Origin: an uncultured Eubacterium sp. | Lineage (GTDB): Bacteria; Bacillota; Clostridia; Lachnospirales; Lachnospiraceae | NCBI GenBank assembly: GCA_964436595.1 | Contig: CAYTDI010000006.1 | Span: 16,474-80,473 of the forward strand | Length of the DNA: 64,000 bases | Reading direction: 5' to 3' | Part shown: positions 1 through 64,000 of the stretch, one piece after another | Layout of the letters: each line of letters opens with the position of its first letter | How positions within the stretch are numbered: position 1 is the stretch's first letter | The notes under the pieces: generated by a model | Database searches by the model: none | Told to the model about the DNA's origin: nothing | What the model saw: only the letters and a program-made list of their open reading frames with translations | Position numbers and translations under genes: made by a program

Positions 1-9327: not shown

Positions 9328-9849
9328 ATGACGCAAAATTCTAATACCAATTCCTACGAAAATCCAGGGCTGTCTTATCTGGAAGATGTGCTATATCAAA
9401 TGCCGGAAGCATATGCTCAGATAAATGGTTCTTCCACCGATTCTAATCTTCACGGAATTGTTCGTTTCTATTCTTCCGGCACAGGTGTAATTGTAAACGC
9501 TGAAATATATGGTCTTCCTACCAGTGATACTTCTCCTTGTGCACCATTTATTCACGGATTTCACATCCATGAGGGCGGCAGTTGTACCGGAACTCCTGCC
9601 AATCCTTTTGCCAATGCCGGAAGTCACTTTAATCCCAATTCCTGTCAGCATCCGGAACATACGGGAGATTTACCCCCTCTTTTTTCAAATGACGGATTTG
9701 CATGGATGTTGTATTACACAGAACGTTTTTCTATTCCTGAAATCCTTGGTAAAACTGTCATTATACATGAAAACCCCGATGATTTTCACAGTCAGCCTTC
9801 TGGAGATTCCGGCAGTATGATTGCCTGTGGTGTCATCACTGCTACTTAA
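9328..9849 (+). CDS. sodC: Superoxide dismutase [Cu-Zn] family protein with no signal peptide
   Basis: 173 aa. The Cu/Zn ligand pattern is intact: HGFHIHE, GSHFNP, HPEHTGDLP and IIHENPDD. Confidence 0.88.
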   Translation: MTQNSNTNSYENPGLSYLEDVLYQMPEAYAQINGSSTDSNLHGIVRFYSSGTGVIVNAEIYGLPTSDTSPCAPFIHGFHIHEGGSCTGTPANPFANAGSHFNPNSCQHPEHTGDLPPLFSNDGFAWMLYYTERFSIPEILGKTVIIHENPDDFHSQPSGDSGSMIACGVITAT

Positions 9850-9867
9850 TTATATGAAAACCTAAAA

Positions 9868-9903
9868 ATAATTCCGCAGATTGATTTTCTGCGGAATTAT
9901 TTT
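9868..9903. terminator. Bidirectional intrinsic terminator (sodC / EF-G2)
   Basis: ATAATTCCGCAG/CTGCGGAATTAT 12-bp stem with flanking A and T runs. Confidence 0.85.
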
Positions 9904-9916
9904 AACTTTCACTTTT

Positions 9917-12007
9917 CTATTCTTCCTCTTTATCCAGTTTATTTGCTCTTGCAGCTACTTCCTTCTCCTGAATATCGCTTGGTGCTTGTTCATATCTGGC
10001 AAATTCATACGAGAATACTCCGCTGCCGCCTGTCATTGAACGCAAATCTGTCATGTAGCCGTACAATTCCATATATGGTACGTCTGCAGTAATCTCGGTT
10101 TTTCCGGTATCACTTGGATTCATTCCCAACACCCTGCCTCGACGTTTGTTCAAATCTCCCATAATATCTCCGGTATATTTATCCGGTACTACAATCTTCA
10201 TGGTGGCAATTGGCTCAAGCAATACCGGAGAAGCCTCCATAACACCTTTTTTAAACGCCTGAATAGTTGCCATCTTAAATGCCATTTCGGAAGAATCTAC
10301 CGGATGATACGAGCCATCATATAATACTGACTTTATTCCTACTACCGGATATGCGGCCATAGGTCCTTTTTGCACCGATTCCTGAAGTCCTTTTTCTACT
10401 GCCGGGAAAAAGTTTTTCGGAACTGCTCCGCCTACTACCTGCTGTTCAAATACATATGGTACTTCCAAATCTCCACTTGGCTCAAAAGTCATTTTTACAT
10501 GACCATACTGACCATGACCACCAGACTGTTTTTTATACTTATATTCTACATCTGCCTTTTTGCGGATAGTCTCACGGAATGCAATCTTTGGTCGGCTTAA
10601 TTCAATCTCTACTTTATAGCGTTCCTTCAGCTTACTTACTACCACTTCTAAATGTTGATCCCCGATTCCATAAATCAAGCTCTGCCCATTGGCACTGTCA
10701 TTTACCACTTTCAGGGTTAAATCTTCCTGCATCAATTTTTGTAATGCCTGAGATATTTTATCTTCGTCCCCTTTATTTTTTGCCTTATACCGCATATAAG
10801 TGTACGGTATGGAAATCTGTGTTTTTCCATACATAACCGGAGCTGTTTTCGTAGATAAGGTATCTCTAGTTGCTACCTTGGAAAGCTTTGCCAATGCACC
10901 AATATCACCAGCATGAAGCTCCGGAACTTCTAATGGCTTATTTCCTCGCATAATGTAAATTTTTCCGATTTTATCTTCCATATCTTTTTCGGAATTATAT
11001 AAAACATCATCCGTCTTAAGTACTCCGGAATTTACTTTGACAAGAGAATACTTTCCAATAAATGGATCTGCAATGGTTTTGAAAATGTAAGCACTCTTTG
11101 GCTTTGCGATATCATAATCTCCTTCAAATACTTCATTTGTTTTCATATTGACACCTTTGCAGGAACGTTTCTCCGGACTTGGGAGATATTTTAAAATATC
11201 ATCCAATAAGGTATAAACGCCCTGTGCCATAACACTAGAACCCATAGAAATCGGAATAATACTTCCGTCTGCCACATTATTTCGAAGTGCTGTACGAATT
11301 TCAAACTCTGAAAATTCTTCTCCTGCAAAATAACGATCCATAAATTCTTCACTTGTTTCTGCTACCGCTTCCATTAACGCTTCACGGCAAATCTCTAAGT
11401 TTGCTTGGGAATAATCCGGAACTGGTACTTCCTCTACTTCTCCCTTATCATTCCAACGATTTCCTGTCTGGGTTACAACATTTACATATCCTACAAACTT
11501 TTCATTTTCACGGATTGGCAAATGAAATGGTGCAATTTTCTTTCCGTACATCTCTTGTAAATCTTCTACTACCTGACGAAAACTTGCATTATCGTCATCC
11601 ATTTCTGTTACAAAAAACATTCTTGGAATCTTATATTTCTCACAAATATCCCATGCCTTTTGCGTTCCTACCTCAATTCCATTTTTGCCGGATACCACAA
11701 TTACCGCAGCATCAGCTACACTAACGGCTTCTTCTACTTCTCCTACAAACCCAAAATATCCCGGTGTATCTAATACATTGATTTTCGTATCTTCCCAAAT
11801 AATTGGCACTACGGTTGTATTAATGGAAAACAGGCGTTTAACTTCTTCCTTATCATAATCACTAATAGTATTTCCATCACTAATCTTTCCCATTCTGGTG
11901 GTAAGTCCGGAAAGATATGCCATTGCCTCCACCAAAGTGGTCTTTCCACATCCTCCATGTCCCAGAAGTGCAATATTTCTAATTTTGTCTGTTGTATAAA
12001 CGTTCAT
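9917..12007 (-). CDS. Elongation factor G paralogue (EF-G2-like translational GTPase)
   Basis: 696 aa. The G1 motif is GHGGCGKTT rather than the canonical AHIDAGKTT. DTPG and the EF-G domain II-V layout are present. Confidence 0.85.
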   Translation of the reverse strand: MNVYTTDKIRNIALLGHGGCGKTTLVEAMAYLSGLTTRMGKISDGNTISDYDKEEVKRLFSINTTVVPIIWEDTKINVLDTPGYFGFVGEVEEAVSVADAAVIVVSGKNGIEVGTQKAWDICEKYKIPRMFFVTEMDDDNASFRQVVEDLQEMYGKKIAPFHLPIRENEKFVGYVNVVTQTGNRWNDKGEVEEVPVPDYSQANLEICREALMEAVAETSEEFMDRYFAGEEFSEFEIRTALRNNVADGSIIPISMGSSVMAQGVYTLLDDILKYLPSPEKRSCKGVNMKTNEVFEGDYDIAKPKSAYIFKTIADPFIGKYSLVKVNSGVLKTDDVLYNSEKDMEDKIGKIYIMRGNKPLEVPELHAGDIGALAKLSKVATRDTLSTKTAPVMYGKTQISIPYTYMRYKAKNKGDEDKISQALQKLMQEDLTLKVVNDSANGQSLIYGIGDQHLEVVVSKLKERYKVEIELSRPKIAFRETIRKKADVEYKYKKQSGGHGQYGHVKMTFEPSGDLEVPYVFEQQVVGGAVPKNFFPAVEKGLQESVQKGPMAAYPVVGIKSVLYDGSYHPVDSSEMAFKMATIQAFKKGVMEASPVLLEPIATMKIVVPDKYTGDIMGDLNKRRGRVLGMNPSDTGKTEITADVPYMELYGYMTDLRSMTGGSGVFSYEFARYEQAPSDIQEKEVAARANKLDKEEE

Positions 12008-12208
12008 GTCAATTCCCCCAATGCTATTATTTTTATAGTATATATTTTACTAAATTGTTTGTATTTTTTCAACTATTTTGTCTATATTTTCTAATTTATT
12101 TCTTTGTATTTTTCTTTTTGCCAAAAATATTCTGCCTTTTTCTTTTCTTGTTTTACAATTATTATCAATCTTGCATATGTCACTTTTTCACTTTGACGTG
12201 ACAAAGTG

Positions 12209-12237
12209 TTGACTTTTTCTTTCCTTTCACTTATGAT
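12209..12237 (+). promoter_or_regulatory. SigmaA-type promoter of the aro operon
   Basis: TTGACT-17 nt-TATGAT. An inverted repeat, CACTTTG-N6-CAAAGTG (12189-12208), abuts the -35 element. Confidence 0.5.
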
Positions 12238-12278
12238 AGAAACAATCATGAAATTTTAGAAAAGCTGAGGTTTAAATT

Positions 12279-13289
12279 ATGATTATTGTAATGAAACAAA
12301 ATGCTTCTCAGGAAGCAATTGAACAAGTGGTATCCGCTATTACTTCCTGCGGTCTTTCCACGCATCTTTCCAAGGGTGAAGAAGTCACTATTATTGGTGT
12401 TATTGGAGATAAGTCCAGATTAAATACACAAGCCATCGAGGGGATTCATTCCGTAGACAAGGTAGTTCCTATTACAGAAAGCTATAAACTTGCCAATAAA
12501 AAATTCCATCCGGAATCTACCAGTATTGCTGTACGCAATACTACCATTGGTGCAAATACTATGACCGTTATGGCTGGTCCATGCGCAGTAGAAACGGAAG
12601 AACAGTTGATGTGCATTGCAAAGGCAGTAAAAAAATCCGGTGCTACTATCTTAAGAGGTGGTGCTTTTAAGCCAAGAACCAGTCCATACTCTTTTCAAGG
12701 ATTAGAAGAAGACGGATTAAAATTCATGCAGACTGCCTGTGCCGAAACCGGACTTGCAGGTATCTGCGAAGTTACCAGTATCCATGCCGTAGAGCTTGCA
12801 ACTAAATATGTAGATATGCTTCAGGTAGGTGCTCGCAATATGCAGAACTTTGAATTATTAAAAGAAGTAGGAAAAACAAAACATCCGGTGCTTTTGAAAC
12901 GCGGCTTATGCGCTACTGTTGATGAATGGTTAAACGCCGCTGAATACATCATGTCAGAGGGTAATCCGAATGTTGTTTTATGTGAACGTGGTATCCGTAC
13001 CTACGAAACTGCTACCAGAAATACCTTAGACTTAAGTGCAGTCTGTGTATTAAAGGAAAAAACACATCTTCCGGTTATTGTTGACCCTAGCCACGCTACC
13101 GGTGTAAGAAGTTATGTAGAACCATTAGCGAAAGCTGCTGTTGCCTGTGGTGCAGATGGTCTTATGATTGAGGTCCACAACGACCCTGCCCATGCACTTT
13201 CCGATGGACCACAGTCACTTACATTTGAACAGTTTGATTCTGTTATGACAAATTTAAAGCCTTATGTGGCATTAACTGGGAGGAAATAA
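12279..13289 (+). CDS. aroF: 3-deoxy-7-phosphoheptulonate (DAHP) synthase, type I-beta with an N-terminal regulatory domain
   Basis: 336 aa. The KDSA/DAHPS core includes [23 protein letters not shown] and VDPSHA. Confidence 0.9.
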
Positions 13290-13291
13290 GG

Positions 13292-14389
13292 ATGTTGCCG
13301 GATAAAATTGGTTTTATCGGTCTTGGTCTGATTGGTGGAGCAATTGCCAAGACAATCCATCGGGTATATCCCAATATTTCACTAATTGCATATGATATTG
13401 ATACTGCTTCTCTTTCACAAGCAGTATCAGACGGTGTACTTACTCATTCTTACGATACGATTAGTGATAATTTTGCTTCCTGCCGTTATATTTTTCTATG
13501 TGCACCTGTACAGAAAAATGCAGAATTTCTTGCAAAATTGTCAAGTTTTGCCGGAGAATCCTGCATTATTACAGATGTTGGGAGTGTGAAAACCGCTATC
13601 CACCAAGAAATTGCCGGAACTCCCATAGAACCATATTTTATCGGCGGACACCCAATGTGCGGTTCAGAAAAAAGCGGCTATGCCAATGCTACGCCTTATC
13701 TTCTTGAAAATGCCTACTACATTCTGACCCCTACCCGCAAAACATCTACCTCGTTATTAGAAGAATTTCAGACTTTTATCCAGTCACTTGGAGCTATTCC
13801 AATGGTAATGGATTACGAAGCACATGATCATGCCACAGCCGCTATCAGTCATCTTCCCCATATTCTTGCCTTTACTTTGGTAAATTTGGTAAAAGAATTG
13901 GATAATCCGCAAGAGACTATGAAAACCATTGCTGCCGGCGGTTTTCGGGATATGACCAGAATTGCTTCTTCTTCCCCTATAATGTGGCAGCAAATTTGCC
14001 TTACCAATCAAAAACAAATTTTAAGTCTTTTAGATTCATTTATCGAAGCACTTGAAAACATTCGTCAAGAAATTGAAATGCAGAATAATTCTTATTTGCT
14101 TGACTTTTTCCAGTCTGCCAAAGATTACAGAGATTCCTTAAGCCTTAAAAGTTCCGGTCCTCTTTCAAAAACCTTTGAGATATATTGTGACCTGATTGAT
14201 GAGACCGGTGGTATTGCAACTCTTGCTACTATTTTAGCTAAGAATCATATCAGTATTAAAAACATTGGTATTATACATAACAGAGAATTTCAGGATGGTG
14301 TTTTACATATTGAATTTTACGAAGAGGATGCTCTTAAAAAAGCTCTGGTTCTGCTTCGCAACTATCACTACACCGTCTATGAACGTTAA
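13292..14389 (+). CDS. tyrA: Prephenate dehydrogenase with a C-terminal ACT-like domain
   Basis: 365 aa. Has a Rossmann motif (IGFIGLGLIGG) and GGHPMCGSE. Confidence 0.9.
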   Translation: MLPDKIGFIGLGLIGGAIAKTIHRVYPNISLIAYDIDTASLSQAVSDGVLTHSYDTISDNFASCRYIFLCAPVQKNAEFLAKLSSFAGESCIITDVGSVKTAIHQEIAGTPIEPYFIGGHPMCGSEKSGYANATPYLLENAYYILTPTRKTSTSLLEEFQTFIQSLGAIPMVMDYEAHDHATAAISHLPHILAFTLVNLVKELDNPQETMKTIAAGGFRDMTRIASSSPIMWQQICLTNQKQILSLLDSFIEALENIRQEIEMQNNSYLLDFFQSAKDYRDSLSLKSSGPLSKTFEIYCDLIDETGGIATLATILAKNHISIKNIGIIHNREFQDGVLHIEFYEEDALKKALVLLRNYHYTVYER

Positions 14390-14401
14390 GAGGTATCTAT
14401 T

Positions 14402-15679
14402 ATGAAAATTACAAATAATTACACATTTCACGGAGAACTGGCTGTACCCGGTGATAAATCCATTTCGCACCGTTCCATTATGTTTGGTGCTATTTCAGAT
14501 GGATTGACTGAGGTTACAAACTTCCTTCAGGGTGCAGATTGTCTTTCAACGATTTCTTGTTTTAGAAGTCTTGGAATTGAAATTGAAAACACGTCTGATT
14601 GTATTTTAATCCATGGTAAAGGACTTCACGGATTAAAACAGTCAAATCATACTTTAGATGTAGGAAACAGTGGAACTACCACCCGACTTATTTCCGGAAT
14701 TTTAGCAGGACAACCTTTCCAAACTACATTAAATGGAGATGCTTCTATTCAAAAACGCCCTATGAAACGTATTTTTACTCCACTTTCTTCTATGGGGGCA
14801 CGTTTTGAAAGTTTAAACGGAAATGACTGCGCTCCTTTTACGGTTCATGGCGGACAGCTTCATGGTATTCACTATGATTCTCCGGTAGCTTCTGCACAGG
14901 TAAAGTCTGCTGTTCTTCTTGCCGGACTTTATGCCGATGGTATTACCAGTGTAACAGAACCGGTTCTTTCCCGTAACCATACAGAGCTCATGCTTACCGG
15001 ATTTGGTGCTAATATTACTTCTTCCGGAACTACCGCTTCTATTGAACCGGAGCCGTACCTGCACGGACAACAAATTCAAGTTCCGGGAGATATTTCTTCT
15101 GCGGCATACTTTATTGCCCTGGGACTTATTACGCCTAATTCAGAGATTTTAATAAAGAATGTGGGAGTAAATCCTACCAGAGATGGTATTATACAAGCAG
15201 CCCTAGCTATGGGCGGTGACCTTACCCTTTTAAATAAGCGCACTGTTTCCGGCGAACCGGTTGCTGACATCTTAGTAAAGAGCAGTTCCTTACATGGTGC
15301 TTCCATTGGCGGTGACTTAATCCCAACATTAATTGATGAATTACCTGTAATTGCTGTCATGGCCGCCTTTGCCGAGGGAACTACTACGATTACAGATGCA
15401 CAGGAGCTGCGTGTAAAGGAATCCGACCGTATTGCAGTTGTAACGGAAAACCTTTCTGCTATGGGCGGAAAAATTACTCCTACCGAAGACGGAATGATTA
15501 TTGAAGGCGGTACACCACTTCACGGAGCTTGTATTCAAACACATTTAGATCACAGAATTGCTATGTCCTTTGCGATTGCCGGACTAAATGCCGATGGCGA
15601 GACTACTTTCGATGATAAAGACGTTGTTACTATTTCTTATCCTTCCTTTTTCGAAGATATTGAAAAACTTACACGTTAA
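14402..15679 (+). CDS. aroA: 3-phosphoshikimate 1-carboxyvinyltransferase (EPSP synthase)
   Basis: 425 aa. Motifs PGDKSISHR, GNSGTTTR and LRVKESDR. Confidence 0.95.
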   Translation: MKITNNYTFHGELAVPGDKSISHRSIMFGAISDGLTEVTNFLQGADCLSTISCFRSLGIEIENTSDCILIHGKGLHGLKQSNHTLDVGNSGTTTRLISGILAGQPFQTTLNGDASIQKRPMKRIFTPLSSMGARFESLNGNDCAPFTVHGGQLHGIHYDSPVASAQVKSAVLLAGLYADGITSVTEPVLSRNHTELMLTGFGANITSSGTTASIEPEPYLHGQQIQVPGDISSAAYFIALGLITPNSEILIKNVGVNPTRDGIIQAALAMGGDLTLLNKRTVSGEPVADILVKSSSLHGASIGGDLIPTLIDELPVIAVMAAFAEGTTTITDAQELRVKESDRIAVVTENLSAMGGKITPTEDGMIIEGGTPLHGACIQTHLDHRIAMSFAIAGLNADGETTFDDKDVVTISYPSFFEDIEKLTR

Positions 15680-15686
15680 ATATAAT

Positions 15687-15723
15687 AAGCCCCCGAATGA
15701 CTCTTATAATCATTCGGGGGCTT
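15687..15723. terminator. Bidirectional intrinsic terminator (aroA / MCP)
   Basis: AAGCCCCCGAATGA/TCATTCGGGGGCTT 14-bp stem. Confidence 0.9.
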
Positions 15724-15742
15724 GTTCTTTCTCTTTTTCTAT

Positions 15743-17428
15743 TTACTCCATTTTGAAACCGGAAGTAATTTCATTTAACTGTTTGGATAACTCTTCACAT
15801 TCTTTTGTCATCTCATAAAGATTCTCTGTGTAATTTACCACTTCTGTGGTCTTTCCGGCAATATCTGATACTCCTTCTGCGGATTCATTGATTGTAGTAT
15901 TGATTCCGCCAATTGCTTCGGTGATAACATTGATTCCTTTTTCCAATTCTTCTGCTTCTTTTTCAGCTTCTAACATAAAGTTCTGAATATGTTCTGCTGC
16001 TTCTTTATATTCTTTTCCAGATGTAAGGAAATCACTGTAATCCTTTGTTACTTCATTTCCAAGGAATTCCAATGTCTGTTTCAAACAATCCATCAACGTC
16101 TGCACTGACTCGTTTACCTGATTTACAATATCAATAATTCCGGTTGCCGTACTAGAGCTTTGTTCTGCCAATTTTCCGATTTGATCTGCAACAACTGCAA
16201 ATCCTCTTCCGTTTTCACCTGCTCTTGCCGCTTCAATAGATGCATTCAAGGATAACAAGGTTGTCTCCTCAGCAATTTCCTGAATAGTTCCTGTCAATTC
16301 ATTAATCTTGTCTACGGCAGATGCTTTCTCTATTGCATCCTTTGACACCTTACGAATTGCATCATACATTTCCAGCGTATTCTTATTGGCTTTTTCACTC
16401 TGGTTTGCCAACATTTCTGATTTTTCCATAATATCAGTTGTCATCTGTGCTCCCTCTTTAATCTTTCCGGTTACATTGATGACATTTTCCTGCATATCTG
16501 CAATACTCTCATTAATAGATTCTGATGACGCAGAGGTTTCTTCCATTCCTGCTGCTAATTCTTCCGTAGTTGCTGAGTTATCTGTAGATGCCATATTGAC
16601 CTCTTTAGATATCTCACTTAACTCTTCCGAACTATGTAATAATTTCTCAGAAATATTACTTAATTTTGCCACAATCGCTGCCAGCTTGCTTTTCATATCA
16701 ATAATTGCAACGCCCATATTAGCAATTTCGTCTTTGGTTTTTGGCATTTTTTCCTGTGTAGATAAATCAAATTCGGAAATAGAATGAATTACTTTTGTCA
16801 ATGGTTTAATCGGTCTTGTAATAACTGAAGTAATAAGATATCCAATCAAAATAATAACTGCTACCAAAATAACTCCAACTATCATACAATACATATTCAT
16901 TGTATTAACCGGTTCCATTACCTCAGACTTATCTGCCTGTACGAATAATACCCAGTTATTTACCGTACACATAAATGCAACATACTTTTCTTCTCCATCT
17001 ACGGTACACTCACGCACATCAGCTGTTGTAATTACACCCTCTGCATTTAACGTATCCAATACTCCCTGTACAACACTATTTCCTTCAATCGTAGTTCCGA
17101 TTTTACTACGGTCTTTGGAATACAGATATGTTCCGTCTGTATCAACCAAACACGCCTCACTTGACTTCATTCCGTCAATACCAACACTATTCAGAATAAA
17201 TTCCAAACGCACAGACATATCGATTCTTTCTGTATCACCCCAGAAGCTTTCATATAATGTATCTGATGCTGATGTACAAACATCATACAAGTAATTCTCA
17301 CAAAGTGAAACTACATTTTTCTCACTTACCATTCTTGAAGCTAATAAAATCCCTGCTATCAGCAGAATGGAAGTGGAAATCATCATAACGGATACTTTTC
17401 CCTTTATGGTTCCAAATATTTTCTTCAT
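15743..17428 (-). CDS. Methyl-accepting chemotaxis protein with an extracytoplasmic Cache-like sensor
   Basis: 561 aa. Layout is TM, ~160-aa ectodomain, TM, HAMP, then the MA signalling domain (EETTLLSLNASIEAARAGENGRGFAVVADQIGKLAEQS). Confidence 0.9.
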   Translation of the reverse strand: MKKIFGTIKGKVSVMMISTSILLIAGILLASRMVSEKNVVSLCENYLYDVCTSASDTLYESFWGDTERIDMSVRLEFILNSVGIDGMKSSEACLVDTDGTYLYSKDRSKIGTTIEGNSVVQGVLDTLNAEGVITTADVRECTVDGEEKYVAFMCTVNNWVLFVQADKSEVMEPVNTMNMYCMIVGVILVAVIILIGYLITSVITRPIKPLTKVIHSISEFDLSTQEKMPKTKDEIANMGVAIIDMKSKLAAIVAKLSNISEKLLHSSEELSEISKEVNMASTDNSATTEELAAGMEETSASSESINESIADMQENVINVTGKIKEGAQMTTDIMEKSEMLANQSEKANKNTLEMYDAIRKVSKDAIEKASAVDKINELTGTIQEIAEETTLLSLNASIEAARAGENGRGFAVVADQIGKLAEQSSSTATGIIDIVNQVNESVQTLMDCLKQTLEFLGNEVTKDYSDFLTSGKEYKEAAEHIQNFMLEAEKEAEELEKGINVITEAIGGINTTINESAEGVSDIAGKTTEVVNYTENLYEMTKECEELSKQLNEITSGFKME

Positions 17429-17458
17429 CGTTTTCGCTCCAATCTTCTAATAAACAGA

Positions 17459-18772
17459 CTATTTTTGTTCTTTCCACTGTGTCTTTACATCACTTACTAC
17501 TTCTTCCCAAGTCATTTCACCCTTTACATAACTTAAAAGATCTGCTCCGAACTGGTCTTTAAAAAGCTGTCCCGGAAATGCTGTAAAGTTCCATGCTACA
17601 CTCTGTTTACTTTCATCAGACATTGCCGCAATTACTTGCTGTGCCAATGGGTCAGTTGGCTTTTCATCATCATCAAAAGTATCAAACGGTGCAATAAATC
17701 CAAGCTTATTAGTTACATAATCCTTTCCTATATCAGAAGTAAACAGCCATTCAATAAAATCAAGGGTTGCTTTCTGATCTTCCTCAGATGCCCAGCTACT
17801 TACACTAAAGTAGTTTTCTGTACCAATACAGATACCCTGACTTTCCTCGCCATCCATTCCGATGTAAATTGGCAGGAATTTTACATCATCCTCACCAACT
17901 ACATTTCCATCAATTGCTTCAATCTGACTCCATGCCCAGTTACCATTCTGTACCATGGCTACTTTTCCCTGTGCAAATTCCTCCATGGAATTACTTACGG
18001 TTTTAGAACCTAACTCCATTTTATCCGTACAAGAATTATTTACATATAGTTCAAATATATCTTTAAAATTATCCGCATATGTAAAATCAATTTCATCCAA
18101 ATCATTTACCTCTTTATCATTAAATTCATAATAAATCGGTAAATTCATAAGATGTGTCTGCCATCTCCAGTCCTCTCCTGAGCTCAAAGAGGTAGACGCA
18201 AATACACCTTCAATTCCCAACTGTTCTTTATGAGCAGTCATGTCTTCTGCCACTGCTTTTAACAACTCATAACTGTTAATTTCTTCTGCGGAAGAAATAG
18301 AAACTGCCTTATCCGGTAATGCAAAATACTTTTTCATAATGCTATCATTGTAAATAATTCCATATCCTTCTACTACATACGGAATACCATACACGCCACC
18401 ATCAGACTCTACCGCAAGACTTTTATCCAACAAATGATCATATAAATCTGTATCCTTTAAGTCCAAACAAAACGCTGACCAATTTTCATACCCGATTGGT
18501 CCATTAATTTGAAAAAGAGTTGGTGCCTCTCTTTTGGCAATTTCAGACTGTAAAACCTGTTCATATGTTCCACTTGCTGCCGTAGTTACCCTTACCTCAA
18601 CTCCCGTTTCCTTTGTATAGGTCTCTGCAATTTCTTCCCATACTTCTGCTACTTCTGGCTTAAAATTCAGGTAGTATACACTTCCCGTTTCCTTTTTGGA
18701 ACTTGCACATCCCGTCAAGGCAAACGCCAATAATAACAATACTGCAATAACTCCTATTCTGTTTTTTTTCAT
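17459..18772 (-). CDS. ABC-type carbohydrate solute-binding lipoprotein (family 1), with no permease or ATPase genes nearby
   Basis: 437 aa. Lipobox LTGCASS. Typical SBP_bac_1-like sequence. Confidence 0.85.
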   Translation of the reverse strand: MKKNRIGVIAVLLLLAFALTGCASSKKETGSVYYLNFKPEVAEVWEEIAETYTKETGVEVRVTTAASGTYEQVLQSEIAKREAPTLFQINGPIGYENWSAFCLDLKDTDLYDHLLDKSLAVESDGGVYGIPYVVEGYGIIYNDSIMKKYFALPDKAVSISSAEEINSYELLKAVAEDMTAHKEQLGIEGVFASTSLSSGEDWRWQTHLMNLPIYYEFNDKEVNDLDEIDFTYADNFKDIFELYVNNSCTDKMELGSKTVSNSMEEFAQGKVAMVQNGNWAWSQIEAIDGNVVGEDDVKFLPIYIGMDGEESQGICIGTENYFSVSSWASEEDQKATLDFIEWLFTSDIGKDYVTNKLGFIAPFDTFDDDEKPTDPLAQQVIAAMSDESKQSVAWNFTAFPGQLFKDQFGADLLSYVKGEMTWEEVVSDVKTQWKEQK

Positions 18773-18894
18773 CGGTATTCCTCCCTAAAGTATGATACTA
18801 TATACTATTTTATTTTACCATTCGTATACATTTAATTTCAATATCTTATATAAACATCACAAAAATTTGATATAAAAAAAGCAGACATAACTGT

Positions 18895-19758
18895 CTACTT
18901 TTTCTCTCCTATTTCTTCTCCCATTTTTACTATGGTTTCATATCCATTTTTTGTATTTTCCAGTATTGCCTTTTCTATTTCCACTGCATTCTTTTGAAAA
19001 ATCAAAATTACAGTAGACCCTCCGAACTCAAACATTCCCTTTTCTTCGCCACGTCTTACTTCTGCTTCTTCCTGATGGTTTACGATACGCCCCACCATAA
19101 GAGCTCCTACTTCCATCATCAATATAGTTTTAAAATGCTTACTTTGCAGCAACGAAAACTCTCTTGTGTTCTCTTTATAAATAGGATATACATCATTAGC
19201 AGCCGGATTTACCGTATGAAATACTCCGGGAATATGATGATTTGCAGACTTTCTGCCATCATCCACATAACAATATCTATGATAATCGTCTACTGTCAGA
19301 CGAAACACACAGATAGTTCCGCCCTCATATTTCTTTGCAAGCTTTTTGGAACGCAATAAAGACTCCAAGGTATATGCCGTATTTTTTATCATAAAATGTT
19401 GATTTTCTTCTATTGGATATACACTCAATTTCCCATCACAAGGACTAATCAGTATGTTTTCACCCTCTGCAATCGGTCTGCATTCTTTTCGTATCTGTCT
19501 GGTAAAAAAATCATTATATGAATTGTAATTCTTTTCTTCATATAAACTCATATCTATTTCATTTTTCTGAATAAATGGCGAAATAAATATTTTCGACCAT
19601 TTTTTATCTAACGCCCAACCTGCTGCTTTTGAAATTGTGGGTTTCGTTAAAAAACGCAAAACAGTTCTTCCCAAGGACCTATCATACATCCACCGCAACA
19701 GTTTATCCTGCCCCGAATCCTCAATGGTGATATTTCCCTCTCTGTCAATATATCGCAT
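18895..19758 (-). CDS. psd: Phosphatidylserine decarboxylase proenzyme
   Basis: 287 aa. The self-cleavage motif FEFGGSTVILIF is present. Confidence 0.9.
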   Translation of the reverse strand: MRYIDREGNITIEDSGQDKLLRWMYDRSLGRTVLRFLTKPTISKAAGWALDKKWSKIFISPFIQKNEIDMSLYEEKNYNSYNDFFTRQIRKECRPIAEGENILISPCDGKLSVYPIEENQHFMIKNTAYTLESLLRSKKLAKKYEGGTICVFRLTVDDYHRYCYVDDGRKSANHHIPGVFHTVNPAANDVYPIYKENTREFSLLQSKHFKTILMMEVGALMVGRIVNHQEEAEVRRGEEKGMFEFGGSTVILIFQKNAVEIEKAILENTKNGYETIVKMGEEIGEKK

Positions 19759-19770
19759 ACTTCATCCTTC

Positions 19771-20445
19771 CTAGCGTCGTACCATCTGCACCCATGGCCA
19801 AATCGCACGAAAATCTACATGATACTTAGAAAACATAATCATAATTACCAAAGCAACCGCTACTACTGCTACAAGTATTGCAAGTGTAGAATTTTTCGGC
19901 TTTTTCAATTTAAAATCTACTACAAATAATATTCCGACAATTAAAAGTGCCAAATACAGGCAAATACGAAATGCCCAATCCGGTATAAAGAACTGAACCA
20001 TAAACACTAATGGCAATACAATTGCCATAGAGGTAATCGGAAGTCCTTTGTAAAACTTTTGTCCATCTTCGGAAACCAATGCATTTTTCGCTTCCATTAC
20101 ATTGAAAAATGCAAGACGGATAACAGAGTTTACACAATAAATTGCAATCACAATCATGCCGACAATTCCCCGTACTCCCAAAAGATAACAAATCATTGCC
20201 GGAAATACTCCAAAGCAAACCATATCACATAAGGAGTCAATCTGTATTCCAAAAGACTTTTCGTCTTCTGTACGATTTTTCATTGCCCTTGCAATTTTTC
20301 CATCAAACATATCACATAATCCTGACAACGCCAAACAAAAAATTGCTGTTTTAAATCTTCCATGTATTGCCTGAGTCATTCCAAATACGGAAGACAACAA
20401 GCTTATGTACGTTAATATTACTGAATAATTATAAAATCCTATCAT
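19771..20445 (-). CDS. pssA: CDP-diacylglycerol--serine O-phosphatidyltransferase
   Basis: 224 aa. CDP-alcohol phosphatidyltransferase motif DMFDGKIAR...G...DSLCD. Confidence 0.9.
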   Translation of the reverse strand: MIGFYNYSVILTYISLLSSVFGMTQAIHGRFKTAIFCLALSGLCDMFDGKIARAMKNRTEDEKSFGIQIDSLCDMVCFGVFPAMICYLLGVRGIVGMIVIAIYCVNSVIRLAFFNVMEAKNALVSEDGQKFYKGLPITSMAIVLPLVFMVQFFIPDWAFRICLYLALLIVGILFVVDFKLKKPKNSTLAILVAVVAVALVIMIMFSKYHVDFRAIWPWVQMVRR

Positions 20446-20470
20446 TTCTCTTTCCCCGTTTCTTTCTAAA

Positions 20471-21517
20471 TCATTCTTTTTGCGAATATCCTATTCTAAA
20501 ATGCGCCACAGCAGTCATCACTGCACTAAATAACAACTGTACATAATATGAAATTCCACGGCTTAATACCATTCCCGGAAGTAATAAACTTCCAGCAAAT
20601 ACGCCTTTGAATATAATCAGGAATAAATTCTCACTAATTCCCATTCCACCCGGTAATGGCAACATATCAACTGATACTGATACCACTGCCTGAAGCATTA
20701 CTACATCATATATACTGGTTCCGCTTAAACCAAATGCCTTATATACAAACCATGTTACAAAAAATAAAGCAAAACGCTGTACAAAGGTAATAAGCATAAC
20801 ATTTACAATTACCTTTTTATGTGTCTTGAAATATACTGCTGCTGCCTCGTAATGCTCCATGGATGCTTCCAATTTTTCTTGTCGTTCCGGCTTTTTTTTC
20901 ATCAAATGAATATGTTCTAAAAAATGCATTCCTTTTACTAACATATTTTTTGCAAGACTTGGCCAAAACACTAAGAATGACATAAATATACAGCAAAATA
21001 CATTTAAAGCAACTCCTAAATAGAAAATAGGAAGTATTCCCTCTAAATAACGATGTACAAATCCACCTTGGAAAAATGCCACAAACACTCCAATAATTAC
21101 TAATACGGACTTATATGTAATAGTTACAATCATTAAAACCAATGTTGCTACCGGTATCGGAATTTTATTTTTATGCATATAATATATCTGTGCCGGCTGT
21201 CCTCCTGATGCAGATGGCGTAATGGCACTAAAGAAAAATCCCACACACGAATACAAGAAACAGGTTCTTTTTTTCGTTTTTATATCCAGTGTTCCAAACA
21301 TATAATGAATGATAATGGACTCACCCCAAATGAAAAATATCACTGCTGCTCCAGCCGGAATGATATACCATAAATTCACTCCTTCAATTGCTGCTCCTAC
21401 TGCATGTAAATCTTCGCCATGAAATACACTATAAATGGTTAGTACAAACATAACTACAAGAAATAATACATTTCCGATTTTTTTCTTTTTACTTTCCACG
21501 CTTATATATCCTTTCAA
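20471..21517 (-). CDS. Flippase-like / lysyl-phosphatidylglycerol-synthase TM-region family membrane protein
   Basis: 348 aa and polytopic. LPLPGGMGISE is typical of the UPF0104/LPG_synthase_TM family. Confidence 0.65.
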   Translation of the reverse strand: MKGYISVESKKKKIGNVLFLVVMFVLTIYSVFHGEDLHAVGAAIEGVNLWYIIPAGAAVIFFIWGESIIIHYMFGTLDIKTKKRTCFLYSCVGFFFSAITPSASGGQPAQIYYMHKNKIPIPVATLVLMIVTITYKSVLVIIGVFVAFFQGGFVHRYLEGILPIFYLGVALNVFCCIFMSFLVFWPSLAKNMLVKGMHFLEHIHLMKKKPERQEKLEASMEHYEAAAVYFKTHKKVIVNVMLITFVQRFALFFVTWFVYKAFGLSGTSIYDVVMLQAVVSVSVDMLPLPGGMGISENLFLIIFKGVFAGSLLLPGMVLSRGISYYVQLLFSAVMTAVAHFRIGYSQKE

Positions 21518-22157
21518 ACAAATGCTCTAACGGACGATAACAGTTTGTGTGGAATGTAATATAATATGTTAATTCCGCAATTATAACTCCGCTAAATACA
21601 TCTACAATATAGTGTTGCTTGGTAAATTGTGTAGATGCACAAACAAGCAATGCAAAAACACAGGAAAATACACGATACCATTTTGGTACACGTTTCTGTC
21701 CCCGGATTCCTATATAGCAAAACCAACTAACTAAACAATGAATAGATGGAAACAATCTGGTAGGAGCATCCATGTTGTATACAAACTGAAGTATATTCTC
21801 CCACACTCCATCTCCTGCTAAGACAGGCCGTACATTTGTAGTAGGCAGTACCAAAAAGAAAAAGCAGCAAATAAGACGGGACATAATGTCAGCCGTCACA
21901 AAACGATAACAATGTTCCTTTCCCAAGCTGGCAATCAGTATATAATTAATGCCCCAAAACAAATAGCAGCCTAAATATATGATTACAAATTCGGGTACAA
22001 CCGGAACCGCTTCATCGAAAGCAGTTGTTAAATCATAATGCTTCCAACTATCTGCCATTGGTGCAATTCCTGCATAAACAAGAAAATTCACTGCTAAACA
22101 TGTAAGCAGTGGAACAATTGCATATGCCGGAATCAATTTTTGAATCTTTTCTTTCAT
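21489..22157 (-). CDS. PAP2-superfamily (PAP2_C / sphingomyelin-synthase-like) membrane protein
   Basis: 222 aa. Motifs PSIHC...SW and HYIVDVFSG. Overlaps the next gene by 29 nt. Confidence 0.65.
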   Translation of the reverse strand: MKEKIQKLIPAYAIVPLLTCLAVNFLVYAGIAPMADSWKHYDLTTAFDEAVPVVPEFVIIYLGCYLFWGINYILIASLGKEHCYRFVTADIMSRLICCFFFLVLPTTNVRPVLAGDGVWENILQFVYNMDAPTRLFPSIHCLVSWFCYIGIRGQKRVPKWYRVFSCVFALLVCASTQFTKQHYIVDVFSGVIIAELTYYITFHTNCYRPLEHLFERIYKRGK

Positions 22158-22310
22158 CTTATGTCTCCTCTTAATTACAACTAATGAATATTATAACAGA
22201 TTCCAGAAAATAGTCTACTTAATTTTTTCTTAAAACACTATCAGTTTTTTTCTTAAAACAACACTATTTTCTCTAAGCAAAAAGAAAGCAGGCTATGACA
22301 CACTGCTTCC

Positions 22311-22481
22311 CTAAAGTAAATCAAAATTGGCTAGTCTCTGCCTAACTTCAAGAACAGAAACATCAAATCTATTCGCAAGAACTATCTCTATTTCACTCAA
22401 AGACAACCCTTTCTCGCATAACACCTTGAGAATGCTAATGAGCTCTTCTCGTGGTATCAGACCCCTTAAATTACTCTCCAC
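22311..22481 (-). CDS. Possible 56-aa helical (HTH-like?) ORF downstream of the ImmA-like gene
   Basis: Hand-found, GTG start, with GAGG 8 nt upstream. Sequence VESNLRGLIPREELISILKVLCEKGLSLSEIEIVLANRFDVSVLEVRQRLANFDLL. Followed by a hairpin (about 22283-22310). Confidence 0.3.
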   Translation of the reverse strand: MESNLRGLIPREELISILKVLCEKGLSLSEIEIVLANRFDVSVLEVRQRLANFDLL

Positions 22482-22491
22482 TCATTTTACC

Positions 22492-23031
22492 TCATATTAA
22501 TTCTGTAATTCGTTTCTCAATTACATTAACAGACACACTAAAATATTTTGATAGCATACTGACTATCTCGCCATCAGTTTCGAACACTCGTTTTAGTTGC
22601 TCATACCTTTTCATAAAACTGTCCTTGGGCACAAGTAAATTCATTGCAAAAGCATCAGCTTCCCACTCAAGTGCACCGTGTTCTCTGCCACAATCTCTGT
22701 GAGCATACAGCCCACTTAGACCTTTTTCTTTAAAGTGTAACACATAATGTCCAAGCTCGCGTGCAATGATAAACCGTTTCCACTCTAAAGACATCTTGGA
22801 GTTTACACCAAGTAATTTATCGGTCGAAACCCCTAGCACGTCCTCGGCGCCTTCTTCAACAACGATAAATCCATTATCTTCTTCGTTAAGAACTGCATTG
22901 CCAACCACAAATCCTAGTCCCTTTGCAATGCCAATTACATCAACCGGACAATCATTGACAGAATACTGTGCTGCGTTCACAATATCTTGTACACTTCTTT
23001 CAATTTTAACAGTGTTCATATTCATCCCCAT
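22492..23031 (-). CDS. ImmA/IrrE-family (DUF955) metallopeptidase-like protein with a degenerate HEXXH motif
   Basis: 179 aa. FIIARELGHYVLH plus EWEADAFAMNLLVP matches the ImmA/IrrE pattern, but the first His is Arg (codon CGC at 22759-22761). The start codon is uncertain because three ATGs lie within 5 codons. Confidence 0.7.
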   Translation of the reverse strand: MGMNMNTVKIERSVQDIVNAAQYSVNDCPVDVIGIAKGLGFVVGNAVLNEEDNGFIVVEEGAEDVLGVSTDKLLGVNSKMSLEWKRFIIARELGHYVLHFKEKGLSGLYAHRDCGREHGALEWEADAFAMNLLVPKDSFMKRYEQLKRVFETDGEIVSMLSKYFSVSVNVIEKRITELI

Positions 23032-23067
23032 AAAAATACCGTGGAGAAAAACTCCACGGCAATGATT

Positions 23068-23838
23068 CTAATTCCACTGAATACCACTTATCATATCTTG
23101 CCATGTCCAAGAAGGGTTCCAGCCTTCTGGAACACTGGAGGCACTTCCGCATCCTCCACCCCATAAACCGTAAGGAAAACTTGTACCATAGTCAACACCC
23201 TTCCAGATATTGTGCTCTACACCATCAATCATAATAGTGTAACCATCATAATCAATAAAGTCATTCCCATTGTTAATGATTTTGTAATTGGTAACGCCAC
23301 ACACTCTCAGATCGTCCTCCAAAGTCCAAGCTTTTGGCTGCTCTGGAGCTGGGGCAATTTCATCATCTGGTAAAGAATCATCACTCTGAGTGTTACTTGG
23401 AGTACTGGTAGTACTCGGTGTAGTACTAGCAGCTGGAGCAGGACTCGGACTCTTACCCTGTGTTGGAGTTGTAGATTGGCTTGGAGTTGTGTTCGTGGTT
23501 GCAGACTGTGACTGTGTTCCAGCTGTCTGCGCACTATTCTTCTCAGAAGTGGTCTTTTGTTTTCCACTGGTTGAAGATTCACTCTTCGCATTAGTTACAA
23601 CTTCTTCAACTTCACCACTCTCTTCACTCTCAGTTTCCTGTACCTCTGCGTTATCCTTGACAGATTCTTCAGTTTTGCTATCTGCTTTTGCAACAACTTT
23701 AGAATCTTTCTTACTCTCACTCTTTTCTACCTTCTTACTCTCAGCAGACTGCTCTGTTTTTACAGACTCTTTTGTACTTCCGCAAGCAGTAACACTAAAG
23801 GTCAATGCAAGTAAAGTAATAACAACTAATTTCTTCAT
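23068..23838 (-). CDS. Lipoprotein with a long Ser/Thr/Glu/Lys-rich linker and a Trp/Gly-rich C-terminal domain
   Basis: 256 aa. Lipobox VTACGS. GGAGG RBS. Has its own terminator hairpin at 23039-23059. Confidence 0.75.
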   Translation of the reverse strand: MKKLVVITLLALTFSVTACGSTKESVKTEQSAESKKVEKSESKKDSKVVAKADSKTEESVKDNAEVQETESEESGEVEEVVTNAKSESSTSGKQKTTSEKNSAQTAGTQSQSATTNTTPSQSTTPTQGKSPSPAPAASTTPSTTSTPSNTQSDDSLPDDEIAPAPEQPKAWTLEDDLRVCGVTNYKIINNGNDFIDYDGYTIMIDGVEHNIWKGVDYGTSFPYGLWGGGCGSASSVPEGWNPSWTWQDMISGIQWN

Positions 23839-23985
23839 AACTAACTACCTCCTGTTTCTCTCGTTCTTTCACTATATCGTGATTTCATCACTCAATAATT
23901 TCGCCGTTCGTCAAGAGCGAGCAAGCTCTCTCTGACTCTCTTACGCTCATTATATCATAAAATACTAATAATGATTAAAGGGTTT

Positions 23986-24741
23986 TCAAAAATCGCAAAA
24001 CTCTTTTTTAAAAACATCCAGCAAATACAATGCTGCTTGCTTTCCTCTACCATCAGGCTGTGCCTGTAAACGTTCTCTTGCAACTGAATATTCAATTTTT
24101 AAAGGATTTCTTATGCATGAAAACTGTATATCAAAACTACCCGAAAATGGTTTAGCCACACACTTATTCAAACACTCCTCTAAATTCAGCCAAGGTTCAA
24201 ATTTTTGATAGTTACTAAAGAATGCATCCCCATTATCAAAAATAGGTGCATTTCTGTATCCATTCTTTGTACGGATAACAGCCATGTTATTGAAATGTCT
24301 ATCACCATTACGCGTGATGTAATCTAAGGACAAGCAAGTGTCTACATAATCCTCAACACACAAACCAGTGTATTGCTGAATAGTGTACTTTACAAAATCA
24401 ATACGCTCACAAATATCATTCATCAATAAAATCTCATTTGTTAAAGACTTTCCTGTATTCTGATAATACACTCTTTCAAACGTTACTAGCTGTTCCTCCG
24501 CATTTAGAAAATTTTCTGAATAACAACCAGTGCGACCATTAATGATACAACGATGATACTTAACAAAATCATGATAATTTGAAGATTCTAAAAAAATGCA
24601 TGCTAACACCTCAGAATCACTTTCATAACCACAAGTATCTATCTTAAACCATTTATTTTCGTACTTGTACTTCAGTTGGCTACCTTGACTTCCACTGGAA
24701 GCATTTTCAAAAAAGGACTCATCTAAATTAAACTCTTCCAT
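23986..24741 (-). CDS. HipA-family Ser/Thr kinase core lacking the N-terminal subdomain (HipT-like)
   Basis: 251 aa. Gly-rich loop SSGSQGSQLKY (compare HipA GAQxK). Catalytic-loop-like RNGDRHFNNMAV (compare D-x-H-x-x-N). APIFDNGDAF corresponds to the Mg-binding Asp region. Confidence 0.7.
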   Translation of the reverse strand: MEEFNLDESFFENASSGSQGSQLKYKYENKWFKIDTCGYESDSEVLACIFLESSNYHDFVKYHRCIINGRTGCYSENFLNAEEQLVTFERVYYQNTGKSLTNEILLMNDICERIDFVKYTIQQYTGLCVEDYVDTCLSLDYITRNGDRHFNNMAVIRTKNGYRNAPIFDNGDAFFSNYQKFEPWLNLEECLNKCVAKPFSGSFDIQFSCIRNPLKIEYSVARERLQAQPDGRGKQAALYLLDVFKKEFCDF

Positions 24742-25078
24742 TTAAATCCACATCCTTCCAACACAAATCTTCGCCGGGAAACTTTATCCAAACCTGGTCA
24801 TCATAAGTGAAGCCATGTGAACGTTTTACAATATCGTATGGATTATAGTAATCAAGTCCCATAAGTGCCAATAACTTTTTGGTATCTGGTCTTGTTCGGT
24901 CAAAGCATCTCATTTCCAAAAAAGTAAACATCTGTGCCTTGTCTGGTACAAATCCAAAAATTTGGTATCTCTCGTCTTCCGTTAATCGCTCTGTCTCTAT
25001 AAATTCAGAATCTAAATCTAAAATAACATGCATGATTGGAACATCCCAATTCATGATTGTAAACTCATACTTGTTCAT
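24728..25078 (-). CDS. HipA N-terminal-subdomain-like small protein (HipS-like)
   Basis: 116 aa from the ATG at 25078, which has AAAGGTG 6 nt upstream. The track's GTG start at 25087 is unlikely. FLEMRCFDRTRPDTKKLLALMGLDYYNPYDIVKRSHGFTYDDQVWIKF resembles the HipA_N 'LLPEG..R..la..lGi....f.lL...G.D..Ga' segment. It overlaps the kinase gene by 14 nt. Confidence 0.55.
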   Translation of the reverse strand: MNKYEFTIMNWDVPIMHVILDLDSEFIETERLTEDERYQIFGFVPDKAQMFTFLEMRCFDRTRPDTKKLLALMGLDYYNPYDIVKRSHGFTYDDQVWIKFPGEDLCWKDVDLNGRV

Positions 25079-25152
25079 AAGGTACACCTTTCACATTCCT
25101 AAAACTTTACCTCCAGTGTGGTTTTAGGTAATTAAAACAATATATTCTTATT

Positions 25153-25245
25153 TACGCGAGTAGCGATAAAAATGCTGTGTTTGCACGAGCATTTGATGAG
25201 CACTGCGATAACTCGAGAAACTCGCAAAGCCTGTTTCTCGTAGTT
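25153..25245 (+). repeat. Copy A of a ~93-nt intergenic repeat (partner at 52900-52993, opposite strand)
   Basis: By-eye alignment shows about 75% identity overall. The 3' half is nearly identical: GATAACT..AAACTCGCAAAG..TGTTTCTC.TAGTT. Contains the hairpin CGAGAAAC-N11-GTTTCTCG. Confidence 0.7.
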
Positions 25246-25247
25246 CT

Positions 25248-25275
25248 ATTATAATAAAAATATAAAAAAATGCAA
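25248..25275 (-). promoter_or_regulatory. SigmaA-type promoter of the hipS/hipT-like operon
   Basis: TTGCAT-16 nt-TATAAT on the minus strand. Confidence 0.5.
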
Positions 25276-25312
25276 CCACCAAAAATCTTCTTTCTTCAAC
25301 CATTCATCATCA

Positions 25313-25348
25313 AAAAACCGCCACCTCTTGTTTTATCTGAGGTGACGA
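25313..25348 (-). terminator. Intrinsic terminator of the GH26 gene
   Basis: Minus strand CGTCACCTC-loop-GAGGTGGCG followed by GTTTTTT. Confidence 0.8.
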
Positions 25349-25388
25349 TTTCCTATTTACACAAGTTTCTTATAACTTTTCTACAATA

Positions 25389-28300
25389 CTATGCGTACTT
25401 TTTTCTTTTCATTGTGCCCACGCAAACCACAGTTGCCAATCCTAACAGTAATATATATCCTGCCATATTAGTAGTATCTCCTGTTTTTACCTGTGCACTT
25501 TTCTTTGCCAAATCTGCTCCATTATTTTCGCTTACGATGATGACATAGTCGGATGCATGGCTCAGCTTAAATACTGCGTTTCCATCTGTTCCAACTTTAA
25601 CAGAATCTATGTACTCCAATTTGCCTGTTGTCGGATTATAGTAGTAAAGATTTGCATAGTATCCAACTGCCGCCTGACCAAGAGGAATGATAACGGTTAC
25701 TTCTGCACCAAATTCTCCCTCATATCCTAAAGAGAACTGCATCTGGAATTTTGCCTTATCATCTCCTACTGCACTAATTACACTTTGCGGTATATTATTG
25801 GTATTTAATTCTATGGATAAATCTATGTCTTTTGCCTCTTTGATGTCTTTTCCATTAATTAACCATACCACACCGTTTTCCATTTCAAATCTTAAGGTAA
25901 CATCTTTTCCCTTTGCTGCTTCCATAATATCTTTGGAAACCTTTGTATTTTCCTTTGAAATTGGTACTGTAATCGTTTCTCCATTTTCTGCTTCTGCTAT
26001 TTTTTGCAAAATATCTTTATCACTTGTATCCTGCGGTGGATTTACCGGATTCTGCGGCGTAATCGTTGTTTCTTCTACTAAGGATTTATCTGTAATGATT
26101 AATCCGTTTTTGTCTACTTTTGTTAAATCTGTATCGTTAATCTTTACACCCTTGATTCCGTCAAAGTAAATGGTTGAATCCACATCCCATGTACCGCTAT
26201 GTCCTTCTGGAACAACAGAATTACACCATACGGCAAACTTTGTGATATTACTTGTATTTAAAGTACCACCTTTTTTCCCAACAAAGGAACTGAATGGAAC
26301 TGTTACATACTGTGCTTTCGTTCCCTTTACAAAATCAGTCAAATAAACTTCAAATTCTTCTCCTGAACCATCAGTAAGCTGAACTACCAGCTTTTGTCCG
26401 TTTCCGTCTGGCTGAACCCACATTTCTAATGCATTATATGCAGAAAAATCATTAGCTGTCAAAGAAGATTTGATTCTTCCTGTCCATACTTCATTTCCGG
26501 TTGTAGAAAGTGTATAATGGAATGCACCTCCATATGTTCCATCGTTTTTGTGGTCTGCATCCAGCAAAAATTCTGCGCTGCACCCTGCGGCTGAGTTTTC
26601 TGTATAGCTTGCGTCTAACAAACCATTACTTCCGGAATAAAAATCAAAGTTCTCAATTACATTTACAGGTGCTTTATCTTTTTCTTTTCCTAAACTTATA
26701 TTTTTCAACTGTGCAATCTGCACTCCGTCAGCAACTAATGTAATGGTCGCTACATCGGTAGCTTCTATCTGCTGAATAGTTGTCTGGTCTAATGTGGCAG
26801 TATAGATTGTTGTATCTGCTGCGCTTGGACTTGCCTGCAACACTGCTTTTTTAGCATTTGCTGTATTTTCTACTACAAACTGTACCTCTTTTGCATTTTT
26901 TACAGATGCTTTCAGCTCTGCCTTTTCTAAAATGGTTGCCATTTCAAACGGATAAATCATATAACCGTGAACGTTTGTATATTTCTCATTTGTTACATTT
27001 GATAATGTTCCAATATTATTATAGAAGTTTGTTCCATTTCCAAAAATGGAAGAACTATCATTATAAAAATCAATAAATTCGTTTATCATTTCCTGTCCAT
27101 AGTTGTCATCGTACTTATATGGAACATAGAAATTGGTGTCACTGAAGTTTGCCCATACCAAGAAATATGGCATATTGTTTTTCTTTGCAATTTCATTTAC
27201 TTTTAAATACCAGTTTGTACCGGTTGCTTCTTCTCTCACCGGATTTCCTTTTACCAAAAGTCCTTCGTTATCAGAACCATCTTTTTTCATTACTCTGACA
27301 CCACACTCTGAAATAGAAGCTATTTTTCCTTTTTTCTCAGCCAGACTAGAAACCACTTCACAGGTTTTGTCTAAGCTTTCAAAAAATGAACCATCCGAGG
27401 TTGCCGGATATGTATTGTAGTCATCATAATAATCAAAAGAAAGAATATCTACATATTCATCTCCCGGATATCTGGTTAAAAATTCTTCTTCAGAAGTCAA
27501 TGGTCCGTTTGGTGAATATACATACAACATATTATGTACACCCTGACTTTCCAGATAATCTCTGGTATAGCGATATAAACTCTTATAGGTCTCAATACTA
27601 TTAGTAGAGCCCCACCAGAACCATGAACCGGTATTCTCATGGAGTGGTCGGAAAATAACCGGAATATTATCCTGCTGTAATGCTTTTGCATAGTTTGCTA
27701 CAATATCCAGATATGCATTAAACACCTCGTTATATGCTCCACCCGGAAGAATCTGTTCTGCACAGGTATTGCTTAAATCTTTTGCTTCACCAAAGTCGCA
27801 ATTATAAAAATCATAACTTCCATCTGCATTTTTCTTAATCTTGTCATTTGTAAAGTTTGGCATATGTGTAGATAAGGTAATAATTGCTCCATTCTCTGCT
27901 GCCTTTTTACTATATGCAATAGAGTTTGCCAGAGCAGATGCTGCATCTGTTCCACCTGCCTCTGAACCGGTTAAAGCAAGAGAATCTAATCCGAAAATAC
28001 CACTTACAGAACCGGTTACATCTTCTACATCACCGAGATTAGCACTTGGATTTACAGAACGGCTTACATCGTTCTGATGTCCAAATAATACCTGATTATT
28101 TTCACTTAATGCAGAAAGATAAGTAAATAATGCCTTTGCGCTGTCATCTGCATTTTCATCTGCAATGCGAACAGTATTTTTAGAATAAGTGATATTTGCC
28201 TGTGTCCCTGCTCCCGGTGTAGATGTGATTTTCACAAAATCTTCTGTTGCATTTTTCTGAGATAATGCTAAGTTATCCATATAAATATTACCTTTAAAGC

Positions 28301-29345
28301 TTGTAGACACTCCGATAATTCCAATTGTAATGGATTCTAACGGTGTAGTTGTAGGTGTAAATCCCATGGTAACAGTAACCTTTTTCATTCCGTTTTCTAC
28401 CGTTTCTGCCGTTGACTCATCTACTGCCATATCCTTGTTAATGACACCCTGAGCAAAAAACTTCATTTTTAATCCATCCAGTTCATCCGGATAAATAATA
28501 TCAACACTTATCTGATTATAGTTGCTTACATCTGCCGGTGTTGTTGGTGTGTAAGTTACTTTTGCCTCACTCCAGTCAGTTTTTGCATTTGTAGTATAAT
28601 CTAATGCCACCTGTAATCTCTGATTTGCAACATCATATGCAAGTACCGGAACAGAGTTATCACTTCCGCCATGGAAATACTGATATCCTGTTTCTGTTCC
28701 CCAATTTGCGAAATCACTTTCTGTTGCTAAATCAGATAGTACCGTAGGGTCTTTTTCCTCTATCGTTGGTACATCATTTGTATAATTTGTAACTTTTACA
28801 TTGGAGATAGACAAATCTCCTTTAAATCCTACTCCCACAATTTCAAAATCAATCTCCATTAAGGAGGATGGTGTCTTATCCTTAAATTCTACTTGAATAC
28901 TAGCTGTATAGTTTCCATCGTCTCCCAATGTGAAACTATTCTTATCCAAATATGGCCAGGAATCTCCACTGGTATAAACCCAATCTCCCAGCTTGGTTAC
29001 TCCTTGAAATTTTATATGATTTTCATCTGTTGCAAGAGTTGCGTATGCCTCGGCATTGATTGTAACCTGTGCATCTACGTTAAAATTAGCTGTTACCTTA
29101 CGTTCTGCATCATTGGTGTATGCATACGTTACCGTCTTTTTTACACCCCAATCTTCTTCTGTTAAACCAGAAAAATCAATTCCCTCTGCATTCACACTAG
29201 CACTATTTTCATAAATCACTTCGCTAGATGCTGCTTCTGCCTGCAAAGTACCCATTGAAAACATTTGATTTACAGCTGGCACTTGCGCTACTAAAGCTGC
29301 TGCCATCACCCCTGCCAACAGCCTTTTTAAAAATTTCTTGTGCAT
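25389..29345 (-). CDS. Secreted multimodular glycoside hydrolase family 26 (endo-beta-mannanase) with a C-terminal cell-surface anchoring signal
   Basis: 1318 aa with a signal peptide. GH26 motifs FRPLHENTGSWFWWG, VYSPNG, YVDILSFDYY and ISECG. Flanking beta-sandwich (CBM/Ig-like) regions. The C-terminus VKTGDTTNMAGYILLLGLATVVCVGTMKRKKYA looks like a sortase-type sorting signal. Confidence 0.88.
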   Translation of the reverse strand: MHKKFLKRLLAGVMAAALVAQVPAVNQMFSMGTLQAEAASSEVIYENSASVNAEGIDFSGLTEEDWGVKKTVTYAYTNDAERKVTANFNVDAQVTINAEAYATLATDENHIKFQGVTKLGDWVYTSGDSWPYLDKNSFTLGDDGNYTASIQVEFKDKTPSSLMEIDFEIVGVGFKGDLSISNVKVTNYTNDVPTIEEKDPTVLSDLATESDFANWGTETGYQYFHGGSDNSVPVLAYDVANQRLQVALDYTTNAKTDWSEAKVTYTPTTPADVSNYNQISVDIIYPDELDGLKMKFFAQGVINKDMAVDESTAETVENGMKKVTVTMGFTPTTTPLESITIGIIGVSTSFKGNIYMDNLALSQKNATEDFVKITSTPGAGTQANITYSKNTVRIADENADDSAKALFTYLSALSENNQVLFGHQNDVSRSVNPSANLGDVEDVTGSVSGIFGLDSLALTGSEAGGTDAASALANSIAYSKKAAENGAIITLSTHMPNFTNDKIKKNADGSYDFYNCDFGEAKDLSNTCAEQILPGGAYNEVFNAYLDIVANYAKALQQDNIPVIFRPLHENTGSWFWWGSTNSIETYKSLYRYTRDYLESQGVHNMLYVYSPNGPLTSEEEFLTRYPGDEYVDILSFDYYDDYNTYPATSDGSFFESLDKTCEVVSSLAEKKGKIASISECGVRVMKKDGSDNEGLLVKGNPVREEATGTNWYLKVNEIAKKNNMPYFLVWANFSDTNFYVPYKYDDNYGQEMINEFIDFYNDSSSIFGNGTNFYNNIGTLSNVTNEKYTNVHGYMIYPFEMATILEKAELKASVKNAKEVQFVVENTANAKKAVLQASPSAADTTIYTATLDQTTIQQIEATDVATITLVADGVQIAQLKNISLGKEKDKAPVNVIENFDFYSGSNGLLDASYTENSAAGCSAEFLLDADHKNDGTYGGAFHYTLSTTGNEVWTGRIKSSLTANDFSAYNALEMWVQPDGNGQKLVVQLTDGSGEEFEVYLTDFVKGTKAQYVTVPFSSFVGKKGGTLNTSNITKFAVWCNSVVPEGHSGTWDVDSTIYFDGIKGVKINDTDLTKVDKNGLIITDKSLVEETTITPQNPVNPPQDTSDKDILQKIAEAENGETITVPISKENTKVSKDIMEAAKGKDVTLRFEMENGVVWLINGKDIKEAKDIDLSIELNTNNIPQSVISAVGDDKAKFQMQFSLGYEGEFGAEVTVIIPLGQAAVGYYANLYYYNPTTGKLEYIDSVKVGTDGNAVFKLSHASDYVIIVSENNGADLAKKSAQVKTGDTTNMAGYILLLGLATVVCVGTMKRKKYA

Positions 29346-29370
29346 TTCTGTTCTCCTTTTCCCTTTCCGA

Positions 29371-29413
29371 CTAATTGTAATATTTTTTAATTACAATTTT
29401 TAACTACAATTAG
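29371..29413. promoter_or_regulatory. Operator-like cluster of ATTGTAA/TTACAAT half-sites between the GH26 promoter region and its RBS
   Basis: CTAATTGTAAT-N7-AATTACAATT-N4-ACTACAATTAG. Confidence 0.4.
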
Positions 29414-29647
29414 TTCTTTTCAATTTTTATCATTATACTTTTTTAGGTAATTTTAGTCAATATCATACTTTGCACAAAAATATTTTTTAGCTAAATATAC
29501 TATTTTACGATATTTTTTTAAGGTTTTCCTAAGCTATTTTTGTTTATATTGCCTATTTTTATATCATAGGAATTTCATACACTTTCACGCTTTAGCACAG
29601 CATTGAGAGCTGCTTTATAGAAAATTGCAGAAAAATTTCCTATAAAG

Positions 29648-29695
29648 TAAAAGAGGTTTCGCTATATCAGTTACGAAACTAATATAGCGAAACCT
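29648..29695 (-). terminator. Terminator hairpin after ppdK
   Basis: AGGTTTCGCTATAT/ATATAGCGAAACCT 14-bp stem. The T-run on the minus strand is weak. Confidence 0.6.
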
Positions 29696-29714
29696 TGATT
29701 ATCATATAATTATT

Positions 29715-32345
29715 CTACTGTTTTTCTGCGATAGCTGCCTGAGCTGCTGCCAATCTTGCAATTGGTACACGGAATGGTGAACAGGATACATAATCTAATC
29801 CTATCTTATGGCAGAACTCTACGGAAGATGGATCTCCACCGTGTTCTCCACAGATACCAATATGTAAGTTTGGATTTACCGGTTTTCCTAATTTAATGGT
29901 CATTTCCATTAATTTTCCAACACCGGTCTGATCTAATCTTGCAAATGGGTCATTCTCAAAAATCTTAGCATCATAGTAAGCACCTAAGAACTTACCTGCA
30001 TCATCACGAGAGAAACCAAATGTCATCTGCGTTAAATCGTTAGTTCCAAAGCAGAAGAAGTCGGCTTCTTTTGCAATTTCATCAGCAGTTAATGCTGCTC
30101 TTGGAATTTCAATCATAGTACCAACTTCATACTCTAATTTAATACCTGCTGCTGCGATTTCTTCATCTGCTGTTTTTACTACGATTTTCTTTACAAATTT
30201 TAATTCCTTTATTTCTCCAACTAACGGAATCATAATTTCCGGCTTTATATTCCAGTCTGGATGAGCTTTCTGTACATTAATTGCTGCACGAATAACTGCT
30301 CTGGTCTGCATTTTTGCAATTTCCGGATAAGTAACTGCAAGACGGCATCCTCTGTGTCCCATCATTGGGTTGAACTCATGCAAGGAATCAATAATTGCCT
30401 TAATAGTTTCTACTGATTTACCCTGCGCATCTGCTAATTTCTTGATATCCTCTTCCTCTGTCGGAACAAATTCATGTAAAGGCGGATCTAAGAAACGAAT
30501 GGTAACCGGATTACCTTCCAATGCTTCATACAATTTTTCAAAATCACTCTGCTGTACCGGTAAAATTTTTGCAAGTGCTGCTTCTCTTTCTTCTACGGTA
30601 TCAGAACAAATCATTTCACGGAACGCATCAATTCTGTCTCCTTCAAAGAACATATGCTCTGTACGGCAAAGTCCAATACCTTCTGCTCCAAGCTCTCGTG
30701 CTTTTTTTGCATCTGCCGGAGTATCTGCATTAGTTCTTACTTTTAATTTTCTATATTTATCTGCCCAGCCCATAATTCTTCCAAACTCTCCTGCAATGGT
30801 TGCATCTACGGTTGGAATCTGACCATCGTAAATATTTCCGGTAGAACCATCTAAGGATAAATAATCACCCTCATGGTATTCTTTACCTGCTAAAGTAAAC
30901 TTCTTATTTTCTTCATCCATGACAATATCGCCACATCCCGATACACAGCAGGTTCCCATACCACGAGCAACAACAGCCGCATGACTTGTCATACCACCAC
31001 GCACGGTCAAGATACCTTGTGCTGCTTTCATACCTTCAATATCTTCCGGAGATGTTTCCAAACGAACCAGTACTACTTTTTCTCCTTTTGCAGCCCAGTT
31101 CTTTGCATCCTCGGCTGTAAATACAATTTTACCACACGCAGCTCCCGGAGATGCTCCTAAAGCCTTTCCAGCCGGTACTGCTGCCTTTAATGCTGCCGCA
31201 TCAAACTGTGGGTGTAATAATGTATCTAAATTACGAGGATCAATCATAGCTACTGCCTCTTCCTCGTTTCTCATTTGTTCATCTACTAAATCACACGCAA
31301 TCTTTAATGCTGCCTGTGCTGTTCTCTTACCATTACGAGTCTGAAGCATATATAACTGACAGTGCTCTACGGTAAACTCCATGTCCTGCATATCTCTGTA
31401 ATGTGCCTCTAAGGTATTGCACACAATCTTAAACTGTGCATATGCCTTTGGGAATTTTTCTTCCATCTCAGAAATCTTCATTGGTGTACGAACACCGGCA
31501 ACAACATCTTCACCTTGTGCATTGGTAAGGAATTCTCCAAATAATCCCTTTTCTCCGGTTGCCGGGTCACGAGTAAATGCAACACCGGTACCACAATCTT
31601 CGCCCATATTTCCGAATACCATTGCCTGTACATTAACCGCTGTTCCCCAAGAATATGGAATATCGTTATCACGACGATATACATTTGCACGAGGGTTATC
31701 CCATGAACGAAATACTGCTTTGATTGCTCCCATTAACTGTTCTTTTGGATCATCTGGGAAATCAACTCCGATTTTTGATTTATATTCAGCTTTAAATTGG
31801 TTTGCTAATTCTTTTAAATCCTCTGCAGTTAATTCTACGTCTTGCTTCACACCACGGTCAGCTTTCATTTTATCGATTAATTCTTCAAAGTATTTCTTAC
31901 CAACTTCCATAACTACATCTGAATACATCTGTATAAATCTTCTATAACAATCCCAAGCCCATCTTGGATTGTTGGATTGTTCCGCAATAACATTTACAAC
32001 TTCTTCATTTAAACCAAGATTCAATATCGTATCCATCATACCCGGCATAGAAGCTCGTGCACCTGAACGAACGGAAACAAGAAGTGGATTTTCCTTATCT
32101 CCAAACTTCTTACCTGTAATCTGTTCCATTTTACCTATGTACTCATTTATCTGAGATTGAATTTCATCATTAATTTCTCTTCCATCCTCATAATACTGTG
32201 TACAAGCTTCTGTGGTAATGGTAAAACCCTGTGGTACAGGAAGACCGATATTTGTCATTTCTGCCAGATTCGCACCTTTACCTCCAAGAAGTTCTCGCAT
32301 GTTTGCATTTCCCTCTGTAAATAAATAAACCCACTTGTTAGCCAT
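29715..32345 (-). CDS. ppdK: Pyruvate, phosphate dikinase
   Basis: 876 aa. Phosphohistidine region GGMTSHAAVVARG and a PEP-utilising C-terminal domain (GLCRTEHMF, FFCFGTNDLTQ). Confidence 0.97.
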   Translation of the reverse strand: MANKWVYLFTEGNANMRELLGGKGANLAEMTNIGLPVPQGFTITTEACTQYYEDGREINDEIQSQINEYIGKMEQITGKKFGDKENPLLVSVRSGARASMPGMMDTILNLGLNEEVVNVIAEQSNNPRWAWDCYRRFIQMYSDVVMEVGKKYFEELIDKMKADRGVKQDVELTAEDLKELANQFKAEYKSKIGVDFPDDPKEQLMGAIKAVFRSWDNPRANVYRRDNDIPYSWGTAVNVQAMVFGNMGEDCGTGVAFTRDPATGEKGLFGEFLTNAQGEDVVAGVRTPMKISEMEEKFPKAYAQFKIVCNTLEAHYRDMQDMEFTVEHCQLYMLQTRNGKRTAQAALKIACDLVDEQMRNEEEAVAMIDPRNLDTLLHPQFDAAALKAAVPAGKALGASPGAACGKIVFTAEDAKNWAAKGEKVVLVRLETSPEDIEGMKAAQGILTVRGGMTSHAAVVARGMGTCCVSGCGDIVMDEENKKFTLAGKEYHEGDYLSLDGSTGNIYDGQIPTVDATIAGEFGRIMGWADKYRKLKVRTNADTPADAKKARELGAEGIGLCRTEHMFFEGDRIDAFREMICSDTVEEREAALAKILPVQQSDFEKLYEALEGNPVTIRFLDPPLHEFVPTEEEDIKKLADAQGKSVETIKAIIDSLHEFNPMMGHRGCRLAVTYPEIAKMQTRAVIRAAINVQKAHPDWNIKPEIMIPLVGEIKELKFVKKIVVKTADEEIAAAGIKLEYEVGTMIEIPRAALTADEIAKEADFFCFGTNDLTQMTFGFSRDDAGKFLGAYYDAKIFENDPFARLDQTGVGKLMEMTIKLGKPVNPNLHIGICGEHGGDPSSVEFCHKIGLDYVSCSPFRVPIARLAAAQAAIAEKQ

Positions 32346-32665
32346 TTGAAATACCTCCTAAATTTTAGTAGTTTGGGTTATTCTTGTAAAACACATTATA
32401 CATATTTTACAAATACACCAGTGAAGTCACCTTCATTTAAGTATATTTTAACATATTATCCAATAATATCAATACTATTTTTGTGTTTTATTTGTTATAT
32501 TTAGTGAAAAAATTATTGCATTTAGTCTTTTTTTACACAAAAGATAACAACAACCCCTGTACATTTACCGAAACATTTTGTTGTTTTTTGCTTTTTTACA
32601 ATATAATTATAATATATTCTAACGAAAATTATGCACTTTTACGCTTTTATGTAATATGAATTTTC

Positions 32666-32709
32666 AAAAAAGAGAGTATGATATCCGAACAATACCATAC
32701 TCTCTTTTT
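32666..32709 (-). terminator. Intrinsic terminator of glyQS
   Basis: AAAAAGAGAGTATG/CATACTCTCTTTTT 14-bp stem. Confidence 0.85.
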
Positions 32710-32721
32710 ACATCTTAAAAT

Positions 32722-34119
32722 TTAAAATTCAAATTTTTTCGCAAAATATGCATCTAATTCTTCAATTTTTACTCTTTCCTGCTCCATAGTATCACGGTCA
32801 CGAACAGTTACTGCATGATCTTCTTCTGATTCAAAATCATAAGTAATACAGAATGGTGTACCAATTTCATCCTGTCTTCTGTAACGTTTTCCAATATTAC
32901 CTCTATCATCAAATTCACAGTTGTATTTCTTAGCAAGCTGTGCGTAAACTTTTTCTGCACCCTCGTTCAACTTCTTTGACAATGGTAAGATACCAATTTT
33001 AACGGGAGCTAATGCCGGATGGAAATGAAGAACAGTTCTCATATCCGGTTTTTCTTCTGTTCCGATATTTTCTTCATCATATGCAGCACAAAGGAATGCT
33101 AATACCACTCTATCTGCTCCTAAAGATGGTTCAATTACATATGGAATATATTTTTCTTTCTTCTCATCATCAAAATAGGTCATATCCTGTCCGGAAGTGT
33201 TCTGATGCTGTGTTAAATCATAGTCCGTACGGTCTGCAATTCCCCATAATTCTCCCCAGCCAAATGGGAATAAGAATTCAATATCGGTGGTTGCTTTACT
33301 ATAAAAGCAAAGCTCCTCTGCATCATGGTCACGAGCTCTCATTTCATCATCCTTAATACCAAGACTCTTTAACCAATTAATACAGTAGCTTCTCCAGTAT
33401 GTAAACCACTCTAAATCTGTTCCCGGTTCACAGAAAAATTCTAATTCCATCTGCTCAAATTCTCTGGTACGGAATGTAAAGTTACCCGGAGTAATCTCGT
33501 TACGGAAAGACTTACCAATCTGGCCAATTCCAAATGGGATTTTCTTACGGGATGTTCTCTGAACATTTTTAAAGTTTACAAAAATACCCTGTGCTGTTTC
33601 AGGTCTTAAATATACGGTGTTCTTAGCATCTTCTGTAACACCCTGGAAAGTCTTAAACATTAAGTTAAACTGACGAATATCTGTAAAGTTATGCTTTCCA
33701 CAAGTTGGACATGGAATCTGATTGTCATTAATAAACTGCATCATTTCTTCCTGACTCCATCCATCTACGGAACTTCTCAATTCGATATTCTTTTCTTGTG
33801 CAAATTCCTCTATAATCTTATCTGCACGAAAACGCTCATGACATTCTTTACAATCCATTAATGGATCGGAAAATCCGCCCAAATGTCCAGATGCTACCCA
33901 AGTCTGTGGGTTCATCAAAATAGCACAATCTACACCTACATTATAAGGATTTTCCATAACGAACTTCTGCCACCATGCCTTTTTAACATTGTTTTTTAAT
34001 TCAACACCAAGATTTCCATAATCCCAAGTATTTGCCAATCCGCCATAAATTTCAGAACCCGGATATACAAAACCTCTTGCCTTTGCTAACGCCACGATTT
34101 TTTCCATTGTCTTTTCCAT
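32722..34119 (-). CDS. glyQS: Glycine--tRNA ligase (alpha2 homodimeric type)
   Basis: 465 aa. Class II aaRS motifs: [20 protein letters not shown] and FRNEITP. Confidence 0.97.
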
Positions 34120-34146
34120 TCTCGCTACCTCTTTCTATCTGTTCTT

Positions 34147-34767
34147 TTATTCATACACAATATATACCAAAGATAAATCCTCGCCATCTTCCGCATCCTC
34201 TGGTAATTTAATGGACACTGTATCCTTCGCTTTCATAGACGTATAATCAGAAGATATGTACTTTACAGTTCCATCTACTTTTACATCAATCTTCTCACTT
34301 AAAACTATAACTTTATAATCAGACTCTTTTATCTTGCTGCTGTCTGTTTCACCGGAGGCCTTACCATCCTTTACTGTTGTAAATCCGGTTTCAAAGTCAT
34401 ATCCGGCAGCCAACGCCTGTGGTACGGTTCCTGCAAACAATGTAACATTGTTCAATTCCTGATAATCTTCGTACCCGGCATATTTCATCAAAAGCTCCGC
34501 CTTTCCTTTTTTTACGGAAAAGTCACTTACTTTCGCACTATCCTTGTCGTTTTTCTTCTGATACGCTTCTACCTTTTCATTGATAAAATCTTCCAACTCT
34601 TTCTCATCATAGTTATCCTTGTCTAAGGTTTCAATGGATGCAGCTATGATATTTCCCTTTTCTTTTACATATACAGTACTACAATCTACGTCAAGGGAAT
34701 CCCCGCAGCCTGTCAACAATCCGGCTATCATAATACATACCAAACTGCTGGATATTATTTTCTTCAT
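34147..34767 (-). CDS. Lipoprotein, function unknown
   Basis: 206 aa. Lipobox LTGCGDS. Confidence 0.7.
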   Translation of the reverse strand: MKKIISSSLVCIMIAGLLTGCGDSLDVDCSTVYVKEKGNIIAASIETLDKDNYDEKELEDFINEKVEAYQKKNDKDSAKVSDFSVKKGKAELLMKYAGYEDYQELNNVTLFAGTVPQALAAGYDFETGFTTVKDGKASGETDSSKIKESDYKVIVLSEKIDVKVDGTVKYISSDYTSMKAKDTVSIKLPEDAEDGEDLSLVYIVYE

Positions 34768-34861
34768 AACATTCCTCCTAAAGTCTAAACGTGAATACTA
34801 AATATTATACCCTTTCCCCCCATTTATTGCAACTGCTATCTTTCACCTTTTTCTTTTATTG

Positions 34862-35635
34862 TTACAGGGTAACATCTCTGATTCCAGCTTCAAATCCTTG
34901 ATTTTGCTCTAGCACTTGTAAGGAATGAAATCTGCGGTCAATATACGTTTTCATATATTCCGTCATAATTCTTTCTAACTTTTCTAATACTTCTTCCGAA
35001 ACGGTAAATGTATACAATTTCTCAATACTGGATGTAATAATGTACTGCATAGTATAAAGTGTGGATTCATTTACGGAAAAAGACGGCACTCCTTTTGCGC
35101 AATTGGCACATAAGGTTCCGCCGCTTTTTACATGAAAAGATGTCAAATTTTCTTTTGTTCCACACTTTAAACAAGAAAACACATTGGGATATTCTCCGTT
35201 AATTACCATTGCTTTTAACTCAAAAATCCGTCGCACCAAACGATTATTTAAATGTGCATTTTCTAATGCCCGAAGTGATTGATATAACAATTTCAGCATA
35301 TGTATTTCATCCGCATTTTCCCTTCCATAATAATCTGCAATTTCCATAAAATAAAAGCCGAAATAAGCTGCATCTAAATCCATGGTAAGTTCACGGAAAT
35401 AATTAGAAATATCTGCTTTCACTACCGTATAGGAGCTGCGCCCCTCATAAGCCTCAAACTGTCCAAAGGAAAAAGGATTGCTGGCTGCCATCATCTGGCT
35501 GTTCGGTCTTCTTGCTCCTCGGGCAAATGCCGAAATCTTTCCTCTTTCCCTGGTCAGAAGCGTTATTCTCTTGTCATATTCGCCCACCGGGACCGCTGAT
35601 AACACCATGCCCGTCAGCACTATGGTCTGCCCCAT
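34862..35635 (-). CDS. recO: DNA repair protein RecO
   Basis: 257 aa. OB-fold N-terminus (GEYDKRITLLTRERGKISAFARGARR) and a Cys4 zinc motif (CLKCG...CANC). Confidence 0.9.
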   Translation of the reverse strand: MGQTIVLTGMVLSAVPVGEYDKRITLLTRERGKISAFARGARRPNSQMMAASNPFSFGQFEAYEGRSSYTVVKADISNYFRELTMDLDAAYFGFYFMEIADYYGRENADEIHMLKLLYQSLRALENAHLNNRLVRRIFELKAMVINGEYPNVFSCLKCGTKENLTSFHVKSGGTLCANCAKGVPSFSVNESTLYTMQYIITSSIEKLYTFTVSEEVLEKLERIMTEYMKTYIDRRFHSLQVLEQNQGFEAGIRDVTL

Positions 35636-35771
35636 ATATTGCCACGCTCCTGCCTTTTTCTTCTTGTTCTATCATAGAGGATGTAGCACCACCCTCCATA
35701 TGTCCTTTATAACTTAAATAATCTTCAATTCTTCCTGTACTTTCAAATTTCATCCATTCTGGTTCTATCAT
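35574..35771 (-). CDS. YqzL-like small protein
   Basis: The N-terminus EWMKFESTGRIEDYLSYK matches the YqzL-family pattern that is usual between era and recO. The ORF tail overlaps the recO start by 62 nt. Confidence 0.5.
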   Translation of the reverse strand: MIEPEWMKFESTGRIEDYLSYKGHMEGGATSSMIEQEEKGRSVAIYGADHSADGHGVISGPGGRI

Positions 35772-35862
35772 GTTTGATTCCCCCTTGTACTTTTGTTTTC
35801 TATACTCTTAGGTTGTCCCTGAACATGATAGATAATACCAGATAAAAAATGGCAAATTTAGT

Positions 35863-35893
35863 AACAAAGAGTCCGCTCGCCGGACTCTTTGTT
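35863..35893 (-). terminator. Hairpin at the era stop codon
   Basis: AACAAAGAGTCCG-N5-CGGACTCTTTGTT. Confidence 0.6.
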
Positions 35894-36804
35894 TAATAAT
35901 CCTCGTCTTCACGATAACCAAAGTTCTTAATCAAAAAGTCACTGTCTCGCCAATCTTTTTTCACCTTTACCCAAAGCTTTAAATTCACTTTACTATCTAA
36001 CAGACGTTCAATCTCATATCTGGCATTTGTTCCGATTTTTTTCAGCATATTTCCACCTTTTCCGATAATAATGCCCTTATGTGAATCACGCTCACAGATA
36101 ATGGTTGCATCAATATCTATGAGTTTTCCATTTTCACGTTCTTTCATACGTTCAATGGTAACTGCTATTCCGTGTGGAATTTCTTCACTTAATGCATGAA
36201 GTGCTTTTTCACGAATTAATTCCGCAACAATCTGACGTTCTGGCTGGTCTGTAATAGTATCTTCATCATAGAACATTGGTCCGTATGGAAGATACTTAAA
36301 AATCAAATCAACCAGAATATCCGTATTCTGCCCACGCAATGCCGAAAGTGGAACAATCTCCGCAAAATCATATTCTTTCCGATAGGTATCAATATAAGAA
36401 AGTATTTCTTCTTTTTTTACCATATCTGTTTTATTGATTACTAAAATAACCGGTGTCTTTACCCTACGCAGTTTTTCTAATATATGCTGTTCTCCTGCTC
36501 CAATATAATTGCTGGGTTCTACCAGCCAAAGTACCACATCTACTTCATTTAACGTACGTTCTGCAACATTTACCATGTATTCACCAAGCTTATTTTTTGC
36601 CTTGTGAATACCCGGTGTATCCAAAAATACAATCTGTCCCTTTTCTTCATCCGTGTATACCGTTTGAATACGATTTCTGGTAGTCTGTGGCTTTTTGGAA
36701 GTAATCGCAATTTTTTGACCAATCAAGCGATTCATCAACGTAGACTTTCCTACATTTGGTCTTCCAATTAATGTTACAAATCCTGACTTAAAACTTTGCT
36801 TCAT
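35893..36804 (-). CDS. era: GTPase Era
   Basis: 303 aa. G1 GRPNVGKST, DTPG, NKTD and a KH domain. Confidence 0.95.
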   Translation of the reverse strand: MKQSFKSGFVTLIGRPNVGKSTLMNRLIGQKIAITSKKPQTTRNRIQTVYTDEEKGQIVFLDTPGIHKAKNKLGEYMVNVAERTLNEVDVVLWLVEPSNYIGAGEQHILEKLRRVKTPVILVINKTDMVKKEEILSYIDTYRKEYDFAEIVPLSALRGQNTDILVDLIFKYLPYGPMFYDEDTITDQPERQIVAELIREKALHALSEEIPHGIAVTIERMKERENGKLIDIDATIICERDSHKGIIIGKGGNMLKKIGTNARYEIERLLDSKVNLKLWVKVKKDWRDSDFLIKNFGYREDEDY

Positions 36805-36822
36805 ACTTTTCTCCCTTAATCC

Positions 36823-39738
36823 TTAATACAGATTCTTCAATTCTTTGAACAATCCTTTTTCTTCCTTGAGTTTTTCTTCATTTCCGATAACGCAAAATGC
36901 ATCTTCTTTTAAAATTGCCTCTACAATTCCTGCAAGTCCACGAATATCTTCTTGTGTTGCATTCAAAATCTGCTGACGCTCTTTTTGTATCATTTCATAG
37001 GTTACGCCGGTTAAATACGCAGTAGCACTTCTTCCGGTCTTTCCTGCCGGTGTCAACGGTGTATCTACATCACTGAAAGTTCCTATGATATACTTTGTCA
37101 TATCCTTTTCTTCTACCGTGAAGTTCTTAAGGTATTCCGGAACTCCTTCATATATTTCATTGGTCTTTGAAAGATTCGGGTCACGATAAGACGTAAAATA
37201 TCCGTCTCCTCTGCGTGTAAATCCACTCATACAACCATATGCTCCACCTTTTACTCTTACATTAATCCATAAATAATCATAACTTAATAATACTTTTAAA
37301 ATACGAAGTGCGCCTGTATATTCATAACCCGCCTTTTTAAAGTTACCGGCTCTGGAAACATATTGTACCTGAGAAGCATCCATAAATCCTTCGTTTTTCT
37401 TTTCTAACCACATAGTCTCTGCTTTCACATCTGAAGATTTTTCATGTAAAATTGCTTTTACGGTTGGAATCTCTTTTTCTAACAGCTCTAAACCTTCTTT
37501 TTGCGCTCCTGCGCTTATCATAAGATTATCCTTACGGAACATATAAGCTGCAAGCTCTTCTAAATTTTTACTTAATTCTTCTTTCTTCTCTTCAAAATGT
37601 TCTTCTAAGTCTTTGACTAACTGATAAAACTCTATTCCTTCTGTCATATCACTGTATTTTCCAGAAATGGAAAAATAGGACATGGCACGCATTGCGGATA
37701 TAGAGTGTCCCGCACTGCTCATTCCCATCTGTAATCTGGACTTTAACTGTGCTAAAATCTCATAAATTCTCTCCTGCTGTCTATAATTACTGCCAGACAA
37801 TATCTCACGAATAATAGCTATTGTCTTTGGAATCTCTTTATAAAGTGTCTTTGCCTTTATCTCATACTTCAAACTGACTGTTCCCTTTTCCACATGGGCA
37901 TAAGAACCGATATTTGAAAAAATTCCGCCTGTATAAAGATTAATTTCATTGGCAAGCTCCGGAAACGTATAATGCTCTGTATCTACATAACCAAGCACTG
38001 CTTTCATCAATCCCATATAAGGAATCAAATGAGCCGGAACATCTGTTACATCAAACATCAAACTAAAATAAGCAATTCCATTGGTGTCAATATCGTGGCA
38101 CAGCATCAATGTATCCTCTAAATAATTTTCACGAATATATAACTTTTCCGCATCCTTTTTTATATCCTCTCGTGTCAGAGTTGGAATCTTATCTAAGTCT
38201 TCCGGTGCTGAAGGTTCTTCCTGATATTTTTTCAAATGGTGTGTAAAGTCTACAATTTTCTGCTGTTCTTCCTTGCTCAAAGAATTTTTATATGCTTCTA
38301 ATTTCTCGGCAAGCTTTTCTTCTTTTTGGGCATTCAATCCATACTGTGGCTCTACAATTACTACCGCAGCATGGGTATTATCTAATAAATATTTTTGCAC
38401 TAACTGCTCAAAATAGTCTGTTTCTACTTGTTTTTTCAAGAACTCAATAACATCTAATTCTTCTAAATGCAGGAATGGTTGTTTTTCGTCATAAATCCAA
38501 CTATCCAAACATTTAATTCCCATCAATAAGCCCTTTGGAAATTGTCCAAAATCTGCTTCTCGATACTTAAATTCAAAGCTATTAATTCCGGCAAGTAACG
38601 ATTTCTTATTGATACCGTTCTTTACCTGTTCTTCTAATACTTTACGGATAATTCCAAGAAATTCTTCCTTTTTTTCAAGGTTACTGTTCTTTGCTACAAT
38701 AGAAAACATTGGCTGCAATGTATAATTATCAAAAGAAGCCATGATGTCTTTTCCAATTCCCGCATCTAGCAGTGCCTGCTTTAACGGTGCTCCCGGTGCA
38801 CTTAGCAGTGCATAATCCAAAATATCAAATGCTACATATAATTCTTTATCTAAAATCGTTCCTGTACTTACATTATAAGAAAGATAGGTATTGTCTTCTA
38901 AAGATTCTCCGCTTGCAATGTTGTAAGGGATTTTTACTTCTTTTATGCTTTCAAATGGCTCTTGCCACTTAACATTAGAATCTACCTCTATCACATCATA
39001 TTTTCCTAAATATTCTTCGTCCATCCAATTAAGCTTTTCTTCCATATCCATATTTCCATACAGATAAATGTAGGAATTGCATGGATGATAATATTTCTTA
39101 TGAAAGGCTAAAAACTTCTCATATGAAAGGCTTGGTATCACGTCCGGATCTCCACCTGACTCGTAAAAGTAAGAAGTATCTGGGTAGAGTGTACTTAAAA
39201 TTTCCCTGCTCAATACTTCTTCCGGAGAAGAAAATGCACCTTTCATTTCGTTATATACCACACCGTTAATAGTAAGTGGTGCATTGATATCCTCCATTTC
39301 ATAATGCCATCCCTCCTGGCAGAATATTTCCTTATGTTCTGCGATATTCGGATAAAATACTGCATCCATGTATACTTCTATTAGATTCTGAAAATCCTTG
39401 TCATTGCAGCTTGCTACCGGATAAATTGTTTTATCCGGATAAGTCATGGCATTTAAAAATGTATTTAAGGAACTTTTTACTAACTCTACAAACGGGTCTT
39501 TTACCGGATACTTTTTAGAACCGCATAATACAGAGTGTTCCAAAATATGCGCTGCTCCGGTACTATCTAAAGATGGTGTTCGAAATCCAATATAAAACAC
39601 TTTATTTTCATCATCATTTTCAATCAAACTAATTCTTGCTCCGCTTTTTTTATGTCGCAATAAATAGCCTTTGGAATTAATATTTTTTAAATTGGTTGTT
39701 TCAATCAATTCATATGCTTTACAATTTTCTAAATTCAT
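36823..39738 (-). CDS. M16C-family (PreP-like) insulinase-type metallopeptidase
   Basis: 971 aa. Inverted zinc motif HILEHSVLCGS. Confidence 0.85.
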   Translation of the reverse strand: MNLENCKAYELIETTNLKNINSKGYLLRHKKSGARISLIENDDENKVFYIGFRTPSLDSTGAAHILEHSVLCGSKKYPVKDPFVELVKSSLNTFLNAMTYPDKTIYPVASCNDKDFQNLIEVYMDAVFYPNIAEHKEIFCQEGWHYEMEDINAPLTINGVVYNEMKGAFSSPEEVLSREILSTLYPDTSYFYESGGDPDVIPSLSYEKFLAFHKKYYHPCNSYIYLYGNMDMEEKLNWMDEEYLGKYDVIEVDSNVKWQEPFESIKEVKIPYNIASGESLEDNTYLSYNVSTGTILDKELYVAFDILDYALLSAPGAPLKQALLDAGIGKDIMASFDNYTLQPMFSIVAKNSNLEKKEEFLGIIRKVLEEQVKNGINKKSLLAGINSFEFKYREADFGQFPKGLLMGIKCLDSWIYDEKQPFLHLEELDVIEFLKKQVETDYFEQLVQKYLLDNTHAAVVIVEPQYGLNAQKEEKLAEKLEAYKNSLSKEEQQKIVDFTHHLKKYQEEPSAPEDLDKIPTLTREDIKKDAEKLYIRENYLEDTLMLCHDIDTNGIAYFSLMFDVTDVPAHLIPYMGLMKAVLGYVDTEHYTFPELANEINLYTGGIFSNIGSYAHVEKGTVSLKYEIKAKTLYKEIPKTIAIIREILSGSNYRQQERIYEILAQLKSRLQMGMSSAGHSISAMRAMSYFSISGKYSDMTEGIEFYQLVKDLEEHFEEKKEELSKNLEELAAYMFRKDNLMISAGAQKEGLELLEKEIPTVKAILHEKSSDVKAETMWLEKKNEGFMDASQVQYVSRAGNFKKAGYEYTGALRILKVLLSYDYLWINVRVKGGAYGCMSGFTRRGDGYFTSYRDPNLSKTNEIYEGVPEYLKNFTVEEKDMTKYIIGTFSDVDTPLTPAGKTGRSATAYLTGVTYEMIQKERQQILNATQEDIRGLAGIVEAILKEDAFCVIGNEEKLKEEKGLFKELKNLY

Positions 39739-39957
39739 AATTTCCGTTCCTTTTCTTTTCTATATATTCTTTCCATTTGTCTTTCAATTATAGCACGATA
39801 TTCCTATCACGTCATACTATTTTTATATCATAAGAAATATCAAGTTGTATGAAAATGTAAAAATGTATGTATTTCCTATGATATAAAAAGTTTGCAACTA
39901 TTTTCCCATGCAAAAGGCTGCTCATAAGAGCAGCCTCGGTTCTTCATTTATTTGAAA

Positions 39958-40161
39958 TTAAGCGATACGTCTTACATTTGAAGCCTGTGGTCCTTTATCT
40001 CCATCTACTACTTCAAATTCAACAGTTTCTCCATCTTTCAATTCCTTGAATCCATCCATAACTAATGCGGAAAAATGTACAAATACATCATTTCCCTGTG
40101 CATCAGAAATAAATCCATAACCCTTCTTTGCATTAAACCATTTTACTGTTCCCTGTTGCAT
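39958..40161 (-). CDS. Cold-shock protein (CspA family)
   Basis: 67 aa. Motifs [12 protein letters not shown] and VFVHFS. Confidence 0.95.
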
Positions 40162-40317
40162 GAAACACTTCCTCCTAAATACATGAAAAATATCTGTGGC
40201 TTGTACTTACCACATATTTAAGATTAGCATATTTTACCATAGATGTCAACGAAAACCATTCTCTTTTTGTGCTATTTTTTATATTATTTGCTATATTGCT
40301 TGTATACTTTCCTTCTT

Positions 40318-40524
40318 CTAGCCCATAATGTTTCTCACTTCCTGCGTAATTGCTGCAAATTCTTCCGCCTTTTTTTCAAATATTGCACCATACTTGTCAT
40401 CCAATTCATCAATTGCATCAAAAATATTCTGCATTTGTTTCGTTGTAGTATCATTAATGTCTATGACCTTTCTATGATATTCCTGAATATTATTCTTATA
40501 ATGGGCTATATCAAGATTTCCCAA
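40318..40524 (-). CDS. Possible small helical protein (68 aa, TTG start)
   Basis: Its composition is more protein-like than the overlapping plus-strand ORF. The RBS is weak and I recognise no motif. Confidence 0.3.
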   Translation of the reverse strand: MGNLDIAHYKNNIQEYHRKVIDINDTTTKQMQNIFDAIDELDDKYGAIFEKKAEEFAAITQEVRNIMG

Positions 40525-40609
40525 CCAGTCCTCTATCCTATACTATTTTCCTAAAACAGAATCTTGCCGTTACTACAATCATCTCCTAATTACTAAAACA
40601 TTATATACA

Positions 40610-41536
40610 CTATAATGCCTTAGTAACAGAAACATTTAACTGATTATATGGAATCTCAATTCCTGCTTCCTCTAGCTTTTCTTTCATGCTTTCTGTCAAG
40701 CGCCACTTTGCCTGCCAATACTCTTCTGCCTTTACCCATACACGACATCCAATTTTTACACTACTATCCTCCAGTGCTTCCACAAAAACATTCACTTCTT
40801 CGTTGGCAGTTCTTGCCGGTTCCTGCAAAAGTAACTCCTGTAATACCGTCTTTGCCTTTTTAATATCTGCATCATAAGAAATTCCTACAAACAAGTCTAA
40901 TCTGCGCTTTTCCTGTTTTGTTACATTGGTAAGGCTGGCATTTGCCAAAACTCCATTTGGAATTACAATTACCTTATTATCTACTGTCAAAAGTTTTGTA
41001 TAGAAAATCATAATCTCTGAAACAGTTCCCTCGTTGTTATGGGTATCTTCTATAATATAGTCGCCTACTTTAAACGGCTTAAATATCAGAATCAACACAC
41101 CACCTGCAAAGTTCGACAAACTTCCCTGTAATGCAAGTCCTATGGTCAGTCCTGCTGAACCAAGTACAGCTACCACAGAAGTTGTTTCTATTCCTAATTG
41201 ATTTACAACGATAATTACAAGTATAAAATACAATGCAACCTTGGTACAGGAATCTAAAAATTGTCCTACTCCTTTATCTACACTGGAACGCTCCAACGCT
41301 TTTCGTAAGACCTTTCGTATCCACTTAATAATTTTCCCACCGATAAAATAAATAATTACAGCAATTACTACACGCAAGGCAACCCCTAACAGCCCCGGCA
41401 CTAATCCTTCTAAATAAGACTTTAATACTCCGGGCTGTGCTATTTTTTCTAATTCTTCCAATTCAGATGCTTCCTGACTTTTCGCCAGAATATTTCCTAT
41501 ATGACACATCCAATTTGCATTTATCCAACTAAACAT
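40610..41536 (-). CDS. Small-conductance mechanosensitive channel (MscS family)
   Basis: 308 aa from the ATG at 41536, which has GAAGGAG 7 nt upstream. The track's longer form starts at TTG. Pore-helix region is GLALQGSLSNFAGGVLILIFKPFKVGD. Confidence 0.85.
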   Translation of the reverse strand: MFSWINANWMCHIGNILAKSQEASELEELEKIAQPGVLKSYLEGLVPGLLGVALRVVIAVIIYFIGGKIIKWIRKVLRKALERSSVDKGVGQFLDSCTKVALYFILVIIVVNQLGIETTSVVAVLGSAGLTIGLALQGSLSNFAGGVLILIFKPFKVGDYIIEDTHNNEGTVSEIMIFYTKLLTVDNKVIVIPNGVLANASLTNVTKQEKRRLDLFVGISYDADIKKAKTVLQELLLQEPARTANEEVNVFVEALEDSSVKIGCRVWVKAEEYWQAKWRLTESMKEKLEEAGIEIPYNQLNVSVTKAL

Positions 41537-41662
41537 CGTTCTGCTCCTTCTTTCTGTTTGTGCCCTTATGGTATCATAGATTATTTTTCTGTGCAACCGT
41601 CATTCATTGACACTTTATTCCAAATTCACTATAATATTAATATCTTATGGAGGTGAGTGCAG

Positions 41663-42931
41663 ATGGAAACATCAATGATTAATATTACTGACATTATTTG
41701 TCGGGCGTATCACTATGTTGACCCACGTTTAAACAGTCATGGAGAGCGTGTGGCTTATATTCTTATGGAAATGTTTAAGGACAAGTCTCAATTTTCCCCT
41801 CAGGAAAAACAGAATATTTTTATGCTCGGATTACTCCACGACATTGGCGCATATAAGGAAGCTGAAATAGATGCTATGCTTTCTTTTGACCAGAATGATT
41901 CTTTGGATCATTCCGTATTTGGTTATCTTCTTTTTCGGGAATTTTCTCCCTTAAAGGAATATGCAAATGTTATTTTATATCACCATCACAGCAATGCTCA
42001 GTACTATGCTGTTCCTACCAGCGACTATCATCGCAGGCTTGCCCGCATTTTGTATTTAGCCGATAGAATTGACATTTTTTGTCAGTTTAACGACATCCGA
42101 GGTTTATTTCCATTTTTAAAAGAATATGAAGATTCTATTTTTACTTCGGAAGATATTCAATGGTTTCAGCAGACTAATGCCACCTATCATGTTTTAGATG
42201 CATTACATTCTGGAAATTATCGAACTGAACTATTGCACTATATGGAAACTATGGCCTTTTCAGAAGAAGAAATACACGATTTTCTCCTTTTATTTATTTT
42301 TTCCATAGATTTCCGTCATGAATATTCTGCTGTTCATACCGCTTACGCAGTACAAATAAGTCAAATACTTGCAAAGAAGCTTCATTTTTCTTCTACTTCC
42401 TGCAAGATTGCAGAATTATCTGCCTTACTTCATAATATAGGTAAGATTTCTCTTTCTTCTTGTGTGGAAAACGAAAATGACTATGATGTTTATTTAAAAA
42501 ATATTTATAAAAACACTACTCAAGAAATCACAAAAAAAATATTAGCTGGAAATGTATCAGAACAAATACTTGAAACAATACAGCAATCCTTTTCCATCCT
42601 TGAACACTGGGAGCAGGAAAAGCCTTTGAATTTTTCTCCTACACCAGTTGCTGAAGTTGTTGCTTTAGCCTGCCTTTTAAGCAATGTTTTGACCCTTGAA
42701 TCCGATACCCATACCAAACACTCCAGCTCACTAATCTCATTTCTACATAATAAATACCGCCATTGTGCTATGAATGATAAAATCCTTTCTTCCTTGGAGC
42801 AAGAAGAACAGGAAATACTTCACGATGCAAAGACTTCCTGTTCTTCTTTATCAAATACTTATAAAGACATGATGAATGACTATCACTCTCTAAATGTAGT
42901 ACTTCTTCATTACAATCAAAAATATCACTAA
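41663..42931 (+). CDS. Tandem HD-domain protein (HD-GYP-related; second domain degenerate, GYP absent)
   Basis: 422 aa from the ATG at 41663, with GGAGG 9 nt upstream. HD1 is HGERVA...LLHDIGAY. HD2 is HTAYAV...LLHNIGKI. Confidence 0.7.
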   Translation: METSMINITDIICRAYHYVDPRLNSHGERVAYILMEMFKDKSQFSPQEKQNIFMLGLLHDIGAYKEAEIDAMLSFDQNDSLDHSVFGYLLFREFSPLKEYANVILYHHHSNAQYYAVPTSDYHRRLARILYLADRIDIFCQFNDIRGLFPFLKEYEDSIFTSEDIQWFQQTNATYHVLDALHSGNYRTELLHYMETMAFSEEEIHDFLLLFIFSIDFRHEYSAVHTAYAVQISQILAKKLHFSSTSCKIAELSALLHNIGKISLSSCVENENDYDVYLKNIYKNTTQEITKKILAGNVSEQILETIQQSFSILEHWEQEKPLNFSPTPVAEVVALACLLSNVLTLESDTHTKHSSSLISFLHNKYRHCAMNDKILSSLEQEEQEILHDAKTSCSSLSNTYKDMMNDYHSLNVVLLHYNQKYH

Positions 42932-42956
42932 TATGTGCAAAACAAACACATATACC

Positions 42957-42995
42957 AAAAGCAGTATGTTCCAAATTCTAAAACATACTGCTTTT
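42957..42995. terminator. Bidirectional intrinsic terminator (HD protein / serA)
   Basis: AAAAGCAGTATGTT/AACATACTGCTTTT 14-bp stem. Confidence 0.85.
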
Positions 42996-43022
42996 CTATG
43001 TAATAAATTCCTATTTATATTC

Positions 43023-44186
43023 CTATTTTACAACTCTTACTTTTAATACGCCTTCAATTGCTTTTAACTGTTCTATCGCAGCATCTGTTACCGGTGAATC
43101 AATATCCAATAAAGAATATGCGTAGTCTCCACGGCTCTTGTTCGTCATATCAGAAATATTAATATTATTGTTTTCCATTACAGCGGTATACTTACTAATC
43201 ATACCTTTGATATTTTTGTGAAGTACTGCTACACGACCTGCCCCTTCACAAGTACCCATGTCACAATTTGGGAAGTTTACGGAATTACGGATATTTCCGT
43301 TTTCTAAGAAGTCTCTTACTTCTTCTACTGCCATAACTGCACAGTTATCTTCAGATTCTTCTGTGGATGCTCCTAAATGAGGAATTACAATACATCCTTC
43401 CTCTCCTGCTGTGGTTGGGTTCGCAAAATCGGATACATATTTCTTTACTTTTCCATCTTTGATTGCCTTTACAACAGCTTCTTCATCTACTAACAAATCT
43501 CTTGCAAAGTTCAAAAGAACTACACCATCTTTCATCTGTGCAACAGCTTCTTCGTTAATCATTTTTCTGGTACTATCCATCAATGGTACATGAATAGTAA
43601 TATAGTCACATTCACGATAGATTTCTTCTACTGCATTGATATGTTTTACATTACGGGAAAGACTCCATGCTGCGTTTACGGAGATAAATGGGTCGTATCC
43701 ATATACTTCCATACCTAAATGAGTGGCTGCATTTGCAACCTTAACACCAATTGCGCCAAGACCGATAACACCAAGCTTCTTCCCTGCAATTTCACATCCT
43801 GCAAATGCTTTTTTTGCCTTTTCTGCATCTTTTCCAACTGTTTCGTTGTCTTTATTTTCCAATACCCAGTTGATACCACCAATAATATCACGAGATGCTA
43901 AAAGCATACCTGCAAATACTAATTCCTTTACACCGTTTGCGTTTGCACCCGGAGTATTGAATACAACGATTCCTGCGTCTGCACATTTTTCTAATGGAAT
44001 GTTATTAACACCTGCACCTGCTCTTGCAATTGCATAAAGATTTTCCGGCAGTTCTAAATCATGCATTGCTGCACTTCTTACCAAAACAGCCTGAGCATCT
44101 TTCATATCCTCTACTTTTTTATAATTTTCGTCAAACAAATCCAAACCTACATTTGCGATTGGATTTAAACAATGATACTGATACAT
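43023..44186 (-). CDS. serA: D-3-phosphoglycerate dehydrogenase with a C-terminal ACT domain
   Basis: 387 aa from the ATG at 44186, with GAGGAG 7 nt upstream. Rossmann motif GVIGLGAIG. Confidence 0.9.
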   Translation of the reverse strand: MYQYHCLNPIANVGLDLFDENYKKVEDMKDAQAVLVRSAAMHDLELPENLYAIARAGAGVNNIPLEKCADAGIVVFNTPGANANGVKELVFAGMLLASRDIIGGINWVLENKDNETVGKDAEKAKKAFAGCEIAGKKLGVIGLGAIGVKVANAATHLGMEVYGYDPFISVNAAWSLSRNVKHINAVEEIYRECDYITIHVPLMDSTRKMINEEAVAQMKDGVVLLNFARDLLVDEEAVVKAIKDGKVKKYVSDFANPTTAGEEGCIVIPHLGASTEESEDNCAVMAVEEVRDFLENGNIRNSVNFPNCDMGTCEGAGRVAVLHKNIKGMISKYTAVMENNNINISDMTNKSRGDYAYSLLDIDSPVTDAAIEQLKAIEGVLKVRVVK

Positions 44187-44187
44187 C

Positions 44188-45267
44188 TTAGTTCTCCTCT
44201 TCAAATTTCTTCATAAATTCAACTAACTTTTCTACGCCTTCTTTTGGCATTGCATTGTAAATACTTGCACGCATACCACCAACAGTTCTGTGTCCTTTTA
44301 AGTTTACAAATCCTGCTGCTTCTGCTTCTTTTACAAATTTTGCATCTAAATCTTTATCACCTGTTACAAATGGAACATTCATTAAAGAACGGTCTTCTTT
44401 TCTTACTGTTCCCTTGAACATCTTACTCTGGTCTAAGAAATCATAAAGAATCTTTGCTTTTTCTTCATTGCGCTGTTTCATCACTTCCAAACCGCCCATT
44501 TTCTTTAACCATTTGAATACTTTACCACAAATATAGATTCCGTATGCTGGTGGTGTATTGTAAAGTGAATCTGCATCTGCATGTGTTTTATATTTCAACA
44601 TGGTTGGTGTTCCCGGAAGTGTATCTTCTGTAATCAAATCTTCTCTCATAATTACAATAACAACACCTGCAGGTCCAATGTTCTTCTGAACTCCACCGTA
44701 AATTACACCGTATTTTGTTACATCTACCGGTTCAGATAAGAAACAAGAGGAAACGTCTGCTACTAAAGTATGACCTTTTGTATTAGGAAGTTTCTTATAT
44801 TTTGTTCCATAAATTGTATTATTTTCGCAAATATATACATAGTCTGCATCTTCTGGAATATCCAAATCAGAACAATCCGGAATATAAGAGAATGTTTCAT
44901 CCTCGGAAGATGCTACCTTTACTGCTTCTCCATAAATCTTTGCTTCAGCAAATGCCTTTTTTGCCCATTGACCTGTTACAATATAAGCTGCTTTTTTATT
45001 CTTCATCAGATTCATTGGAATCATTGCAAACTGCTGGGAAGCTCCACCCTGCAAAAACATTACTTTGTAATTATCCGGAATATTCATTAATTCGCGCAAA
45101 TCTGCTTCTGCTTCCTTAATGATGTCATCATATACCTTGGAACGATGACTCATTTCCATTACGGACATTCCGCTTCCTTTGTAATCCATCATTTCATCTG
45201 CTGCTTCTTTCAAGACCTCTTCTGGCAAAACTGCTGGTCCTGCTGAAAAATTGTAAACTCTGCTCAT
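44188..45267 (-). CDS. serC: Phosphoserine aminotransferase
   Basis: 359 aa. Motifs NFSAGPAVLP and GVQKNIGPAG (the PLP lysine). Confidence 0.95.
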   Translation of the reverse strand: MSRVYNFSAGPAVLPEEVLKEAADEMMDYKGSGMSVMEMSHRSKVYDDIIKEAEADLRELMNIPDNYKVMFLQGGASQQFAMIPMNLMKNKKAAYIVTGQWAKKAFAEAKIYGEAVKVASSEDETFSYIPDCSDLDIPEDADYVYICENNTIYGTKYKKLPNTKGHTLVADVSSCFLSEPVDVTKYGVIYGGVQKNIGPAGVVIVIMREDLITEDTLPGTPTMLKYKTHADADSLYNTPPAYGIYICGKVFKWLKKMGGLEVMKQRNEEKAKILYDFLDQSKMFKGTVRKEDRSLMNVPFVTGDKDLDAKFVKEAEAAGFVNLKGHRTVGGMRASIYNAMPKEGVEKLVEFMKKFEEEN

Positions 45268-45315
45268 GTTTTTTCCTCCTCAATTTACCTTTATGTAAAT
45301 ATTAATATTTTTGTC

Positions 45316-46989
45316 TTATTTCATATCTTCTTCGCTAAACACTTCACTGATTGCTGCTCCCGGTGCAACCATCGGCCATACCTTGTCATCACTGTCAATG
45401 ATACAATCAATCAATACCGGTGTTTTACTTGCTAAGGCTTTCTGAAATGCCTCTTGAAACTCCTCTTGAGTGGTAGCCCGATATCCGGTAGCCCCCATGG
45501 CTTCTGCGAGCTTTACAAAATCAACACTGTCATTTAGTACTGTTTCGGAATAATGCTGCTCGTAAAATAGATTCTGCCACTGACGAACCATTCCTAATAC
45601 ATGATTGTTAATTACTACCTGTATCAATGGTATTTGCTGGCGCACTGCTGTTGCGATTTCATTCATATTCATTCGGAAACATCCGTCACCTGCAATATTT
45701 ACTACCTGCTTATCGGGATTGGCTATCTGCGCTCCAATTGCAGCTCCTAATCCATATCCCATCGTTCCTAATCCGCCGGAAGTAAGTAGGGTTCGTGGTT
45801 TGCTGTATTTATAAAATTGTGCAGCCCACATCTGATGCTGTCCTACTTCTGTTACCATAATAGCTTCGCCTTTTGTTGCTTTATAAATCTCCTCAATAAC
45901 ATAAGGTCCGCTTAATCCTTCCTTATGATAGGTTAATGGATATTTTTCCTTATACTCTAACACTTTTGCAATCCACTCGTCATGGTTTTGCTGCTCAATT
46001 TTGCCATTCAGTCTGCCGAGAATCTCCTTCACATCACCAATGACATGAGCGTCTGTAATAATGTTCTTATTTACTTCTACCGGGTCAATATCAAACTGCA
46101 ATATTTTTGCATTACTTGCAAACTTTTTCGCATTTCCAATGACACGATCACTAAAGCGAACACCGATTGCAATGAGCAAATCACACTCACTTACACCATA
46201 ATTTGAGGCTTTTGTTCCATGCATTCCAAGCATTCCGGTATATAACTTATGATTGCCGTCAAAAGCTCCTTTTCCCATTAGGGAATCTGTTACCGGCGCC
46301 TGTACTTTTTCTACAAACTCTAACAGTTCCGGACTGGCTTCTGAGATAACAGCACCACCACCTACAAATATGTATGGCTTTTTGGCATTCCGAATCATAT
46401 CTGTCGCAGTCTGTAAATCTTCCTCGGTAATATTCTTTGACAGTCTTGGAATTGGCTCTGCTTTGATTGCCTGAAACTCTGTTTTACTTGCAGTAACATC
46501 CTTTGGAATATCTACCAATACCGGTCCCGGTCTTCCCGTCTGCGCAATTTTAAATGCACGTCGGATGGTATCTGCCAGCTTATCAATATCTTTTACAATA
46601 AAATTATGTTTTGTAATTGGTGTTGTAATTCCTACGATGTCAATTTCCTGAAAACTATCCTTTCCAAGTAAAGAAACACCTACATTACAGGTAATTGCCA
46701 CCATAGGAACAGAATCCATATAAGCTGTTGCAATTCCAGTTACCAGATTTGTTGCGCCCGGTCCTGAGGTAGCAAGACACACCCCTACTTTTCCTGTGGA
46801 GCGTGCGTATCCATCTGCCGCATGGGAGGCTCCCTGTTCATGTGAGGTTAATACATGTTTTATTTCTTTTTTATGCTTATATAATTCATCATATACATTT
46901 AAAATGGCTCCTCCCGGATAACCAAAGACAGTATCCACACCCTGCTCTTTCAAGCATTCTATTACTATCTGTGCTCCTGTCAACTGCAT
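45316..46989 (-). CDS. ilvB: Acetolactate synthase large subunit (biosynthetic type)
   Basis: 557 aa. ThDP motif GGLGTMGYGLGAAIGA...GDGCFRMN. Confidence 0.9.
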   Translation of the reverse strand: MQLTGAQIVIECLKEQGVDTVFGYPGGAILNVYDELYKHKKEIKHVLTSHEQGASHAADGYARSTGKVGVCLATSGPGATNLVTGIATAYMDSVPMVAITCNVGVSLLGKDSFQEIDIVGITTPITKHNFIVKDIDKLADTIRRAFKIAQTGRPGPVLVDIPKDVTASKTEFQAIKAEPIPRLSKNITEEDLQTATDMIRNAKKPYIFVGGGAVISEASPELLEFVEKVQAPVTDSLMGKGAFDGNHKLYTGMLGMHGTKASNYGVSECDLLIAIGVRFSDRVIGNAKKFASNAKILQFDIDPVEVNKNIITDAHVIGDVKEILGRLNGKIEQQNHDEWIAKVLEYKEKYPLTYHKEGLSGPYVIEEIYKATKGEAIMVTEVGQHQMWAAQFYKYSKPRTLLTSGGLGTMGYGLGAAIGAQIANPDKQVVNIAGDGCFRMNMNEIATAVRQQIPLIQVVINNHVLGMVRQWQNLFYEQHYSETVLNDSVDFVKLAEAMGATGYRATTQEEFQEAFQKALASKTPVLIDCIIDSDDKVWPMVAPGAAISEVFSEEDMK

Positions 46990-47018
46990 ATTAAGACCTC
47001 GCTTTCCACGATTAAATT

Positions 47019-48122
47019 CTATTTTATTCTCTCGGAAATGAGACGTCCCATTTCCACAGTACCCACCTGAGTTACTTCTGCACGTTTTTCTTCTTCCTGC
47101 GGCATAATATCAATGGTGCGGTATCCTTCTTTTAACACCTGCTTTACTGCATTTTCTATTGCATCTGCTTCTTTATCCAAATCAAAGGAATAACGAAGCA
47201 TCATAGCCGCACTTAAAATAGTAGCAATCGGATTAGCAATTCCTTTTCCTGCAATATCCGGTGCAGAACCGCCGCTTGGCTCATATAAACCAAACTTGGT
47301 ATCATTCAAGCTCGCAGAAGATAACATCCCAATAGAACCTGTTACCATACTTGCTTCATCGGATAAAATATCACCAAACATATTCTCTGTTAAAATAACA
47401 TCGAACTGTTTCGGGTCTTTTACCAACTGCATTGCACAGTTATCTACTAACATATGCTCTAATGTAACTTCCGGATAATCCTTTGCCACTTCCTCTACTA
47501 CTTTTCTCCATAATCTGGAAGAATCTAATACATTTGCCTTATCGACACTTGTTACTTTCTTTCTGCGCTTCATGGCAATATCAAATCCACGTTTTGCGAT
47601 TCTTCGAATTTCTTCTTCGGTATAGGTAAGTGTATCTACCGCAGTCATTACTCCATTTCGCTCTTCTGTTGTTCTTTCTCCAAAGTAAAGACCTCCGGTA
47701 AGCTCACGCATAATCATCATATCAAATCCATCACCAATGATATCGTCTCTTAATGGGCAGGCTGCCTTTAATTCTTCATACAGGTATGCCGGTCTTAAAT
47801 TTGCGAATAAATTTAAGGATTTGCGTAACTTCAAAAGACCTGCTTCCGGTCTTAGTTCCGGTGGGAGCTTATACCATGGAGAAGTTGTGGTATTTCCTCC
47901 AATTGAGCCCATTAATACTGCATCTGCACTTTTTGCCTGTGCAATTGCCTCGTCTGTTAATGGAACTCCGGTTGCATCAATAGATACACCACCCATTAAA
48001 ATCTCATCATAGGAAAATTGATGTCCAAATACACTTCCAACTTTATCTAAAACGTTTTTTGCCTCTTGTACAATTTCCGGACCTATTCCGTCCCCTGAAA
48101 TCACACCTACCTGATAATTCAT
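47019..48122 (-). CDS. leuB: 3-isopropylmalate dehydrogenase
   Basis: 367 aa. Motifs GDGIGPEI and [21 protein letters not shown]. Confidence 0.95.
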
Positions 48123-48300
48123 ACTCTATCTTCCTTCCTGATTACTTTAGCATATTAAAGTTTATTAGTATTAATATAGTATATTTATGCAAGAATTTCA
48201 ACTAAAAAAGACATTTTTCTTTTTCATAACTAATATAACCTATGCTTATATATCTTTGTTCGTATCATTATCATATGTTATTTTATAATTTTTTATATGT

Positions 48301-48332
48301 AAAAACAGGATATTTGAATATATCCTGTTTTC
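48301..48332 (-). terminator. Intrinsic terminator of queA
   Basis: AAACAGGATAT/ATATCCTGTTT stem flanked by A and T runs. Confidence 0.8.
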
Positions 48333-48345
48333 GTTTTCCATATAG

Positions 48346-49371
48346 TTATTGTATAAACATGGCATCTCCAAAGCTGAAAAAACGATACTTTTCGTCTACT
48401 GCCGTCTTATAAGCATCTATAATATGCTCACGTCCTGCCAGTGCAGACACCAACATAACCAAAGTAGACTCCGGAAGATGGAAATTAGTAATCAACGCAT
48501 CCAATACTTTAAACTGATATCCCGGATAAATAAAAATATCAGTCCAACCACTACATTCCCGCAAAGTACCATCTTCAGCCGCTGCCGACTCTATGGTTCG
48601 ACAACTAGTAGTTCCCACGCAAATTACTCTGCCTCCCTTTTTCTTGGTTTCATTGATAATATCGGCAGCCTCCTGTGTCACCATATAAAATTCTGAATGC
48701 ATATGATGGTCTTGCACGTTTTCTACCTTAACAGGACGAAATGTTCCCAGTCCCACATGCAAGGTTACTTCTGCAATTCTGATTCCTTTTTCTTTGATTT
48801 GTGCTAACAGCTCCGGTGTAAAATGAAGTCCTGCCGTAGGTGCTGCCGCAGAACCATCGTGTTTTGCATATACGGTCTGATACCGTTTCTTGTCCTTTAA
48901 CTGATGTGTAATATAGGGTGGCAATGGCATCTGCCCCAGCTTATCCAAAATTTCCTCAAAGATTCCTTCGTAAGAAAACTGTATCAAACGGTTTCCATCC
49001 TCTACAACCTCTAACACTTCTCCTACCAAAAGTCCCTGTCCGAAAATAATTTTTGTTCCCGGTTTTGCCTTTTTCCCGGGTTTTACTAAAGTTTCCCAAA
49101 TATCATTTTCCTTACGTTTCAAAAGAAGTATCTCGATTTTTGCCTGTGTTCCTTCTTTTTCACCAAACAATCTCGCCGGAATGACTTTGGTGTTATTCAA
49201 CACCAAACAGTCCTCCGGTTTCAAATAATTGATAATGTGTTTAAAGTCTGTATGCTCCATTTCTCCAGTTTCTTTATTTAATACCAAGAGTCTGGAACTG
49301 GAACGATCCTCCAAAGGATCTTGGGCTATCAATTCCTGTGGTAAGTCATAATAAAAATCTTTAACGTCCAT
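48346..49371 (-). CDS. queA: S-adenosylmethionine:tRNA ribosyltransferase-isomerase
   Basis: 341 aa. Motifs [12 protein letters not shown] and [10 protein letters not shown]. Confidence 0.95.
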
Positions 49372-51791
49372 TACTTCCTCAATTCTATTCCCATTTCTTC
49401 TAATGCTTTTAATATTTTCTTCATCGCCGGTGTATAATCACTTTCTTCCAAGGTCTTATCCTTTGCACGGAAAGTCAATGAATATGCTACGGATTTGAAG
49501 CCTGCACGAATCTGTGCACCTTCATAAATATCAAATAACTGGTAGCTTTCTAAATACTGACCACCTTTTTCGTCAAATACTTTTTCAATGTCACCAACCA
49601 TAATATCTTTTTTCATTACCATACTGATATCACGGGTCACTGCCGGGAAGTTTGCGATTCCCTTGTACTTACGGTCAAAGCTTGCCATTTCTACAATATA
49701 AGGCATATCAATTACAGCTACATAAACTCTGTCCTTAATTGCATAGTTTTCTGCAACTGTTGGATGTACTTCTCCTAAGTAACCAATCACTTTTCCATCA
49801 TAAATAATATTTGCCTGTCTTCCCGGATGAAGGAATGTCTTTCCTGCATTTGGATCATAGGTTTCTTTTCCATGAAGTCCTGCATGGTCTAAAAATTCTT
49901 CTACCACACCTTTCATGGTAAAGAAGTCTCCCTCTCCGTACATTCCAAGGGTAAACTGCATACGTTCCTCCGGTAATTCTGTTACCGGAACCTGTTTTGG
50001 AAGATAAATATTTCCCAATTCGTAAAGACGTACATCTTTGTTTCTTCTATTATAATTAGTAGAAAGTGAAGTCAACATACCATTTAAGGAAGTTGTTCGC
50101 ATGATACTAAAGTCCTCTCCTAATGGATTGGAAATCACTACTGTTTTTCTTAATTCACTGTCTTCTGGTAATAATAACTTATCAAATACCTTAGGACTTT
50201 CAAAGGAATATGTCATCCCCTGACTGAATCCGCAGAATTCTGCTACTTCTCTTGCTACATCTTCTACGCGCATCTTAAAGGATTTTTTACCTGCGGTTGC
50301 TTCTCCGCTTGGCAAGGTAGTTGGAATATTGGCATATCCATAGAATCTTGCTACTTCCTCTGCCATGTCTGCTAAACGCTCTAAATCCTGACGCCAAGAT
50401 GGAACAATGACCTCATCCTTTTCATAGTCATAATCTAAATCAATTTTCTTAAAGTAACCAATCATGGTTTCTTTTTCTATTTCTGTTCCTAAAAGTTTAT
50501 TTACTTTATCTGCATCAAAAGGAATTCTTCTTCCCTCTTTTACTTTTCCATAAACATCTACTACGCCACCAACTACTTCACCGGCACCTAATTCTTCAAT
50601 TAATTGGCAAGCTCGATTGATTGCCTCAATAGCATTGTTTGGATCTAAGCCTTTTTCAAACTTTCCAGATGCATCTGTTCTTAATCCTACCTTTTTACTT
50701 GAAAGACGAATATTTGTTCCATCAAAGCATGCTGCTTCAAACAACATAGTCTTTACATTGTCTGTAATCATGGAGTTTTCACCGCCCATGATACCTGCAA
50801 TACCGATTGCTTTCTCTCCGTCACAAATCATCAATACGGAATCATCCATAATACGTTCCTGACCATCTAAGGTAACAAATTTTTCTCCCTTTTGGGCGCA
50901 ACGTACATTGATTTCTTTTCCTGCAATCGTATCTAAATCATATGCATGCATTGGCTGACCATATTCTTCCATAACATAGTTAGTAATATCTACAATATTG
51001 TTAATTGGACGTATTCCCTGAGAAGCTAATCTTCTCTGCATCCATTTTGGTGATGGTGCAATCTTGATATTTTTTACCACTCTTGCGCAATATCTTGGGC
51101 ACAACTCTGTATCATGCACATTTACTTTAATGTAATCTGCTGCATTTTCATTGTTTCCGGTTTCTGTTACAACCGGCGGACAAAATTCCTTGTCAAATGT
51201 AGCCGCTGCCTCTCTTGCAATTCCAAGGATTCCAAAGCAGTCTACACGGTTAGATGTGATTTCGTATTCTACTACCACATCATCTAAACCTAATGCATGA
51301 ATTGCACTTTCTCCTACTACTGCATCATCCTCAAAAATGTAGATTCCATTTTCCGGTGCTTCCGGATACATTTCGCTGGTAGAACCAAGTTCTTCAATAG
51401 AACAAAGCATTCCGTTAGATGGAACTCCTCTTAATTTTCCTTTTTTTATTTTCACACCGCCCGGTGTTTTCTTACCATCATGTCCGCCTGCAACTCTTCC
51501 ACCATCTAATACAACCGGAACTTTCTGTCCTTCTTTTACATTCGGTGCTCCGGTTACAATCTGAATATTTTCTCCGGTTCCAACATTCACCTGACAGATT
51601 ACTAATTTGTCTGCATCCGGATGCTTTTCAATCTTTTCAATCTGTCCAATTACAATTTTTTCTAAGTCTGCATCCAGCTTTTCATAGCCTTCTACTTTTG
51701 AACCGGAAAGTGTCATTGCGTCTGTGTATTCCTGTGCTGTCACATCTAAATCCGGCACATATGCTTTTATCCATGATAATGATGTATTCAT
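49371..51791 (-). CDS. pheT: Phenylalanine--tRNA ligase beta subunit
   Basis: 806 aa with tRNA-binding, B3/4, B5 and FDX-ACB regions. Confidence 0.97.
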
Positions 51792-51804
51792 AATTTCCTC
51801 CTAC

Positions 51805-52824
51805 CTAAAACTGTTTTAAGAAACGGTCATCGTTTTCATACAGTAATCTCATATCGTCAATTTCATATTTTAACAATGCAATACGCTCTAAACCTACACC
51901 AAAAGCAAAGCCGGAATACTCTTCCGGATCAATTCCGCTCATTTCCAATACTCTTGGATGTACCATACCACATCCTAAAATCTCAATCCAACCTTCACCC
52001 TTGCAGAATCGGCATCCCTTGCCACCACATTTAAAGCAGGTAACATCTACTTCTGCACTTGGCTCTGTAAATGGGAAATGATGTGGACGGAATTTTACTT
52101 TTGTATCTTCTCCAAATAATTCTTTTGCAAATTCCTGTAATGTTCCTTTTAAGTCCGCAAAAGTAACGTTTTTATCAATTACCAATCCCTCTATCTGATG
52201 GAAAGATGGGGAATGTGTTGCATCTACTTCGTCTGCACGGAATACTCTTCCCGGTGCAATCATACGAATCGGTAATTTTCCTTTTTCCATTTCACGCACC
52301 TGTACCGGTGAAGTTTGTGTACGAAGTACGATTTTATCATTAATATAGAATGTGTCCTGTTCATCCTTAGCCGGATGATTGGCAGGAATATTTAATGCCT
52401 CGAAGTTATAATAGTCGTACTCTACTTCCGGTCCTTCTACTACTTCATATCCCATACCAATAAAAATACGTTCTACTTCTTCTAATGCAATGGTATTTGG
52501 ATGACGATGACCTACACGATTCTTCTTTGCCGGAAGAGTAACATCGATTACTTCCTGTTTTAATCGAATATCACGCTCTGCTGCTTCCATTTTACGTTTT
52601 GTTTCTTCTATGAGTTTTTCAATACTCTCTCTTGTCTCATTTACTAACTGTCCTACCTTTGGACGCTCCTCAGCTTGAACATCTTTCATTCCTTTTAATA
52701 CAGCAGTCAGTTCACCCTTTTTTCCAAGAAAGGCAACTCTGACTTCATTTAATTTTTCCAGTCCATCAGAATTTTGAATCTCACGGACTGCGTCTGCTTT
52801 GATTTTTTCCAGTTTTTCTTTCAT
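51805..52824 (-). CDS. pheS: Phenylalanine--tRNA ligase alpha subunit
   Basis: 339 aa. Class II motifs: [12 protein letters not shown] and [11 protein letters not shown]. Confidence 0.97.
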
Positions 52825-52899
52825 TGTTTTTCTCCTCTAAATTTTAATGTGATTGTTTCATTGAGGTACTTTTCTCCATCCGGCTCTACTTATTCCCGC

Positions 52900-52993
52900 A
52901 ACTATGAGAAACACACTTTGCGAGTTTTACAAGTTATCGTGGCAGTCGTCAAGGCCTCGTGCAAGCACGGACTTTGGCTCGTTGCTTCGCGTA
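52900..52993 (-). repeat. Copy B of the ~93-nt intergenic repeat, inserted between the T-box terminator and the pheS RBS
   Basis: See copy A at 25153-25245. Confidence 0.7.
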
Positions 52994-53267
52994 AAAAAAG
53001 TCCCTATGTCAGTTTTCAACCAACATAGGGACGAAATATTCCGCGGTACCACCCTGCTTCTTAAGAAACAATTCTTAAACTCTTCATTATTGCGTAACGT
53101 GCACATCTACGTCATATCTTATTCTTACTCTTTTCATTTCAGATATGCAGCTCTGGTGGGAAATTCGATTGCTTTCTTTTCTTAAAAGGACTTCCAGCCG
53201 ATGATCCTCTCTCTCTGCAAGCAGTGTAGCTCTCTACTTAACACCTTCATTGCCTTTTTCACTCATG
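52993..53267 (-). promoter_or_regulatory. T-box riboswitch leader of pheST
   Basis: On the minus strand: the T-box sequence GCAGGGTGGTACCGCGG (53041-53057), the terminator GTCCCTATGT-loop-ACATAGGGAC plus a T7 run (52993-53032), and upstream AGAGA-type Stem I elements. A GAAUUUCC segment contains candidate Phe codons. Confidence 0.8.
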
Positions 53268-53273
53268 GATATT

Positions 53274-53302
53274 ATTCTAGCACGAGAAAAATAAAAGTGC
53301 AA
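53274..53302 (-). promoter_or_regulatory. SigmaA-type promoter of the pheST leader
   Basis: TTGCAC-17 nt-TAGAAT on the minus strand. Confidence 0.5.
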
Positions 53303-53309
53303 GTGTTTT

Positions 53310-54131
53310 TTACTTTCTCTTTTCTGCCCAGCGTTCCTCATAAATATTATTTACTTCTGCCGCTACCAATAAAATATACATTCCAAAATACAGCCAAAGC
53401 ATCACTAACACAATTGTTGTCAAGCTTCCATACATGGAAAAACCATTGAAATAGTCTACATATACTGATATTCCAAAGGACAGCAATGCCCATCCTACTG
53501 CACTCATAATACTTCCCGGTAATTGACTGCGTATGGATGCCTTACGGTTTGGAAGCATTTTGTACATCACAGCAAAAAATACAATTAAGACCGCAAGCAA
53601 AATCAAGGAACGCAGTCGAATAATTCCGCCTGTCATTTCTGATATAAAAGGCATATATTTTAATAACAGCTTTTGCAGACTATGCCCAAACACCATCAAA
53701 ATCAAAGACACTATAATACTAATCAAAAGCATCAATGTATACAAAATTGCCCTTAAACGCAAAAATAACCAGTTTCTCGTTTCTTCTATATCGTATACCG
53801 TATTCAACCCATTGGTTAAGTACTGAATCCCCTTTGCCGCTGACCAAATTGCTACTACCGCTGTCACGGAAATAATTCCGATAGAATGACTGTACATTTC
53901 ATGAATAATAGAAATCAAAAACGGAGAAATATAAGTCGGCATTACCCTATTTATCATTTCCATTATCATAGCCTCTGTTATGGGCGTATACTGCACTAGT
54001 GAAATAAACAACATGATAAATGGTATCAATGACATAACAATAAAAAATGCTGCCTGAGATGCAAATGCACTTACATTATCCTTTTTACATTTTTTCCAAA
54101 ATATCCTTGCACCTGCGATAACTCTCCACAT
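53310..54131 (-). CDS. YihY/BrkB-family membrane protein
   Basis: 273 aa and polytopic. FASQAAFFIVMSLIPF and YGSLTTIVLVMLWLYF are typical of the YihY family. Confidence 0.8.
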   Translation of the reverse strand: MWRVIAGARIFWKKCKKDNVSAFASQAAFFIVMSLIPFIMLFISLVQYTPITEAMIMEMINRVMPTYISPFLISIIHEMYSHSIGIISVTAVVAIWSAAKGIQYLTNGLNTVYDIEETRNWLFLRLRAILYTLMLLISIIVSLILMVFGHSLQKLLLKYMPFISEMTGGIIRLRSLILLAVLIVFFAVMYKMLPNRKASIRSQLPGSIMSAVGWALLSFGISVYVDYFNGFSMYGSLTTIVLVMLWLYFGMYILLVAAEVNNIYEERWAEKRK

Positions 54132-54168
54132 AACTTACTTCCTCCATATCAGGCATAATCTTATCCGT

Positions 54169-56400
54169 CTAATATATATTTTCTATTGTAATTCCCTGAT
54201 AAAATTTCATTAAAATATCCATATACGACATTCCCGCTTTTGCCATTCCATTTGCTCCATTCTGACTCATTCCAATACCATGCCCATATCCGCCACCATA
54301 TATCACATAGCCATTTTCTACCGGTATAATGGTAATATATGCACTAGGTAATAACGCCATATTGACTTCATTTCCATCTTTATTCGTTAATTTTTTCAAA
54401 GACTTTCCCAGAATGTATCGTATATTATATTCATTCATAACTTGCACACTTCCTTTTTCATAGGAAATCTGCATTTTTTTCACACATCCGCCCTCGCTTC
54501 GCTCTATGACACTCATTCCAACAATATTACCAAATTCTGTCAGCTCATTTATTGCCGCTTCAGAACCATCTGCCTTAAATAATTGTACATTTGCCGGATT
54601 CGTCTGTGTGCGTTCTGAAATTGCCTGATTTACACTTGCAATACTTTCTGCCGGATTCACTTCTGCTCTCCATCGAAAATACTGTGCCTCACTGTCATAT
54701 GCCACAATATCTTTATTTTGTATAAATGCCGAAAAAGCCTCTTCCGTTGAAAAGTCTGGTTGGCTTTCATCATTCAATAAAGTAACCGGCATTAAATATC
54801 CATACGCTTCTTCCTGTGGTAAATTCCACGCTGACATATTGTCCGTATGACCGCATGAAGTGGAAAAATAGTAAGCCTCTGCAATTTCACCGTTATATTT
54901 TATCACTTCTCCTACGGTATCGTCTACTGCAAGATTCGTTTTTTCCTCTTCTTCCTTTTTATTGTAAACCTGATAATTGGTACTATCGTCAATATTTGCT
55001 GCAAAAGCTGCATAGTTTCCTTTCATCAATTGAATACACGCATAACTTCTGGCACAAATTGCCTGCGCCCGTAACGCTTCTATTTCATAGGATGCCGGCA
55101 TCTCACTAGGCACTACACCATAAAGATATTTTTCTAATGAAACTTCATTTACTACGCCAAACCCTTCTGGATATTTGCGTATCTCCATATTTCCACGATA
55201 TCCAAGAGATGTTCTCTCACCGATATCATTACAAAAATACACTTTTCCCTCACCTGTTGGTACAATTCTCACAAAATCACTGCTTTCTGACGAAAACATG
55301 GCTGATGGTGTTATTACCTGTCCTGCCGGAACTGCAGTCTGACTTTCTCCAATAGAAACAGTACAATCCGTATCTGAAACAAATATGGGATTTTCCCTAT
55401 ATGGAGAATTATCATTTAACAGAAGTACACGAACATTTTCTATTTCCGCCGGTTGCTTTAATATAATACCGCATACCTTTTTTTCTGCCACAACAAAATC
55501 TGCCTGAAGATTTCCGATAACCAACTTAGATTCGTCTAACTGTTCTACCGTCCCATAGGTTTTGTATATTTTCAATTTTCCTTCATATTCCAGGGTTCCA
55601 TATCCCGAAATTTCAATCTGGTTTTCACTAAAACTTAAAACCTTTCCCTGAATCATATCTTCCTTTTTGTATACAGCAACTGTTTTGCCATTTTTCCATA
55701 CAATATCGCATATGGTATCTGTGATAGAATCCTCTAGTCCGGTAACCTCTACTGTAATCTTTTGTTTTTCATATAAAACCTGTATCTTCCCCTTTTCCGT
55801 GCTATGCACAAATACATTTTTCCATGTAATTTCTTTGGAAGATGTTGCTTTCACACCAATAATCTCGTTATCTTTTATATAAACCCGATAAGTATCATAC
55901 GGCTTAAAATAATCTACTGACTTTGATACCTGATAGTATCCTTCCTGTGTCAATATCTGTTGTTTCTTCGCCTTTGTAAAAAAAACAACGTCTTTGGTGG
56001 TAACTGCCTGATTCACGTCTAACAAATCCAAAATCTGCTCATAAACCTTATTCCATTCTTTTCTGGAAACAGTTTGCGATTCTGATTTTTTTTCATAAGA
56101 AACATACTTATCTATGGATAATTTTTTCAACAAATTTTCCATTTCTCCATAGGTCAGCTTGCCTTTTAAATTTTTGCCATTATTAATTTCCCTGATTACC
56201 TTCTCCCACTCTTGTTGGTCATAATAGGTAAAACTCATTTGACTTGACAACTCACTGATTGCTACATAATTCTCAGAATATCCACGTCCTATATTTTCTG
56301 TTTTTAAAATCTTTATTCCCGCAACGATTAGTAGTAATAAAACAATTATACCACCAATCATTATGTACTGTTTTGTATTTCCTATCCTTCTCTTTTTCAT
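54169..56400 (-). CDS. SpoIID/LytB-domain protein with a long N-terminal extension
   Basis: 743 aa with an N-terminal TM segment. The C-terminal half carries EMPASYEIEALRAQAICARSYA, YFSTSCGHT and HGIGMSQNGA. Confidence 0.8.
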   Translation of the reverse strand: MKKRRIGNTKQYIMIGGIIVLLLLIVAGIKILKTENIGRGYSENYVAISELSSQMSFTYYDQQEWEKVIREINNGKNLKGKLTYGEMENLLKKLSIDKYVSYEKKSESQTVSRKEWNKVYEQILDLLDVNQAVTTKDVVFFTKAKKQQILTQEGYYQVSKSVDYFKPYDTYRVYIKDNEIIGVKATSSKEITWKNVFVHSTEKGKIQVLYEKQKITVEVTGLEDSITDTICDIVWKNGKTVAVYKKEDMIQGKVLSFSENQIEISGYGTLEYEGKLKIYKTYGTVEQLDESKLVIGNLQADFVVAEKKVCGIILKQPAEIENVRVLLLNDNSPYRENPIFVSDTDCTVSIGESQTAVPAGQVITPSAMFSSESSDFVRIVPTGEGKVYFCNDIGERTSLGYRGNMEIRKYPEGFGVVNEVSLEKYLYGVVPSEMPASYEIEALRAQAICARSYACIQLMKGNYAAFAANIDDSTNYQVYNKKEEEEKTNLAVDDTVGEVIKYNGEIAEAYYFSTSCGHTDNMSAWNLPQEEAYGYLMPVTLLNDESQPDFSTEEAFSAFIQNKDIVAYDSEAQYFRWRAEVNPAESIASVNQAISERTQTNPANVQLFKADGSEAAINELTEFGNIVGMSVIERSEGGCVKKMQISYEKGSVQVMNEYNIRYILGKSLKKLTNKDGNEVNMALLPSAYITIIPVENGYVIYGGGYGHGIGMSQNGANGMAKAGMSYMDILMKFYQGITIENIY

Positions 56401-56432
56401 AATTTTCCCTATTCCATTTTATTTCATACGGT

Positions 56433-56466
56433 AAAGAGGCTGCTTAAAAAGCAGCCTCTTTCTTTT
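56433..56466. terminator. Strong hairpin 30 nt upstream of the SpoIID-like start (terminator or attenuator-like)
   Basis: AAAGAGGCTGC-N7-GCAGCCTCTTT. The T-tract is better on the plus strand than on the minus strand. Confidence 0.6.
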
Positions 56467-56770
56467 GTACTCTATTTCTTGTATTCATCCTTCGTACTTC
56501 TACAATTCTTTGGTAACTTGTGCGCAAGCTATCTTTTGTAAAAGCTATGATTCATACATCTCATTTGAATTTACCCCAAAATGCCGTTTCCTGTGATTTT
56601 GACGCCTAGCCTATGCTAGGTGGGTAACCGCAACCGTTCTTCTGTCTTCCGCTGCAAACGACGGCCTGACATCCAATTGGCAATATAGGAATCCCATGAA
56701 CGTAAATGTAGGTTCAAAATAACAGGGTATCGCACATCCCAGGAATCATTTCCGTTTCTTTCTAAAAATG
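56467..56770 (-). ncRNA. Candidate structured leader or ncRNA of unknown class
   Basis: About 300 nt with no ORF of 60 aa or more, visibly GC-richer than the flanking spacers, and containing several local hairpins (for example CCTAGC-N4-GCTAGG). It is bounded by a consensus promoter and the hairpin above. Confidence 0.35.
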
Positions 56771-56799
56771 ATTATACTCTATTATCTCACAAATTTCAA
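56771..56799 (-). promoter_or_regulatory. SigmaA-type promoter driving the leader
   Basis: TTGAAA-17 nt-TATAAT on the minus strand. Confidence 0.5.
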
Positions 56800-56848
56800 T
56801 GTAAAATTCTTGTCAATTTTTGGTTTTTTACTCAATCGTCTTTAAAGC

Positions 56849-57250
56849 TTATTTTTTCTGTAAATTTTCTATTTCAAATGCTCCCGGTAATAACTCTCCC
56901 AGTGTAGTTATTCTATAATCTTGTGCATCATTTGCAAGAATCACCTGTAAAGATGCATCTGCAAACTCTAAAAGTACCTGACGGCAAATACCGCACGGCG
57001 GTAAGTAATCTCCATGCTCTCCATTAATCACAATTTTCTCAAACTCTCGTTCTCCTGCTGAAACGGCCTTAAATACCGCTGTTCTTTCTGCGCAATTTGT
57101 CGCTCCAAAGCTGACATTTTCAATATTACAGCCGGTATATACCTTACCACTCTTTGTAAGTAATGCCGCTCCTACCCGAAAATTGGAATATGGAACATAG
57201 GCATGCTCTTTTGCCTCTATTGCTTTCATTATCAATGCTTGTATTTCCAT
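56849..57250 (-). CDS. cdd: Cytidine deaminase
   Basis: 133 aa. Motifs CAERTA and PCGICRQ (zinc ligands). Confidence 0.95.
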   Translation of the reverse strand: MEIQALIMKAIEAKEHAYVPYSNFRVGAALLTKSGKVYTGCNIENVSFGATNCAERTAVFKAVSAGEREFEKIVINGEHGDYLPPCGICRQVLLEFADASLQVILANDAQDYRITTLGELLPGAFEIENLQKK

Positions 57251-57471
57251 TCTCTTTTCTCCTTTTGGAAAGCTTTACATCTGACTATATTCTATCTTAT
57301 TTTCCCTTAAAAATCTATAAAAATAATCATTGGAATTCTAAAAAAAATATTAAATTTTCTTTATTTTCTTGTCTTGAAATAAATACATATGTTATGATAG
57401 GATAATCGGCAGTGTTTCACACAGTATCACTTTAACACTGTACTTTTAAAATATCCAGAAAGGGGTTTTAT

Positions 57472-58836
57472 ATGAACACGAATTATTTTTGCGAAATTAC
57501 ACCTGAAATTGCACATTTAGCAGAATTAAGCCGTCAGGCAGCAACTATAAATCCGGAACTTTTTACAACTTACGATGTAAAGCGTGGATTGCGTGACCTC
57601 AATGGAAAGGGCGTACTTGTTGGATTGACTGAAATTTCTGATGTCTGCTCCACTAAAATCGTAGATGGCAAATCTGTTCCAGCACCGGGTGAATTGTATT
57701 ACCGTGGTTATAACGTAAAAGATATTATCCGTGGATTATCTGACAATAACCATTTTGGGTTTGAGGAAAGTACATACCTGCTTTTATTTGGGAAACTTCC
57801 TACCTCAGAAGAATTAACTTCTTTCTGTCAGGTTCTTGCTAAGTATCGTACACTTCCTACCAGTTTTGTGCGTGATATTATTATGAAAGCACCAAGTCAG
57901 GACATGATGAATACACTTGCTCGTAGTGTTCTTACACTTTATTCTTATGATGACAGAGCAGATGATATTTCAATTCCAAATGTATTAAGACAATGTCTGG
58001 AATTGATTAGTCTTTTCCCGTTGCTTTCTGTATATGGGTATCAGGCATATAAGCATTACCATGATGGAGCCAGCCTTTTTATTCATACACCTGATCCAAA
58101 ACTATCTACTGCAGAGACAATTCTTCATCTTCTGCGCCCAGATAGTAAATATACGCCGTTAGAAGCAAAACTTTTAGATATCGCCCTGATTCTTCATATG
58201 GAACATGGCGGTGGTAATAACTCTACCTTTACTACACATCTTGTTTCTTCTTCCGGAACAGATACTTACTCTGCGATTGCAGCTTCTCTTGGTTCCTTAA
58301 AAGGACCTCGCCATGGTGGAGCAAATATCAAAGTAGTAAAAATGTTTGATGATATGAAGCAGCATATTCATGATTGGAATGACGAAGAAGAAATTGGTGC
58401 TTATCTTACTGCCCTTTTGCATAAGGAAGCATTTGACCATGCCGGACTTATCTATGGTATGGGTCATGCTGTTTACTCCTTATCTGACCCTCGTGCAGAA
58501 CTGTTTCGTTCTTTTGTACAGCGTCTGTCTAAGGAAAAAGGCCGTGAAGATGAATTTGCTTTGTATTCTACCGTAGAACGTCTTGCACCTCAAATCATTG
58601 CAAGAGAACGTAAAATTTATAAGGGTGTTAGTCCTAATGTAGACTTCTTCTCAGGATTTGCTTACAGTATGCTGGATTTACCATTAGAATTGTATACACC
58701 AATCTTTGCGATTGCACGAATTTCCGGTTGGAGTGCGCATCGTTTAGAGGAATTAAATTACAATGGAAAAATCATGCGTCCTGCTTACAAAAATGTACAG
58801 GAACACTTGGAATATATTCCAATGGAGCAAAGATAA
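57472..58836 (+). CDS. Citrate synthase (citrate/2-methylcitrate synthase family)
   Basis: 454 aa. Motifs HMEHGGGNNSTF, GPRHGGAN and GMGHAVY. Confidence 0.9.
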   Translation: MNTNYFCEITPEIAHLAELSRQAATINPELFTTYDVKRGLRDLNGKGVLVGLTEISDVCSTKIVDGKSVPAPGELYYRGYNVKDIIRGLSDNNHFGFEESTYLLLFGKLPTSEELTSFCQVLAKYRTLPTSFVRDIIMKAPSQDMMNTLARSVLTLYSYDDRADDISIPNVLRQCLELISLFPLLSVYGYQAYKHYHDGASLFIHTPDPKLSTAETILHLLRPDSKYTPLEAKLLDIALILHMEHGGGNNSTFTTHLVSSSGTDTYSAIAASLGSLKGPRHGGANIKVVKMFDDMKQHIHDWNDEEEIGAYLTALLHKEAFDHAGLIYGMGHAVYSLSDPRAELFRSFVQRLSKEKGREDEFALYSTVERLAPQIIARERKIYKGVSPNVDFFSGFAYSMLDLPLELYTPIFAIARISGWSAHRLEELNYNGKIMRPAYKNVQEHLEYIPMEQR

Positions 58837-60363
58837 CTATTCTTTCTCTTGATAAATGGGCAGTTCAAACCAAAAGGTACTGCCCTCGCCTACACGGCTT
58901 TCTACCCCATATGCTGCTTCATGCAGTTTCAAAATATTTTTCACGATTGAAAGTCCTAATCCTGTTCCCATAACGGCACGTTTATGTGTTTTATCTACTT
59001 TGTAATATCTATCCCACACATATGGAATGTCTTCTCTTGCAATTCCATCTCCTGTATCCCTTACCTCAATTCGTACCATGTTCTCACGCACTGACTGACG
59101 GACCAAAACTCTTTTATCTTTTCCAGTATAATTAATGGCATTATTTACAAGGTTATAAATCACCTGAAAAATTTTAAATTCATCTGCTTCTACCATAACT
59201 TCTTTTTCATATTGAAATTCGATACTATATCCGTCTTGTTCTTTTAACTTATTGTAACGCTCAAAAACAGATTGAATACTTTCCGTTAAATTATAGACAG
59301 AAACATTTTTTTCCATTACCCCTGCCTGAAGCTTGGATATATCCAACATATCATTAACCAGCAGGGTAAGTCGGCGTGATTCATCTATGATTACCTGTAC
59401 ATTTTCCGGTGTGTTTTCTCCCGGCAAATCACGCATCACTTCTGCATAAGCAATAATCATTGTCAATGGAGTGCGCAAATCATGGGACACATTTGCCAAA
59501 AGCTCTTTACGAAATCCTTCCGTTTTTTCTAATTCTCTTGCAGCATAATTCAATGTTTCCGAAAGCTCTGCTATCTCCCGATAATCTTTTCCTGAAAATT
59601 CTACGGAATAATCTCCCTTTGCCAGTTCTTTAGCAGAATTATTTACCATAATAATGGAACGGGATATTTTTCTTGATAATAAAAGTGCAATTCCTAAAGA
59701 CAGCAGAAATAAAATAACTGAAATCCATATAAACTGTATGCACAGCGTATCAACGGTTGCATCCACCGGCGTTAATTGTGAATTTACCATTACAACAAAG
59801 GAATTTGTTCCATCAGCAACAATTTCTACATATATAGCTGATTGCACCATTCTTTGTCCGTGATTCTGCAAAAATCCTTTTTGGGGTTGTGGTGGAATTT
59901 TTTGTCTTTCATTTGTTACAGGAGGTTGTTCTTCTAATGGAAATGTAAGATTTTTACTTCCTTCAAATTCAATCTTTGCCTCTCCGCCCTGTTCTTTTGC
60001 CTGTTGATAGTACCTTTCAAACTCTTCTTTGGGAATACTGCTCATCTGAGAATTCATAATATATTCTGCACTATGTATCACATTTCCTTTAGCATCTGCT
60101 ACCAAAATAGAAAAATTTCCTTCCGCAGCAATACTATCAATTTGTGTTTCTACATCGCTTGGAGATTCTTTTTCTATATCTATCACTTTTTCTAATGCTT
60201 TTTGTGCTTCATGGTTTTTAATAAGCTTATAAAAGGTATCCAGATAACAAATCTGAAATACCCATAAAATAGCCAGCAGAATTACGGTAAAGCTTAATAA
60301 ATACACAAATACTTTCCATTTAATACTAATTTTTTCTCTCACTTTTCCATCTCTAAGCTTCAA
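58837..60363 (-). CDS. Sensor histidine kinase (HAMP-HisKA-HATPase_c)
   Basis: 508 aa with two TM segments. H-box ANVSHDLRTPLT; N and G boxes present. Confidence 0.9.
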   Translation of the reverse strand: MKLRDGKVREKISIKWKVFVYLLSFTVILLAILWVFQICYLDTFYKLIKNHEAQKALEKVIDIEKESPSDVETQIDSIAAEGNFSILVADAKGNVIHSAEYIMNSQMSSIPKEEFERYYQQAKEQGGEAKIEFEGSKNLTFPLEEQPPVTNERQKIPPQPQKGFLQNHGQRMVQSAIYVEIVADGTNSFVVMVNSQLTPVDATVDTLCIQFIWISVILFLLSLGIALLLSRKISRSIIMVNNSAKELAKGDYSVEFSGKDYREIAELSETLNYAARELEKTEGFRKELLANVSHDLRTPLTMIIAYAEVMRDLPGENTPENVQVIIDESRRLTLLVNDMLDISKLQAGVMEKNVSVYNLTESIQSVFERYNKLKEQDGYSIEFQYEKEVMVEADEFKIFQVIYNLVNNAINYTGKDKRVLVRQSVRENMVRIEVRDTGDGIAREDIPYVWDRYYKVDKTHKRAVMGTGLGLSIVKNILKLHEAAYGVESRVGEGSTFWFELPIYQEKE

Positions 60364-61027
60364 AACGATATCCCACCCCTCTTAATGTTACCAAAAACTT
60401 TCGATATTCTCCCAAACTGCTGCGTATAAGCTTTACATGGGTATCTAAGGTTCTGTCATCACCATAATAATCATATCCCCAAACCTCTGTAAGCAGCTTT
60501 TCTCGCTCTAATGCTATATTTCTGTTTTTCACTAAGTAGAATAACAGCTCATATTCTTTCGGAGACATATCTACTCTTTTTCCGTCTACAGTAACGGTTC
60601 TTCCGGTAAAATCTACTACTAATCCCTCTTTTTTAAACACATCACGCTGTGTTTTTTCTGTCCTGCCCTGATTTCGACTAATTACCACCTTTACCCGCAT
60701 CATTAATTCCTTTGGTGAAAATGGTTTTACCACATAATCGTCTATCCCTATTTCAAATCCATGGATTCTATCATACTCTTCTCCTCTTGCTGATAACATA
60801 ATTATTGGAATATCTTTTTCCTTTTTTATTTCTCGGCAAGTAGAAAATCCATCTAACTCCGGCATCATTACATCCAAAATGATAACGTCAAAATCCTGCT
60901 GTTTACAGATGTGTACTGCCTCTATTCCGTCTCTTGCTTCTACAATTTCATATCCTTCAAATTCTCCGTACTTTCGAATAATAGTACGAATTTTTTCCTC
61001 ATCATCTACAACTAATATTTTACTCAT
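60353..61027 (-). CDS. OmpR-family DNA-binding response regulator
   Basis: 224 aa with REC and winged-helix domains (LRGVGYRF). Confidence 0.95.
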   Translation of the reverse strand: MSKILVVDDEEKIRTIIRKYGEFEGYEIVEARDGIEAVHICKQQDFDVIILDVMMPELDGFSTCREIKKEKDIPIIMLSARGEEYDRIHGFEIGIDDYVVKPFSPKELMMRVKVVISRNQGRTEKTQRDVFKKEGLVVDFTGRTVTVDGKRVDMSPKEYELLFYLVKNRNIALEREKLLTEVWGYDYYGDDRTLDTHVKLIRSSLGEYRKFLVTLRGVGYRFEA

Positions 61028-61075
61028 GTTCTCATATATCCTTATCTCTATCTATTACTGACTTTATTATACTAT

Positions 61076-61182
61076 ACTCACTAAGTTCAATCTTCGCACT
61101 AAGCTCGAAAATACCTCTCTAAGTGATTAGGTATTACTCGCACTAACTTCAATCTTCGCCTTTGGCTCGATTTCTCTAAGTG
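61076..61182. repeat. Tandem ~57-bp direct repeat (2 units) in the leader of the two-component operon
   Basis: Minus-strand units are CACTTAGAGAAATCGAGCCAAAGGCGAAGATTGAAGTTAGTGCGAGTA and CACTTAGAGAGGTATTTTCGAGCTTAGTGCGAAGATTGAACTTAGTGAGTA. Both lie downstream of an extended -10 (TGGTATAAT, 61188-61196). Confidence 0.7.
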
Positions 61183-61203
61183 CTCATATTATACCATAAT
61201 GTG

Positions 61204-61243
61204 CTTACAATTGTCGAAATGTATTGTAAATTATATTTACAAT
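61204..61243. promoter_or_regulatory. Operator-like cluster of TTACAAT/ATTGTAA half-sites in the divergent intergenic region
   Basis: CTTACAATTG plus the palindrome ATTGTAAA-N5-TTTACAAT (61223-61243). The half-site is the same as the one upstream of the GH26 gene. Confidence 0.35.
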
Positions 61244-61325
61244 AAAGAAAACATTGAAACTTTTAGGCTTTTAGTGTAAAATTAGTATATATAAAATTGA
61301 CTATACTGAAGGAGCGGTGGTTACT

Positions 61326-61697
61326 ATGGAAGATGTAAAAATTTTAATATGTGATGATTCTATTTTAGCACGCAAACAATTAAAAGATATTATTCGTAAA
61401 TGTGGTTATGACACCTTTCTGGAAGCTACCAATGGAGAACAGGCTGTTGCTTTATACAAAGAATCCAAACCACAGTTGGTTTTTTTAGATATTGTTATGC
61501 CGCAAATGGATGGTTTACAGGCGATTCGTGAGATTCGGCAATTTGATCCTGAAGCATATATTATTATTGTTTCTTCCGTTGGTACGCAATCACAGTTAAA
61601 AGCTGCAATTTTGGAAGGTGCACACGACTTTATTCAAAAGCCTTACTCCTCTTCCACCATTATTCAGATTGTAAAACAACGTTTCGAAGGGAGATAG
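61326..61697 (+). CDS. CheY-like single-domain response regulator
   Basis: 123 aa from the ATG at 61326; the GTG at 61317 is too close to the GGAG. Has DD, the phospho-acceptor Asp in FLDIVMP, the conserved Ser/Thr position in VSSVG, and the Lys in IQKP. Confidence 0.85.
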   Translation: MEDVKILICDDSILARKQLKDIIRKCGYDTFLEATNGEQAVALYKESKPQLVFLDIVMPQMDGLQAIREIRQFDPEAYIIIVSSVGTQSQLKAAILEGAHDFIQKPYSSSTIIQIVKQRFEGR

Positions 61698-61700
61698 GTT

Positions 61701-62579
61701 ATGTATACACAATTTTTTGGGAATTTTCTAATCAATAAAGGTATTATCAATACGGAACAACTTATGGAGGCTCTGGAGATTCAATCCTCTACGCACCAGA
61801 AACTTGGTACACTTGCAATTCATGCCGGATATATGACTGCAAATGAGGTAGAAGATGTTTACATTATGCAGACTCATTATGATAAACTTTTCGGTGAATT
61901 GGCAATAAAACTTGGTTATCTTACTCAGACTCAAGTAGATAAACTGTTAGAGCTTCAACTTCCTGATTACATGAAATTGGGACAAGTACTTGTTGAAAAG
62001 GAATGGATATCTAATGTCGATTTAGAAAATTTAGTAGCTGAATATCGTTCTGCCTATGAAATTTATGATTTAAATTTAGTGATTGAACAAAAAGAATTAG
62101 TAGATAAACTTCTTTCTTCTTTTTGTTCTAAGGAAAATATTGAACAGCCAGAACGTATTATTCCGTATCTGACACTCTTTTTCAATAACTTGATTCGCTT
62201 TATTGGAGAAGATTTTACACCTTTAGAAATTATTCCAATACCAGAAGTTCCTACTAATTTCTGTGTTTCTCAGGAAATTACTGGAACTGTATTATCAGCC
62301 TTGGATATGGAACCACAGACTGCCATTGCTTTTGCATGTAAATATGTGGATGAAGATTTTACTGAATTTGATGAATATGTACTTGCTTCAGTAGAAGATT
62401 TCTTAAACCTCCACAATGGATTATATGCTGTAAATATGTCTAATGAGCATTCCATTGAATTGAAGTTAGAACCACCGGTAGTACAAGAGCATACCACGCT
62501 TTCGACAGATTCACCGGCTTATCTTCTTCCAATTATGTATCCTTTCGGACGAATTAATTTTATCATATCTATCTTATAA
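61701..62579 (+). CDS. Protein with four tandem MshEN/T2SSE_N-type 24-residue motifs (29-residue period) and a CheX/CheC-like C-terminal domain
   Basis: 292 aa, starting 4 nt after the CheY gene. The repeats are FFGNFLINKGIINTEQLMEALEIQ / KLGTLAIHAGYMTANEVEDVYIMQ / LFGELAIKLGYLTQTQVDKLLELQ / KLGQVLVEKEWISNVDLENLVAEY, each separated by 5 residues. The C-terminal segment ...VLASVEDFLNLHNGLYAV... resembles the CheX AIGELGNMTAG helix. Confidence 0.6.
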   Translation: MYTQFFGNFLINKGIINTEQLMEALEIQSSTHQKLGTLAIHAGYMTANEVEDVYIMQTHYDKLFGELAIKLGYLTQTQVDKLLELQLPDYMKLGQVLVEKEWISNVDLENLVAEYRSAYEIYDLNLVIEQKELVDKLLSSFCSKENIEQPERIIPYLTLFFNNLIRFIGEDFTPLEIIPIPEVPTNFCVSQEITGTVLSALDMEPQTAIAFACKYVDEDFTEFDEYVLASVEDFLNLHNGLYAVNMSNEHSIELKLEPPVVQEHTTLSTDSPAYLLPIMYPFGRINFIISIL

Positions 62580-62583
62580 GTAT

Positions 62584-62620
62584 CAGACAAAGAGTCCGCA
62601 CGTCGGACTCTTTTGCGTCT
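62584..62620. terminator. Bidirectional intrinsic terminator (CheX-like gene / thrC)
   Basis: CAAAGAGTCCG-N5-CGGACTCTTTG with an outer CAGAC/GTCTG extension. Confidence 0.8.
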
Positions 62621-62747
62621 GTTTAGTATTCCCTTACGACTACTCCTTACGACTAATTTTATTCCCTATGATATACAAAAAAGAATTCCGCCAATTGCGA
62701 AATTCTTTTTTATCATATATCGAACTCTTTGTTCTATATTCTCTTGA

Positions 62748-64000
62748 TTATATTCCTAAAAACTTTTTCACTACAGACTGCATCTCGTCTACTTCACAAA
62801 TAGTCTTATGTAATACCGGTGCTGTACGAATATCTTCGATTGCCTGTGGTACCTTTACCTTGGAAAGCTTTGATAATTCATCTACTAATTCAAAATCCGG
62901 CTTGCTATCGTACTTCTCATCGATAGCAGTCATAACGCTTCTTGTAAACTTATATGGACTTGCAGTAGATGCAATTACAGTCTTTGCCTTATCTCCTGTT
63001 GCTTTCTGATACTTATGATATACAACGGCTGCTACTGCTGTATGGGTATCAATAATATATCCTGTTTCATCATAGATTTCCTTAATTACTGCTGCTGTTT
63101 CTGCTTCGCTTGCATAATTTCCATAGAAATCTTTTAACTGTTCTTTCATCTCTGGTGTGATTTCGTATTTTCCATTTTCCTGTAAGGACTGCATTAATTC
63201 CTGATTCTTCTTCGCATCATTTCCTGCAATACGATAAATCAAACGTTCTAAGTTACTGGAAATCAAAATATCCATTGATGGGGAACTTGTTAAAATGAAA
63301 TCACGATTCTTATCATATTCTCCTGTTGTAAAGAAATCATATAATACTTTATTTTCATTAGAAGCACAAATCAGCTTTCCAATTGGAAGTCCCATATTCT
63401 TTGCATAAAAAGCTGCTAAAATATTTCCAAAATTACCGGTTGGCACTACTACGTTCATAGTTTCACCGTTTTGAATATTTCCTGCCTTTACCATCTTAGC
63501 ATAAGCATATACATAATATACAATCTGCGGTACTAAACGTCCAATGTTGATTGAATTTGCAGAAGAGAACTGATAGCCTGCTGCTTCCATTTCTTTTGCT
63601 AAAGCTTTATCAGAAAACATCTGCTTTACGCCTGTCTGCGCCTGATCAAAATTTCCATTAATTCCTACTACAAATGTATTATCACCCTTTTGGGTTACCA
63701 TCTGTTTCTGCTGAATTGGACTTACTCCATCCTTTGGATAAAATACAATAATCTTTGTTCCTTTTACATCTGCAAATCCTGCTAATGCAGCCTTACCTGT
63801 ATCTCCGGATGTTGCTGTTAAAATTACAATATCATTTTTTACTTCATTTTTTCGTGCTGCTGTAATCAGAAGATGTGGAAGAATGGACAATGCCATATCC
63901 TTGAACGCAATGGTAGCTCCGTGGAATAACTCCAGATAATAAGCATCCTGAGCCTTTACCAGTGGTGCAATTTCCTCTGTATCGAACTTAGAATCATATG
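62748..64000 (-). CDS. thrC: Threonine synthase, N-terminus beyond the window edge
   Basis: The reading frame stays open upstream of the track's Met (...YYLELFHGATIAFKDMALSILPHLL), and the PLP-lysine motif FKD is present. TATSGDTGKAA follows. Confidence 0.9.
   Translation of the reverse strand, partial: YDSKFDTEEIAPLVKAQDAYYLELFHGATIAFKDMALSILPHLLITAARKNEVKNDIVILTATSGDTGKAALAGFADVKGTKIIVFYPKDGVSPIQQKQMVTQKGDNTFVVGINGNFDQAQTGVKQMFSDKALAKEMEAAGYQFSSANSINIGRLVPQIVYYVYAYAKMVKAGNIQNGETMNVVVPTGNFGNILAAFYAKNMGLPIGKLICASNENKVLYDFFTTGEYDKNRDFILTSSPSMDILISSNLERLIYRIAGNDAKKNQELMQSLQENGKYEITPEMKEQLKDFYGNYASEAETAAVIKEIYDETGYIIDTHTAVAAVVYHKYQKATGDKAKTVIASTASPYKFTRSVMTAIDEKYDSKPDFELVDELSKLSKVKVPQAIEDIRTAPVLHKTICEVDEMQSVVKKFLGI

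Follow-up and report, generated by a model that had tools for sequence, protein, structure and literature searches.

Does a pair of overlapping genes in a gut Lachnospiraceae genome encode a HipA-type kinase whose polypeptide has been split in two, and would the smaller product restrain the larger? Hip kinases are classic persistence toxins. The question was raised by a first-pass annotation of the window, the stretch of 64,000 nt analysed here (contig CAYTDI010000006.1, uncultured Eubacterium sp.), in which a 251-amino-acid (aa) kinase and a 116-aa protein encoded just upstream were read as a HipT-like and HipS-like pair lacking HipB.

Results

The gene pair and its upstream region

Both open reading frames (ORFs) lie on the minus strand where they had been annotated. 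The partner gene (24728..25078), for which an independent gene caller made the same call, starts with ATG and has an alternative GTG start at 25087 that would give a product of 119 aa; the kinase gene occupies 23986..24741. The same caller returned the 116-aa and 251-aa genes on four metagenome contigs carrying an identical kinase. The sequence itself shows the partner gene running 14 nt into the kinase gene (ATGGAAGAGTTTAA, 24728..24741), its stop lying beyond the kinase start, an arrangement that implies co-transcription of the two genes and, probably, coupled translation. Overlapping or abutting partner-kinase junctions were seen repeatedly in related loci.

The annotation had described the upstream DNA as holding a promoter and a hairpin and no HTH or HipB gene, and this description stands for the window. 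Next upstream lies a GH26 mannanase gene, which stops at 25389 and is followed by a terminator hairpin and T-run of its own (25315..25351, minus strand), marking the 5' boundary of the module; the stretch between the terminated gene and the pair comprises 310 nt of non-coding DNA. Within it, also on the minus strand, a promoter-like TTGCAT-16 nt-TATAAT (25248..25275) was read by eye and is weak evidence; because its -35 hexamer matches at only 3/6 positions, it is absent from the output of a consensus scan. Just 3' of the putative -10, inverted-repeat analysis located a perfect 8-bp repeat (CGAGAAAC-11-GTTTCTCG, 25214..25240), which would be an operator or, alternatively, the hairpin with which the 5' UTR opens. 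The predicted 5' UTR of about 165 nt (25079..25245) folds at -46.9 kcal/mol (z -3.6), with none of 200 shuffles as stable, and its last hairpin, an inverted repeat at 25089-25137, covers the ribosome-binding region. Since Rfam gave no match in 22000-26000, this leader is not a known riboswitch or leader element. The structure is not kept in relatives at 68% identity, where the upstream gap is 33 nt.

The genes around the pair encode the GH26 mannanase, PPDK, phospholipid-synthesis enzymes and an aminoacyl-tRNA synthetase, and there is no GC anomaly at the pair; together these rule out a prophage or defence-island context in the window. Next to the pair is an orphan ImmA-like gene in a stretch of raised GC, apparently what is left of a mobile element.

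The 251-aa protein is a minimal HipA/CtkA-type kinase core

All three motifs quoted in the first-pass annotation are present in the larger protein: SSGSQGSQLKY (residues 15-25), GDRHFNN (146-152) and APIFDNGD (165-172), which contain the Gly-rich loop (15-24), DRHxxN (147-152) and FDNG (168-171) of a Ser/Thr kinase. In an alignment of 24 relatives, D147, R148, H149, N152, D169, N170 and G171 were invariant and S18, G20, K24 and K33 nearly so; the Gly-rich loop, the D-x-H-x-x-N motif and the Mg-binding Asp are thus conserved, with S18, G20, Q22 and K24 invariant or close to it. An AlphaFold2 (AF2) model reached a pLDDT of 93.6, the Gly-rich loop being its sole low-confidence segment. Foldseek matched this model to CtkA of Helicobacter pylori best (E 2.5e-8, TMq about 0.6), then to Legionella HipT (3e-4) and HipA (about 1e-3 to 1e-2), with TMq spanning 0.4-0.62. 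A family profile searched against PDB sequences likewise found CtkA first (E 3e-5) and the Legionella pneumophila HipT second (0.006), with the kinase motifs aligned to those of both, while phmmer with the single sequence against PDB sequences returned only noise.

Among profile libraries, PADLOC matched the kinase with five PDC-M03A profiles, the best at E 2.1e-9 and 35 bits over residues 66-180 in a search that has no curated cut-off, and with no other family. The HipA_C search proposed by the annotation gave a divided result: motifs and fold agree, but Pfam HipA_C (PF07804) scored 16.6 bits against a gathering threshold of 30.5 (E 0.0064, residues 139-170 only), and 17 of the 24 relatives gave similarly sub-threshold matches (best E 6.9e-6). 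NCBIfam matched neither protein. As the Gly-rich loop begins at residue 15, there is no N-subdomain 1, as had been noted; model and motifs together make the 251-aa protein a kinase core of the HipA/CtkA fold. The label HipT-like was right for the superfamily and not for the closest relative: the kinase is nearer CtkA and PDC-M03A (HipI type) than HipT.

The 116-aa protein has a possible HipS-like fold

The segment cited as HipA_N-like, FLEMR...LLALMGLDYYNPYDIV...DDQVWIKF, is present in the partner. Searches of sequence families did not bear out that label: Pfam gave no match to the window protein, Couple_hipA and HipA_N included, and only scattered chance matches to 54 partner domains of the family, none of them to Couple_hipA or HipA_N. 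The partner profile aligned by hhalign to 12 HipA N-subdomains drawn from Table S1 of Gerdes and colleagues gave a probability of 1% (E 0.05), and against PDB sequences it gave only noise, with neither HipS nor HipA recovered.

Structure comparison of each protein singly, also suggested by the annotation, was clear for the kinase and less so for the partner. The AF2 model of the partner (pLDDT 87.6) has a predicted b-b-b-a-a-a-b topology, and among 350,542 chains Foldseek returned full-length matches only to the HipA N-terminal region and HipS, at weak E values of 0.5-5. These comprised HipA (4pu4_B, TMq 0.59; 4pu5, 0.63; 3tpb, 0.50; 108-110 columns), in output that gave no aligned residue positions in the target, and E. 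coli HipS (7ab3_E, TMq 0.51, TMt 0.57); all remaining matches had TMq <0.26. In addition, PADLOC PDC-M03B, a HipN-type partner profile, matched the window protein at E 2.5e-4 (profile positions 62-112 of 245) and 24 of the 54 family members (best 5e-6), again as the only PADLOC family. The protein has no HIRAN domain and no space for one. Across the family F41, R57, R63, L70, G89 and D94 are invariant and W97 nearly so. On the predicted fold, the PDC-M03B match, the natural fusions described below and its gene position, the 116-aa protein is best read as a homologue of HipS and of HipA N-subdomain 1, an assignment of fold and context only.

A widespread, modular and mobile family

Of 80 related loci, 77 encode a homologue of the small protein immediately 5' of the kinase and in the same orientation, a pairing far beyond chance. 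Relatives at 68-83% identity have the same layout of a 116-aa and an approximately 254-aa protein and the same 14-nt overlap. Two related loci (L005 and L012) carry an intact kinase, motifs retained, without a partner. All five plasmid relatives inspected were paired, three of them in reversed order; on Bacillaceae plasmids the kinase comes first and the partner follows. On four independent contigs the two are fused into a single protein of 374 aa, in which the partner, at residues 2-105 of the fusion, precedes the kinase, the domain order of HipA. Four distinct sequences, on four contigs from two data sources, rule out a one-off frameshift artefact. No obvious neutraliser gene adjoins these fusions.

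The partner itself is modular. In about 80% of relatives it bears an N-terminal DNA-binding head, of the HTH_7 type in 35 loci, AbrB/MazE-like in 14 and Xre in 3. Interchangeable DNA-binding heads on a conserved domain are typical of type II antitoxins. Partners without a head, 104-140 aa long, occur in many lineages: at loci L001, L009, L013, L014, L020, L022, L023, L036, L038 and L040, on an S. salivarius plasmid and on the Bacillaceae plasmids. Given the frequency of heads, the window locus is the head-less minority form and, lacking a DNA-binding head, shows no evident autoregulation. The absence of HipB is therefore a property of the window and not of the family.

Grouped at 50% identity, the partner alone forms at least 1,260 clusters, and the family extends, in varied contexts, to hundreds of Bacillota, both free-living and commensal. 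The cassette is mobile: its surroundings in the window are unrelated to those in the 68%-identity relatives and at other loci, and it also occurs on plasmids and in gut phage-like contigs. RefSeq names its members only "hypothetical protein" or "helix-turn-helix domain-containing protein", and a named description of this kinase-partner family was not found in the literature.

Discussion

Comparison with described Hip systems

The published Hip-kinase phylogeny is drawn 70% from Proteobacteria and recognizes ten gene organisations (Gerdes, Baerentsen and Brodersen 2021, PMC8262856). Two bicistronic modules that combine a kinase with HipS and lack HipB, hipJS and hipIN, are described there, so the window arrangement is less unusual than the first-pass annotation implied. 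Like it, both have a short kinase without N-subdomain 1 and with the Gly-rich loop near the N terminus, a HipS-like domain in the partner and no separate HipB. hipIN corresponds to the PADLOC candidate system PDC-M03 (HipA plus a HIRAN protein), whose two components are the only PADLOC families matched by the window proteins; it differs in the HIRAN domain that the window partner lacks. In composition the window pair fits hipJS also, but hipJS has the order kinase then hipS, whereas the partner is upstream in the window and in the 77 of 80 Clostridial loci; the hipJS order recurs in the Bacillaceae plasmid relatives. The window kinase, at 251 aa, is shorter than the 279-321 aa reported for HipG, HipI, HipJ and HipM (PMC8262856), and an N-terminal HTH_7, Xre or AbrB-like head on the partner is not among the ten organisations of that survey.

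The parallel originally drawn with HipBST (E. coli O127:H6; Legionella pneumophila Lpg2368-2370) holds for a split HipA in which a core kinase that lacks N-subdomain 1 is preceded by, and coupled with, a small HipS-type gene, and for the fold matches to HipS (7ab3_E, with weak statistics) and Legionella HipT (7vkb and 8ezr). It fails in that the window has two genes and no third HTH gene, its relatives instead fusing a DNA-binding head to the HipS-like protein, and in that the partner is not significantly similar in sequence to either HipS or Couple_hipA. Unlike HipT, the window kinase has neither the N-terminal mini-domain nor the S-psi-S loop motif, carrying SGSQGSQ with its near-invariant Ser18. 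In HipBST, HipS neutralises HipT through Trp65, which is wedged beside the Gly-rich loop (PMC10627512).

With HipA of hipBA (E. coli K-12, S. oneidensis) the pair shares the kinase fold, the catalytic and Mg-binding motifs and the succession of an N-subdomain-1-like module and a core, in gene order here and within one chain in the natural fusions. It differs in comprising two polypeptides of about 370 aa in total, against 440 aa, in lacking HipB, and in its sub-threshold HipA_C score with no HipA_N or Couple_hipA match. CtkA (JHP0940), the closest match to the kinase, is likewise a compact HipA-like kinase on a mobile element; it is 325 aa long and only 16-17% identical to the window protein. 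We know of no HipS-like partner described for CtkA.

Proposed function and alternatives

On balance we regard the pair as a self-contained two-gene HipA-superfamily module in which the HipA polypeptide has been split, the 116-aa protein being the putative counterpart of N-subdomain 1 (HipS) and the 251-aa protein the minimal catalytic core. We also favour, with moderate confidence and by analogy with HipBST, a toxin-antitoxin or abortive-infection role in which the small protein would keep a growth-arresting kinase inactive. Both proteins would be made from one transcript by coupled translation, and the small protein, as in HipS-HipT, would dock beside the Gly-rich loop of the kinase and hold it inactive. 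If the partner were lost, displaced or outnumbered, for instance on phage infection, element loss or stress, the freed kinase would phosphorylate an essential host protein and arrest growth; by analogy, the most plausible target is a translation factor, for example an aminoacyl-tRNA synthetase. In headed relatives the DNA-binding head of the partner would autoregulate the operon, a function that the head-less window form would lack. In favour of this proposal we count the kinase fold with its invariant catalytic residues, the fold and PDC-M03B matches of the partner, the tight linkage, natural fusions included, the antitoxin-like heads, the mobility of the cassette and the precedents of HipS and of HipA-family kinases recently validated in phage defence (PMC13092281). 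Counted against it are the weak match statistics of the partner, the solo kinases of L005 and L012, the fusions without an obvious neutraliser, the head-less state of the window partner, and neighbours that are housekeeping genes and not a defence island. The solo kinases and the fusions fit a non-lethal kinase, or a partner that, like the corresponding part of HipA, is integral to the enzyme.

That last idea leads to the most serious alternative, which we consider unlikely though far from negligible: the small protein may be an obligatory structural or activating subunit of a regulated, non-toxic signalling or housekeeping kinase, with the head tethering or regulating the kinase. The single-chain fusions on four contigs suit such a holoenzyme, as does HipA, where the homologous subdomain is integral to the active kinase (PMC10627512); solo kinases with intact motifs and the housekeeping surroundings of the window locus point the same way. 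It accounts less well for a partner gene that comes first and is translationally coupled, for the exchange of Xre, HTH_7 and AbrB-like heads on the partner, the usual arrangement in type II antitoxins, and for a cassette that moves among unrelated contexts, plasmids and phage-like contigs in the manner of selfish or defence modules. HipS, the sole free-standing homologue studied experimentally, is moreover an inhibitor.

Two further readings concern the window copy and the site of action. That the copy is a decaying, non-functional remnant of an HTH-partner and kinase module that has lost its head would fit the roughly 80% of relatives with a head and the adjoining apparent mobile-element remnant with its orphan ImmA-like gene and higher GC. 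We judge it improbable, since partners of 104-140 aa without a head turn up repeatedly, in many different lineages, and neither ORF is disrupted or lacks an invariant residue, whether in the window or in the 68-83%-identity relatives. Still less credible, and in our estimate highly improbable, is an effector role like that of CtkA, in which the kinase would act not in the producing cell but on host or competitor cells and the small protein would be its chaperone or immunity factor. The suggestion comes from CtkA being the closest match by both structure and PDB sequence profile; that protein, a pro-inflammatory Ser/Thr kinase encoded on an ICE, reportedly acts on host cells in dependence on the Tfs3 type IV secretion system (PMC5536186). 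The similarity is at the level of a shared fold, the sequence has no signal peptide and there is no secretion system nearby, and the family occurs in varied settings in hundreds of Bacillota that live freely or as commensals.

Conclusions

A wider interpretation can be offered only tentatively, as possible and short of probable. The pair may be the smallest version of a large Hip-like family, spread throughout the Bacillota and missed by published surveys, in which a divergent HipS-like module serves as the universal kinase-binding element and is combined with varied heads (HTH_7, Xre, AbrB-like and an unknown coiled-coil domain), on either side of the kinase or fused to it. On this view the head-less form in the window would be under a different kind of control, for instance by its structured 5' UTR or by sensing a phage protein directly; in gut Lachnospiraceae it would serve as an abortive-infection kinase against phages.

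The locus represents a divergent and very compact Hip-like family that is abundant in gut Clostridia and falls under Pfam thresholds. This one family displays every state of the HipA split: separate genes in both orders, HipB-like heads on the HipS-like module, and fusion into a single chain. It therefore offers a natural series on N-subdomain 1 as a structural part of the kinase versus an inhibitor of it, and because the cultured strain Lachnospira (Eubacterium) eligens ATCC 27750 has a family member, the pair WP_012740875.1 / WP_041688992.1, the question is directly testable.

Two overlapping genes and a HipA-type kinase core

The two coupled genes reported in the first-pass annotation are borne out by the open reading frames. 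Both lie on the minus strand, one encoding a 116-aa protein, the partner (24728-25078 counted from an ATG, or 119 aa if translation began at a GTG three codons earlier), and the other a 251-aa kinase (23986-24741), with the stop of the former and the start of the latter overlapping by 14 nt as read from the sequence. An independent gene caller made identical 116-aa and 251-aa calls on four metagenome contigs carrying an identical kinase, and every motif quoted earlier is present in the two proteins.

The 251-aa protein is a HipA-superfamily kinase core. Its Gly-rich loop starts at residue 15, so that N-subdomain 1 is absent, as had been claimed. Alignment of homologues revealed D147-R148-H149-x-x-N152 and D169-N170-G171 to be invariant and S18, G20, K24 and K33 near-invariant. 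A confident AF2 model built on the homologue alignment (pLDDT 93.6, pTM 0.90), in which only the Gly-rich loop (residues 15-20) is disordered, matched H. pylori CtkA best in the PDB (E 2.5e-8, TMq about 0.6), followed by Legionella HipT (3e-4) and HipA of E. coli and Shewanella. A search with the family's sequence profile pointed the same way (CtkA 3e-5, HipT(Lp) 0.006). In the suggested HMM comparison, Pfam HipA_C matched the catalytic segment only, below its cut-off (16.6 versus 30.5 bits), but such sub-threshold matches recur in 17 of 24 relatives. Pfam PI3_PI4_kinase was likewise limited to the catalytic segment (19.1 bits), NCBIfam gave no match, and five PADLOC PDC-M03A profiles matched the kinase (best E 2e-9). 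A word search of a 5.8-billion-protein set returned 28 homologues, none of them named.

The small protein as a probable HipS-like partner

Very probably, the pair represents a HipA-like kinase split in two, the smaller protein being its HipS-like partner. The small protein had been likened to HipS and the HipA N-terminal segment, a claim favoured by fold, profile, fusion and position but not by Pfam or NCBIfam, in which the 116-aa protein has no match, Couple_hipA included; a word search found just four close homologues. Its AF2 model, made from an alignment of family partners (pLDDT 87.6), has a b-b-b-a-a-a-b layout. When searched with Foldseek against 350,542 PDB chains, the only whole-protein matches were S. 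oneidensis HipA (TMq 0.59 and 0.63), E. coli HipA (0.50) and E. coli O127 HipS (7ab3_E; TMq 0.51, TMt 0.57), each remaining match having a TMq below 0.26; the E-values of 0.5-5 are by themselves not significant. Nor was hhalign significant for the partner against HipA N-subdomain 1, the weak alignment falling on topologically equivalent helices.

Three independent lines of evidence add weight to the HipS-like reading. PADLOC PDC-M03B is matched by the window protein as well as by 24 of 54 relatives (best E 5e-6), always in the N-terminal half of the 245-residue profile and with no other PADLOC family matched; PDC-M03 is a pair of HipA and a HIRAN protein (PMC13245101). Also, four distinct 374-aa proteins on four contigs (P0225, P0303, P0304 and P0305; genes at L089 1064-2188 and L090 1628-2752) are natural fusions, in which the partner domain (residues 2-105) precedes a kinase 37% identical to that of the window, the same domain order as in HipA; a lipoprotein-like gene lies upstream and no HTH gene is adjacent. 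Finally, gene position and probable translational coupling in the window match those of hipS-hipT.

Pairing and exchangeable heads

With each GTDB species represented by one genome, a scan yielded at least 454 kinase relatives, of which almost all belong to Clostridia (Lachnospiraceae, Oscillospiraceae, Acutalibacteraceae). Of the 80 best loci, 77 have a small-protein homologue directly upstream of the kinase gene and in the same orientation, the two genes overlapping or abutting. Profiles from these partners and from head-less ones gathered 2,758 clusters at 90% identity and at least 1,260 clusters at 50% identity, respectively.

The 116-aa protein is the counterpart of a conserved C-terminal domain in partners that are usually longer. 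Among the 77, the N-terminal head is a resolvase-type HTH_7 in 35, an AbrB/MazE-like segment in 14 (weak Pfam support, E 0.008), a coiled coil with an unknown domain in nine and an Xre-type HTH_3 in three; about 14, like the window protein, are head-less. HTH_7 is likewise dominant by precomputed Pfam labels in the larger partner set, and head-less partners occur in several lineages and on plasmids. Thus the claim that HipB is missing holds at the window locus, where no HTH gene lies upstream of the pair, but in the family as a whole a HipB-like function is for the most part found in fusion with the HipS-like module.

The nine coiled-coil heads (L008, L010, L015-L019, L024, L028; N-terminal 115-143 aa) continue into a conserved segment containing K-x-I-x-G-x-x-Y-Y-Y-x-Q-W, with no Pfam match, and together these look like an uncharacterised head domain. 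At another related locus, L014, a complete serine recombinase gene (5022-5672; Resolvase N-terminal domain and HTH_7) overlaps a head-less partner gene by 4 nt, which suggests an origin for the HTH_7 heads that most partners bear.

Genomic setting and mobility

Upstream of the pair, a GH26 mannanase gene (1,318 aa) ends at 25389, with its terminator hairpin at 25315-25351. The promoter and hairpin noted earlier correspond to a promoter-like TTGCAT-16-TATAAT (25275-25248), read by eye and missed by a consensus scan, and a perfect 8-bp inverted repeat (25214-25240). The leader of about 165 nt (25079-25245, minus strand) folds better than 200 of 200 shuffles (-46.9 kcal/mol, z -3.6), and the ribosome-binding region is covered by the final hairpin; Rfam gave no match. 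The 68%-identity relatives, whose gap is only 33 nt, do not share this structure.

The window neighbours are housekeeping genes (GH26 mannanase, PPDK, PAP2, an LPG-synthase-like protein, Psd and an aminoacyl-tRNA synthetase), with no GC anomaly at the pair. The 68%-identity relatives keep the layout (116 and 254 aa) between rsfS and lexA; in these loci (L084-L088) a gene for a 404-407-aa protein with no Pfam match, absent from the window, precedes the partner gene by 33 nt (e.g. L087 4754-5968) and may be a third component or simply a neighbour. Other relatives occupy unrelated locations, plasmids (one conjugative) and human-gut phage-like contigs, which indicates that the two genes move as a unit. 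The order is reversed in three Bacillaceae plasmids (L092 3001-4207, L093 1962-3149, L094 2001-3184), one being the conjugative pBpOF4-02 of Alkalihalophilus pseudofirmus OF4: the kinase comes first, a 128-135-aa partner follows 0-12 nt downstream, and xerS is adjacent. There is no doubt about the identity of this partner (hhalign probability 99.7%; hmmsearch E 1e-27 to 1e-29).

Three minus-strand ORFs directly follow the kinase gene, encoding a Ser/Thr/Pro-rich lipoprotein (23068-23838), an ImmA/IrrE M78 peptidase-like protein (22492-23031; Pfam E 2e-14, PADLOC capP E 1e-16) with no Xre partner next to it, and a 56-aa product (22311-22481). GC across 22311-23838 is 0.40-0.42 versus 0.34-0.37 in the flanks, and these ORFs may be left over from a mobile element or from a regulatory pair under protease control.

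Proposed function

The evidence best supports a module of toxin-antitoxin or abortive-infection type, and we judge the odds to lean slightly towards a full toxin-antitoxin mechanism, in which freed kinase would phosphorylate an essential protein and arrest growth. The antitoxin-first coupled operon, the swappable DNA-binding heads on a conserved kinase-side domain, the near-invariant Ser beside the Gly-rich loop and the cassette's mobility all fit such a module, which is made plausible by the recent validation of HipA-family kinases in phage defence (PMC13092281). There is nevertheless real room for the small protein being an integral or activating kinase subunit, as in HipA. The natural fusions are compatible with that view, as are two kinases with no partner gene on either side (L005 5974-6753, L012 5992-6738; catalytic motifs intact), which also bear on the question of toxicity of the kinase by itself.

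Relation to known systems

The nearest known systems are, in order, hipJS and hipIN (PDC-M03), hipBST and hipBA, with CtkA the nearest solved kinase structure. The likeness to HipBST drawn in the first-pass annotation stands for gene position and probable coupling, but the window has two genes rather than three, and hipJS and hipIN are closer. Unlike hipJS, the window locus places the partner first, whereas the Bacillaceae plasmid relatives share the hipJS layout (kinase, then partner); unlike hipIN, the window pair lacks a HIRAN domain. HipA_C stays below its threshold and Couple_hipA gives no match, whereas the kinase core shares fold and motifs with HipA and the linkage agrees.

In the 2021 survey of Hip kinases (PMC8262856; 70% Proteobacteria, 5% Firmicutes), partner-first order in which the HipS-like domain bears a fused HTH_7, Xre or AbrB-like head falls outside the ten organisations, and the reported short Hip kinases (279-321 aa) are larger than that of the window. 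This family would fall short of the E-value thresholds at which the survey was seeded. HipP is described there as gamma-delta-resolvase-like; a link of HTH_7-headed partners to HipP is possible, and the L014 arrangement is possibly its referent.

The cultured type strain Lachnospira (Eubacterium) eligens ATCC 27750 carries on its 627-kb replicon (L091 2414-3777) an Xre-headed partner (WP_012740875.1, 178 aa) and a kinase (WP_041688992.1, 269 aa), whose annotations go no further than "helix-turn-helix domain-containing protein" and "hypothetical protein"; it would provide a convenient experimental entry point. All states of the HipA split are found within the family, whose members include one from a cultured gut strain.

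Follow-up and report, generated by a model that had tools for sequence, protein, structure and literature searches.

The 64,000-nt stretch of DNA that was analyzed (the window), from a Clostridia bacterium of gut type, carries two adjacent genes on its forward strand, one encoding a stand-alone CheY-like receiver and the other a fusion of two MshEN_N modules with a CheX-fold domain. Their coordinates, together with those of the associated signals and domains, are listed in Table 1. Between the stop codon of the receiver gene (61695-61697) and the ATG of the fusion gene there are 3 nt; this ATG is preceded, at a distance of 8 nt, by a Shine-Dalgarno-like GGGAG. The receiver gene was assigned the ATG at 61326 as its start, with an in-frame GTG at 61317 as an alternative. 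The promoter candidate is located in the 298-nt divergent intergenic region upstream of the receiver gene and constitutes weak evidence, since 13 such sites occur in this region against 9.3 expected by chance. Downstream, a perfect hairpin is positioned between the fusion gene and the convergent thrC and is likely a terminator; the consensus scan returned a weaker, overlapping stem at 62604-62621. The operon leader gave no Rfam match at E<=1, c-di-GMP riboswitches included. That both genes are co-transcribed is suggested by the gap of 3 nt, by a single promoter-like site and a single hairpin downstream, and by the universal adjacency described below. Both ORFs were as the earlier note had described them, and the two-gene operon that it proposed was confirmed as real.

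Table 1. Features of the two-gene operon and its flanks (positions in the window).
Feature	Position	Strand	Basis
Sigma-70-like promoter candidate, TTGAAA-17-TAAAAT	61254..61282	+	Consensus scan, 10/12 matches
Shine-Dalgarno-like AAGGAG, before receiver ATG	61309..61314	+	Read from sequence
Receiver gene, CheY-like, stand-alone, 123 aa	61326..61697	+	Pfam Response_reg, 100 bits
(MshEN_N)2-CheX fusion gene, 292 aa	61701..62579	+	ORF, homologue clusters, AlphaFold pLDDT 84
MshEN_N module A, motifs 1 (aa 5-28) and 2 (aa 34-57)	61713..61871	+	NF053729, motif check
MshEN_N module B, motifs 3 (aa 63-86) and 4 (aa 92-115)	61887..62045	+	Profile match, motif check
Helical linker, sensor modules to CheX domain, about aa 120-144	62058..62132	+	Model helices
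CheX-fold domain, about aa 145-292	62133..62576	+	Foldseek, Pfam CheX in homologues
Predicted active-site helix, A229-S-V-E-D233-F-L-N236-L-H-N-G240	62385..62420	+	Profile alignment to B. burgdorferi CheX
P258-P259, Pro of N-x22-P signature	62472..62477	+	Aligns with PP of B. burgdorferi CheX
Perfect 10-bp hairpin, AAAGAGTCCG / CGGACTCTTT, 5-nt loop, likely terminator	62589..62613	.	Read from sequence

Distribution and gene neighborhood of the pair

Homologues of the fusion protein formed more than 1,035 clusters, and clustering at 50% identity (E<=1e-30) gave at least 291 representatives. The family was present in 422 species-level genomes, especially those of flagellated gut Lachnospiraceae. 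A survey of gene neighborhoods, as proposed in the earlier note, found a receiver gene adjoining the fusion gene in 83/83 genome loci and in all 80 assessable distant loci, the latter at 27-47% identity and in unrelated contexts, with the gene order reversed once. Clustering of the flanking ORFs of 85 distant loci revealed no conserved kinase, che, GGDEF or other neighbor, only the receiver; the largest non-receiver clusters covered at most 13 of the 85 loci and had unrelated functions.

Within the window, Pfam searches of 40 other ORFs, supplemented for the rest of the flanking genes by precomputed Pfam assignments from syntenic relatives, identified housekeeping genes and one MCP gene at 15743-17428, approximately 44 kb from the operon. 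With respect to host chemotaxis, the organism thus encodes an MCP. No che or fla genes were found in the window or at 168 related loci, which agrees with the isolation from such clusters that had been claimed for the window. An OmpR/HisKA pair adjoins the operon in the window and in some relatives, and 11 distant loci have a HATPase_c gene upstream, at a distance of about 5 kb. The OmpR/HisKA pair was considered as a cognate kinase system and rejected, being a variable insertion that is absent from most relatives.

The receiver resembles true CheYs

The receiver matched Pfam Response_reg with an E-value of 1e-28, and residues D10, D11, D55 (the phospho-acceptor), S83/S84, F102 and K105 were all present, in line with the earlier description of a stand-alone CheY with a complete set of phospho-acceptor residues. 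Across 148 unique partner receivers, D10, D11, D55, K105 and P106 were invariant, position 83 was S or T, and position 102 was F or Y. Amongst PDB sequences, the top eight matches were all CheY entries (T. maritima and others, 97-109 bits). T. maritima CheY scored 109 bits (E 1e-30), B. burgdorferi CheY3 75 bits and Spo0F about 56 bits. The best NCBIfam model, CheY_Halo, scored 97 bits, under its cutoff of 200. Judged by these sequence comparisons, the receiver most resembles true CheYs, with every phospho-acceptor residue kept. Differences at receiver positions 15, 90, 100 and 107 between members with Asp-type and Glu-type partners (see below) were considered as compensatory covariation. They were not accepted as evidence of compensation because the two types form separate clades.

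Two MshEN_N modules in the N-terminal half

Residues 5-115 of the fusion protein consist of four in-register 24-residue MshEN motifs with spacers of 5 residues throughout, that is, of two MshEN_N modules. The NCBIfam model NF053729, 'cyclic di-GMP-binding domain, MshE-related', matched two stretches with 84.9 bits against a cutoff of 38, the best stretch being aa 6-53 in module A; the same search also matched the NfrB and EpsG models. An internal BLASTP match (E 2e-7) identifies module B as a duplicate of module A. Positions 61-117 of the family profile, corresponding approximately to query aa 61-117, matched residues 7-63 of V. cholerae MshE (5HTL) with an E-value of 2.5e-4, and the profile also matched PilF and PilB.

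A model of residues 1-120 (pLDDT 89) showed the four-helix-bundle fold of the ligand-binding subdomain, with predicted helices at 2-12, 18-28, 35-42 and 47-59 in the module A region. Its top Foldseek match was 5HTL_B, the MshE structure with c-di-GMP (52 columns, rmsd 0.7 Å, 27% identity, probability 1.00), and it superposed on the c-di-GMP-bound PilF GSPII-B with 0.9-1.1 Å; owing to the shortness of the unit, Foldseek E-values were weak, at 0.12 or above. Profile match and superposition thus both supported the MshEN-like character that the N-terminal 115 residues had been given in the earlier note. Pfam matches of this region to FumaraseC_C, DUF4388 and ArsR were regarded as spurious, as all were below their cutoffs and lay on the helical-hairpin repeats, and Foldseek matches to fumarases and aspartases were discounted due to their low probability.

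The motifs were compared with the published relaxed MshEN pattern, [RKPN]hGxxhhxx[GAS]hhxxxxhxxxhxx[QNKRYWST] (Wang et al. 2016, PMC5013675), to which the query conforms exactly in motif 2 only. Position 1 departs from it in motif 1 (Phe) and in motif 3 (Leu63 in the query, Arg or Lys in 36/42 relatives), and position 10 in motif 4, where the query has Glu101 for the turn Gly found in 24/42 relatives; the remaining constrained positions of the four motifs pass. At position 1, motif 1 has Phe and motif 4 mostly Leu in place of the stacking Arg. Across the four motifs, Gly-3 and the hydrophobic core were retained in 41-42 of 42 homologues. Over a wider range, reaching down to 25% identity, Gly-3, the hydrophobic positions 2/17/21, which contact guanine, and the terminal Gln of motifs 2-3 were conserved in 108-124 of 133 sequences, the exception being position 21 of motif 2 (His in 82 of 133). 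Experiments have established MshEN as a c-di-GMP receptor of high affinity (PMC5013675), and the conservation of motif and fold suggests that the two modules bind c-di-GMP.

A CheX domain with an Asp-type active site

The model helices of the linker (123-126, 128-145 and 150-168) continue to about aa 168, into the start of the CheX part, and Y115, E120, Y156 and R166-F167 are conserved. When the AlphaFold model of the fusion was searched with Foldseek, the first 13 PDB matches were CheX chains, with E-values from 9e-10 (about 1e-9) to 2e-7, target-normalized TM scores (TMt) of 0.67-0.80 and rmsd of 2.6-4.8 Å. The CheX structures matched over about 150 aligned columns were 3HM4, 3IIC, 3H4Y, 1XKO, 1SQU, 6VPW and 3HZH_B; lower-scoring matches to FliY, CheC and FliM-middle followed. 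The query itself scored 19 bits against Pfam CheX (PF13690), below the gathering threshold of 27, and 35/42 homologues matched this model at E<=0.01 (best 8.7e-7). In addition, a profile of the C-terminal domain matched B. burgdorferi CheX with an E-value of 0.0038. The CheX-like layout recognized earlier in the C-terminal ~150 residues was in this way confirmed, in the predicted structure, as a CheX fold. Like the similarities of the receiver and of the N-terminal half, this one is not due to chance.

The helix that the earlier note had singled out (ASVEDFLNLHNG) aligned by profile with the catalytic helix of B. burgdorferi CheX (ATLTEVGNIIAG), placing D233 at the position of the Glu and N236 at that of the Asn (E96 and N99 in B. 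burgdorferi). The catalytic roles of these residues were taken from PMC12887009 and PMC3035606. The predicted active site of the query is D233-x2-N236-x22-P259. Two readings of this helix had been offered previously, D-F-L-N and E-x-x-x-N. The D-F-L-N reading held, with D233 at the Glu position, and the other, in which E232 would be the catalytic residue, was rejected as both the profile alignment and the family-wide Glu fall on 233.

All 42 close homologues have Asp at the Glu position and Asn at the N236 position; F234, N239 and G240 beside the active site are also invariant, as is P258, and P259 is at least 90% conserved. Over 132 representatives the acidic position was E in 98 and D in 31 (E or D in 129/132), and Asn occupied position 236 in 128 of 133 aligned sequences, the query included. 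The upstream position of the D/S-x3-E-x2-N motif was D or S in 57 of the 132 representatives. This sequence conservation indicates that the CheX active site is under selection. The query reads A229-x3-D233-x2-N236, and the upstream D/S is Ala throughout its clade, which carries a conservative Glu-to-Asp variant given that the wider family has Glu in 98/132 representatives. Asp-type and Glu-type members have partner and architecture in common. The earlier note had considered that the protein could be a binder rather than a phosphatase; the canonical D/S-x3-E-x2-N motif of the wider family makes a phosphatase the more likely of the two.

Comparison with known systems

The output of chemotaxis is adjusted by c-di-GMP through YcgR, MapZ and Cle-type CheYs, which act on the motor, on CheR, or via c-di-GMP-binding CheY variants. 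In multi-CheY systems, phosphoryl groups of CheA are drawn off by an additional CheY that serves as a phosphate sink. To our knowledge, in none of these systems is a response-regulator phosphatase fused to a receptor for c-di-GMP.

The fusion had not been known to the earlier note as a described architecture, but it had already been catalogued and so cannot count as new. '(MshEN_N)2-CheX' is listed by Wang et al. 2016 (Nat Commun, PMC5013675, Suppl. Table 4, Fig. 3c) with the example Geobacter lovleyi Glov_2742 and the range 'Deltaproteobacteria, Firmicutes', which includes the lineage of the window, and NCBI names family members 'chemotaxis protein CheX'. The entry of Wang et al. is a predicted architecture given as a catalogue line only (PMC5013675), and our literature search found no functional study on any (MshEN_N)2-CheX protein. 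Glov_2742 has the same domain order and number as the window protein, two MshEN_N followed by one CheX. Its published N-terminal sequence likewise contains four contiguous motifs with 5-residue spacers (KFFGQFL..., KLGEMAV..., KLGDLLV..., YIGEALV...), has Phe-Phe-Gly at its start and closes motif 4 with an aromatic residue. The catalogue entry is silent on the obligate CheY partner gene, and the window protein differs in belonging to a Lachnospiraceae clade with Asp for the catalytic Glu.

Stand-alone CheX phosphatases (T. maritima 1XKO, B. burgdorferi 3HZH, V. vulnificus 6VPW and V. cholerae CheX) share with the fusion the fold, a single active-site helix with Asn and a downstream Pro, and presumably a CheY-type substrate. 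In contrast to them, the fusion has an N-terminal extension of about 145 residues comprising the two MshEN_N modules and the linker, Asp-x2-Asn in place of Glu-x2-Asn, low sequence similarity to CheX (14-21% identity, with the Pfam score under the cutoff), and a gene that lies beside its own CheY and outside che operons. With the MshE/PilB/PilF ATPases and NfrB-type glycosyltransferases it shares the 53-residue unit of two 24-residue motifs; unlike these, it contains only the MshEN_N subdomain, in two copies whose outer motifs lack the stacking Arg, and its predicted output is a phosphatase instead of an ATPase or glycosyltransferase. PilZ effectors have been tied to CheX in V. cholerae (PlzC-CheX; PNAS 2026, PMC12799141) and V. 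vulnificus (PlzD/CheX; Commun Biol 2026, PMC12887009). In these systems, as predicted for the fusion, a c-di-GMP effector is linked to CheX activity or dosage and through it to CheY-P levels and swimming, and inhibition of CheX by PlzC was reported to be c-di-GMP-independent (PMC12799141). The Vibrio effectors are separate PilZ proteins, whereas in the fusion a predicted MshEN-type receptor is covalently joined to CheX.

Proposed function and alternative explanations

Our preferred reading of the operon is that of an autonomous module in which a CheY-type receiver is paired with a dedicated CheX-type phosphatase bearing two N-terminal MshEN_N c-di-GMP receptor modules, to which, from sequence and models, we assign a probability of roughly 0.6. 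The fusion would most likely function as a c-di-GMP-modulated phosphatase for its own CheY-like partner. The two genes would be co-transcribed, and D55 of the receiver would be phosphorylated, most likely by CheA, as the invariant active-site residues and the closest similarity to true CheYs suggest. The CheX domain would then dock on the phosphorylated receiver and insert D233 and N236 into its active site, where a salt bridge would link D233 to K105 and the attacking water would be oriented by N236, a geometry based on homology to the CheX-CheY3-BeF3 complex. The two MshEN_N modules may bind up to two c-di-GMP and, more speculatively, could alter CheX activity or dimer state via the helical linker. 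The level of phosphorylated partner CheY would consequently track c-di-GMP, and this partner could either act as a tunable phosphate sink that competes with the motor CheY for CheA or have an output of its own. Since the pair is never found inside a che operon, its link to CheA and the flagellar motor is by similarity only. Tentatively, and with a chance that we place well short of even, the module may be a self-contained c-di-GMP-tuned phosphate sink, in which the ligand switches the phosphatase that empties a decoy CheY and thereby sets the CheA phosphoryl flux to the motor.

The MshEN-like repeats could instead form a helical dimerization or scaffold element that binds no nucleotide, so that the fusion would be a dedicated phosphatase without c-di-GMP input. 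The absence of a basic residue at position 1 of motifs 1 and 4, L63 and E101 in motifs 3 and 4 of the query, the exact fit of one motif out of four to the relaxed pattern, and the non-significant Foldseek E-values of the N-terminal model (best 0.12) are all consistent with this view, and XpsE provides a precedent of an MshEN homologue in which binding was lost through comparable substitutions (Wang et al., PMC5013675). However, a mere scaffold would hardly account for motif conservation down to 25% identity, the NCBIfam c-di-GMP motif model scored more than twice its cutoff, and the model superposed at sub-Å rmsd on ligand-bound MshE. In MshE, moreover, substitution of Arg9 changed affinity less than fivefold, against a cost of more than tenfold for hydrophobic substitutions. 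Constitutive activity is for these reasons considered unlikely. We regard as less likely still that the Asp-type CheX is non-catalytic and sequesters or localizes the phosphorylated partner, perhaps in a c-di-GMP-dependent manner. FliM binds CheY-P without hydrolyzing it, and as a homologue of the CheC/CheX fold, seen here in the FliM middle-domain Foldseek matches, it offers a precedent; the change of Glu to Asp and of the upstream D/S to Ala throughout the clade, and the sub-threshold Pfam CheX score of the query, point in the same direction. Against it stand the invariance of N236, whose role is to orient the attacking water, and of its conserved surroundings (F234, N239, G240 and P258), the partner and architecture common to Asp-type and Glu-type members, and the conservative nature of the Glu-to-Asp change, Asp taking the same salt-bridge role in CheZ (PMC3035606).

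The module might also operate outside flagellar chemotaxis, with the receiver phosphorylated by an unrelated histidine kinase or acetyl phosphate, controlling for example surface behavior or pili, and reset by CheX. The consistent location of the pair amongst housekeeping genes and away from che/fla clusters would fit such a role, as would the adjoining OmpR/HisKA genes in the window and some relatives and the upstream HATPase_c gene of the 11 distant loci. We nevertheless consider it improbable, as the OmpR/kinase pair is missing from most loci, the receiver scores 109 bits against a true CheY and at most 56 bits against other receivers, and an MCP is encoded in the window. Roseburia and Eubacterium sp. 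14-2, named hosts of the family, are flagellated taxa. Additionally, the characterized CheX proteins act on CheY (PMC12799141, PMC12887009).

Significance

How c-di-GMP enters the chemotaxis pathway is an active question, with PilZ proteins and c-di-GMP-binding CheY variants as the known routes. Beyond the existing catalogue entry, our analysis shows that the fusion is strictly paired with a dedicated CheY-like receiver and has no other conserved neighbor, and it adds the Asp-type active-site clade and the distinction between canonical inner and degenerate outer motifs. If c-di-GMP modulates the fusion as proposed, this would be the most direct link possible, as a single polypeptide would combine the receptor with the CheY-P phosphatase, whose substrate would be encoded by the adjoining gene. 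Should the phosphate-sink reading also prove true, c-di-GMP would set the phosphoryl flux to the motor in flagellated gut Clostridia and Geobacter-like bacteria, and the fusion would provide the first demonstration that a cyclic dinucleotide can gate a response-regulator phosphatase directly. The motility and flagellins of gut Lachnospiraceae matter for host interaction.

Operon layout and genomic surroundings

Both genes that the earlier note had read from the sequence, a CheY-like receiver and a 292-aa fusion protein, are present as open reading frames on the plus strand, and they lie close together: the receiver ends in a TAG stop codon (61695-61697), and only GTT separates this codon from the ATG of the fusion gene. 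The motif GGGAG is found 8 nt 5' of this ATG and AAGGAG ahead of the receiver ATG at 61326, and the two genes are presumably co-transcribed. An Rfam search of the operon leader gave no match. Additionally, the divergent intergenic region between an OmpR-type regulator gene and the CheY gene holds two direct repeats, which may be regulator binding sites.

Features of the module and of other loci in the window
Feature	Position	Strand	Basis or remark
Receiver ORF	61317/61326-61697	+	ORF listing (two candidate starts)
292-aa fusion ORF	61701-62579	+	ORF listing
Promoter-like site	61254-61282		Consensus scan; such sites no commoner than in shuffled sequence
Perfect 10-bp hairpin	62589-62613		3' of fusion gene, ahead of convergent thrC
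Two 39-nt direct repeats	61070-61170		77% identical, 62-nt spacing, core CACTAA[G/C]TTCAATCTTCGC
MCP gene	15743-17428		Pfam
Same MCP gene with adjoining extracellular solute-binding protein gene	15743-18772	-	The window's only chemotaxis-related genes
339-aa receiver protein	4310-5329	-	N-terminal receiver the only domain recognised
Peptidase_M78/IrrE-like gene, then three ORFs	22492-25087	-	ORFs of 256, 251 and 119 aa
1,318-aa multidomain glycoside hydrolase	25389-29345	-	GH26 + CBM27 + CBM11
424-aa HD/HDIG protein	41657-42931	+	Weakly like HD-GYP part of NosR-family c-di-GMP phosphodiesterase model
T-box leader	53024-53259	-	Upstream of pheS/pheT; 120 bits
6S RNA gene	56569-56748	-	65 bits

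Pfam annotation of 40 further ORFs in the window gave housekeeping genes, among them those for V-ATPase, tRNA synthetases, the synthesis of aromatic amino acids and of lipids, and a GH26 enzyme; the MCP gene is the sole chemotaxis gene in this set. The remaining flanking genes (citrate synthase, OmpR-type regulator, thrC) were named through precomputed Pfam calls in syntenic relatives. Because the surroundings consist of housekeeping genes and one MCP, the pair is isolated from che/fla clusters, as the earlier note had stated.

Amongst the other loci, the 424-aa protein scored 39 bits against the NosR-family model, far under the cutoff, and may be a c-di-GMP hydrolase. The remaining ~220 residues of the 339-aa protein had no family match. 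The three ORFs following the Peptidase_M78/IrrE-like gene had no Pfam match, the first showing only a lipoprotein-like N-terminus, and this group is perhaps what remains of a mobile element or prophage. The GH26 protein looks mannanase-like.

Domain architecture of the fusion protein

The CheX layout proposed for the C-terminal part was borne out by a structure model and by homologues. Pfam CheX scored 19 bits on the query alone (cutoff 27) and reached E<=0.01 in 35 of 42 homologues (best 8.7e-7). The full-length AlphaFold model (pLDDT 84, and >90 in the C-terminal domain) had CheX chains as its first 13 structure matches, with E 9e-10 to 2e-7 and TMt 0.67-0.80 (3HM4, 3IIC, 3H4Y, 1XKO, 1SQU, 6VPW and 3HZH_B), followed by FliY, CheC and FliM-middle domains. 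The C-terminal profile matched B. burgdorferi CheX (E 0.0038), with 'a-s-l-e-d-f-l-n-l-h-n-G ... PP' opposite 'A-T-L-T-E-V-G-N-I-I-A-G ... PP'. In this alignment D233 therefore corresponds to the catalytic Glu96, N236 to Asn99 and P258/P259 to the signature Pro (residue roles from PMC12887009 and PMC3035606), in agreement with the first of the two readings that the earlier note gave for the E-x-x-N of CheX, D-F-L-N or E-x-x-x-N.

The N-terminal half is MshEN-like, also as proposed: NCBIfam NF053729 (cyclic di-GMP-binding domain-containing protein, MshE-related; 53 positions) matched it in two stretches at 84.9 bits (cutoff 38), and the MshEN-bearing NfrB and EpsG models matched more weakly. 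The family profile retrieved PilF (E 3.8e-6), V. cholerae MshE (5HTL, E 2.5e-4) and PilB from the PDB. Position-by-position comparison with the motif of Wang et al. 2016 (PMC5013675) located four 24-residue motifs (residues 5-28, 34-57, 63-86 and 92-115) with spacers of exactly 5 residues, i.e., two complete 53-residue MshEN_N units that represent an internal duplication (BLASTP E 2e-7). In the PDB, the model of residues 1-120 (pLDDT 89, pTM 0.76, eight helices) matched c-di-GMP-bound MshE best (52 columns, rmsd 0.7 Å, 27% identity, probability 1.00) and next several c-di-GMP-bound PilF GSPII-B structures at about 1 Å; owing to the shortness of the unit, the Foldseek E-values were weak, at 0.12 or higher. 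Thus, the MshEN_N fold and motif architecture are present twice. Two family representatives of 260-265 aa (P0153 and P0188) keep motifs 1 and 4 and have a low-complexity stretch in place of motifs 2 and 3, which suggests one-module variants arising through loss of the inner repeat pair.

Distribution and pairing with the receiver

Homologues formed more than 1,035 clusters at 90% identity (E<=0.001) and 291 representatives at 50% identity (E<=1e-30). Relatives were encoded in 422 species-level genomes, the best 80 of which were nearly all Lachnospiraceae. In the genome loci and close loci, a receiver lay immediately upstream in 83/83 cases, with a gap of 2-39 nt. The distant set comprised 85 loci (5 long-contig members and 80 metagenome loci), 5 of them cut at contig ends; a receiver was adjacent in all five long-contig members and in all 80 assessable loci (79 upstream, 1 downstream). 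D10, D11, D55, G86, K105 and P106 were unchanged in 148 unique partner receivers, which carry Ser/Thr at position 83 and Phe/Tyr at the aromatic switch position 102.

The pair usually lies between citrate synthase and thrC in close loci, where comparison identified the OmpR/HisKA pair that adjoins it in the window as a variable insertion. The five long-contig members, including an Oscillospiraceae genome, had unrelated contexts. When all ORFs within 5 kb of the 85 distant loci were clustered, no other neighbour recurred in more than 13/85, and the top clusters had unrelated functions. For these reasons, the pairing is a property of the module and not inherited synteny. In one of the five long-contig members (L088, 126-4994) the order is reversed, the fusion gene coming before the receiver, and a GGDEF-EAL gene is located two genes away on the downstream side; none of the other loci seen had a c-di-GMP turnover gene close by. 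On a contig labelled Thermoguttaceae (Planctomycetota; JBQKHF010000019.1), a copy with 52% identity to the query shows Lachnospiraceae-like citrate-synthase synteny; the contig is probably mislabelled or a contaminant.

Proposed mechanism and alternative explanations

The earlier note's reading, a possible c-di-GMP-gated CheY-P phosphatase module, was correct. The analysis shows how the domains are arranged, that catalytic and phospho-acceptor residues are conserved, and that fusion gene and receiver are strictly paired. Most likely, the genes form a self-contained module in which the CheY-type receiver would be phosphorylated, probably by CheA, and dephosphorylated by the neighbouring CheX domain via D233 and N236, an activity that the two fused MshEN_N modules would make c-di-GMP-responsive. 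For this module we infer c-di-GMP binding, catalysis, the identity of the kinase and the direction of regulation, together with a role of the partner CheY as phosphate sink or as output.

A rival explanation is a constitutive CheX with non-binding repeats. Motif position 1, which in MshE is an Arg stacking on guanine (PMC5013675), is less canonical in the fusion: Phe in motif 1, Lys in motif 2, Leu in motif 3 of the query (Arg/Lys in 36/42 relatives) and mostly Leu in motif 4 of close homologues. The query also has Glu101 at the motif 4 site that is usually the turn Gly, and only its motif 2 matches the published relaxed pattern exactly. On the other side, Gly-3 and the hydrophobic positions 2, 6, 7, 11, 12 and 17 are kept in 41-42/42 close homologues, except position 11 of motif 4 (38/42), and position 21 in 39-42/42. 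Across 132 representatives of 25-65% identity, position 1 is degenerate in both outer motifs (1 and 4), motif 4 ending in Tyr or Phe, and the inner motifs 2 and 3 are canonical (K/R-h-G...G...Q) in 103-124 of 133 sequences. From sequence and model, c-di-GMP binding by the predicted modules is plausible.

The CheX domain of the Asp-type clade could instead be a non-catalytic binder. Glu occupies the acidic position in 98 of 132 full-length representatives and Asp in 31, the latter including all members at least 45% identical to the query; the catalytic Asn is kept in 128 of 133 aligned sequences, the query included, and the upstream residue is Asp or Ser in 57. The site A-x3-D-x2-N-x22-P is unchanged in the 42 close homologues. 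Overall, the family has the canonical CheX site, with a conservative Glu-to-Asp change in the clade of the query. Since the acidic residue forms a salt bridge to the receiver active-site Lys, a role that Asp fills in CheZ (PMC3035606), an active phosphatase is predicted as more likely than a mere binder. Partner receivers of Asp-type and Glu-type proteins (L001-L168) differ almost fully at positions 15, 90, 100 and 107 (e.g., Q90 versus N/H/K), which could be co-adaptation or simply clade history. Finally, the module may be unrelated to flagellar chemotaxis. The receiver (Pfam Response_reg, 100 bits) reached none of the curated CheY equivalog cutoffs; its best solved relatives are true CheYs (T. 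maritima CheY, 109 bits, E 1e-30), with 75 bits to B. burgdorferi CheY3, the CheX substrate in 3HZH, and 56 bits or less to Spo0F and OmpR-type receivers.

Relation to known systems

The earlier note was not aware of a described MshEN-CheX fusion, but the family is already catalogued and database-named, though uncharacterised: Wang et al. (PMC5013675) list (MshEN_N)2 - CheX for Geobacter lovleyi Glov_2742 (ACD96455), Deltaproteobacteria and Firmicutes in an entry without a reference, and many members are named 'chemotaxis protein CheX' by NCBI. In their alignment, Glov_2742 has four contiguous motifs as in the query, and the putative kinship of the two rests on this collinearity and the common architecture. 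No functional study of (MshEN_N)2-CheX turned up in full-text literature searches that paired CheX with MshEN, T2SSE_N or c-di-GMP. The nearest experiments concern separate PilZ proteins that affect CheX in Vibrio (PMC12799141, PMC12887009), where the effect of PlzC was reported as c-di-GMP-independent (PMC12799141), whereas in the query the MshEN_N modules are fused to CheX. The value of the module is that it offers a clean case, open to testing, in which c-di-GMP may directly control a response-regulator phosphatase, and that its hosts are abundant gut Clostridia.
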